Of a stretch of 32,000 bases of DNA, positions 1 through 32,000 are shown piece after piece; positions within the stretch are counted from its first letter, which is position 1, and each line of letters begins with the position of its first letter. Position numbers and translations under genes: made by a program. The notes under the pieces were generated by a model. It was given only the letters and a program-made list of their open reading frames with translations. It had not been told where the DNA came from and searched no databases. This DNA comes from Bellilinea caldifistulae. Its GTDB lineage: Bacteria; Chloroflexota; Anaerolineae; Anaerolineales; Anaerolineaceae. The stretch covers positions 1 to 32,000 of the forward strand of contig NZ_LGHJ01000029.1 in NCBI RefSeq assembly GCF_001306055.1. The letters are read 5' to 3'.

Positions 1-40
1 ATGATCCTTTGCCGGTTTCTTCGAAACGCTGCTTTTCCAT
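1..40 (-). CDS. Possible 5' end of a divergently transcribed gene running off the window (MEKQRFEETGKGS...)
   Basis: Reverse complement of 1-40 reads ATG GAA AAG CAG CGT TTC GAA GAA ACC GGC AAA GGA TCA. A GGAG lies 9 nt upstream (reverse complement of 50-53). Only 13 codons are visible, so no family call is possible. The competing reading is a plus-strand ORF ending at 150-152. Confidence 0.25.
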   Translation of the reverse strand, partial: MEKQRFEETGKGS

Positions 41-148
41 CCCGCTGATCTCCAAAGTGGTTTGGTTCGATTGTATTAAGGTTTTCCCCTTTTCGTCAAT
101 CCCAGTTGTTTGTTTTTCAACAATCTCCGGTATTGATGATGGTGAAAG

Positions 149-649
149 ATGATTCGCGTTGGTATTATTACCATTTCTGACAGAAGTTTTCGAGGTGAGC
201 GGGATGACCTTTCGGGACCAGCCCTGGCGAACCGGGTCAAAAGCGCTGGTTTTTGTGTCGTTTCCACCACTATCCTTGCTGATGAGTTAGATCAGATCAA
301 ATCATGCCTGATCGAATGGTGCGACTCGGGTAATTTTGACCTGATCCTGACAACAGGCGGCACGGGTTTTGCGCCGCGGGATATTACCCCCGAAGCCACA
401 TTGGCCGTCCTGGAAAAAAGTGCCCCCGGCATTGCTGAAGCAATGCGAGCCCAAAGTTTGAAAATCACCCCTCATGCCATGCTCTCCCGTCAACAAGCCG
501 GCATAAGAAAGAAAACGCTCATTATTAATTTACCTGGCAGCCCCAAAGGAGCAGTTGAAAACCTCGAGGTTGTACTACCGGTGATCCCCCACGCCATTGA
601 ATTGCTGCAGGAGAACCCTGCGGCAGAGAAAGGACATCAAAAAACATAA
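149..649 (+). CDS. mogA: MoaB/MogA-family molybdenum cofactor biosynthesis protein (molybdopterin adenylyltransferase)
   Basis: 166 aa. Family signatures LILTTGGTGFAPRD and INLPGSPKGA. GGTGA Shine-Dalgarno-like sequence just upstream of the ATG. Confidence 0.85.
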   Translation: MIRVGIITISDRSFRGERDDLSGPALANRVKSAGFCVVSTTILADELDQIKSCLIEWCDSGNFDLILTTGGTGFAPRDITPEATLAVLEKSAPGIAEAMRAQSLKITPHAMLSRQQAGIRKKTLIINLPGSPKGAVENLEVVLPVIPHAIELLQENPAAEKGHQKT

Positions 650-663
650 GAGGAAAGTGAACT

Positions 664-861
664 ATGGCAGAACATAATACCGAGTTACGCAATGGTCATA
701 AACGCACTACCGTAAAGTTGGATCCAGGCGAAAGCGTAGCCCTTTGCCGATGCTTCCAATCAAAAGAATTTCCTTTTTGTGATGGTACTCATAAAACATT
801 GGATAGCGATTTAGGTCCAGTAATTGTTCAGGCGCCCAAACCGTCAGAAACAACAAAATAG
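664..861 (+). CDS. CDGSH-type [2Fe-2S] iron-sulfur domain protein (mitoNEET-like, single domain)
   Basis: 65 aa. Exact CDGSH motif C-x-C-x2-S-x3-P-x-C-D-G-T-H (CRCFQSKEFPFCDGTH). GAGG about 10 nt upstream of the ATG. Only 14 nt after the mogA stop. Confidence 0.85.
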   Translation: MAEHNTELRNGHKRTTVKLDPGESVALCRCFQSKEFPFCDGTHKTLDSDLGPVIVQAPKPSETTK

Positions 862-870
862 CCCTTTTAA

Positions 871-2148
871 TTAGCGTTCGTTTTCCAGAGCTTTTTGAAG
901 ATCATCTCCATTGCGGATGATGCGCAGCGGGATTCCATAGGCTTTCAACCTTTCGAAGACCCCGCATTCCTTAGGGTGTGCACCAAAACTTGCCGGGTCT
1001 AAACCGATGACCACTGGTCTCAGGTCCTTGCGCAAAAGGATCTCTATCGCCAGTTCAAGGACTTCGGAGCAAATGGCTGTGATTATCACCACAGTACTGC
1101 CTTTGGGAATCTGGCTTGTTTGGCCCTCAATCAAGCCGGTAATGGGTAAACTCCCCTCCGGCTGTAGAAAAGCCAGGGTTTCCAGCAACTTTCCCATTTG
1201 CCTCACGCCTTTCTCGGCGGGTAAGACACTCAACGTCTGGGCTGCACAGGCAAAGCCCACCGAGCGGCCGTGCTTTAAGTAATAATCCGCAACTGATGCG
1301 GCGCAGGAAACCCCATATTCAAATGAATTTGGTGGTAATGGAATGATCAGCTTTTGGGGAATGATCCAGTAATGATTGGCTCGATCAATTCGTTGAGTGT
1401 CGGCCATTGCCGAGTGAGTGCCAGCTTGTGCATCCAGCAAAATCCATACATCCGCCTGCGGGTCTTGTTCGAATTCTTTCACCATCAAGCGGTCTTTCCG
1501 TGCCGTCGTCTTCCAATGGATTCTATTCAAGGGATCGCCGGGAGCATATTCCCGGACTCCTGCCGCATAAGGGGTAACTTCAAGGCTTTTCCGCCTTAAT
1601 GCTCTCCCCCCCGGTAATTCGCCACCCGGTTCTGGAAATTTTTGCAAATTTACCATATAGGGGAAAACTAGCAAGGTTTTATCGGCAGGTATGATTTTAT
1701 TTACTGCGAAAAATCCAAACGGATCACCCGAAATCAAAACCGTGGGCCCAAGACGAAATGCTCCTCTCTGGATCAATAATGTCCTGGAAAAATAGGAGCG
1801 GCTCTGCCTGGGACCGATACCTGAAATGACTCGGGATCCCTGTTTCTCAGGCAATGGAGATAAATCTTTAACTTCAATCCACAACCTACCGTACCATGAT
1901 TCGTTGTGGACTTCAAATCTTTCTTCAAAAATCTGCCCTACTGGCAACCTGAGCACTCGCGCACTTCGTACAACACTTAATCCGCCCAATGCCAGTACCG
2001 CCCACAAAAACGCTATGGTTATCAATGCCAGTAAAAGGTATATTATCCGATAATATACAAACACAGTTGGTTGTTGGGTTAAATAAGCCCCAACAAAGGA
2101 GCCGGCGAGCAGAAGGACGAAGATAAAAAAAGGTGAACGGATTTTCAT
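871..2148 (-). CDS. DUF58 domain protein (MoxR-associated, VWA-like), membrane-anchored by N-terminal TM helices
   Basis: 425 aa. Two hydrophobic N-terminal helices, then the DUF58 core [29 protein letters not shown]. Its start ATG overlaps the moxR stop (ATGA at 2145-2148). Confidence 0.8.
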
Positions 2149-3122
2149 GCGGTTGAAGGCTGAAATGCAAGGTCCCCGCCCGGAACCGGCACCAGCGTAA
2201 CCAGCTCGTGAACAATCTGATCGGCGCTCAAGTTCCTCAACCTTGCTGACGGTTGAATAACCATTCGATGAGACAGGATATTTTCAGCCAATACCTTGAT
2301 ATCGTCCGGAAGCACATAATCCCTTCCATGAATAGCCGCCCTTGCCTGCCCCGCGCGGAATAAACCAAGGCTTCCTCTTGGACTTGACCCCAGGTAAACA
2401 TCTTGATTTTCACGGGTTGCCCGGGTCAATTCCACAATATATTGCCGTAAAGAACGGGATACATACACCGTTCGAATAATCTGTTGAACTTCCAGCAATT
2501 CGTCCACTTCAACAACAGGTTCCAATTCTTCGATCGGATGGCGCAATTGTTGAAGCTCCAAAATTTTCATTTCATCATAGAGAGAAGGATAACCTATTTT
2601 GATACGCATTAAGAAACGGTCTAATTGTGCTTCAGGCAGTGGAAATGTACCTTCATACTCAATCGGATTCTGTGTGGCTAAAACCAAGAATGGAACAGGC
2701 AACGGGTAGGTAACACCATCCACAGTAACCTGACGTTCCTCCATTGCCTCCAACAACGCTGACTGTGTTTTTGGAGTGGCGCGGTTAATTTCATCTGCCA
2801 GGACAATTTGCGCCATGATCGGTCCCGGTCGAAATTCAAACTCTCGGGTAACCTGATTGAAGATGGAAACTCCAGTGACATCACTCGGTAGCATATCCGG
2901 TGTAAATTGGATGCGGCTGAATTTTACCCCAAGGCTCTTTGCCAGGCTTCGGGCTAAAATTGTTTTACCAACTCCCGGCACATCATCAATCAAGAGATGC
3001 CCCTGACAAAGCAGGCTAATAATGACCATTTCAAGGGTATGTGTTTTACCCACAATGACTTTTTCCAGATTTTCCATAACCCGTTTTGAAAAGGATTGAA
3101 CTTTTTCAATGTTCTGATTCAT
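2145..3122 (-). CDS. moxR: MoxR-family AAA+ ATPase
   Basis: 325 aa. Walker [10 protein letters not shown], Walker B/sensor region [24 protein letters not shown]-terminal lid with SSPRGS. Classic MoxR-DUF58 gene order. Confidence 0.9.
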
Positions 3123-3132
3123 TCAGTGCTCC

Positions 3133-5460
3133 TCACCGAAATTTGATTGCCATTACAACCGTGATTAGACAAAATATCAAAGTGCCCAAACTGGCCCAAA
3201 GAACAAGAGGAAATGCAGTTGGAAGATACCGGAAGGTTATAATGTGATTTCCAGCAGGAACACATACACCTTTAAACAGATAATCAACTCGTTCAACCGA
3301 AGCGCTTTGTCCATCAATGGTTGCATCCCATCCCGGATACCAGCTGTCAGCAAAACGAAGCCAGCCGGTGGAATTGGTTCTTACAGCAACTTCAATCAAG
3401 TTGACCTCATCACGCAAAACCTCAATAGTGGTATTTGCACCAATCTGATCAGATGCAATTTTACATTGATCTTCCGCCTCAACAATTATACACTCCTCAC
3501 CATCAGAAAATTCCATTTGTTGTAGAACCATTGACTTAAGAACATTTTCATCCTTTCCGGCAACTCTTTGACATGCCCTCCACATTATTCTTGATTGGGG
3601 TTGCAGAGGTATTACATGCCAATCAAGATGATTCCCTAATTGGACAACACTTCCCACCCCGATTTTCTCAAGATAATTTTGACTTTCAACGGGGACAAGA
3701 TTATTGAGCCAATCCATCCACTGGTTATAACGGTTGGTCACCAACGGATCGAAATTATTGACCATTGGAACACCAAGTAATAAATTCATATTTGGAAGAG
3801 GGAGTAATTTAATTTCATCCCAGTTCGAATTTGCATTAAAGTCACTAAACAAAAGGTATTTTTCAAATTTCAACCGATTTTCTACCGTGGACGGGATATA
3901 AATCCTTGCATGATTCTCAAGAGGTTTGGAAACAGACGCAGAAGAATTGAAGAAACTTGCTTCCATAAACGGGTTCGAATAAGCCCCTGCTACCCATAAA
4001 TCCACTACCATAATCCCAACGGCAAAACCTTCCCACAATTTTCTTCTCTTGTGGTTGAATTCACCTTCCCCTGGCGTAAATAAAGCCAGTATAGAGATCA
4101 AGAATAACAAAACCCCAAAGGTCAGGAACGAACGTATAAAGGTCTGTTCGATTTGTGGCAATACAATGCCAGCCACCATCGCCCCAATCCCCACAGCCAC
4201 ACTCGCAGCTGCTAACAAACGAAGTCTCTTAATCCCTGCCGCCGTTGGATACCCCCAGGAATGAGCTCCAAGACCGGCGAGTAAAGCCAGAGAAAAAACC
4301 GCCAACAACATCCAGCGAGTGGGAGCTTGAAACATATCAAAACCGGGGACATGGCGATATAGCCATGGAAATACCGGCGTGTTTTTCCCCAAACTTAAAA
4401 CAATCGCAAAGATAATAATCATCCAGAGGAATTTGACCATTCGCCTTTTTTCATAATCAAAATCTGCGACCGGCTTTCGGCTGAAAATTAAATTAAGTGA
4501 ATGCAAGGATAAAAGAATGGGCAGTAAACCGATGTAGAGAGCGTCCTCCCAGTACGCCCCAAAACCCCAATAATTTCCCCTACCGGGATTACCAAACAAA
4601 TCCGGCAATAAGAAACCAAGCAAACGCCATGGCCAAAGAGAATAGTTCATGGCATATTCATAATCCACTGCATCGGATCGCTGCGATTGAAGTAAATATT
4701 CAAGAGTTGGTATCAGTTGCACACTCGCAATCAAAAAAGCCAACACCATTCCCAAGGCAAAAAGGGTCACAATTTTCAGTTTTGTTTTCCACAAGGATAT
4801 TTTGGCTACGCGAAATACAATCCACGATCCAGCAAAAACAAACGAGTAAAAGGTTAATTGAGCATGACCCGCCAGCAATTGGTTTGCAGCTATCAACGCC
4901 AGCCCAATCATCCACTGCCATTGTTGAGAAAACTTTTCGGATTTGATCAACCGCTCAATCGCCCATATCAACCATGGGAGCCAGACACCAGCCCAGATCA
5001 TGCTGAAAAAAGATGCACGTGCAACAAAATACCCGCAAAAGCTGAAAGCCAGTGCCGCAATTACCTGGCCACGAGTATTGACGCCCATCTCCCTCAGAAG
5101 CAAGGCCGTGCCAATTCCAGCAATCCCCAGATGAACCGCAACCAGCAAGGTATAAGCCCACGCTAAAGCTGGCGCTCCTCCTGCCAAATAAAAGGGGTAA
5201 AGGATCCATGATAAGGGGTATAGAAAAGCCGTTTGATAATTGGCAAAAAGCGGCGCCCCCATTCCATTTAAAGGATTCCAGAAGGGAAAGACACCCTCGC
5301 TCAATAATGCATAACCATAAGTCCGCCAAGGGATAAACTGAAGCCCGGCAGTCCCCCAAAAAATCACCTTCCCTTCAAGCAGCGGAATCAGGAAAAGTAT
5401 AAACGGAGCAAGAAAAACAAACCCATAAACCAGATTACCGCTTTTACAAAGAAGTTTCAT
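3133..5460 (-). CDS. YfhO-family polytopic membrane protein (GT-C-type glycosyltransferase candidate), copy B1
   Basis: 775 aa with many TM helices. N-terminal FPFWNPLNGMGAPLFANYQ..YP motif. C-terminal WYPGWDATIDGQSASVERVDYLFKGVCVPAGNHIITFRY followed by a terminal TM helix. I recognise this as the YfhO architecture. Confidence 0.75.
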   Translation of the reverse strand: MKLLCKSGNLVYGFVFLAPFILFLIPLLEGKVIFWGTAGLQFIPWRTYGYALLSEGVFPFWNPLNGMGAPLFANYQTAFLYPLSWILYPFYLAGGAPALAWAYTLLVAVHLGIAGIGTALLLREMGVNTRGQVIAALAFSFCGYFVARASFFSMIWAGVWLPWLIWAIERLIKSEKFSQQWQWMIGLALIAANQLLAGHAQLTFYSFVFAGSWIVFRVAKISLWKTKLKIVTLFALGMVLAFLIASVQLIPTLEYLLQSQRSDAVDYEYAMNYSLWPWRLLGFLLPDLFGNPGRGNYWGFGAYWEDALYIGLLPILLSLHSLNLIFSRKPVADFDYEKRRMVKFLWMIIIFAIVLSLGKNTPVFPWLYRHVPGFDMFQAPTRWMLLAVFSLALLAGLGAHSWGYPTAAGIKRLRLLAAASVAVGIGAMVAGIVLPQIEQTFIRSFLTFGVLLFLISILALFTPGEGEFNHKRRKLWEGFAVGIMVVDLWVAGAYSNPFMEASFFNSSASVSKPLENHARIYIPSTVENRLKFEKYLLFSDFNANSNWDEIKLLPLPNMNLLLGVPMVNNFDPLVTNRYNQWMDWLNNLVPVESQNYLEKIGVGSVVQLGNHLDWHVIPLQPQSRIMWRACQRVAGKDENVLKSMVLQQMEFSDGEECIIVEAEDQCKIASDQIGANTTIEVLRDEVNLIEVAVRTNSTGWLRFADSWYPGWDATIDGQSASVERVDYLFKGVCVPAGNHIITFRYLPTAFPLVLWASLGTLIFCLITVVMAIKFR

Positions 5461-5473
5461 TCGATAACTTTCC

Positions 5474-7063
5474 TTAATTTTTAATTATTGGACTAACCTT
5501 GTAGATGATATATTTGCTGTTTTCCGTAATTTTATTTAGAAATTCCATTTCTGAACCCGGTTTCATGAACCTCGGAGTTTTCGACTTACTTAAAATCCAG
5601 TAGTCCACCTGTTCCTCCTTCAAGAATTTAAAAAATTCAAGCGAATTACCTTTTAAAAATAAAAGATCCACTTGTTCTCTGATCAGTTTAGCTCGAATAC
5701 TTTCCGGGCCGTGGCCGATAATCACGCGAACTGGAGCATGCGCTGGAAGTAATGTGGATATTTCCCAATCTGCAAGAACCACAGACTGTTCTGGTATTAA
5801 TTTTCTTACACTTTCAAATAATTGGACTTCTTCCTTATGCAGGTAGAGGGGAAAAGCCTTTGCAGAAATAACGTCCAATGATCCAGCGAGAAGAGTAAAT
5901 GTGGTAACAAAATTTATCAAATACCAGGACACCCAAAGTTTTCCTAAACGATTTCTAATATGGATTAACCCGTTGATTGCCAGGATACTTAACACAACAA
6001 AACTGCCCTCCGCTAAACGTCTTTGGAGAAGATATGGAGCATATATAAGAAATGGAAGAAGGCAAGTCCATGTAATTAATAGACGGAATTTCGGCCGGGT
6101 GTTGTTATTGAGGATACCCACAATCGCAAAAGGGATGATTAAACCGTAAGCCAGGAAATACTCAATCACCGGTGGGGAAAGAATGACATTTTGAGACTGC
6201 CACGCTTTTAAAAACGGATCGAGACGAAAGGCAACGAAAGTATATATCACCAGAGGGGAAGAAACCAAAACGATCACGATCAACTTCAACATGTGATCAT
6301 GTAGATACTTCTTTAAATCATTAAAACCTCTCCTACTGGCCAGGACCAACTCAACCAAGTTGTAAGCAGAGAGAATCAACCAGCCAATAGGTACAGTAAG
6401 GGGTTGCATAAAAGCCAGCAGATTCCACAAAACCCCAATGATCACACTTTCCTTCAGGGAGTTGTTTGAATTACTTTCCAGGAATTTTGCTAAACCTATA
6501 AATAAAAAGCCTCTGGCCCAAACCAAATGAGGAATTGAAAGAAAAGATAAAAAACCAAAGGTTTCAGGCGAATAAAACTCTAATGGCAGGTATGACCATA
6601 TCTTATTCAATCCCAAAAAATACAAAAATCCAAGCCCTCCTCCAAATGTAGATAAAATCAACGCTAAAAATCGGCCTGGTGTTTCCCGAATAAAAATTGA
6701 GGCAAACCGATAAACTGCATAAAGACAAAAACCAATGCCCACGATACGAAACAAATGGAAAAGAAATATTCTTGTGTGATAGTCGCCATCAGAACCCACC
6801 AATTTTCCTAAAAGGAGATATGGGAAGAATGCCAAAAAACCTTTTTGCGGAAAGGCAGTATATGGGGTTTTGAAGAGCCAGGCCCCTTTTGCCCCCGCTA
6901 ACATTTTTGCCAGATAAGAATTTCCATCTTCTACCCCAATTAATAGACCTGTGTAAAAAAAATCATTGCTCGAATTAAGCCAGCCAACTAAATAAGGAAA
7001 AGACGTAATCACAGCTATTATTAGCCAAGATAAAGAAAGACCAATCTTTTCACTTTTCTTCAT
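5474..7063 (-). CDS. Unassigned ~530-aa polytopic membrane protein, copy A1 (paralog of 9149-10678; GT-C-like by inference)
   Basis: The ORF is open to 7108, but MKKSEKIG at 7063 aligns with the paralog's N-terminus and reduces the overlap with the upstream gene to 14 nt. About 12 hydrophobic segments plus a ~120-aa C-terminal soluble domain. Acidic first-loop motif GVEDGNSYLAKM. Confidence 0.6.
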   Translation of the reverse strand: MKKSEKIGLSLSWLIIAVITSFPYLVGWLNSSNDFFYTGLLIGVEDGNSYLAKMLAGAKGAWLFKTPYTAFPQKGFLAFFPYLLLGKLVGSDGDYHTRIFLFHLFRIVGIGFCLYAVYRFASIFIRETPGRFLALILSTFGGGLGFLYFLGLNKIWSYLPLEFYSPETFGFLSFLSIPHLVWARGFLFIGLAKFLESNSNNSLKESVIIGVLWNLLAFMQPLTVPIGWLILSAYNLVELVLASRRGFNDLKKYLHDHMLKLIVIVLVSSPLVIYTFVAFRLDPFLKAWQSQNVILSPPVIEYFLAYGLIIPFAIVGILNNNTRPKFRLLITWTCLLPFLIYAPYLLQRRLAEGSFVVLSILAINGLIHIRNRLGKLWVSWYLINFVTTFTLLAGSLDVISAKAFPLYLHKEEVQLFESVRKLIPEQSVVLADWEISTLLPAHAPVRVIIGHGPESIRAKLIREQVDLLFLKGNSLEFFKFLKEEQVDYWILSKSKTPRFMKPGSEMEFLNKITENSKYIIYKVSPIIKN

Positions 7064-9152
7064 GGGGCCATCGAAAAGAAAAATAAAGTACCAAACAAAG
7101 CCATGCAATAATACTTAATCCCAACCCAATAAAGACCAATCTCGGTCTAAACTCTAATTGTACGGTGTGTTCCCCGTTGGGTAAATTTATAACGGGGAAG
7201 AGATTTTCCTTCAAAGTGAAAGATACCGGTTGCCCATCCATACTAATCATCCAGCCCGGATAATAAACATGAGAAACGAATAACCGGCCCGGTCCACTGG
7301 CAGTTAGATCAAGTTTATTGGGTTGTACTTTAAGATTGTCAACAGGCAACCGTTCACCTTCATAGTCTATCCATGCTAATCCAATAAAATGGGGGTTCTC
7401 GTAAACTCGGCTTTCTGAAAACCGAGCAACCTCATTAGTCTTCAGCGCCGGAATGTCAAACTCCGACACGATAAATCGAACCCCAAGCAGGCTCATTAAT
7501 TCCAGATCCGGTGTGTAGTTTCGATTGTCTGTTTTTGGATCATCGTTCGGGAAAGGTGGGAGAGTCACGCTATAACGGTCAAGAGGTATGCCGCTTGCCC
7601 GGATAAAAAATTCCTGAAATGTGTTCAGGATCAAAGGATCCACGCCATTGACCATTTTGATATTTTGGAGCGCCGCAATATGTTGAGGAATGCTGTATGA
7701 GGGTGAATAAATTCGGAATTCACCGCTTTGTGATTTCAAGAATTCAACCACTGCCGGATTTTCGGAAAAAACCTCCGCCCGGGTTTTCCATTGAATGCTT
7801 TGCTGATTAACCAGCGATAAATCCACAATTAACAACAAGATCAATATTTTTACACCCTGAACGATCAAGTGCCTTTTACGCTCCACTAAAGCAATTAGAA
7901 AAATAACGCTCAACAGGTTGAAAAAACCCCAGATTAAGTTTGTCGATATTTTCTGCCCCAATAGAACGAAACCCAATCCAAAGAAACCCGTAAAAGCCGC
8001 AAAAGGCGTCATAAAAAAGACCGGATCTGGGCGAAACAGATTTTCTCTTTCGAGCAAGTCATGTAGACCCCACGCCGCAAGGATTGCAAATCCCATTCCC
8101 CCTAAAAAGTAAAAACGGGTGGGTACTCGCAATAAATCCATGCCGGGTAAAGTTGACAGGATTGAAAAGAATGGTAACGTATTCCCCAGGGAAAGCAGCA
8201 GGCTGAGAAGAACTACCAGCCACCAGAATGCGGTTTTCTTACGAAGGCCCGGGATGGATATTGAATAAATAGCAAGGCAAAAAACGAGAGCACCGGGGTA
8301 CAGAACCCATTCTGCAAAACCACCAAAATCCGGTATCCACAAACCTAAAATCTCTTCAAAGGGTAAAGAATTCACTGCGATGTCACTTTGATTCATTAGA
8401 GATCGCGTCGAAAGGTGGGTATATTCGAGTAATGGCAACAACAAAACCGATGCCAGCAGCAAGGCACCCGCGAAAACCAATGGAATTTCGGTAATTTGGT
8501 TGGTGATCTCGACAATGGTATTTGTTTTGCGCCTTCGAATCAGGTCATAAACCAACCATCCGGCCCACAATAAAACCGCATACGCCACCCAGCGCACATC
8601 CGCCAGAGCAATCAGCCCTAATATGCCGGCAGAGATCAGCCAGCGAGATTTATTTTGATTAGCCATTTGATTATATACAAGCCAGGGTGTCCAGCAAACG
8701 GCATAAATCAGGGTGATATGCCCGGCCGCGAAATGAGCAAACAACTTCGGCATCAATAAGAAAGCAAGCGCCCCTAAAATACTGGCTTCTCTGCGCAAAT
8801 TTTGATAAACCAGAAACCGTTTAATTCCAACGGCTCCCCAAAACAAATGGAGCATCACAAGAATGTTAAAACCAGTAGGGTATGGGAAAATGTAAGCCAG
8901 CCAACCCGGCGGATACCATAAACCTGCCAGCGGATTGGCCGCAAAGGGATAACCGCCCAAAATCAGTGTTGACCAAAAAGGAAATGTCCCATGATTTTTG
9001 ATACTATCCAGAAGATAAATAGCGTTTGGCAGATGAGTAATGGTTAAGTCTGAAAACCCCGAATATCTCGGATAAAAAAAATATTCCGCGCCGATTAGCC
9101 ATGGGATTAAGGGAATTACCAGGATTAACCACTCAAATTTTTTTCGGATCAT
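7050..9152 (-). CDS. YfhO-like polytopic membrane protein (GT-C candidate), copy B2
   Basis: 700 aa. TFPFWSTLILGGYPFAANPLAGLWYP N-terminal motif. C-terminal YYPGWMISMDGQPVSFTLKENLFPVINLPNGEHTVQLEFRP plus a terminal TM helix, parallel to B1. Its start overlaps the upstream gene's stop (ATGA at 9149-9152). Confidence 0.7.
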   Translation of the reverse strand: MIRKKFEWLILVIPLIPWLIGAEYFFYPRYSGFSDLTITHLPNAIYLLDSIKNHGTFPFWSTLILGGYPFAANPLAGLWYPPGWLAYIFPYPTGFNILVMLHLFWGAVGIKRFLVYQNLRREASILGALAFLLMPKLFAHFAAGHITLIYAVCWTPWLVYNQMANQNKSRWLISAGILGLIALADVRWVAYAVLLWAGWLVYDLIRRRKTNTIVEITNQITEIPLVFAGALLLASVLLLPLLEYTHLSTRSLMNQSDIAVNSLPFEEILGLWIPDFGGFAEWVLYPGALVFCLAIYSISIPGLRKKTAFWWLVVLLSLLLSLGNTLPFFSILSTLPGMDLLRVPTRFYFLGGMGFAILAAWGLHDLLERENLFRPDPVFFMTPFAAFTGFFGLGFVLLGQKISTNLIWGFFNLLSVIFLIALVERKRHLIVQGVKILILLLIVDLSLVNQQSIQWKTRAEVFSENPAVVEFLKSQSGEFRIYSPSYSIPQHIAALQNIKMVNGVDPLILNTFQEFFIRASGIPLDRYSVTLPPFPNDDPKTDNRNYTPDLELMSLLGVRFIVSEFDIPALKTNEVARFSESRVYENPHFIGLAWIDYEGERLPVDNLKVQPNKLDLTASGPGRLFVSHVYYPGWMISMDGQPVSFTLKENLFPVINLPNGEHTVQLEFRPRLVFIGLGLSIIAWLCLVLYFSFRWPHEEK

Positions 9153-10678
9153 GATCCCTGCCGTGTTTCAAGAATAATGAAACGATCATTTTGATACACA
9201 ACTGGCAATTTCTCCATCCATTTTGAAAATTTAGAAAGATTACCACGGGGCCAAACGAGGTATTCAATCTGATATGATTCGACAAAGTGGCTAAATTCAC
9301 CTTGACTGATTTCCCCGTCATAAAATTGCTCAAGCCAATCTTGAGTCATATTGGCATAAACCGTCTCAAAAGGATGACCATAGACCACTCGACAATTTGT
9401 ATAAGCCGGTACGAGTAAGCCCAAATCAGCCGGTGTAAGTATCACCGCTTTACGAGGGCAGACCTCCCGGTTCATCCATTCTAAAACGGCAAACTCATCC
9501 CGGCTGAGATAAAGAGGCGACCGATGTTGTGTATAAGCCTGTAACGCGCCAAACAGCAAAAACAGATTTGTAAGCAAAGAAAGCGGTAAAATCAACCAGA
9601 ACCATTTTCGGAATCGGGAGATCCGGTTTTTTGTAATCCTGCCCAACCCAATCAAGGCAAAAATCCCCACAGGAATAAACCAACCCAATAAAAACCGCCT
9701 TTGAAGCGCAAAGGGAAAGTAAGCCAGACCAACCCCGCTGATCAACCACGCTGCGACAAGATTGAGATTCTTGTCACGATCCTGAACAACCCATAATCCA
9801 ATACCAATCAAAGCCAACAAAAGTAGCGGTGCAAACGAGAGCAGAAGTACCCAAAGCGAGGGGGTCGGTGTTTGATTTTGAGCATTCCAATCCCTCAAAA
9901 GAGGATCGGAAAGGATCGCAAAATATTGATAAACCAGCACAATACCGGCCGGTAACAAATAAAACAAAGGTAATTTCCATTGAATCTTTTCGCTCTGAAA
10001 CCACCTGAAAAAATTATAGACCACAATTACCGCAGACCCGACCACAACACCAAAAGGTAAAACGATCGCGAGGATTACCCCCAAAAATGGATCAAACCAT
10101 TTTACCGAACGGTTTTCTTGAATTCCCGAAAAGAACATCAACAATAATCCAACCCCAAAGGGAAAGTGCGGATTGGCTATCATGCTTAAAAAGGGATAGG
10201 CCTCAGCCACCCAAAAATCCATTGTAAAAACACCCAGCGGACCGGCTAACCATCCGAATCCGGAACCAAACAAAATCACAAACAAGAGATAGGAAAACAC
10301 ACTTTGAAGCCACCTGACCTGAATCGTCCGAAGAAACATCTCAATACCGAAACATAAAAAAAACCCTGCTGCAATTCGGGCCAGATGAAAAACGAGTGTG
10401 GGTTGCAACGAGAAAATTCTGGCAATATGTCCAAGAAAGATATAAAACAAGAAAAGAAACGCACCTGCCCCTTCTTGAGAAGTATACGGCAAATGAAATA
10501 ACCATTCTCCACGTAAGCCAATTTGCATCTTCGCCAGATAGCTGAATCCATCAATCGGATTCAACAAAAATCCACTGTAAATATAATGTGCATCCTGGAG
10601 GAGTAAACCTACCAGGAATGGCAACCCACTAAAAATCACAGTAAGGAGGATAATAAATCGAGATATTTTTTGAGGCAT
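9149..10678 (-). CDS. Unassigned ~510-aa polytopic membrane protein, copy A2 (paralog of 5474-7063)
   Basis: The ORF is open to 10738. The start at 10678 (MPQKISRF) was chosen by alignment with A1. Motifs shared with A1: PFLVGLL, IDGFSYLAKMQIGLRGEWLFHLPYT, DPLLRDWNAQN, YFPFALQRRF, PLYLSRDEF, LLVPAYTNCRVVYGHPFE. Confidence 0.6.
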   Translation of the reverse strand: MPQKISRFIILLTVIFSGLPFLVGLLLQDAHYIYSGFLLNPIDGFSYLAKMQIGLRGEWLFHLPYTSQEGAGAFLFLFYIFLGHIARIFSLQPTLVFHLARIAAGFFLCFGIEMFLRTIQVRWLQSVFSYLLFVILFGSGFGWLAGPLGVFTMDFWVAEAYPFLSMIANPHFPFGVGLLLMFFSGIQENRSVKWFDPFLGVILAIVLPFGVVVGSAVIVVYNFFRWFQSEKIQWKLPLFYLLPAGIVLVYQYFAILSDPLLRDWNAQNQTPTPSLWVLLLSFAPLLLLALIGIGLWVVQDRDKNLNLVAAWLISGVGLAYFPFALQRRFLLGWFIPVGIFALIGLGRITKNRISRFRKWFWLILPLSLLTNLFLLFGALQAYTQHRSPLYLSRDEFAVLEWMNREVCPRKAVILTPADLGLLVPAYTNCRVVYGHPFETVYANMTQDWLEQFYDGEISQGEFSHFVESYQIEYLVWPRGNLSKFSKWMEKLPVVYQNDRFIILETRQGS

Positions 10679-10770
10679 AAGGGAATTCGATTTGAAGTAT
10701 ACTTGAGAAGAAATGTACCTGCAATTGAAAATGGACATCCTAATCCGAAACCAGCATCACGCATAAACTT

Positions 10771-11472
10771 ATGAGTCAATCCTTTCACTTGTTTCAATTA
10801 CAAAAAGTGGATACACGGCTGGATCAAATTCAGCAGCGTATCAACTCAATCCTGCAGGAAATTGAGAATGACGCCCGCTTAAAAACGGCTCAAGAACAAC
10901 ATCGTCGGGCTTTGGAAAAATTCAACCAAATTCAACGGGAATTAAAAAAAATTGAACACGAAGTTGAAATCCGTCGGTTGAAACTAGAACAAAGCGAAGC
11001 CAATCTATATTCCGGGAGGATAAAAGTCCCAAAGGAATTACAAGATTTACAAAACGAAGTCGCGTCCTTAAAACGCAGTATTACCACTCTGGAAGATCAG
11101 CAGATTGAGATCATGATTCAGCTGGAAGAGGCAAAAAACGAATTTGACCAACTTCAACAGGCACTCTTGCAGGTTGAAGCTGAAGTCGCTCAAAGCCACG
11201 CCGGCTTAATTGGCGAAAAAACCCGACTCGAAAACGACCAGCAAAGGTTATTAACCGAAAAACAGGTAATCCTTTCCCAAATCTCCCCCGCCACACTTGC
11301 CGAATACGAAAAACTCCGCGAAAAAAAACAAGGTATTGCTGTAGCATCTGTGGAAGACTCTTCCTGCAGCGCTTGTGGGGCAGGCCTTACCCCTGCGCAA
11401 TGTCAGGCCGCTCGATCCCCCTCCACCATATTTTACTGCCCTTCTTGCGGCAGAATCATCTACGCAGGATAA
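10771..11472 (+). CDS. COG1579/DUF164-type coiled-coil protein with C-terminal C4 zinc ribbon (HP0958-like)
   Basis: 233 aa. About 190 aa of heptad-rich Q/E/L/K sequence, then CSAC...x20...CPSC (nt about 11365-11448). Confidence 0.8.
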   Translation: MSQSFHLFQLQKVDTRLDQIQQRINSILQEIENDARLKTAQEQHRRALEKFNQIQRELKKIEHEVEIRRLKLEQSEANLYSGRIKVPKELQDLQNEVASLKRSITTLEDQQIEIMIQLEEAKNEFDQLQQALLQVEAEVAQSHAGLIGEKTRLENDQQRLLTEKQVILSQISPATLAEYEKLREKKQGIAVASVEDSSCSACGAGLTPAQCQAARSPSTIFYCPSCGRIIYAG

Positions 11473-11478
11473 ACCATT

Positions 11479-13965
11479 ATGTTTGGTTTAGATAACTTCG
11501 CACTGGATCGGCTTTCCTTCTGGTTGGGTTTCATTGGCGGTACGCTTTTCTGGTTGTTACTCAACCGGCTGTGGAAAGGATTACCGTTTATTCGCCAGAC
11601 CGTTCAGCAGATCATCGAAGCCAATCGAAGAAAAACCATGTCTGGCGTAGAAAGTGCACTCAGGCAGGATGCCCTCCGCAGAGCTCAACGAAATCATCTG
11701 AGCGCTTCTTTGTTTTCGCTGGACGAGATTGTTGTTGAACCCCACCTACTGGCACCACCTCCTCAAGCCGACCCACAAACTACCCTGTCGGTCGAACGGT
11801 ATGCCTTTCATGTGATGCCATATTTGCCTGAATTTCCAGAATTTGCCACCCGACTCGGCTGGCCACGTTTGACCATTTTCGAAGCTCTGCAGGGAGGCAC
11901 TCATCTAGCTCTGCTTGGCGAAGCCGGCTCTGGTAAATCAACCGCGCTGGCATTTATCACCTCCTTGATTGCTCGCCAAGACCAGAAAGCGGCTCATTGG
12001 GGAGAGTATTTTCCAGTTTATCTTCACATTCTTGACCTTGAGTTCCAAACTTCAAACCAGAAAGACTTACTTGATCCTATCATCAAATCTCTTTCCGCGT
12101 CCGCACCAGTAACTTCTCTACCTCAAATTCCAGGGTTTATTCGCAGCGTGTTCAAGAATGGAAAAGTGATTTGTGTGTTCGATGGTCTTGATGAATTAAA
12201 CAAAGAGCAATTTCTCAACGTTCAATCTTACCTGAGCGAACTGATCTCTCAGTATCCATCCATCCGCATTATTACAGCAGTAAACCATCAATACCTCGAT
12301 GGCTTGGGTCGGCTTTCCTTTGAACCTTTTGTTTTAGCCGGGTGGACCAAGGACGAGTTGACCAATTTTATCAATCGCTGGGGGGTATTGTGGAACAATC
12401 TAATTGGGATTGCCGCCTCTCAACAACAAAAACTGGAAATTTTAGATAACCTTCTGGTCACCAACTGGCTCGGTTATGATCCGCTTTACTGTACACCTTT
12501 GGAATGGACGCTTAAGGTTTGGGGAGCATTCGCCGGTGATTTGCAAGGGGCTGAAGAATTTACCACCCTATCAGCGCATCTCAGCCGGGTGACTCACTAT
12601 CGAGTTCCCCTCGCAGCGATGAGTGTTCTCGCAAATGCAATGATCCGAGACCAATCTCCCACTATTGAATATTCGGATGCAGAAAAAGCCCTTTCTGAAT
12701 TCCGTTTGGATAAAGACGAAGAGGCCAGACTGATTGAAGAGGAAAAAACAACCAATCCATCCTCTTTACAGAAAGAAATGGGAGCAAAGTCTGTGACCTC
12801 CGGCAACCGAATATTATCGATTCTGCTCGAAGCAGGAATCCTTGCAGAACATCAAGGAGACCGTTTAAGATTTTTCTCACCGGTTTGGACGGGTTACCTT
12901 GCAGCTACTCAACCTCCATCCCATCCAATCGTTCCACCCATGCGGCTGTACTCGTCATTGGATGATGCGTACTACCATTACTTGACGATCTTACAACCGG
13001 ACAACTGGCTGGATGCTTACCTGCAAAGAGATGAATCCCCCTTCTATACCAATCTGATCAACGGTCTGCGTTGGATTAAAGACACGCCATCCAACCATCC
13101 CGCTCGATCGCTGGTATTGAGAAAATGTATATCCTTCCTCCAGAATGAGATGATGCCGTACTCCTTGCGAGCCCGTGTTTTAGCCGGTTGTGTTTCCTCA
13201 AACGATACGGCTCTAACCCTGCTTTTCAAACAATTTCTCGCCAGTGCTTCCTCGACAATGCGAACCCTGGCTGCCTTAGGATGCGGCGCTCTGCAGGACA
13301 CCAAAACCATTCCTAATCTAATTTCACTGCTCAATGATGAACATCCTGAAACCCGAATGGCCGCCTGTTTTGCACTGGCGTGTTTTGATAACCCAGATGC
13401 AGAGAAAGCAATTCTCAACTGTATTCATTTTGCGGAAGAATCCTTGCGTCTGGCAGCAGCGGAAACATTGACTATGAATGTTCGTAAGGGGCACGCCCGC
13501 CTCAAAGAATTAACTGAATCAGAAGATTTGCTGGTAAGAAGATCTGCTGTGTTTGGTTTTTCTCTAATTCAGGAGGAATGGGTAGTGGATTTATTGGAAA
13601 AGATGGCCGTGGAAGACAGCCAATGGGTTGTTCGTAACGCCGCTGGTCAGGCTTTGGAAAACCGCCAAAAAGCCAATCCCTTCATTCCGCCGCGTCAAAA
13701 AGAACCCGCTGATACTGCCTGGTTGATTGCGTTTGCCGCCAAAAGAGGGGTAGGCATTTCCAAAGGGGATACAGCCATTCCCTTACTTCTGGATGTTTTA
13801 GCAAGTGGTACGGATGAAGAAAAAATTGCTGCCTTGTGGTTTTTACGGCATCACCGCCAGAATTCGGTGATTTCTCAACTTTATCCGTTATTATATTCTC
13901 CACAAATTGAGTTGAGAGACACCGCCAATTATGCCCTCTGGTTTATGTCCATATGTGATAACTGA
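11479..13965 (+). CDS. STAND NTPase: N-terminal TM helix + NACHT domain + C-terminal HEAT repeats
   Basis: 828 aa. Hydrophobic helix LSFWLGFIGGTLFWLLL (nt about 11512-11568). Walker A GEAGSGKST (11917-11943). NACHT-type Walker B VFDGLDEL (about 12175-12198), followed by IRIITAVN. The C-terminal ~230 aa has repeated HEAT/PBS-lyase-like units (ETRMAACFALACF, LRLAAAETL, LLVRRSAVFGFS, WVVRNAAGQAL). Starts 6 nt after the upstream stop. Confidence 0.75.
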   Translation: MFGLDNFALDRLSFWLGFIGGTLFWLLLNRLWKGLPFIRQTVQQIIEANRRKTMSGVESALRQDALRRAQRNHLSASLFSLDEIVVEPHLLAPPPQADPQTTLSVERYAFHVMPYLPEFPEFATRLGWPRLTIFEALQGGTHLALLGEAGSGKSTALAFITSLIARQDQKAAHWGEYFPVYLHILDLEFQTSNQKDLLDPIIKSLSASAPVTSLPQIPGFIRSVFKNGKVICVFDGLDELNKEQFLNVQSYLSELISQYPSIRIITAVNHQYLDGLGRLSFEPFVLAGWTKDELTNFINRWGVLWNNLIGIAASQQQKLEILDNLLVTNWLGYDPLYCTPLEWTLKVWGAFAGDLQGAEEFTTLSAHLSRVTHYRVPLAAMSVLANAMIRDQSPTIEYSDAEKALSEFRLDKDEEARLIEEEKTTNPSSLQKEMGAKSVTSGNRILSILLEAGILAEHQGDRLRFFSPVWTGYLAATQPPSHPIVPPMRLYSSLDDAYYHYLTILQPDNWLDAYLQRDESPFYTNLINGLRWIKDTPSNHPARSLVLRKCISFLQNEMMPYSLRARVLAGCVSSNDTALTLLFKQFLASASSTMRTLAALGCGALQDTKTIPNLISLLNDEHPETRMAACFALACFDNPDAEKAILNCIHFAEESLRLAAAETLTMNVRKGHARLKELTESEDLLVRRSAVFGFSLIQEEWVVDLLEKMAVEDSQWVVRNAAGQALENRQKANPFIPPRQKEPADTAWLIAFAAKRGVGISKGDTAIPLLLDVLASGTDEEKIAALWFLRHHRQNSVISQLYPLLYSPQIELRDTANYALWFMSICDN

Positions 13966-13971
13966 GCCGTT

Positions 13972-14295
13972 TTAAGAAGGAATTTTTACCAATCTCCCAA
14001 TAATTTGCTGAACCTGATCCACGCTCACACCGATGATGCTGATTAATTTATGGGAGGTATTTTTTCCGCTAATGATTTCAAAACGATTCGAGGGTACGTC
14101 GAAAAGATTGGACAAAAACTTTATCAGATCTGCATCAACGGCCGGATCCTCTTTGGGATTTACCAATCCAATTTGCAAAGTTCCATCCGGCAGCACTTTT
14201 TCAACCTTATTGACCTTTGCATTTAGATGCAAACTCACCGTGATAGCCGAACCGGATTTTGCATCATGAAAGCGGTTGTTTTTTGAATTCGTCAT
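13972..14295 (-). CDS. DUF167 (YggU-like) family protein
   Basis: 107 aa. Pattern LHLNAKV..LQIGLVNPKED..ADLIKFLSNLFDVPSNRFEIISGKNTSHKLISIIG matches the YggU/DUF167 layout. Sits directly downstream of yggT. Confidence 0.7.
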   Translation of the reverse strand: MTNSKNNRFHDAKSGSAITVSLHLNAKVNKVEKVLPDGTLQIGLVNPKEDPAVDADLIKFLSNLFDVPSNRFEIISGKNTSHKLISIIGVSVDQVQQIIGRLVKIPS

Positions 14296-14299
14296 TGCT

Positions 14300-14563
14300 C
14301 TACCTGAGTGAAGCCAATAGAGAGATTAACAAGGTCTGAACGACTTGAATTAAAATAATCAGAATTAAAGGACTGAAATCAATCATCCCCACTGGAGGCA
14401 CTACCCTGCGAATCGGGCTGAGGAGTGGTTCGACAATACGATCCAGATTGGCACGAATGGGATGGTAAGGCGACATAAAGTAGGACAGCACCACGCTGAC
14501 AATCACCACGATAAATAACACACTTCCGATTGCTTGAATTAATGTGATTAATAGATCAATCAT
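14300..14563 (-). CDS. yggT: YggT-family small integral membrane protein
   Basis: 87 aa with two TM helices and a central RIVEPLLSPIRRVVPPVGMIDFSPL motif typical of YggT/YlmG. Sits between yggS and DUF167. Confidence 0.8.
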   Translation of the reverse strand: MIDLLITLIQAIGSVLFIVVIVSVVLSYFMSPYHPIRANLDRIVEPLLSPIRRVVPPVGMIDFSPLILIILIQVVQTLLISLLASLR

Positions 14564-14566
14564 CGT

Positions 14567-15313
14567 TCAATCCTTTGAATAATCTCTTGGCCCCAAAATT
14601 GCCTGACCTATTCTTACGATGGTAGCCCCTTCCATGATTGCAGCCGGAAAATCGGCACTGGTTCCCATTGATAATTCAGTCAGTTTTAATTTTGGCAATC
14701 TTTCCTGTAAAAAATCACGCATTTGACGCAGTTTACGGAAATAACCCTGCGCCTCTTGTAAGGTAGCAGTTAGGGGGGGCATTGTCATTAAACCGCAAAT
14801 CTGAAGATGCGGAAATTGCTGAATTTGGTCAATTTCGGGAATCAATTCAGACCAGTAGTCGGGGTCACTGGCCAACCAGCCATATTTGGAAACTTCACCC
14901 CCAACATTAAACTCCAATAACACCTTCAGGAATCTGTTTTGTTCTGCAAGAAGTCGTTCCAGTTTTTCCGCAATCCGCAGACTGTCTAAAGAATGCATCC
15001 AATCAAAATAAGCCGAAACCAGTTTCGCTTTTCGGCTTTGCAGGTGACCAATCATGTGCCATTCGATCCCCTCCACATCTCGAAAAGCGTGGATCTTCTC
15101 CATTGCTTCTTCTGGATAATTTTCACCAAAACTACGGATGCCGGCATTGATGGCAGATTCTACTACTTTCAATGGCTGGCTCTTGGAAACAACCACAATC
15201 CGAATTTCTTCCGGTTTTCGGCCGCATTTCAAAGCCGTGTGTTGGATTTCTTCCTGCACACGCAGATAATTACTTCGAATTTCCTCAACACTCAATGGCA
15301 TCTTGCCAGACAA
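14567..15313 (-). CDS. yggS: YggS/YlmE-family pyridoxal-phosphate homeostasis protein
   Basis: 248 aa. VVSKSQP (PLP lysine context), FGENYPEE, HMIGHLQSRK, SMGTSADF motifs. Confidence 0.9.
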   Translation of the reverse strand: MSGKMPLSVEEIRSNYLRVQEEIQHTALKCGRKPEEIRIVVVSKSQPLKVVESAINAGIRSFGENYPEEAMEKIHAFRDVEGIEWHMIGHLQSRKAKLVSAYFDWMHSLDSLRIAEKLERLLAEQNRFLKVLLEFNVGGEVSKYGWLASDPDYWSELIPEIDQIQQFPHLQICGLMTMPPLTATLQEAQGYFRKLRQMRDFLQERLPKLKLTELSMGTSADFPAAIMEGATIVRIGQAILGPRDYSKD

Positions 15314-15317
15314 TCCT

Positions 15318-16103
15318 TCATGATGGTCGTAATTTGATTAATGCAGCAAACCGGCCGGTTTTTCCCTGTTCGGCACGATGAGAAAACCATCGTTTCAAAT
15401 CACAGGCGGTGCATTGCTGCGCAATTTGAATGGATTTTACCCCAACTTCCCTCAAAAGAATTTCATTTGCTCTCCACAAATCAAAATGAATATCTCCATT
15501 GGCAGCCTGAAGAACTTCACCCACTTTATTGCCAAAAGTTTCTGCAACCTCTCTGGCAACATCCTCCTTGATGATGTAATGGTCAACGCCGATGGAAGGC
15601 CCGATCCCCGCCAGAATATCGGCCGGTTTGGATTGAAAACTTTCCTGCATAAACTGCACAGTCTTGGATGTGATTTTCTGAACCGTACCCTTCCATCCGG
15701 CATGGATCAAACCGATTGCCCGATGAACGGGATCAAACAATAAAATCGGGACACAATCCGCGAACCGCATCAACAAAGTAACGGAAGGATTATTGGTCAC
15801 GATCGCATCTGCCTTTTCATGAGGGTGATCCAGGGGGCGAGGCTTATCCGAATACAATACCATGTCAGAGTGAATCTGCCATACATCAAAAATTGAAGTA
15901 ACTTCTATCCCCAATGCTTCAAAGATGCGTCGGCGGTTTTCAATCACATTCTCACGGCTATCACCCACCGTCCCCCCCAAATTGAGAGAATCCCAGGGCA
16001 TTGGGCTTACCCCTCCCTTTCGGGTAAATACAGCCTGAACAACCTCATCCCCCAGCAAATCAAATTTGAAAAACTCTAAGCCGTTGATCTCAACAAATGG
16101 CAT
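15318..16103 (-). CDS. pgeF: Peptidoglycan editing factor PgeF (YfiH/YlmD, DUF152 laccase-domain protein)
   Basis: 261 aa. QIHSDMV, ADCVPILL, HAGWKGT and C-terminal CTACDLKRWFSHRAE motifs. Confidence 0.9.
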   Translation of the reverse strand: MPFVEINGLEFFKFDLLGDEVVQAVFTRKGGVSPMPWDSLNLGGTVGDSRENVIENRRRIFEALGIEVTSIFDVWQIHSDMVLYSDKPRPLDHPHEKADAIVTNNPSVTLLMRFADCVPILLFDPVHRAIGLIHAGWKGTVQKITSKTVQFMQESFQSKPADILAGIGPSIGVDHYIIKEDVAREVAETFGNKVGEVLQAANGDIHFDLWRANEILLREVGVKSIQIAQQCTACDLKRWFSHRAEQGKTGRFAALIKLRPS

Positions 16104-16110
16104 AATACCG

Positions 16111-17130
16111 CTACCCTTGTGATTGAATTTGAGAAACTACAGTTTGTTTTTGGGTCAACAATGCCCTTGTTTCACGCATACTTTCTTCAATCATCGGGAA
16201 GAGATACCAGCCAGTCGTACCCCCAAACAGAACCCCCGTAATCGTTCGTAAAATTGGATTGCTCTCCCGCAACACCGGTAATTCAGACAAAAAAGACAGC
16301 AGGCTGGGTAATTGCGAAAAGCCGTCAATACCAATTGGCACCAAGCCAAAAATGATCCAGAGATACCAGGGCAACGACTTGATCTTCCTACCGGTGAGAG
16401 AAAAAATCAACCCAAAGGCCAGTAAAGAACCATAAATTGCAACATCGCGTTGACAAAGGGCAACTTTATAACCAATCCTTCCAGCCCCATAACCAATTTC
16501 CTCCATTCCCGTAAATTGACGGGCAAACGCCAGATCCGCCGGGGATACATTGAACAGTTGCTCATAGGTGGCCATATTCTGCACTTCGGCGAGACTACGC
16601 GGATAGTAAGGCTGCATTCCAAAAAGGAACCAGGATCGAAAAGTCAATTGATGACACAAGGGACTGTAAATTGTGTAAAGCACCTTAGCAGGAGCAGTTA
16701 GCCCATTCAATGCCAGCACTGGGGCAAAAAACGGCAGCCCAACATACAGGAAAATAAACAAATTAATTAAAAGCATATAACGATGGCTCAACCATAACGA
16801 TATTCGATCAGCCGAACTGACTTTTCTGCCCCGCTGTATGCGTTTTGAGTAGCTTTCATCACCCACTGCATTCAGATGTCTGGCGCGATCCAGCGCTGCC
16901 CCTAAGGTTACACGCAACCGTTGTTCATCAAAGGGAGAACCGAGTCGGTACGGCCCAACCTGGACAACCGGCGCATCTTTTCCATACGCCTCCTTTAACC
17001 CCTCATCCTGATCAATGATTACCACCGCCAACTTGTGTGGATAATCATTGCTCAACCGATGAAGCATCTCCACAACTCTTTCTGCGGCTGGGTCGTCTTG
17101 CCTTACAAATACGGTCACCACCATCATCAT
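16111..17130 (-). CDS. Fusion protein: N-terminal glutaredoxin-like domain lacking CxxC + DUF2085 integral membrane domain
   Basis: 339 aa. Residues about 5-95 follow a Grx/DUF836-like pattern (VTVFVRQDDPAAE..VVIIDQDEGLKEAYGKDAPVVQVG) with DPAA where CPxC is expected. The membrane part carries SPLCHQLTFRSWF and ALCQRD plus IGIDGFSQ and ESNPILRTITG, as in DUF2085. Its start overlaps the tlpA-like stop (4 nt). Confidence 0.65.
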   Translation of the reverse strand: MMMVVTVFVRQDDPAAERVVEMLHRLSNDYPHKLAVVIIDQDEGLKEAYGKDAPVVQVGPYRLGSPFDEQRLRVTLGAALDRARHLNAVGDESYSKRIQRGRKVSSADRISLWLSHRYMLLINLFIFLYVGLPFFAPVLALNGLTAPAKVLYTIYSPLCHQLTFRSWFLFGMQPYYPRSLAEVQNMATYEQLFNVSPADLAFARQFTGMEEIGYGAGRIGYKVALCQRDVAIYGSLLAFGLIFSLTGRKIKSLPWYLWIIFGLVPIGIDGFSQLPSLLSFLSELPVLRESNPILRTITGVLFGGTTGWYLFPMIEESMRETRALLTQKQTVVSQIQSQG

Positions 17131-17678
17131 GGGGCAGCTCCAATTTTTTCTAAATAGGATGATAGCAATACCTCATCCAATTGTCCAACATGGACACCTC
17201 TCAAGATCCCATCCTCATCCACAAAGTAAGTGGTTGGGAAACCAAAAACCTGAAACTTTTCGGCAATTTTCCCATCGGCATCCAGCAGGATTGGAAAGGT
17301 GATCTCTCGCTCTTCGATAAAACGACGAATGACATTCACGGATTCATTGTAATTAACCCCCAACACCACAATTCCGGAGTTTTGGCGGTAAACTTCCTCA
17401 AAAAGCGGCATTTCGGCTTTGCAGGGGTCACACCAGGTCGCCCAAAAATTCAATACAACCGGCTTTCCGACAAATTCCGAAAAGGTTAATTTGTTTCCAT
17501 CCAGGGATTCGAGTGTAAAGTCCGGAAAGCGTTGACCGGATTGGGGAATTTGGCTTTCGCGTTGAGCTGTCAGAGATTGATTGCCACCCCAAAAAATGAG
17601 TACTCCGACCAGACCGCCAAACACCAGACCGCCCAAAAGCAATGCTGCTGTCTTCCAGCTCACTCTGCTTTGCCTCAA
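17127..17678 (-). CDS. TlpA/ResA-family membrane-anchored thiol:disulfide oxidoreductase
   Basis: 183 aa. N-terminal TM anchor, then a thioredoxin fold with active site WATWCDPCKAEMP. 4-nt overlaps with both neighbouring genes. Confidence 0.85.
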   Translation of the reverse strand: MRQSRVSWKTAALLLGGLVFGGLVGVLIFWGGNQSLTAQRESQIPQSGQRFPDFTLESLDGNKLTFSEFVGKPVVLNFWATWCDPCKAEMPLFEEVYRQNSGIVVLGVNYNESVNVIRRFIEEREITFPILLDADGKIAEKFQVFGFPTTYFVDEDGILRGVHVGQLDEVLLSSYLEKIGAAP

Positions 17679-18427
17679 AGTCCCAAATCAATAAAGGTAC
17701 CGAACTGAGCTAATTGATTGAAGACACCCAAAAACAACATGATGCCGACAATAATCATCAACACCCCCATGGCTTTTTCTATATAAAACATGGCTTTACC
17801 GTGCTTACGAATGAGGTCGGTTACCCAGCCAATTCCCAAAGCTGCCAGCAAAAATGGAACTGCCAGCCCGGCCGAATAAAATCCCAATAAAACCAAACCC
17901 TGATTTACTGAACCACTATTGATGGCAAGGGTGAGAATCATTCCCAAAACAGGTCCAATACAAGGCGACCAGCCGGCGGAAAAGGTCACCCCCAACAAAG
18001 CAGAAGAAAGCAAACTGCGATTTTGATGAATTTTGCTTTGAGGTCGCAGATCATATTCTAGAAAATTCAGGCGAAGCAGCCCGGTCATATGAAGGCCAAA
18101 AATAATCACGATGATTCCGCCCAGTTTCGCTAAAACCGATCGAAAATCATACAGCAAACTCCCCACAGCCGACATCGTCAAGCCAAGGGTCAAGAAAACC
18201 GCACTGAAACCCAGGATAAACGCCAGGCCGTGTAGAAGGGTATTGAGGGTGTTTACCCGACTGGGGTTAGTTTGCGCTGCAGCCACCGACCTACCGCTCA
18301 AATACCCAATATAGGCAGGAATCAATGCAAAAACACAGGGTGAGAGAAAAGAAGCCAGCCCCGCCAGAAACGCTAAACCTGCCGAAACATTTACGGTAAC
18401 CATATCCTCTCCAAATTCATTTCTCAA
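17675..18427 (-). CDS. ccdA: Cytochrome c biogenesis protein CcdA (DsbD-family transmembrane electron transporter)
   Basis: 250 aa with six hydrophobic segments. The two conserved Cys motifs are LSPCVFALIPAY and WSPCIGPVLG. An alternative start at 18403 (MVTVNV) would remove the 11-nt overlap with the upstream gene. Confidence 0.85.
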   Translation of the reverse strand: MRNEFGEDMVTVNVSAGLAFLAGLASFLSPCVFALIPAYIGYLSGRSVAAAQTNPSRVNTLNTLLHGLAFILGFSAVFLTLGLTMSAVGSLLYDFRSVLAKLGGIIVIIFGLHMTGLLRLNFLEYDLRPQSKIHQNRSLLSSALLGVTFSAGWSPCIGPVLGMILTLAINSGSVNQGLVLLGFYSAGLAVPFLLAALGIGWVTDLIRKHGKAMFYIEKAMGVLMIIVGIMLFLGVFNQLAQFGTFIDLGL

Positions 18428-19529
18428 TCACATCAACGATAGTCCCACCTGGCATACCTACCTGCACATCTCCCGGGTCAAGGGGGACAATCGGCGTAGT
18501 CCATCGAAAGATAAAATGGGCATCTTCGGGTGCGCAATTGATGCAGCCCCGTGAACGAGGCGTTCCAAAATCGTTATGCCAAAAGGTAGAATGAATGGCA
18601 ACTCCCTCGCCGGTGAAGAGTGTCGTCCAGGCAACCCCCGGTAGGTCATATCCTGTACCGGTCTGCCCGCCGCTCATGTGAATGGAGATAGACTTCCTCC
18701 AGATCGGATGAGATCCAAGCGGTGTCCGCCATGCCTCAACAATTTCTCCGGCAGCATTCCAGATTGCCCCGGATGAGATCAGACAGGAAAACACCTCGCT
18801 CCGTCCCTCGTAACAGGATAAAATCTGACGGGTGGGGGTCACATCTACCACGATGCGCTTGTTTTCAACTTCAGGATGGATCGGTTCGAGTTCTTCTGGT
18901 TTGAGGGGACGGAATGCTTCGGCAGCCGCCCAGAAGACATCCCCATAAGAACCAAAACGCTCATTTACTCGATAGAGAATCTGTCCCTGAGAATTGGTAC
19001 GAACATCATCTACCCAAAGAATCTGGCTGTAATACAACCGCGGAACCGTGTTGTATTCAATGGTATACTTCAACCACGGCGAAGCCGGTGACCGGTTTTC
19101 CAGAAAAATTTGAGTGTGTGGAATCGTCACCTCAACCCACATGCCTCGACCAATACTACTCATGGGCAAGTCGGTGATAGGCTGGTTGGGTTGATTCTTG
19201 ACCGGCTGAAGACTGGGGGCATAAATATAACCATCCGGCGTTTCAACCCAACGCCGGCTTTGTCTTCCCAACGGAGCTTCACCAATCACCTCGCGCAGCC
19301 AGATCACAACCGCATCCTCATACAACTCACCCAGCGAGTCCGCATCAACCGAGGGCTTTTTACGGATGTTAACCTTCCCCACACACACTCTTCCCAGCCG
19401 CTCAGCATCTGGCCATTGCTGGAGCAACTCGCCCCACACTCGCCACGGCCGCAACGCCAGACTCCCCAGACTCAAAAAACCTGCCTTGAGAAAGTCCCTT
19501 CTAGATAGACGAGTTTCTGCCCATTTCAT
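18417..19529 (-). CDS. Tat-exported L,D-transpeptidase (YkuD domain) with SH3b domain
   Basis: Twin-arginine signal LSRRDFLKAG. SH3b-like segment GKVNIRKKPSVDADSLGELYEDAVV. YkuD catalytic motif HSTFWHNDFGTPRSRGCINC. The ORF track starts at TTG 19535. I prefer ATG 19529 (MKWAETRLSRRDFLK). Confidence 0.85.
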   Translation of the reverse strand: MKWAETRLSRRDFLKAGFLSLGSLALRPWRVWGELLQQWPDAERLGRVCVGKVNIRKKPSVDADSLGELYEDAVVIWLREVIGEAPLGRQSRRWVETPDGYIYAPSLQPVKNQPNQPITDLPMSSIGRGMWVEVTIPHTQIFLENRSPASPWLKYTIEYNTVPRLYYSQILWVDDVRTNSQGQILYRVNERFGSYGDVFWAAAEAFRPLKPEELEPIHPEVENKRIVVDVTPTRQILSCYEGRSEVFSCLISSGAIWNAAGEIVEAWRTPLGSHPIWRKSISIHMSGGQTGTGYDLPGVAWTTLFTGEGVAIHSTFWHNDFGTPRSRGCINCAPEDAHFIFRWTTPIVPLDPGDVQVGMPGGTIVDVIEK

Positions 19530-19536
19530 AGTCAAA

Positions 19537-19565
19537 AAGATAACCAGAAAAATCTAATTTGTCAA
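19537..19565 (-). promoter_or_regulatory. Candidate sigma70-like promoter for the Ldt-ccdA-tlpA operon
   Basis: On the minus strand: TTGACA (19565-19560), a 17-nt spacer, then TATCTT (19542-19537). The predicted start site would fall within a few nt of ATG 19529, implying a very short or absent leader. Pattern match only. Confidence 0.2.
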
Positions 19566-19594
19566 TCAATCTTCAATTAAAAGCACATAAGAGT

Positions 19595-21127
19595 TCAGGA
19601 AACCAGCTCTCCGCTTGTGATCAATTTTTCAACCCGTTCGATTTCAGGCGCCCACCAGGCATCTCCCTCCCGGTAAGGCACTTTTTCTCTTATAGAAGTC
19701 CACAACTGCTGAGTTCCATGCCCCAATCGAAATTGAGGCATTTGCCTCATGCGTAAATCCACTGCACGTGCAGCCGTGAACAGCTCAATGGCCAAAACTC
19801 TTTGGGTATTGCGTAAAATTTGCCAGCAGTGACGGGCTGCGGTCATCGCATTGGCATTGTGGTCTTCCTGCCCGCCAGAAGTCGGTAGAGAATGAACGCT
19901 ATCGGGATGAGCCAGCGTTTGGTTTTCCAAAACCAGTGATGCGGCAGTGTAGTGGGGCATCATCAGACCAGAATTTAAACCGGCAGCCTCAGGAGAATCG
20001 ACCAGCATCGGTGGAAGTCCCCCATTCAACTTGGCATCCAATAACCGAAAAATTCTTCGTTCAGAGATGGCAGCCAGCTCTGCCAGGGCAATTCCCACAT
20101 AATCCATCGCCAGACCAATGGGTTCGCCATGAAAATTTCCACCGGAAAGTGCTACACCCGGTTCAAACAACAGGGGATTATCCGTGGCTGCATTTAATTC
20201 AATTTGAATGATGCGCTCCGCAAATTCGATTGTTTCTAAAATCGTCCCATGTACCTGTGGAGTGCACCTTAAAGAATATGCATCCTGTACACGACAGGCT
20301 GCGTCGAGAAAGGTGCTACCACCGATGTCCTTGCGGATCTCTTTGGCTATGCGCATTTGACCGTCATGGCCGCGCGCTTGATGAATCCGTTCATCAAAGG
20401 CAGCCGAACAGCCCAATAAAGCCTCCAAACTCAGGGCAGTGGCTTTATTTGCAATACGGATGGATTGATAAGCATCATAAATAATCAAAGCCGCCATTGC
20501 AGCACTGAAGGTCGCACCATTGTTGATAGCCAGTCCTTCTTTGGGGCCTAAAATCAGGCGCGGAATTCCAGCCCGATTCATTGCCTCTTTTCCGGTCAAA
20601 ATCTCTCCTTCGTATTCCGCCCAACCCGATTCTTCATCAAGGTCGGCTTCATCTGTTGTAAAAACCAGTGCCAGATGAGACAACGGGCTAAGATCACCGG
20701 ATGAACCCAATGAGCCCTGTTGAGGAACCAGCGGGGTAACCTTCTTGTTGAGCATTTTTATCAGGGTTTGAGCCACCTCTTCCCGGACACCCGAATACCC
20801 TTTAACCAATGTGTTCGCCCGCACCAGCATCGCGGCCCGCACAACATCGGCTGGCAGTGGCTCTCCTACCGCTACCGCATGACTTAAGATCAAATTCCGG
20901 CTTAGCCGGTTGCTGTCCTCAAGCGGGATCCGTTTTTCGGAAAAGATTCCAAAACCGGTATTGATCCCATAAACGGCTTGATCGGATTTCAAAATCGTCT
21001 CTAAAATTCGTCGGGACCGCCTTAAGTTTTCGATCCCTTGAGGGGCAATCTCTACTTCTTCACCATATCGGGCAACCGAAACGACGCTGTTGATGTCAAG
21101 ATGATTCCCGTCAATTAGTATCATCAA
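19595..21127 (-). CDS. hutH: Histidine ammonia-lyase family (MIO-dependent aromatic amino acid lyase)
   Basis: 510 aa. GINTGFG, NLILSHAVAVG (the Ser-His pair typical of HAL at the substrate-selectivity position) and GSLGSSGDLSPLSH (MIO region, Ser-Ser-Gly at nt 20696-20704). Confidence 0.85.
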   Translation of the reverse strand: MMILIDGNHLDINSVVSVARYGEEVEIAPQGIENLRRSRRILETILKSDQAVYGINTGFGIFSEKRIPLEDSNRLSRNLILSHAVAVGEPLPADVVRAAMLVRANTLVKGYSGVREEVAQTLIKMLNKKVTPLVPQQGSLGSSGDLSPLSHLALVFTTDEADLDEESGWAEYEGEILTGKEAMNRAGIPRLILGPKEGLAINNGATFSAAMAALIIYDAYQSIRIANKATALSLEALLGCSAAFDERIHQARGHDGQMRIAKEIRKDIGGSTFLDAACRVQDAYSLRCTPQVHGTILETIEFAERIIQIELNAATDNPLLFEPGVALSGGNFHGEPIGLAMDYVGIALAELAAISERRIFRLLDAKLNGGLPPMLVDSPEAAGLNSGLMMPHYTAASLVLENQTLAHPDSVHSLPTSGGQEDHNANAMTAARHCWQILRNTQRVLAIELFTAARAVDLRMRQMPQFRLGHGTQQLWTSIREKVPYREGDAWWAPEIERVEKLITSGELVS

Positions 21128-21140
21128 AAAACCTCTTCGG

Positions 21141-21854
21141 TCAGAAAAGAAAATGTCCTAAGACCACACACCCCAATGGGACGGTGAGGTTGTCAATATC
21201 CTTCATCGGCAAGGACTCAATGGCTGTGGCGATAAGAGCCAATCCGGTTACCGGCAACAACAAAGAAGATAAAGAATGAGAAAGTTTACCAGAAATCACA
21301 AACACAGACAGAATCACAATTGAAAATAACCAACCGGCAAAAAACATGGCGGCGGTTCCAAACCATGTCTTTCTGGGTGACCAGGGAAGTGGTTTTCCCG
21401 GTATTCTTTTACCAATTACATCCGCCAGGCCATCACCACCACACATCATCATCAAAGCCGTAATGCCAATCGGAGAATCATACCAGTAGACTATCGTTAA
21501 AATCACAAAGACTATTCCGTAAAGAAGTGGTCCTCTCAAAATTTCACGCGGATCCCCGCTGCGTGACATTCCATCCACGGCTGCCTGATCGCGTATAACC
21601 CCAATTCCAATCAAAAAAAATTGAATGGTAATCGCAAAAGGCACCAGCGCAGCCAGCCAGCGAGAGGATGACTGATCGGTAAACAACAACCAGCATAAAA
21701 CAAATATCGGGCCTGTACCGGCATGGATGATTTTTCTGCTCAGTTGAGAACTGATCCAACCACGGTGCGCAAGAAAATCGTTAAAGCGCAGCCATAGCAA
21801 GGCCAAAGCAAAGGTAACTACCAGTGCCAGCAAATTATTTCCAAGCATCCTCAC
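21141..21854 (-). CDS. CTP-dependent polyprenol/phytol/dolichol kinase-family membrane protein (COG0170-like)
   Basis: 237 aa with about 6-7 TM helices. LSRKIIHAGTGP and CGGDGLADVIGKR motifs resemble the VTE5/Sec59 kinase family. Confidence 0.6.
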   Translation of the reverse strand: MRMLGNNLLALVVTFALALLWLRFNDFLAHRGWISSQLSRKIIHAGTGPIFVLCWLLFTDQSSSRWLAALVPFAITIQFFLIGIGVIRDQAAVDGMSRSGDPREILRGPLLYGIVFVILTIVYWYDSPIGITALMMMCGGDGLADVIGKRIPGKPLPWSPRKTWFGTAAMFFAGWLFSIVILSVFVISGKLSHSLSSLLLPVTGLALIATAIESLPMKDIDNLTVPLGCVVLGHFLF

Positions 21855-21883
21855 CCCTTGCCATGAATGGGAAAAGGATCGCC

Positions 21884-22336
21884 CTAAAAATCACGCCCTC
21901 TTTCCCTTTCCATTTCTCGCGTCTGGTCGCGTTTGGCAATCTCATGGCGTTTATCATAAAGTTTTTTTCCCTTTGCCACGGCAATTTCTATCTTAGCTTT
22001 ACCATCTTTCAAGTATACCTGAACGGGCACAATCGTTACCCCCTTTTGACGCACCGCATTCCACAGTTCGCGAATTTCGCGCTTGTGCAGAAGAAGTTTT
22101 CTCGGACGGCGAGGATCATGATTGAACCGATTCGCCTGTTCATAGGGGGCAATATGGGCGTTGATCAGCCAGGCTTCCTTCCCATCGGTTTGAACATAAG
22201 CCTCTGCTAAACTGATTTGCCCGGCTCGAATGGACTTGATTTCACTTCCCTGAAGCGCAATTCCGGCTTCGTAGGTTTCGAGTAAAAAATACTCAAAACG
22301 TGCCTTTCGGTTTGTGGCGACCACTTTCATTGACAT
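21884..22336 (-). CDS. smpB: SsrA-binding protein SmpB
   Basis: 150 aa. NRKARFEYFLLETYEAGIALQGSEIKSIRAG and a basic C-terminal tail. Confidence 0.95.
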   Translation of the reverse strand: MSMKVVATNRKARFEYFLLETYEAGIALQGSEIKSIRAGQISLAEAYVQTDGKEAWLINAHIAPYEQANRFNHDPRRPRKLLLHKREIRELWNAVRQKGVTIVPVQVYLKDGKAKIEIAVAKGKKLYDKRHEIAKRDQTREMERERGRDF

Positions 22337-22355
22337 ACCAGCGATTTTAACACAT

Positions 22356-23645
22356 CTACTTCCAGCGGACTATGTTCAACCCCGACCAGAAACGGAATAT
22401 AGCAAAAAACAACAAAGCCCATCGAATTCCAATGATCGAACTTACCGACGGGCCAATTAACGACCCCAGTAAAATTCCTGCATTGGCAAATAGATTAAAC
22501 CACGCAAGATGGGCAGAACGAGTTTCCGAAGGGGCTTTTTCCAGCACAAAGTTGAACATCGTGCTGCTTGCCAGCCCCCATCCAGTGCCGCCCAATAAAT
22601 GGGCTGCCAGATACGGAACTGGCGTATATGACAGGCTTAAAATAAACGGATATCCCGAAAGGAAAATCAAACCAAGTCCGGTAACTTTCTGATTTCCAAA
22701 AATTCCCACCAACCGTGAAACCTGACTGGATATGATCAGCATTGCCAGAAAAAATATGGCATTGGCTATACTGATGGTTTGATCAGACACTGCCAACACC
22801 TTTACCGCAAATACAGGAAATAAAGGGAGCGGAAGAAATTGCGCCAAATGAAAAGAAAACATCATCCACAAGACCGATCGAAAGGGGCTCTTGAGGATTT
22901 CCAAATGCAGGGAATTGTTGGCAAGACTTTGGATGTTTTTTGAGGGATATTTTACCCCTCTGGTTTTCTCTTCTTGATCGTGATTCATATCAAATTGATT
23001 ATTGGAGAATGGTCTTTCATCGGTCGCAGGTCGAATCAAGCCCAAATGCAAAGTGGACAGAGCTGCACTGAAAAAACCAATTGCAAAGACAATCTGATAT
23101 CCCAATGGAAACCGGAAATGATCCAGGATATAGCCGCAGGTAAGAGAAGTGAGAATCGAGATGATTGCAAAAAATACATTACGAATTCCCGCAATTTGAG
23201 CGCGATCCTGAATGGGTATTGCTTCCGCAAACAACGCGTTAAAAGCCACGCCTAAGCCGGTGGCTGGTATGTACATCAGGAAAACCATTACAAGGATTAT
23301 TGGGATTTGGAAATCAACTGACAATCGAGCGGGAATCAGGAAGAGTGGAAGATAAAAGAGGCGCATTAAAAGCGCAGTAATCAAGGTTGCCCGGCGTTTG
23401 GATTGAGGCTCTATCCACACCCCAAATGGTAACGAGAAAAGAATAGCCATGATTGCTGGAGCAGCATTGATCAAACCGATTTGTTGAGCATTGGCCCCAA
23501 TCCGGGTTGCATAAACTGCCAAAAACGAAAGCGCACTGCCGTTCAAAACCCCAAACCAGATCACATCGGCATAAAAATGATAATAATTGCGTTTTACTTG
23601 TGGAGATGCTTGTGGTGGTAAGATTGAAAACACGTGAAATGCCAT
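22356..23645 (-). CDS. MFS-type transporter
   Basis: 429 aa. 6+6 hydrophobic segments split by a ~60-aa hydrophilic central loop. Substrate not inferable. Confidence 0.7.
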   Translation of the reverse strand: MAFHVFSILPPQASPQVKRNYYHFYADVIWFGVLNGSALSFLAVYATRIGANAQQIGLINAAPAIMAILFSLPFGVWIEPQSKRRATLITALLMRLFYLPLFLIPARLSVDFQIPIILVMVFLMYIPATGLGVAFNALFAEAIPIQDRAQIAGIRNVFFAIISILTSLTCGYILDHFRFPLGYQIVFAIGFFSAALSTLHLGLIRPATDERPFSNNQFDMNHDQEEKTRGVKYPSKNIQSLANNSLHLEILKSPFRSVLWMMFSFHLAQFLPLPLFPVFAVKVLAVSDQTISIANAIFFLAMLIISSQVSRLVGIFGNQKVTGLGLIFLSGYPFILSLSYTPVPYLAAHLLGGTGWGLASSTMFNFVLEKAPSETRSAHLAWFNLFANAGILLGSLIGPSVSSIIGIRWALLFFAIFRFWSGLNIVRWK

Positions 23646-23661
23646 AGCGGAGCTCAGGCCA

Positions 23662-24840
23662 ATGAATATTCAAACTCAGTCACATCAATCAACTTATCGC
23701 TCATTATTCTTGCTTAGACCGGATATCGTCTTTCTCAACCATGGTTCTTTTGGGGCTACGCCCATACCTGTTTTTGAACGCTATCAGTACTGGCAAAGAG
23801 AACTTGAACGCCAGCCGGTTGAATTTTTAGGACGCAGGGCAAGAGACCTTTTGTCACAATCACGGGCAGCCTTGGCCGAGTACCTCCACACCCAGCCCGC
23901 TAATCTGGTTTACGTCACCAATGCCACGACCGGTTTAAATATCATCGCCAGAAGCTTAAATCTCACCCGTCAAGATGAGGTTCTGAGTACGGATCACGAA
24001 TACGGGGCTTTGGATCGAACATGGCGATTCCTTGCTCAAAAACGCGGTTTCAAGTATATCAACCAGCCGTTAAACCTGCCAGTAAAAAATCCAGACCAAA
24101 TTATCGCAAACTTTTGGGCAGGGGTTTCTCCCAATACCAGAGTAATTTTCATCAGTCACATCACTTCACCCACTGCTCTAATTCTTCCAGTTCAAACCAT
24201 TTGCAAACTGGCTCGCCGGCAGGGTATCCTCACGATTGTTGACGGAGCACATGCCCCCGGTCAAATCGAGCTCAACCTGGAAGACCTTGGTGCTGATTTC
24301 TATGTAGGCAACCTCCACAAATGGCTGTGCGCCCCAAAAGGTTCTGCCTTCATTTATGCTCACCCCAATGTTCAGCACTTGATTGAACCTTTAATCGTCT
24401 CGTGGGGGTGGGAGAGTGAAACTCCCGGTGAGTCCCGCTTTGTAGATTACCTTGAATGGAGCGGCACACGTGATATTTCCGCATTTCTAACAGTGCCAGA
24501 TGCCATTCACTTTCAACAGCAGATGGGTTGGAAAGAATTGCGGCAGAGTTGCCATCAGATGGCTGCTCAGACCCGGCAAATGATTGAAGAGGTGACAGGC
24601 CAATCGGCTTTGTATCCGGATAGCCCTGAGTGGTATATGCAGATGGGCACTGTGCCGCTGCCCGAGAAATTGGACTCGGCTGCTCTTCAGGATCGGTTGT
24701 ATCGGGAATTTAATATCGAAATACCTGTTACAAGGTGGCGAAATCGCCATTTGATTCGTTTTTCCCTTCAGATTTACAATGATGAATCGGATATTCTTGC
24801 TTTAAAGAAGGCTCTCTCTGTTATACTTTGCAAAGTTTGA
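23662..24840 (+). CDS. Class V aminotransferase-fold PLP-dependent enzyme (isopenicillin-N epimerase/cysteine desulfurase-like)
   Basis: 392 aa. FLNHGSFGATP, NATTGLN, VDGAHAPGQ and NLHKWLCAPKG (PLP lysine) motifs. Confidence 0.8.
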   Translation: MNIQTQSHQSTYRSLFLLRPDIVFLNHGSFGATPIPVFERYQYWQRELERQPVEFLGRRARDLLSQSRAALAEYLHTQPANLVYVTNATTGLNIIARSLNLTRQDEVLSTDHEYGALDRTWRFLAQKRGFKYINQPLNLPVKNPDQIIANFWAGVSPNTRVIFISHITSPTALILPVQTICKLARRQGILTIVDGAHAPGQIELNLEDLGADFYVGNLHKWLCAPKGSAFIYAHPNVQHLIEPLIVSWGWESETPGESRFVDYLEWSGTRDISAFLTVPDAIHFQQQMGWKELRQSCHQMAAQTRQMIEEVTGQSALYPDSPEWYMQMGTVPLPEKLDSAALQDRLYREFNIEIPVTRWRNRHLIRFSLQIYNDESDILALKKALSVILCKV

Positions 24841-24867
24841 TTCAAAAATTCATAGAGGAGGACATGG

Positions 24868-25791
24868 ATGACTGAGATTGCACTGGCTTTGGGTGGCGGC
24901 GGTGTGAAGGGAATTGCTCACATTGGCGTTATAAAACAATTGGAGAAGGAAGGCTTCAAAATTCGCGCCATTGCGGGTACCAGCGCAGGTGGAATCGTCG
25001 GTGCTGTTTATGCCGCCGGCATTAGCCTTGACTTGATTATCTCTGAACTGGGGATGGTTAATCAAAAAGATTTCTTCTCCCGGAAACCCCATGATCCGCC
25101 CTCGTTACTTGGTCTGGCAGGTCTGGTCAATTTCCTCAACAACTACCTGGAAGGTAAAAACTTCTCAGATTTATCCATTCCTCTGGCATTAACTGCTGTG
25201 GATATCCGCTCCAAGCAGGAAATCATTCTGAACAAAGGCAGTGTGGTGCAGGCTGTGCTCGCAACTGTTGCCATTCCCGGTGTCTTTCCGCCAGTCTTCT
25301 TGAACAACATGGAGCTGGTGGATGGGGGGGTACTGGACCCGGTACCCGTTGCCGTTGCCCGCTGGCTGGCGCCTCATTTGCCTGTCGTTGCGGTTTGTCT
25401 CTCGCCCTCCCCCGAAGAATGGCGCGAAATACCAGAGTTGAGTGTGCCAATTGACCCCCCGCTTCCGCGTCCCATTCTTCAGCAAATAACCCAATCCAGA
25501 ATTGCTCAGTCCTTGAGAATTTTTGTCAACTCCATGGACATTACCAGCCGAATGGTCACTGAATTGCGCTTACAGGTTGAAAAGCCGGATGTAATTATTC
25601 GCCCCGAAGTCCATCACATTGCCCCATTGGATCGGGTAAATCCGCAGGAATTGCTGGAAGCGGGTGAAAAAAGTGTGCTGGATATTCTGCCCCGTTTGCA
25701 CGAATCGCTTGCCTGGTATTATCAGATTGTCCGCCGTTTCCGCGGTGCTCATCCTCCCGGAAAAGTTTTAGAAGAAGACCTCAACGATTAA
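24868..25791 (+). CDS. Patatin-like phospholipase (RssA/COG1752-like)
   Basis: 307 aa. Oxyanion GGGGVKG, nucleophile elbow GTSAGG, catalytic Asp in VDGGV. GAGGAGG SD 6 nt upstream of the ATG. Confidence 0.9.
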   Translation: MTEIALALGGGGVKGIAHIGVIKQLEKEGFKIRAIAGTSAGGIVGAVYAAGISLDLIISELGMVNQKDFFSRKPHDPPSLLGLAGLVNFLNNYLEGKNFSDLSIPLALTAVDIRSKQEIILNKGSVVQAVLATVAIPGVFPPVFLNNMELVDGGVLDPVPVAVARWLAPHLPVVAVCLSPSPEEWREIPELSVPIDPPLPRPILQQITQSRIAQSLRIFVNSMDITSRMVTELRLQVEKPDVIIRPEVHHIAPLDRVNPQELLEAGEKSVLDILPRLHESLAWYYQIVRRFRGAHPPGKVLEEDLND

Positions 25792-25796
25792 ATTTT

Positions 25797-26030
25797 TTGC
25801 CGATGATTCGCGACCTGCGCCGTTATGCCCGCCAAACGACCGTCCGCTTAATTGTCGGCGGTATTTTGCTGATATTATTGGTTGGCGGGGGTTTAATCCT
25901 TTATTTTTATGGAAGTGGCGCACTTGTTTTAGGAATTCTCTGCTTTATTGCTGGACTTACCCCAATTGTCTTAATCGTGTTTATTCTGAGTTTGTTGGAG
26001 TGGATCGTCAAACGTGAACGAGGTAACTGA
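25797..26030 (+). CDS. Small hydrophobic membrane protein (2-3 TM helices), unknown function
   Basis: 77 aa. TTG at 25797 or ATG at 25803. Basic N-terminus, then two long hydrophobic stretches. Starts 5 nt after the patatin stop, and its 3' end overlaps the next gene's GTG start by 17 nt. Confidence 0.5.
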   Translation: MPMIRDLRRYARQTTVRLIVGGILLILLVGGGLILYFYGSGALVLGILCFIAGLTPIVLIVFILSLLEWIVKRERGN

Positions 26031-26679
26031 ATCTGAAATCATCCTTTATCAACAATGGGTTCTTAGAATTCGCCCGGCTGCCGATCAACAATCCGCAAGA
26101 ATTCTACTCATGATTCATGGCTGGACGGGAGACGAAAACTCGATGCAGATTTTTCAGCGAGCCGTATCCTCCGAATACTGGATTATTGCCCCACGCGGAT
26201 GGATTTCTACACCCGAAGGCGGTTATGGGTGGATTGGTCACCGGCCTGGGCGGGAAGCAACTTTACAAGCCTTTATCGAACCTGCTCAGGCTTTAAATCA
26301 ACTCCTCAGGCTTATTCGGCGCGACTATTCTCTTCCTGATCAGCCAATTGATCTGATGGGTTTCAGTCAGGGAGCAGCGCTTGCCCTCGCTTATTGTTTA
26401 CAATATCCTGCTCAGGTTCACAAAGCGGCGGTGCTCTCTGGCTTTTTACCCTTCCTGCCGGATGATTACCAGCCTCCGGAGGATTTTGCCAAAATCGCCT
26501 TCTTTGTTGCCCATGGAAGTCAGGATGACATTGTGCCGGTCCAGCGTGCTTATGAGGTTGTTCAATTTCTGAAAAAAGCCAACGCCACGGTGCAATTTTG
26601 CCACTCGCCGGTTGGTCATCGCATCAGTTCAGCCTGTTTTCGAGAGCTCAACCACTTTTTTGCTCCTCAGCGACGCTGA
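26014..26679 (+). CDS. Alpha/beta hydrolase, phospholipase/carboxylesterase family (Abhydrolase_2-like)
   Basis: 221 aa. GTG start is required to include the beta-strand preceding LLMIHGWTGDE. Nucleophile GFSQGAA, acid region HGSQDDIVP, His in SPVGHRI. Confidence 0.8.
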   Translation: MNEVTESEIILYQQWVLRIRPAADQQSARILLMIHGWTGDENSMQIFQRAVSSEYWIIAPRGWISTPEGGYGWIGHRPGREATLQAFIEPAQALNQLLRLIRRDYSLPDQPIDLMGFSQGAALALAYCLQYPAQVHKAAVLSGFLPFLPDDYQPPEDFAKIAFFVAHGSQDDIVPVQRAYEVVQFLKKANATVQFCHSPVGHRISSACFRELNHFFAPQRR

Positions 26680-27290
26680 ACAAAGGAAAAAATTCCCAGT
26701 AAAACACCAATCGTGAATAAAACAACGATGATCAGCCCCATCGGTACACCCGGCACAACCCCCGTTGAGGGATTCTGAAAAGTGGGTATCACCAGTGGAG
26801 GCGGCGGAGTAAAGGTTGGCAAACGAGTTGGGGCAACGGTCACAATAAATTGTGCCGCAAGGGTCGGATCTATCGTCGCGGTCATATCCCGGGTTGGGGT
26901 TGGTGGTGGCTCCACAATGGGTAATTCGCCGGGGGTAATATTCACAAAAGCGCTGTAAACCCACCCAACATTGCCCGGCGCACCAGGGTACTCGATTAAA
27001 ATCCAATCACCGCCCGGCGAGCGGCCCTTTGCCACCGCCGTCTGGCCGATCAACAAAATGCCAACGCGAGGATACAACGCATTTGGCCCACTGCGGACGT
27101 TGATCGAGGGTTCATTGCTGCCTGCTCTGACCGAGACAATCGGCCCGCTGGGAGTACTTGTGACCGTCGCAATATCTACGGTTGGAATTTGAGCCAGAAC
27201 CCGGGTCTGTTCCAATCCCGGCAACCCAAATGACATGATTATCGTTATAATAAACAGCAGAAAAAACCCGACTTGTTTCTTCAAACGCAT
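26667..27290 (-). CDS. Secreted/anchored SH3b-domain protein with Pro-rich linker and C-terminal TM anchor
   Basis: The ORF is open to 27578, but MRLKKQVGFFLLFIITIIM at 27290 is a signal-like start and avoids overlap with the divergent gene. SH3b-like NVRSGPNALYPRVGILLIGQTAVAKGRSPGGDWILIEY..GWVYSAFV. PPPTPT/PPPP linker. Terminal helix GLIIVVLFTIGVLLGIFSFV. Confidence 0.65.
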   Translation of the reverse strand: MRLKKQVGFFLLFIITIIMSFGLPGLEQTRVLAQIPTVDIATVTSTPSGPIVSVRAGSNEPSINVRSGPNALYPRVGILLIGQTAVAKGRSPGGDWILIEYPGAPGNVGWVYSAFVNITPGELPIVEPPPTPTRDMTATIDPTLAAQFIVTVAPTRLPTFTPPPPLVIPTFQNPSTGVVPGVPMGLIIVVLFTIGVLLGIFSFVQRR

Positions 27291-27320
27291 TCTTTCACCT
27301 GATTTTTGAAAGCCCGAGCG

Positions 27321-27938
27321 ATGAGTACATCTGCAGATTATAACCGATCTGATCAATTGCACAGAATTTATCACGGTGCTGTTACGCCAACGGATATTTC
27401 CCGCAGTTTGTTTGCAGCCTTCAACCGCGGTAACTATCGCGCTCAGCAAATCGGTAGCGGCGATAAAATTGTAGTTCAAATCGGCACTCGTCCTAACGCT
27501 ACCTCCGGTGGTCAAACCGCCATCACGGTCTCTATCCAATCTCACCAAGATGGAATTATTGTCCAGATGGGACAGCAAAACTGGCTGGGAGTGGCTGCCA
27601 GCCTGGGAAAGACCGCTTTGTTTGCCTTGCGCAACCCCCTGAATTTACTCCATCGGATAGATGATCTTGCTCAGGATATTGAATCAATTCAGTTGATTGA
27701 CCAAATCTGGCAAGTGGTTGATCAAACCGCCAGATCGCTGAACAGCACTCAGGAACTGTCCGAGAGATTCAGACGCCTGGTATGCGATTATTGCAACACA
27801 CCCAATCCCCTTGGTGAACCACACTGCATTGCTTGCGGTGCACCATTAGGTAATCTTCAACCAAAAACCTGCCGGTTTTGCGGTTTTATTCTCAAACCCA
27901 ACGAGCGTAAATGCCCAAATTGCGGTAAATCCACATAA
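27321..27938 (+). CDS. Double zinc-ribbon (DZR-like) protein with uncharacterised N-terminal domain
   Basis: ATG at 27321 is preferred over TTG at 27306. The C-terminus has two CxxC..CxxC units (CDYC..CIAC and CRFC..CPNC). The ~150-aa N-terminal part has no motif I recognise. Confidence 0.6.
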   Translation: MSTSADYNRSDQLHRIYHGAVTPTDISRSLFAAFNRGNYRAQQIGSGDKIVVQIGTRPNATSGGQTAITVSIQSHQDGIIVQMGQQNWLGVAASLGKTALFALRNPLNLLHRIDDLAQDIESIQLIDQIWQVVDQTARSLNSTQELSERFRRLVCDYCNTPNPLGEPHCIACGAPLGNLQPKTCRFCGFILKPNERKCPNCGKST

Positions 27939-27939
27939 A

Positions 27940-29448
27940 TTAATCGCCTGAAGGATTACGCCATTGCCGTCCGTCCTGCTGGATGAAATCATCTATTCCC
28001 GGCGGCCCCCACGTACCGGCTTCATAAACCGGCAGATTGCGCACGGGAAATTGCTGCCAGGCCTCTAAAATGTTGGAGGTGAAGGCCCACTGACTCAGCA
28101 CCTCGTCGGAACGGGTGAACAGGGTTGCATCTCCCTGAATGCAATCCAGCAGTAATCGCTCGTAGGCTTCAGGTGGCTCCGTACCGAAAGTCTCTTGATA
28201 GTTGAACTCCATGTTGACCGGGGCAATTTGGTTGATCGGCCCCGGCGCCTTTGCGCCAAATTCCAACCGAATTCCTTCATCCGGTTGAAGGCTGAGTACC
28301 AGGGTATTGGGTGCATCACCCGCCAGATTATGCCAGTCAAACAGGGACAATGGAGCTTGACGAAAACGGATAACGATCTCGGTCAGACGAGTTGGCAGTC
28401 TTTTTCCAGAGCGGACATAGAAAGGTACCCCCGCCCAGCGCCAGTTATCAATGTACAAACGAGCAGCCAACAGGGTTTCGGTAACAGAGTCGGGTGGAAC
28501 GCCCGCTTCATCCTTATAACCCGGTACACGCTTACCATCAACGGTACCGGAAACATATTGAGCCCGGTAGGTATTCTGGATAGCATCCTTCCCCCTCAGG
28601 GGGCGCAGGGCTTTCAATACTTTTACTTTTTCATCCCTTACCGCATCGGCATTAAAACCCACCGGTGCTTCCATGGCAGTCAGGGTAACCAGCTGCAACA
28701 AGTGATTTTGAAACATATCACGAATGACACCGGCATTATCATAATAACCCGCACGCGTTCCTACACCGACTGTTTCAGACACGGTGATCTGGACATGATC
28801 TACATACCGGCGATCCCACAAAGGTTCAAAAATCGCATTGGCAAACCGAAATACGAGGATATTTTGGACGGTTTCCTTTCCAAGATAATGGTCAATGCGG
28901 TAAACCTGTTTTTCGGAAAAAACGCGGTGTACAGCCTGTTCCAGTATGGTTGCGGATTCGATGTCCCGACCATATGGCTTTTCAATGACAATTCTGGTCC
29001 AGCCGTTTTCTCGTTTGTTCAGGCCGCTCTTTCCTAACAACTCAACAATGACCAGATATTCTTCTGGTGGAGTCGCCAGATACAAAAGTACATTTTGAAT
29101 CCGGTTGCCTTTAATTAATTCGCTTAATTTCTGGTATCCTTGAAAATCCTCAAATGTTGATTGAACATAGTGGGTTCTCGCCAATAAGCGTTCTAAAATC
29201 TGCGGATCAATGGGTTTACTGCGGGAATGTTCTTCAATGCCGGCCTGTAATTTTTCACGGAGAAACTCATCGCTCCAATCTCTGCGAGCAAAGCCAATCA
29301 GATGCAATTTTTCGGGTAGCTTTTCAGCTTTCATCAACTCATACAAGGCAGGCAGTAGTTTTCTTCGGGTCAAATCACCAGTAACGCCGAAAATCACAAT
29401 AGCAAGTGAGGTGCTCTTGATCTCAGAATTATTCGGAGTCATTTCCAA
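27940..29448 (-). CDS. zwf: Glucose-6-phosphate 1-dehydrogenase
   Basis: 502 aa. NADP-binding IFGVTGDLTRRKLLPALY, EKPYG, and the active-site motif RIDHYLGKE. Confidence 0.95.
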   Translation of the reverse strand: MEMTPNNSEIKSTSLAIVIFGVTGDLTRRKLLPALYELMKAEKLPEKLHLIGFARRDWSDEFLREKLQAGIEEHSRSKPIDPQILERLLARTHYVQSTFEDFQGYQKLSELIKGNRIQNVLLYLATPPEEYLVIVELLGKSGLNKRENGWTRIVIEKPYGRDIESATILEQAVHRVFSEKQVYRIDHYLGKETVQNILVFRFANAIFEPLWDRRYVDHVQITVSETVGVGTRAGYYDNAGVIRDMFQNHLLQLVTLTAMEAPVGFNADAVRDEKVKVLKALRPLRGKDAIQNTYRAQYVSGTVDGKRVPGYKDEAGVPPDSVTETLLAARLYIDNWRWAGVPFYVRSGKRLPTRLTEIVIRFRQAPLSLFDWHNLAGDAPNTLVLSLQPDEGIRLEFGAKAPGPINQIAPVNMEFNYQETFGTEPPEAYERLLLDCIQGDATLFTRSDEVLSQWAFTSNILEAWQQFPVRNLPVYEAGTWGPPGIDDFIQQDGRQWRNPSGD

Positions 29449-29539
29449 AGTCCTTTAAGGGGTTTTGCCTGGGCATCATACAATTGCTATCAATTTTACA
29501 ACCTGCCGGTTAAAATAAACAGAGAAAATTATATACAAC

Positions 29540-30187
29540 ATGGAAACTGTTATGAAAATTCAAAATGACCCCTCCGTACCCAAAATTTACTCCATGAGTG
29601 AATTTCCCCACCCCGGAATTCACCCATTGATTCAATCCCGGCGGTCGTCCAGGATATATGATCCAGAGCGGTTGCTAACCTGGGAACAAATTCACCTCTT
29701 GCTGGAAGCCGCTCGCTCAGCTCCTTCCAGTGGAAATCGCCAGCCGTGGGTTTACCTTGTTTTCGAGCCTACGAATGCTGAACAATTGGAAAAAGCCCGA
29801 TCATGTCTTAACCCAGATAATCAGGTATGGGCAAATCGTGCACCGCTCCTTATCCTCGCCATCAGTCAAGACATTCGTCCCGACGGCAAGGAAAACACAA
29901 AAGCGCTGCACGATTTAGGCATGGCCAATCAGAACCTGTTACTCCAGGCTACTGCCATGGGCTTGAGTTGCCGGCCTATGGCTGGTTTTGACGCAGAAAA
30001 AGCCCGAATGCTTTTCAACATTCCCTCAGGCTACACCCCTCGGCTAATGATCGCCGTAGGTTATGCTGGCGATTTGGAAGATTTGCCAGGTGAAGTACAG
30101 GAAAAAGAACAAAGAGAACGAACCAGAAAACCGGTTTCCGAATTTGCCTTTCGAGGAAGTTGGCAGCAACCTCTGTTTGAGGATTAA
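29540..30187 (+). CDS. Nitroreductase-family flavoprotein
   Basis: 215 aa. RRSSRIY and APSSGNRQPW motifs. Confidence 0.85.
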   Translation: METVMKIQNDPSVPKIYSMSEFPHPGIHPLIQSRRSSRIYDPERLLTWEQIHLLLEAARSAPSSGNRQPWVYLVFEPTNAEQLEKARSCLNPDNQVWANRAPLLILAISQDIRPDGKENTKALHDLGMANQNLLLQATAMGLSCRPMAGFDAEKARMLFNIPSGYTPRLMIAVGYAGDLEDLPGEVQEKEQRERTRKPVSEFAFRGSWQQPLFED

Positions 30188-30210
30188 TCTGAACGCTTTA
30201 TCCATGTATA

Positions 30211-30242
30211 ATAGCATCACAGGAATGTGATGCTATTTTTTT
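30211..30242 (+). terminator. Rho-independent terminator downstream of the nitroreductase gene
   Basis: Perfect 11-bp stem ATAGCATCACA (30211-30221) / TGTGATGCTAT (30226-30236), GGAA loop, then a T-tract at 30237-30242. Starts about 23 nt after the stop codon. Confidence 0.75.
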
Positions 30243-30273
30243 ATCCTTCGGAAACCCCAGGAAAGGAATCATC

Positions 30274-31119
30274 ATGGTTACGATAGTTGCAGATACAACA
30301 TCCAGCATTCCGGTTGATCAAGCCGATGCATTGGGGATACCCTATATACCCCAAATCATTGTCTTTGGTAATGAAACCTACCGCGATGACACCGAAATGG
30401 ACAGCAAAACTTTTCTAAAAAGGCTGCGTGAGTCAACGACACTGCCAAAAACTGCTGCCCCGCCCCCAGCCCTATATCATCCCATCTATGAAAAATACAC
30501 GCAGAACGGTAATACCATCATTGTGTTAACTCCCTCTGCTGATGTTTCTGGAACCTTCCGCAGTGCCGAAGTGGCTGCAGCAGATTTTCCCGGACGCGAT
30601 ATTCGCATTGTGGATACACGCACAATTGGCTCCGGATTGGCCTCCATTGTGCTGGAAGCTCACCGCTGGGCAAAAGAGGGGTTAGACGCCGACACAATTA
30701 TTGAGCGGGTCAAAGACATGAGCCGGAGGGAACGGGTTTATTTTGTGGTTGACACACTCGAATACCTTTATAAAGGCGGCCGTATTGGAGGGGCGAAAAT
30801 GCTGGTTGGCAGTCTTTTGCAGGTCAAGCCCATTCTCCAATTCAAAGATGGCCGCACCGAACCTGTGGAAAGTCAACGCACGAAACGGCGCGCAATGGCC
30901 CGTCTTAAAGAACTGGTTTATTCTGACTGTCCCCGCCATGACGGCGCCTTACTCACTATCATGCACGGGGATGCCGAGGAAGAAGCCCTGAACCTTGCGG
31001 AAGAATTTAAGAACCAACTAGGAATCTCTTCGGTTCGGATATATGACCTGCCGCCTGCAATTCTCGTCCATGCCGGTCCGGGTGTCATCGCAGTGAGCTA
31101 CTTTACAGAGGCAGGATAA
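30274..31119 (+). CDS. degV: DegV-family fatty-acid-binding protein
   Basis: 281 aa. IVADTTSSIP, LPKTAAPPP, and YLYKGGRIGGA motifs. AGGAAAGGAA SD upstream. Confidence 0.9.
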   Translation: MVTIVADTTSSIPVDQADALGIPYIPQIIVFGNETYRDDTEMDSKTFLKRLRESTTLPKTAAPPPALYHPIYEKYTQNGNTIIVLTPSADVSGTFRSAEVAAADFPGRDIRIVDTRTIGSGLASIVLEAHRWAKEGLDADTIIERVKDMSRRERVYFVVDTLEYLYKGGRIGGAKMLVGSLLQVKPILQFKDGRTEPVESQRTKRRAMARLKELVYSDCPRHDGALLTIMHGDAEEEALNLAEEFKNQLGISSVRIYDLPPAILVHAGPGVIAVSYFTEAG

Positions 31120-31129
31120 TCCGTCTCCT

Positions 31130-32000
31130 TCAGAAAGATTCCTCTAAAATCCGCAAAAGTTCTTCATCGGTCAACTCAATTGGGTTGGCTTTCATGCTGC
31201 TTGCTTTTCGGGCGGCTTCAATCACCTTAGAAAAATCTTTTTTCCGAATGCCATACGCTCGTAAGCGGGGGATTTTGAATTCCTCACATATATTTTCTAA
31301 CCACTCAACACCCTGCCAAATGCTTGCACCAGAATCTCCCACCAGCCAGCCAGCCAGTCTTTGATATCGTTCAAGGACCGGATGATTTGGGCTGCGCTGT
31401 TGCACAGCCAGAATATTAACCCGACTGACCACCGGCAGCAAACGCGCACAAATGGCTCCGTGGGGCGCTTCAAACATGCCGCCCAGTGGCGCGGCAAAAC
31501 CATGAACCGCTCCGAGCCCAGCGTTGGCCAAAGCTAAACCGCCCATCAAACTGCCAAAAGCCATCTCCTCCCGTGCCCAAAGGGTATTCCCCTCGTGGTA
31601 TGCCGTGCGCAATGAATGGGCAATTTTTCGGATGCCGCCCTCACAAAATAAATCGGTAAAAACATTTGCCCGGTTTGAAACATACGGTTCAATCACCTGA
31701 GTCAGGGCATCCATGCCAGTACTGGCAGTCACAATAGGGGGGAGATCCAGTGTCAGGGACGGATCAATTAAAGCCACAGCGGGGAGCATTTTGGGGCTGC
31801 GTAAACTGACCTTGACTTTATGCTCCGGCAATGAAATGACCGCATTTCGGGTTACTTCACTGCCGGTACCCGCCGTTGTCGGAACAGCAATCACCGGCAA
31901 GGGATGTACTGGCAAAGGTTTCCCCTTGCCGACAACTTCGAGATACTCTAAGGGATCACCCGGATTAACCGCAAGAGCAGCCACCGCCTTGGCACAATCC
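31130..32000 (-). CDS. Iron-containing (group III) alcohol dehydrogenase, N-terminus outside the window
   Basis: VIAVPTTAGTGSEVT and GLGAVHGFAAPLGG..PHGAICA motifs. The reading frame stays open through 32000 (..DCAKAVAALAV), so the listed M at 31984 is an internal GTG/Val. Confidence 0.85.
   Translation of the reverse strand, partial: DCAKAVAALAVNPGDPLEYLEVVGKGKPLPVHPLPVIAVPTTAGTGSEVTRNAVISLPEHKVKVSLRSPKMLPAVALIDPSLTLDLPPIVTASTGMDALTQVIEPYVSNRANVFTDLFCEGGIRKIAHSLRTAYHEGNTLWAREEMAFGSLMGGLALANAGLGAVHGFAAPLGGMFEAPHGAICARLLPVVSRVNILAVQQRSPNHPVLERYQRLAGWLVGDSGASIWQGVEWLENICEEFKIPRLRAYGIRKKDFSKVIEAARKASSMKANPIELTDEELLRILEESF

Follow-up and report, generated by a model that had tools for sequence, protein, structure and literature searches.

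A Bellilinea caldifistulae operon encoding four predicted GT-C-fold glycosyltransferases with a MoxR-DUF58 pair at its 3' end

The stretch of Bellilinea caldifistulae DNA that we analysed (32,000 nucleotides; hereafter the window) carries six minus-strand genes at positions 871-10738, which the ORF list places in the order A2-B2-A1-B1-MoxR-DUF58 (Table 1). Four of the products are predicted GT-C-fold membrane glycosyltransferases, with a probable role in building or decorating a glycan of the cell envelope. The A2-B2-A1-B1 quartet is widespread among relatives and linked there to a GT2 gene, whereas MoxR-DUF58 is lineage-specific, and the old conserved unit would therefore be the quartet with a GT2 donor synthase. 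On balance we favour, with somewhat better than even confidence, the reading that this glycosyltransferase core is old and that MoxR-DUF58 is a later, lineage-specific addition.

Table 1. The six operon genes and their neighbours in the window
Gene	Position	Strand	Length	Assignment and remarks
A2	9149..10738	-	529 aa as ORF	Predicted GT-C-fold membrane protein, A1 paralog
B2	7050..9152	-	700 aa	Predicted divergent YfhO-like GT-C glycosyltransferase
A1	5474..7063	-	529 aa from ATG 7063 (ORF 5474-7108)	Predicted GT-C-fold glycosyltransferase, family without Pfam model
B1	3133..5460	-	775 aa	Predicted YfhO-family GT-C glycosyltransferase, PF09586
MoxR-type AAA+ ATPase	2145..3122	-	325 aa	AAA_3 + AAA_lid_2
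DUF58 protein	871..2148	-	425 aa	PF01882
CT398-like coiled-coil/zinc-ribbon gene	10771-11472	+		Divergent upstream neighbour; Pfam match
NACHT+HEAT NTPase	11479-13965	+		Divergent upstream neighbour; Pfam match
MoCF_biosynth gene	149-649	+		Convergent, downstream boundary
CDGSH zinc-finger gene	664-861	+	65 aa	Convergent; end 9 nt from DUF58 stop

A preliminary description of this DNA proposed a tight co-directional block of two A+B modules followed by MoxR-DUF58, and the ORF coordinates, overlaps and gaps bear this out. A2/B2 (9149-9152) and moxR/DUF58 (2145-2148) each overlap by 4 nt (ATGA), B2 and A1 overlap by 14 nt (7050-7063), and gaps of 13 nt (A1/B1, 5461-5473) and 10 nt (B1/moxR, 3123-3132) contain AGGAAAG 5' of the B1 ATG and GGAG 5' of the moxR ATG, respectively. 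The same six genes appear in the public gene calls (GCA_001050215.2), the sole difference being an A2 start at M21, giving 509 aa; profile-profile alignment pairs A1 residues 4-535 with A2 residues 21-529, and M21, at position 10678, is probably the true start. Terminator-like sites were not enriched in the block (22 versus 15.3 +/- 3.5 in shuffles), and a promoter and terminator scan of the block gave nothing above shuffles and no convincing internal terminator.

The A proteins had been taken for polytopic partners of unknown type, but structural modelling places A itself in the GT-C fold. The AF2 model of A1 (pLDDT 89.7, pTM 0.90) had 26 Foldseek matches in the PDB at E<=1e-3, every one of them a GT-C enzyme (TMq 0.46-0.57), including DPY19 (1.8e-8), STT3, AglB, PglB, AftA, ALG12 and ArnT. 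It was fold comparison only that identified A as GT-C, since sequence searches gave no match: A1 and A2 belong to no Pfam or NCBIfam family, 24 divergent A members to no Pfam family, and searches of PDB chains by sequence with A1 alone or an A-family profile returned nothing useful. Both B proteins exceed the Pfam YfhO cut-off, in line with their earlier description as YfhO-like, B1 with 101.4 bits (PF09586; E 6e-29; residues 32-519) and B2 with 33.1 bits (cut-off 28.5) across its C-terminal 64 residues only. The B2 C-terminus also weakly matches the PgfM1 model (22 bits versus a cut-off of 1400), and the B1 sequence found nothing useful among PDB chains. The paralogy claimed for both pairs was confirmed, A1 and A2 sharing 28% identity over ~530 aa (E 1e-38; profile-profile E 3e-95) and B1 and B2 23% over their full length (E 1e-23; profile-profile E 2e-71). 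The possibility that A and B form one sequence family was rejected, as their profile-profile comparison was non-significant (E 0.003, probability 11%), and by these comparisons they are separate families with a common predicted fold only. Comparisons of C, a gene that like B1 can directly precede MoxR-DUF58 in relatives, with A or B were also non-significant.

The first loop of A1, directly after TM1 in the AF2 model, contains an invariant D46 and a nearly invariant E45 (32 sequences), and E45-D46 are conserved at >=90% in a set of 86 sequences. Orthologs of A2 and B2 conserve first-loop residues D63 and D35, respectively, and the acids of A1 and A2 may well be catalytic. In B1 orthologs, unlike A1, A2 and B2, no D or E is conserved ahead of residue 254, so that catalysis need not be common to all four proteins. 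B2-A1 fusion proteins occur in metagenomes (P0206, P0217 and P0243), which suggests that A and B act jointly, probably as pairs.

Among relatives, almost every one of 169 loci contained the quartet, and the A-B-MoxR-DUF58 order recurs in many genomes, with MoxR-DUF58 after B1 in 53 of the 65 informative close-relative loci. The pair lies directly after B1 or C down to an A1 identity of ~36% and remains attached where the downstream flank differs. The linkage on which the preliminary description was built is thus real in close relatives, but the system does not always include MoxR-DUF58: the quartet occurs without it in 12 of these 65 loci and in 26 of 29 divergent loci. When gains and losses were placed on a quick, midpoint-rooted NJ tree, the deep lineages were without MoxR-DUF58 and the crown group showed at least four losses of the pair with the quartet retained; one locus (L068) has kept MoxR with DUF58 gone. 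In one subclade MoxR-DUF58 is followed by envelope genes, encoding a membrane spermine-synthase-like protein and a Lit-like transacylase. The CT398-like and NACHT+HEAT genes keep synteny with the quartet throughout the class: they lie upstream of A2 in most of loci L001-L080, and they also occur at the divergent loci L085-L087, L090, L094-L096 and L162. Flanking genes are as syntenic as MoxR-DUF58, and adjacency within this family is therefore no proof of functional coupling.

Neither GT2 nor GtrA was found among 31 further window ORFs (those of at least 90 aa, apart from a few nested ones), as the preliminary description had noted; tblastn recovered no GT2 in the window or within 8 kb past its left edge, and there was no Pfam match to a GtrA or Wzx flippase in the scanned window ORFs or the gene tables of L081-L089. 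In known transmembrane glycosylation systems, the flippase gene often lies apart from the other genes (PMC8035078). The further claim of a self-contained machine did not hold, given that the homologous operon of relatives contains a GT2 that the window is without. In divergent loci of the class Anaerolineae, a small GT2 and a methyltransferase directly follow B1 or C in 24 of 29 informative cases, and in related orders they occupy the same position as MoxR-DUF58 in Bellilinea. The best NCBIfam matches of this GT2 were PpgS (1e-20), AglJ and ArnC, all models of polyprenyl/dolichyl-phosphate-sugar synthases, which it resembles at scores far below the family cut-offs. A donor-making GT2 would belong to the system, and the Bellilinea copy would have to be encoded elsewhere. 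GT2-methyltransferase and MoxR-DUF58 occur together in no locus, an either/or pattern that is confounded with phylogeny and could stem from one rearrangement in an ancestor. A 123-aa ORF adjoining the GT2 homolog in L031 was considered as a GtrA flippase and proved to be a Roadblock/LC7 protein.

The assignment of the last two genes to MoxR and DUF58 was upheld by their Pfam matches. The MoxR protein (AAA_3 220.8 bits; AAA_lid_2 76.2 bits) has GVGKT and DEINR motifs (Walker A/B), and among solved structures it is closest to 2r44 (E 1.6e-77) and more distant from RavA and midasin. The DUF58 protein (PF01882, 58.8 bits; cut-off 23.4) was modelled by AF2 (pLDDT 80.7) with TM helices at residues 5-23 and 29-53, an Ig-like beta-sandwich at 57-162 and a VWA-like alpha/beta domain at 234-425. 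Its homolog search returned close Anaerolineae relatives only, and its sequence gave nothing useful against PDB chains; Foldseek matched the model to NorD of the NorQD complex (9qhd_G, 7e-5), the CMG2 VWA domain and the MDN1 MIDAS domain. D239-A-Q-A-G stands in place of the MIDAS DxSxS, a degenerate version of the motif. The resemblance of the modelled VWA-like domain to NorD, the adaptor of a MoxR-family ATPase, supports a putative adaptor role. The scanned window ORFs include no VWA, TPR or transglutaminase gene, and DUF58 abuts the convergent CDGSH and MoCF genes.

Gram-positive transmembrane glycosylation combines the GT2 CsbB/GtlA, the flippase GtcA and the GT-C YfhO/GtlB (PMC8035078, PMC5836110). 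The Bellilinea operon is similar in its YfhO-family GT-Cs and in the polyprenyl-phosphate-sugar-synthase-like small GT2 of relatives' operons. It differs in encoding four GT-Cs, as two paralogous A+B pairs, instead of one, in its Pfam-less family A and attached MoxR-DUF58, and in a window without GT2 and with no GtrA-type flippase seen nearby; its host, unlike theirs, belongs to the Chloroflexota, with no known teichoic acids. The earlier statement that YfhO-type enzymes decorate teichoic acids is correct but too narrow, since proteins are O-glycosylated too (bioRxiv 10.1101/2024.05.05.592596), as by the S. mutans Pgf cluster with its GT2 PgfS, PgfE and the YfhO-like GT-Cs PgfM1 and PgfM2 (same reference). 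Two YfhO-like GT-Cs in one cluster and a GT2, here in relatives' operons, are common to both systems, whereas the Bellilinea window has no epimerase or adhesin gene, and family A and MoxR-DUF58 are absent from Pgf. Mycobacterial GT-C clusters include the tandem embCAB paralogs and PpgS (Rv3631) with the GT-C Rv3779. Like these, the Bellilinea operon has tandem paralogous GT-Cs and would use polyprenyl-phosphate-sugar donors for envelope glycans; the relatives' GT2 is closest to PpgS and the A1 model matches AftA, but there is no sequence-level relation to the Emb/Aft families and the phylum is different.

MoxR-DUF58 operons include the Bat operons (MoxR(MRP)-DUF58-VWA-TPR), mycobacterial moxR1-DUF58-VWA and the bifidobacterial PFNA cluster (PMC11834572, PMC12067865). 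The Bellilinea pair shares with them a MoxR-proper-type AAA+ gene followed by DUF58, overlapping or nearly overlapping genes and an envelope-related context; in contrast to them, no BatA/B-type VWA membrane protein, TPR or transglutaminase gene follows DUF58, and the pair stands last in a glycosyltransferase operon rather than first in one of its own. NorQ-NorD, CbbQ-CbbO and RavA-ViaA are each a MoxR-family ATPase and a VWA adaptor with a defined client. The C-terminal domain of the DUF58 model superposes on the NorD VWA domain, and here too an adaptor could bring an AAA+ ring to a membrane-protein client, although the Bellilinea DUF58 MIDAS is degenerate and the operon has no metal-cofactor enzyme.

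These data bear on how closely MoxR-DUF58 is tied to the quartet. A self-contained glycosylation machine strictly dependent on a MoxR chaperone and a DUF58 adaptor would be consistent with the tight B1/moxR junction and its ribosome-binding site, with a linkage that 53 of 65 close-relative loci retain, some of them despite a changed downstream flank, and with a membrane-anchored DUF58 whose VWA-like domain resembles NorD, the partner NorQ of which matures a polytopic membrane enzyme. We consider it quite unlikely, because the quartet persists without the pair in both close and divergent loci, L068 has MoxR without DUF58, the GT2 within relatives' operons argues against self-containment, and the equally conserved flanks indicate that the adjacency may be inherited rather than selected. 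At the other extreme, MoxR-DUF58 could be an unrelated envelope or stress module, comparable to the Bat-type and mycobacterial moxR operons, that sits at the operon's 3' end and may have its own promoter within the 3' end of B1. The observed pattern would fit a pair that was acquired once, then passed on vertically and lost repeatedly; the pair precedes other envelope genes in one subclade, and MoxR+VWA is known as a portable module that turns up in a variety of membrane contexts (PMC5898192, PMC11834572, PMC12067865). We regard this as a tenable minority explanation: the pair is held directly after B1 or C to ~36% A1 identity despite changed downstream genes, the few nucleotides separating B1 from moxR in the window leave no room for a separate promoter between them, and the canonical VWA, TPR and transglutaminase partner genes are missing beside it.

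The activity of the quartet itself might also be read differently, in that A and/or B could have the GT-C fold and yet bind acceptors, act in a polymerase- or ligase-like manner or move non-sugar groups from lipid carriers. The missing first-loop acid of B1 orthologs, the C-terminal restriction of the YfhO match in B2 and the absence of a sequence-level match between A and any characterised enzyme are compatible with this, and a second protein for acceptor recognition has been proposed for some GT-C systems (review, PMC8035078). Such roles nevertheless appear very doubtful, as A1, A2 and B2 keep first-loop acids at the GT-C catalytic-residue position, the structural matches are all glycosyltransferases and a polyprenyl-phosphate-sugar-synthase-like GT2 is operon-linked in relatives.

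In the reading we favour, an old glycosyltransferase core with a later MoxR-DUF58 addition, the two proteins of the unmodelled family A and the two YfhO-like B proteins would move sugars from polyprenyl-phosphate-sugar donors to an Anaerolineae-specific envelope acceptor, which may be a polysaccharide or lipoglycan or Ser/Thr-rich surface proteins. The donor would be made by the small GT2, whose gene belongs to the operon in related orders and would lie elsewhere in the Bellilinea genome. MoxR-DUF58 is predicted to be co-transcribed with the quartet in Bellilinea. Its DUF58 protein, tethered to the membrane and with its Ig+VWA-like part predicted to lie on the cytoplasmic side, would serve as the adaptor for the MoxR AAA+ ring. 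The polytopic GT-C proteins may be remodelled by the pair or assembled with its help, while the quartet would be able to do without it. A stronger version, in which MoxR-DUF58 is the dedicated AAA+ assembly or activation factor of a four-GT-C hetero-oligomer and A+YfhO an obligate two-subunit enzyme, seems unlikely to us; if true, it would provide the first defined client class for DUF58-type MoxR systems and the first AAA+-controlled GT-C machine. Because the linkage is clade-restricted and dispensable, a chaperone-controlled glycosylation machine cannot be claimed from synteny alone.

What DUF58 proteins do, and on which clients MoxR-proper ATPases act, is still undefined (PMC12067865), and a stable clade-wide linkage to defined membrane enzymes offers a concrete client hypothesis for them. 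Our literature search found no link of YfhO with MoxR or DUF58, in keeping with the earlier view that this linkage was undescribed, and a search on Anaerolineae envelope glycosyltransferases returned nothing relevant. Anaerolineae are abundant filamentous bacteria of sludge, sediments and hot springs, and to our knowledge almost nothing is known of their envelope glycans. A four-GT-C operon across the class suggests a major, as yet uncharacterised route to envelope glycoconjugates. Family A, which forms 5846 clusters when the representative library is clustered at 50% identity, would be a large group of GT-C enzymes that has neither a Pfam model nor a solved relative. Large beta-helix surface proteins adjoin the quartet at loci L089 and L157, which would fit a protein acceptor.

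The Pfam scans bore out the YfhO, MoxR, and DUF58 assignments of the preliminary description (see the table), and both of its paralog pairs were recovered: A1 and A2 share 28% identity across ~530 residues (E 1e-38; profile-profile E 3e-95), and B1 and B2 share 23% over their whole length (E 1e-23; profile-profile E 2e-71). No sequence relationship between A and B was detectable by profile-profile comparison. The Pfam scan left A1 and A2 without any family, and A also had no match in NCBIfam or PDB sequences; its family, clustered at 50% identity, comprises 5846 clusters at an E cut-off of 1e-3 and 2208 at one of 1e-30.

The AlphaFold model of A1, built from 32 homologs (pLDDT 89.7, pTM 0.90), points to the function of this family. 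All 26 Foldseek matches at E <= 1e-3 were GT-C glycosyltransferases (TM-scores 0.46-0.57), including the C-mannosyltransferase DPY19, the oligosaccharyltransferases STT3, AglB, and PglB, the arabinosyltransferase AftA, ALG12, and ArnT. In GT-C enzymes the catalytic acids sit directly after the first transmembrane helix, and E45-D46 occupy this position in A1, with D46 invariant and E45 nearly so; D63 is the A2 equivalent of D46, and we infer a catalytic role for these residues. By its predicted fold, A is a glycosyltransferase in its own right rather than the unknown polytopic partner of the preliminary description, and the operon would therefore encode four GT-C enzymes. One conserved first-loop acidic residue is kept in each of A1, A2, and B2, unlike B1, in whose orthologs (loci L001-L169) no acidic position is conserved across the first ~250 residues; B1 may use E305-D306 instead or may be non-catalytic.

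Coordinates of the six reading frames (ORF list), DUF58 model segments, and other features in the window and in homologous loci
Feature	Location	Coordinates	Strand	Match or remark
DUF58	window	871-2148	-	Pfam PF01882, 58.8 bits
MoxR	window	2145-3122	-	Pfam AAA_3, 220.8 bits, and AAA_lid_2
B1	window	3133-5460	-	Pfam YfhO, 101.4 bits
A1	window	5474-7108	-	
B2	window	7050-9152	-	Pfam YfhO, 33.1 bits, C-terminal stretch only
A2	window	9149-10738	-	
CDGSH-type zinc-finger gene	window	664-861	+	65 aa
CT398-like and NACHT+HEAT NTPase genes	window	10771-13965	+	
N-terminal helices	DUF58 model	residues 5-23 and 29-53		
Beta-sandwich	DUF58 model	residues 57-162		matches Ig-like domains
Linker	DUF58 model	residues 176-230		strongly conserved, low confidence
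Alpha/beta domain	DUF58 model	residues 234-425		matches VWA domains
C (examples among others)	L038	8742-9851		
C	L058	14054-15199		
C	L085	9502-10617		
B-A fusion	L081	10001-14176		
Beta-helix/CLIPPER protein(s)	L089	16067-21674		very large
Beta-helix/Big_6 protein(s)	L157	12557-15037		very large

The tight minus-strand packing of the six genes was as previously described, with 4-nt overlaps at 2145-2148 and 9149-9152, an A1 ATG at 7063 that lies 14 nt inside B2, a 13-nt A1-B1 gap containing AGGAAAG, and a 10-nt B1-moxR gap containing GGAG. Terminator-like sites within the block showed no excess over shuffled sequence and, by all sequence signs, MoxR-DUF58 would be co-transcribed with the A2-B2-A1-B1 quartet in the window. 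The public gene calls of Bellilinea caldifistulae agree on the six genes but place the A2 start at M21 (509 aa; region 10678-10738). The A2 reading frame opens at 10738, but sequence conservation and the part of A2 that aligns with A1 by profile set in only near residue 21. Public annotations also contain shortened forms, of A1 (5474-7063) at 476 aa (P0001), which would drop the conserved E45-D46, and of DUF58 (871-2148) at 261 aa (P0302); homolog alignments support the full-length forms of both over these truncations.

Scanning one genome per species identified 354 relatives; the best 80 loci (L001-L080) were all from Anaerolineae, and the window proteins were mapped onto these 80 by tblastn. 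The commonest order, NACHT(-) CT398(-) A2 B2 A1 B1 MoxR DUF58 MoCF(-), is that of the window including its flanks. Among the 65 loci with sufficient sequence beyond B1, moxR lay immediately 3' of B1 in 42, followed B1 and one extra gene, C, in 11, and was missing in 12. The proposed A-B-MoxR-DUF58 order is conserved in many close relatives, with MoxR-DUF58 after B1 or C in 53/65 loci, and the pair remains joined to B1 where the downstream flank differs from that of the window. One of the eleven C-bearing loci, L068, has MoxR without DUF58. C encodes a fifth polytopic protein (~370 aa), which belongs to no Pfam family and gave a single weak ALG6/ALG8 match; it has a conserved GYDGQF motif, lies 3' of B1 in many relatives, and is missing from the window. 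The MoCF gene directly follows B1 in four moxR-less loci (L018, L033, L036, L048), and unrelated genes lie downstream of B1 in the remainder; in L072, the genes after B1-C encode a spermine-synthase-like membrane protein and a Lit-like protein, and the two genes lie 3' of DUF58 in its sister loci.

A different partner occupied this position in a divergent group that includes Thermoflexales, retrieved with the A domain of a B-A fusion as the query. Three such fusions were among the 150 best family representatives; in one, the N-terminal half shares 37% identity with B2 (E 8e-119), and one is a continuous 1391-codon gene, the source of the query, on a 50-kb contig. P0206, P0217, and P0243 are single genes in which a B2-like YfhO domain is joined to an A1-like one; at L081 the fusion occurs by itself, accompanied by neither a second pair nor MoxR-DUF58 nor GT2. 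The existence of B2-A1 fusions suggests joint action of A and B. Five divergent contexts read directly had the order [NACHT(-) CT398(-)] A2 B2 A1 B1 (C) GT2 methyltransferase, in some cases with additional GT-C genes of the PMT_2 type behind it, and a metagenome scan using the divergent-group alignment added 80 more loci. Among 29 informative loci of L081-L169, B1 or C was followed by GT2 in 24, by MoxR-DUF58 in three, and by neither in two; no locus had both. Both were likewise never found together in the 65 close-relative loci, none of which had a directly adjacent GT2. Four of the 12 close-relative loci with neither (L031, L035, L055, L061), which represent one clade, have a GT2 homolog (41-49% identity to the operon GT2) 4-6 kb downstream of B1, within a separate Roadblock/LC7-V4R-GT2 cluster beside Ras-like GTPase and DUF4388 genes. 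The operon GT2 is 242-249 aa long, and its best NCBIfam similarities, all under family cut-offs, were to the polyprenyl-phospho-GalNAc synthase PpgS (E 1e-20), the dolichyl-phosphate glycosyltransferase AglJ, and the undecaprenyl-phosphate transferase ArnC. In a quick neighbour-joining tree of A1, loci without MoxR-DUF58 formed the deepest group, and the crown group had the pair with at least four separate losses.

These patterns point to an ancient conserved unit, the GT-C quartet working with a GT2 donor synthase; MoxR-DUF58 was probably added 3' of the quartet in the lineage of Bellilinea and its relatives, in the slot held by the GT2-methyltransferase in other lineages. The self-contained, chaperone-controlled machine, the strongest claim of the preliminary description, is also its least supported. 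Because the quartet stands without MoxR-DUF58 in many genomes, the pair is not a required component. MoxR-DUF58 could nevertheless act on these polytopic enzymes as NorQD acts on NorB. The nearest solved relative of MoxR is the MoxR protein 2r44 (E 1.6e-77), with RavA and midasin more distant, and the VWA matches of the DUF58 alpha/beta domain (model pLDDT 80.7) include NorD of the NorQD complex, CMG2, and the MIDAS domain of MDN1; its MIDAS position reads D-A-Q-A-G, not DxSxS. Given the positive charges at the DUF58 N-terminus and after its second helix, the soluble domains would lie on the cytoplasmic side, where MoxR is. No BatA/B-like VWA protein, TPR protein, or transglutaminase was found 3' of the pair. 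MoxR+VWA pairs are described in the literature as a portable module seen in many membrane contexts (PMC5898192).

The GT-C fold, YfhO family, MoxR, and DUF58 are already known kinds; what is new is the GT-C family A, which has no Pfam model, the class-wide A-B-A-B quartet, and, within one large clade, the stable attachment of MoxR-DUF58 to this quartet. Among the papers searched, none names YfhO jointly with MoxR or DUF58. Known targets of YfhO-type enzymes include both teichoic acids (PMC5836110, PMC8035078) and, on surface proteins, Ser/Thr-rich regions (bioRxiv 10.1101/2024.05.05.592596). Very large beta-helix surface proteins are encoded directly after the methyltransferase at L089 and between C and MoxR at L157; as possible glycosylation substrates they are only a lead.

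Upstream of A2, divergent genes encode a CT398-like coiled-coil/zinc-ribbon protein and a NACHT+HEAT NTPase. These hold the same place even in the divergent Thermoflexales-type loci, so their association with the quartet is steadier than that of MoxR-DUF58. The A2/CT398-like intergenic region spans 32 nt, or 92 nt with the A2 start at M21, and this short span suggests a shared control region. Downstream, convergent CDGSH and MoCF genes adjoin DUF58; the CDGSH gene occupies the apparent MoCF-DUF58 gap, and the 9 nt that separate its end from the DUF58 stop are too few for a stem-loop terminator. At L038, L051, L066, L068, L070, L077, L084, and L157, MoxR-DUF58 is followed by a gene for a membrane protein that has a spermine-synthase-like domain; at L072, where the pair is absent, this gene follows C. 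These loci belong to one subclade, and in most of them the next gene is Lit-like (lipoprotein intramolecular transacylase), which widens the envelope theme of the operon.

Follow-up and report, generated by a model that had tools for sequence, protein, structure and literature searches.

Bacterial NACHT and NLR-like proteins are read as anti-phage receptors almost by default, and a pair of adjacent genes in the window analyzed here (32,000 nucleotides of Bellilinea caldifistulae DNA) raises the question of whether such a protein may instead serve the ordinary economy of the cell. Gene A (10771..11472, + strand) encodes a 233-aa protein of the CT398/HP0958/MSMEG_4306 family (COG1579/DUF164), and gene B (11479..13965, + strand) an 828-aa TM-NACHT-HEAT STAND NTPase. 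The original prediction, made from the letters of the DNA, took the pair to be a two-gene cassette and a possible anti-phage sensor/effector system, with a structural or regulatory role as its fallback. Both reading frames and the 6-nt gap between the stop of A and the ATG of B are as it described, and a 99%-identical contig, on which genes were called independently, carries the same A and B. A Shine-Dalgarno-like AGGA (11466..11469, + strand) lies within the last codons of A, 9 nt 5' of the B ATG. A sigma-70-like promoter candidate, TTGAGA-18-GAAAAT (10703..10732, + strand), is found ~39 nt 5' of the A ATG, inside the annotated 5' end of a divergent membrane-protein ORF; with five promoter-like sites in the region against 5.8 expected by shuffling, it counts as a weak candidate only.

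Gene A is a bona fide, full-length member of the CT398/HP0958 family. Its antiparallel coiled-coil hairpin (residues 3–168; 10777..11274, + strand), delimited by DSSP of the model, the Pfam profile CT398_CC, and conservation, consists of helices at residues 3–79 and 87–168 with a DSSP-assigned turn near residues 80–86, which is adjoined in the homologue alignment by a highly conserved LYSGxxKxPKELQDLQNE motif. The C4 zinc ribbon (residues 196–231; 11356..11463, + strand) has as ligands C199, C202, C223, and C226, all invariant in 37 homologous sequences. CT398_CC (PF24481) matches A with E=4e-23 over profile positions 1–179 of 180, and Zn_ribbon_9 (PF02591) scores 26.7 bits, slightly below its gathering score of 29.1, and carries a precomputed annotation in most homologues of A. 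A phmmer comparison with the PDB gives full-length matches to 4ilo (5.3e-9), 5y05 (1e-8), and 3na7 (3.6e-6). Foldseek with the model of A (pLDDT 94.1) recovers the same three solved CT398/HP0958-family members at E values of 6.5e-9 to 2e-7, and they are the only significant PDB matches of A (sequence E≤0.01; fold E<0.001), in agreement with the HP0958-like assignment first given to this gene. Homologues of A are almost always exactly 233 aa long. The CdsZ equivalog model NCBIfam NF047363 scores 45.3 bits, far below its cut-off of 275, and A is therefore classed as a family member and not as a CdsZ orthologue.

Gene B is a NACHT-clade STAND NTPase, modelled by AF2 with a pLDDT of 90.6 and a pTM of 0.89. 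The protein is probably membrane-anchored by a predicted N-terminal signal-anchor/TM helix (residues 12–32; 11512..11574, + strand) of N-out/C-in orientation, assigned by the positive-inside rule and the AlphaFold model. The segment obeys that rule (median K+R of 1 before and 6 after), and residues 11–71 form one long protruding helix in the AlphaFold model. Its best 19-residue Kyte-Doolittle window is 1.22 (family median 1.66); the TM helix originally predicted is plausible, though of no more than moderate hydrophobicity. The juxtamembrane helix and pre-NBD region (residues 33–135; 11575..11883, + strand), defined from alignments, includes the best-conserved run of 30 residues in B, LRRAQRxHL..LFSLDEIL..P.LLAPPP (residues 61–94), where sliding-window entropy falls to its minimum, 1.21 bits, over residues 61–90. 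Alignment and model show the motif LFSLDEILxxP.LLAPPP to be strongly conserved and to include a short strand.

The NACHT nucleotide-binding domain follows (residues 136–300; 11884..12378, + strand), supported by Pfam NACHT, motif counts, and Foldseek. PF05729 scores 31.9 bits (gathering 26.7) over residues 143–301 and has a precomputed annotation in most homologues of B. The Walker A motif quoted in the original prediction is present as GEAGSGKS (G147–S154, including K153), fits GxxGxGK[ST], and is nearly fixed in 99 family sequences (G147 in 97, G150 in 99, G152 in 99, K153 in 96 with Arg in the other three, and Thr or Ser at 154 in 99). The Walker B motif, VFDGLDEL (D235-G-L-D-E239), is essentially invariant, with D235 in 99, G236 in 98, D238 in 98, and E239 in 99 of these sequences. 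It has the form D[GAS]hDE, the signature that sets NACHT apart from other STANDs according to Kibby et al. (bioRxiv 10.1101/2022.07.19.500537). Helical domain 1 (residues 301–410; 12379..12708, + strand), placed by alignment and model, carries a conserved TLKVWGAYAGD motif and leads into a variable, charged, partly disordered linker (residues 411–440; 12709..12798, + strand) with pLDDT below 50 at residues 424–437 and the highest entropy in B, 3.0 bits. The winged-helix domain (residues 441–480; 12799..12918, + strand) bears the motif RFxHPVxxGYLA and shows the DSSP elements H441–451, E455–458, E462–465, and H468–477 in the model. Its His position is His in 59 of 99 family sequences and Ser467 in the window protein, and no canonical sensor-1 Arg can be made out past beta4; the nucleotide cycle of B may for these reasons be atypical.

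Helical domain 2 and its linker helices (residues 481–560; 12919..13158, + strand; from the model) connect to a HEAT-repeat solenoid of the PBS-lyase/alphaRep type (residues 561–828; 13159..13962, + strand). The C-terminal HEAT-like repeats of the original prediction are borne out by a HEAT_2 score of 72.7 bits in Pfam and by profile matches of the region to alphaRep proteins in the PDB. Two motifs stand out in the solenoid, a near-invariant ED(S/D/G)QWVVRN at residues 712–720 and WLIxFAxKxGxG at residues 748–759, and its entropy of 1.77 bits is the lowest of any region of B, compared with 2.01 for the NBD. In a Foldseek comparison of the B model with the PDB, the top eight matches are all NLR NACHT modules, the best being NOD2, NLRC4, NLRP9, and NLRP3 (E 6e-8 to 5e-6). 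ADP-bound NOD2 and NLRC4 are the best matches to the NBD-HD1-WHD-HD2-repeat layout of B, which is modelled with high confidence. Searches with Pfam, NCBIfam, and PADLOC find no enzymatic effector (nuclease, TIR, SIR2, or protease) in B, and neither an HTH nor another DNA-binding domain is apparent from Pfam, NCBIfam, or the model.

A and B make up a genuine operon and are functionally coupled. Inspection of the best 80 of 322 genomic matches, in as many species-representative genomes of Anaerolineales, places A immediately 5' of B on the same strand at 77 of the 77 loci that retain upstream DNA, as expected of a cassette that recurs in other genomes. The gap has a median of 7 nt and falls between -4 and 15 nt at 65 of these 77 loci, and linkage persists down to about 33–37% identity. 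Distance matrices of A and B correlate with r=0.86 overall, and a Mantel test within one of the two chromosomal contexts described below (type 2) gives r=0.87, a value reached in 0 of 2000 permutations. With a 50% identity cut-off, the B family (E≤1e-30) resolves into at least 349 clusters, all about 830–870 aa in length; two apparent A-B fusions look like sequencing errors. The proteins may also touch one another physically.

The genomic setting of the pair is that of core genes. Its flanks in the window are housekeeping genes and the GC content is unremarkable, consistent with the native composition and lack of defence genes noted at the outset. Among the best 80 of 322 matches only two chromosomal contexts occur, with 28 and 49–51 loci, and both are housekeeping. 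The type-1 context combines YfhO-like genes with YggU-YggT-YggS-PgeF; a YfhO-like GT-C gene lies directly 5' of A, divergent from it, and the downstream genes, which include YggT, YggS, PgeF, and a YkuD L,D-transpeptidase, are convergent and thus not co-transcribed with B. In type 2, the pair keeps company with a beta-lactamase-like gene, an amidohydrolase, and F420 biosynthesis genes, and the gene directly 5' of A encodes, on the same strand, a TM + PG_binding_4 + Beta-lactamase2 protein. In the tree of A as in that of B, the type-2 loci group together as a single clean clade. The identity of B follows that of SmpB, PgeF, YkuD, and DsbD across loci (Spearman 0.7–0.9), with B evolving faster than typical housekeeping genes (median identity 38% versus 54–82% for neighbours), and each inspected locus holds one copy of B. 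No flagellar or T3SS genes are seen in the window or among conserved neighbours. The pair appears to be vertically inherited and lineage-specific and behaves as core genes in the Anaerolineales genomes inspected, the very pattern of conserved genes with unrelated neighbours that the original prediction had set against its own defence reading.

Three other accounts of the locus have to be weighed against this background. It is quite unlikely, in our estimate, that the pair is a chromosomally fixed abortive-infection NLR, in which the HEAT repeats would recognize a conserved phage protein, the NACHT module oligomerize, the TM helices permeabilize the membrane, and A act as co-sensor or regulator. 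B is indeed a true NACHT protein with a repeat-type C-terminal domain and intact Walker A and B motifs, and HEAT repeats and TM segments do occur in NACHT anti-phage clades (Kibby et al.). That report (bioRxiv 10.1101/2022.07.19.500537) places the TM segments of bNACHTs among the C-terminal-region categories. B has no other effector, and its N-terminal TM helix could in principle serve as one; since TM segments are present in some defence bNACHTs, the lack of an enzymatic domain is compatible with membrane-disrupting abortive infection. Certain Avs proteins recognize phage core proteins that are themselves conserved (PMC13581612), so a conserved sensor alone is likewise compatible with defence, and STAND conflict systems are over-represented in multicellular bacteria, of which the filamentous Anaerolineae are an example (PMC7159879). 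Against this account, B matches no bNACHT or Avs model in PADLOC, only a HEAT-ARM_XIII repeat (7.9e-6) and weak P-loop profiles, the sole Avs match of A is a non-significant one to Avs2 (E=0.6), and no relatives are found on IMG/VR viral contigs. The published criterion for defence enrichment (PMC13581612; within 5 kb, null 0.0153, P≤1e-4) calls for at least 8 of 80 loci. A PADLOC scan of representatives covering 719 of 766 neighbour genes finds no enrichment of defence genes within 5 kb of the pair at the 80 loci, and these lack a defence-island setting. Matches to LmuA and a desaturase in recurrent neighbours are a Rossmann-motif artefact, a mad2 match among the recurrent clusters is marginal, and the other neighbour matches each occur at one locus only, for the most part against generic families. 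Among the inspected loci the distribution looks neither patchy nor mobile, with two fixed contexts devoid of a recurrent defence gene, single copies, and vertical descent alongside flanking core genes. The rapidly diversifying sensor of an arms race is absent, the sensor region being the most conserved part of B. We know of no defence role for the family of A. The anti-phage branch of the original prediction is not supported, and its fallback is the better supported.

An envelope or cell-architecture scaffold is also rather unlikely. B would here be a membrane HEAT platform whose NTPase cycle organizes envelope, peptidoglycan, or septum enzymes of these filamentous bacteria, with A as a coiled-coil structural adaptor. 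HEAT solenoids are classic scaffolds, an envelope-type membrane-protein gene lies directly upstream in both contexts, and YggT, YggS, PgeF, and YkuD are among the type-1 downstream genes. These neighbours differ between the contexts, however, leaving only A-B invariant, and the type-1 downstream genes are convergent; the type-2 same-strand run extends into unrelated F420 genes, which makes co-orientation little informative. Weaker fold matches of A include the coiled-coil domains of PcsB and RipA, regulators of PG hydrolases (E 5e-3 to 1e-2), but this is generic coiled-coil likeness, several orders of magnitude below the CT398-family matches. The type-2 run of functionally unrelated genes might be taken to mean that A and B are unrelated conserved genes that merely share an operon. 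This is highly improbable, for the A-B junction outlived the sole rearrangement, which changed both flanks, a spacing of 1–15 nt is kept in most of 77 genomes to the depth of divergence given above, and the contexts of A known from other phyla (NIF3, rpoD-dnaG; PMC3372290) are here replaced by B.

The reading preferred here, to which we give about an even chance, is that this vertically inherited operon encodes a membrane-tethered NACHT STAND switch and its dedicated cytoplasmic CT398-family partner, acting in non-defence signalling or regulation. One N-terminal helix would anchor B, with the NACHT and HEAT domains on the cytoplasmic side, and the strongly conserved HEAT solenoid would bind a conserved endogenous ligand or protein, as its conservation suggests. 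When the intact Walker A/B site binds or exchanges nucleotide, B might then switch its conformation or oligomeric state, and how A is held or presented would alter. A would be the output, its target being RNA polymerase, a sigma factor, or mRNA by analogy with CT398, HP0958, and ML1638. Binding to sigma-54/RpoN is reported for the CT398 family (PMC3372290), and a preprint (10.64898/2026.07.15.738315) predicts that the family docks on RNAP beta'; an RNAP or sigma output for A is extrapolated from such distant homologues (~17–19% identity) and in part from predictions. The system would be akin to a MalT/AfsR-like STAND regulator that has been "split", its nucleic-acid/RNAP-binding part residing on a separate polypeptide. 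In its most specific form, a split NLR-type transcriptional switch in which B captures or releases A in a nucleotide-dependent manner and A docks on RNAP or sigma, the proposal is speculative and on balance improbable. It is accepted that certain STAND clades are non-immune (PMC13581612; also an AfsR preprint).

Comparison with known systems shows where this family would sit. B shares with bNACHT and Avs proteins (Kibby et al.; PMC13581612) the NACHT module with its GxxGxGK[ST] and D[GAS]hDE motifs and the NBD-HD1-WHD-HD2-repeat layout, and HEAT-type repeats and TM segments figure among the bNACHT architectures. Unlike these proteins, B has no PADLOC model match, defence-island context, or enzymatic effector, is a stable core-genome gene in one copy per inspected locus across an order, and has a CT398-family gene as its obligate partner; its repeat domain is its most conserved part, whereas a diversifying sensor is reported for defence bNACHTs. 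Animal NLRs (NOD2, NLRC4, NLRP3, NLRP9) have the same succession of domains as far as the repeat sensor, but they carry LRRs and CARD or PYD domains in place of HEAT repeats and a TM anchor, and with 11–14% sequence identity the likeness is at the level of the fold only. MalT, AfsR, and GutR are, like B, STAND switches with repeat sensors, and they serve housekeeping regulation, a precedent for the control of transcription by a ligand-sensing switch of NLR type. They are soluble and contain their own DNA-binding domain, in contrast to the predicted membrane-anchored B. As B has no HTH, any transcriptional output would have to pass through the separate protein A.

The A-B family thus appears to be a counter-example to the default immune reading, a large and uniform NACHT clade in the core genome of a filamentous Chloroflexota order, tied to one partner gene. 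It favours the idea that STAND clades pass between immune and non-immune functions, and it counsels caution against domain-only annotation. If true, the split switch would be the first case in bacteria of a housekeeping NACHT system that belongs to the core genome throughout an order, and the first dedicated upstream regulator for the widespread COG1579 family. The conserved NTPase partner provides a testable handle on the function and control of COG1579 proteins. A has the same full-length architecture of hairpin and C4 zinc ribbon as CT398 (CdsZ), HP0958 (FlgZ), MSMEG_4306, and ML1638, to which it is ~17–19% identical. COG1579 genes elsewhere are partnered with NIF3-like genes or rpoD-dnaG (PMC3372290), whereas the partner here is a NACHT-HEAT gene.

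The two genes of interest are adjacent and co-directional. Gene A (10771..11472, +) encodes a 233-aa coiled-coil/zinc-ribbon protein, and gene B (11479..13965, +) an 828-aa NACHT-HEAT protein. ORF calling reproduces the coordinates of the original prediction, and the identical pair was called independently on a public contig of 99% identity, where P0001, a protein 99% identical to window B, stood in for B because no record matched the window B protein exactly. Only 6 nt separate the A stop from the B start; the junction reads GCAGGAtaaACCATTATG and carries a Shine-Dalgarno-like AGGA 9 nt 5' of the B ATG. The two genes share a reading frame, their starts (10771 and 11479) being offset by 708 nt, and their GC content (0.45-0.49) lies inside the range of the window. 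A promoter and terminator scan gave nothing above shuffled expectation, and Rfam and tRNA scans of the whole window returned no match.

The A-B cassette is genuine and highly conserved. When genomes were searched at one per GTDB species, 322 stretches encoding a B relative emerged, the best 80 of which were fetched with 10-kb flanks; among these 80, all named genera are Anaerolineales, and the named taxa are Bellilinea, Thermanaerothrix daxensis, Anaerolinea thermolimosa, Ornatilinea, Brevefilum, and Ca. Villigracilis. At every locus with upstream sequence, B is directly preceded by a co-directional A homologue, in 75 cases as a full-length copy. With alignment-guided starts, the pair is found at 77 of these 80 loci, two of which contribute partial copies at contig ends; at the remaining three, B starts within 95 nt of a contig end. 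The intergenic gap has a median of 7 nt, falls between -4 and +15 nt at 65 of the 77 loci, and never exceeds 51 nt. Apparent gene overlaps (negative gaps) were artefacts of longest-ORF calling that disappeared with alignment-guided starts. This arrangement persists where B identity is as low as about 33% and A identity as low as about 33-37%, and no other gene of the window is conserved beside B in more than 28 loci. The distance matrices of the two proteins are strongly correlated (r=0.86 overall), and in the larger context group the Mantel r of 0.87 was reached by none of 2000 permutations. Two candidate fusions were set aside and not counted as fusion evidence: the 1078-aa protein P0364, an apparent A-B fusion, has lost the second CxxC knuckle of A and reads like a frameshift, and a 1300-aa B ORF (L047:9983-13885) runs into the downstream amidohydrolase and may be an error.

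Gene A matches Pfam CT398_CC over nearly the whole profile (E=4e-23, positions 1-179 of 180) and Zn_ribbon_9 at 26.7 bits, slightly below the gathering score of 29.1, bearing out the predicted coiled coil and, just under threshold, the zinc ribbon. For the NCBIfam CdsZ equivalog, A reaches only 45 bits, the cut-off being 275. A phmmer search of PDB sequences returned only the three solved family members, all full length: CT398 (4ilo, 5e-9), MSMEG_4306 (5y05, 1e-8), and HP0958 (3na7, 3.6e-6). The AlphaFold model of A (pLDDT 94.1, from an alignment of 37 homologues) is a long helical hairpin (helices 3-79 and 87-168) with a small beta-ribbon after it, and the same three proteins are its only PDB fold matches below E=1e-3. 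Cysteines C199, C202, C223, and C226 and the hairpin-region motif LYSGxxKxPKELQDLQNE vary little or not at all. A is almost always exactly 233 aa long. Profile, PDB sequence, fold, motif, and equivalog results thus make A a true member of the CT398/HP0958 (COG1579/DUF164) family and not an orthologue of CdsZ.

The domain assignment of B likewise held up on profile searching, with NACHT at 31.9 bits (gathering score 26.7, residues 143-301) and HEAT_2 at 72.7 bits. Across 99 homologues, the Walker A positions G147 (97), G150 (99), G152 (99), K153 (96), and [ST]154 (99) are nearly invariant, as is the Walker B motif D235-G-h-D-E239 (D235 99, G236 98, D238 98, E239 99); Kibby et al. (bioRxiv 10.1101/2022.07.19.500537) distinguish NACHT from other STAND NTPases by this D[GAS]hDE signature. 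The AlphaFold model, built on a 99-sequence alignment, is confident (pLDDT 90.6, pTM 0.89) and comprises, in order, a long helix (residues 11-71), a P-loop alpha/beta domain, a helical domain, a variable disordered linker (424-437), a winged-helix unit (441-477), additional helices, and a HEAT solenoid that extends to the C-terminus. Besides HEAT/alphaRep proteins, sequence-profile searching of the PDB gave only a weak match to the P-loop of midasin and no NLR, so recognition of the NACHT fold needed a structure search, in which the best eight matches were all animal NLR NACHT modules (NOD2 at 5.9e-8, NLRC4, NLRP9, NAIP/NLRC4, NLRP3), followed by HEAT, ARM, and alphaRep proteins. Two features are atypical: the position after beta4 that usually carries the sensor-1 Arg shows no evident Arg, and only 59 of 99 members have His at the winged-helix histidine position, which is Ser in the window protein. 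Residues 12-32 are moderately hydrophobic (best 19-residue Kyte-Doolittle window 1.22, family median 1.66) and are flanked by a median of one K+R before and six after; this hydrophobicity and charge make an N-out/C-in signal anchor plausible.

Neighbour clustering of the 80 loci resolves only two chromosomal contexts. In type 1 (28 loci, including the window), the pair is preceded by divergent YfhO-like membrane genes and followed by convergent YggU(DUF167)-YggT-YggS-PgeF genes (13972-16103, - in the window). In type 2 (49-51 loci), the upstream gene encodes a TM + PG_binding_4 + beta-lactamase-like protein, and B is followed on the same strand, at positions +1 to +9, by an amidohydrolase and, beyond it, a near-complete F420 cofactor cluster (Npd, CofE, PNPOx/nitroreductase, CofD, CofC, LLM oxidoreductase). 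The type-2 layout (L044, L076, and ~47 other loci) prevails among the more distant Anaerolineales. In the A tree and the B tree alike, type 2 groups as one clean clade, the pattern that a single ancient rearrangement with vertical inheritance thereafter would leave. Across 23 type-1 loci, the identity of B tracks that of SmpB, PgeF, YkuD, and DsbD (Spearman 0.7-0.9), with B evolving faster than all four (median identity 38%). The family itself is large and uniform, with at least 349 clusters at 50% identity (E<=1e-30), all of about 830-870 aa, and the best 150 matches of B residues 1-560 to a representative library are all B-family members.

The original prediction put forward an anti-phage two-component system, an interpretation that these data disfavor. 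PADLOC found no bNACHT or Avs match in B, IMG/VR viral contigs contain no B relative, and the contexts are of housekeeping type. By the neighbourhood test of PMC13581612 (defence genes within 5 kb, null rate 0.0153, P<=1e-4), >=8 of the 80 loci would have to carry such genes, and PADLOC analysis of representatives covering 719 of the 766 flanking genes returned isolated single-member matches and no recurrent defence gene within that distance. LmuA and desaturase matches in a recurrent neighbour, a Fer4_20/Pyr_redox_2 oxidoreductase, map to its Rossmann motif (residues 124-164) and are false positives; a mad2 match in a recurrent neighbour cluster is marginal. One flanking gene at a single locus strongly matches the candidate system PDC-S70 (E=6.7e-49), and singleton neighbours give isolated weak matches to SduA (9.5e-7) and ThsC2/HIT (5.8e-12); being non-recurrent, these leave the verdict unchanged. 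Finally, whereas the C-terminal sensor of defence bNACHTs diversifies rapidly, as reported by Kibby et al. (bioRxiv 10.1101/2022.07.19.500537), conservation in B is highest in the HEAT region (entropy 1.77 bits; NBD 2.01, linker 3.01).

A lineage-specific cellular signalling module is favored instead. B contains no enzymatic or DNA-binding effector domain and its sole constant companion is A. PMC3372290 reports stabilisation or binding of sigma-54 by CT398-family proteins, and a 2026 preprint (10.64898/2026.07.15.738315) predicts docking of ML1638 and CT398 on RNAP beta', with the tip of the hairpin placed at the sigma site. These points suggest, by analogy, that B may act as a membrane-tethered STAND switch with A as its output: the conserved HEAT domain would detect an endogenous cue, the nucleotide state of B would control A, possibly through direct contact, and the target of A would in turn be RNAP, a sigma factor, or RNA. 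Such a pair would constitute a "split" analogue of MalT/AfsR-type STAND regulators, and non-immune STAND clades are a recognised category (PMC13581612 and an AfsR preprint). The NACHT partner sets A apart from the family contexts described in PMC3372290 (NIF3-like genes and rpoD-dnaG), none of which includes one.

Of three rivals to the signalling module, the weightiest is an envelope or architecture scaffold, consistent with the envelope-type upstream neighbours in both type 1 and type 2. Less weight attaches to a core-fixed abortive-infection NLR with the TM helix as effector, and the least to an A-B adjacency devoid of functional meaning.

Several other features of the window merit description. 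The stop codons of B and YggU are only 6 nt apart, leaving no space for an intergenic terminator. YggU-YggT-YggS-PgeF genes usually stand at the end of a division/cell-wall cluster; neither ftsZ nor sepF was found near those of the window. Upstream of A, four large tandem membrane-protein genes (3133-10738, -) form two paralogous pairs, YfhO-like GT-C proteins (3133-5460 and 7050-9152, both -) alternating with membrane proteins of ~530-545 aa and no Pfam match (5474-7108 and 9149-10738, both -), a layout that suggests a duplicated two-gene module. The 59-nt overlap of ORFs 5474-7108 and 7050-9152 indicates that one start may be mis-set. This four-gene array is conserved in ~25 type-1 loci. Beyond it lie a MoxR-type AAA_3 ATPase (2145-3122, -), 72-96% identical across type-1 loci, and then a DUF58 protein (871-2148, -), MoxR-DUF58 being a classic gene pair. 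Between HAL and SmpB, a 237-aa protein with no Pfam match (21141-21854, -) is conserved in 20 loci.
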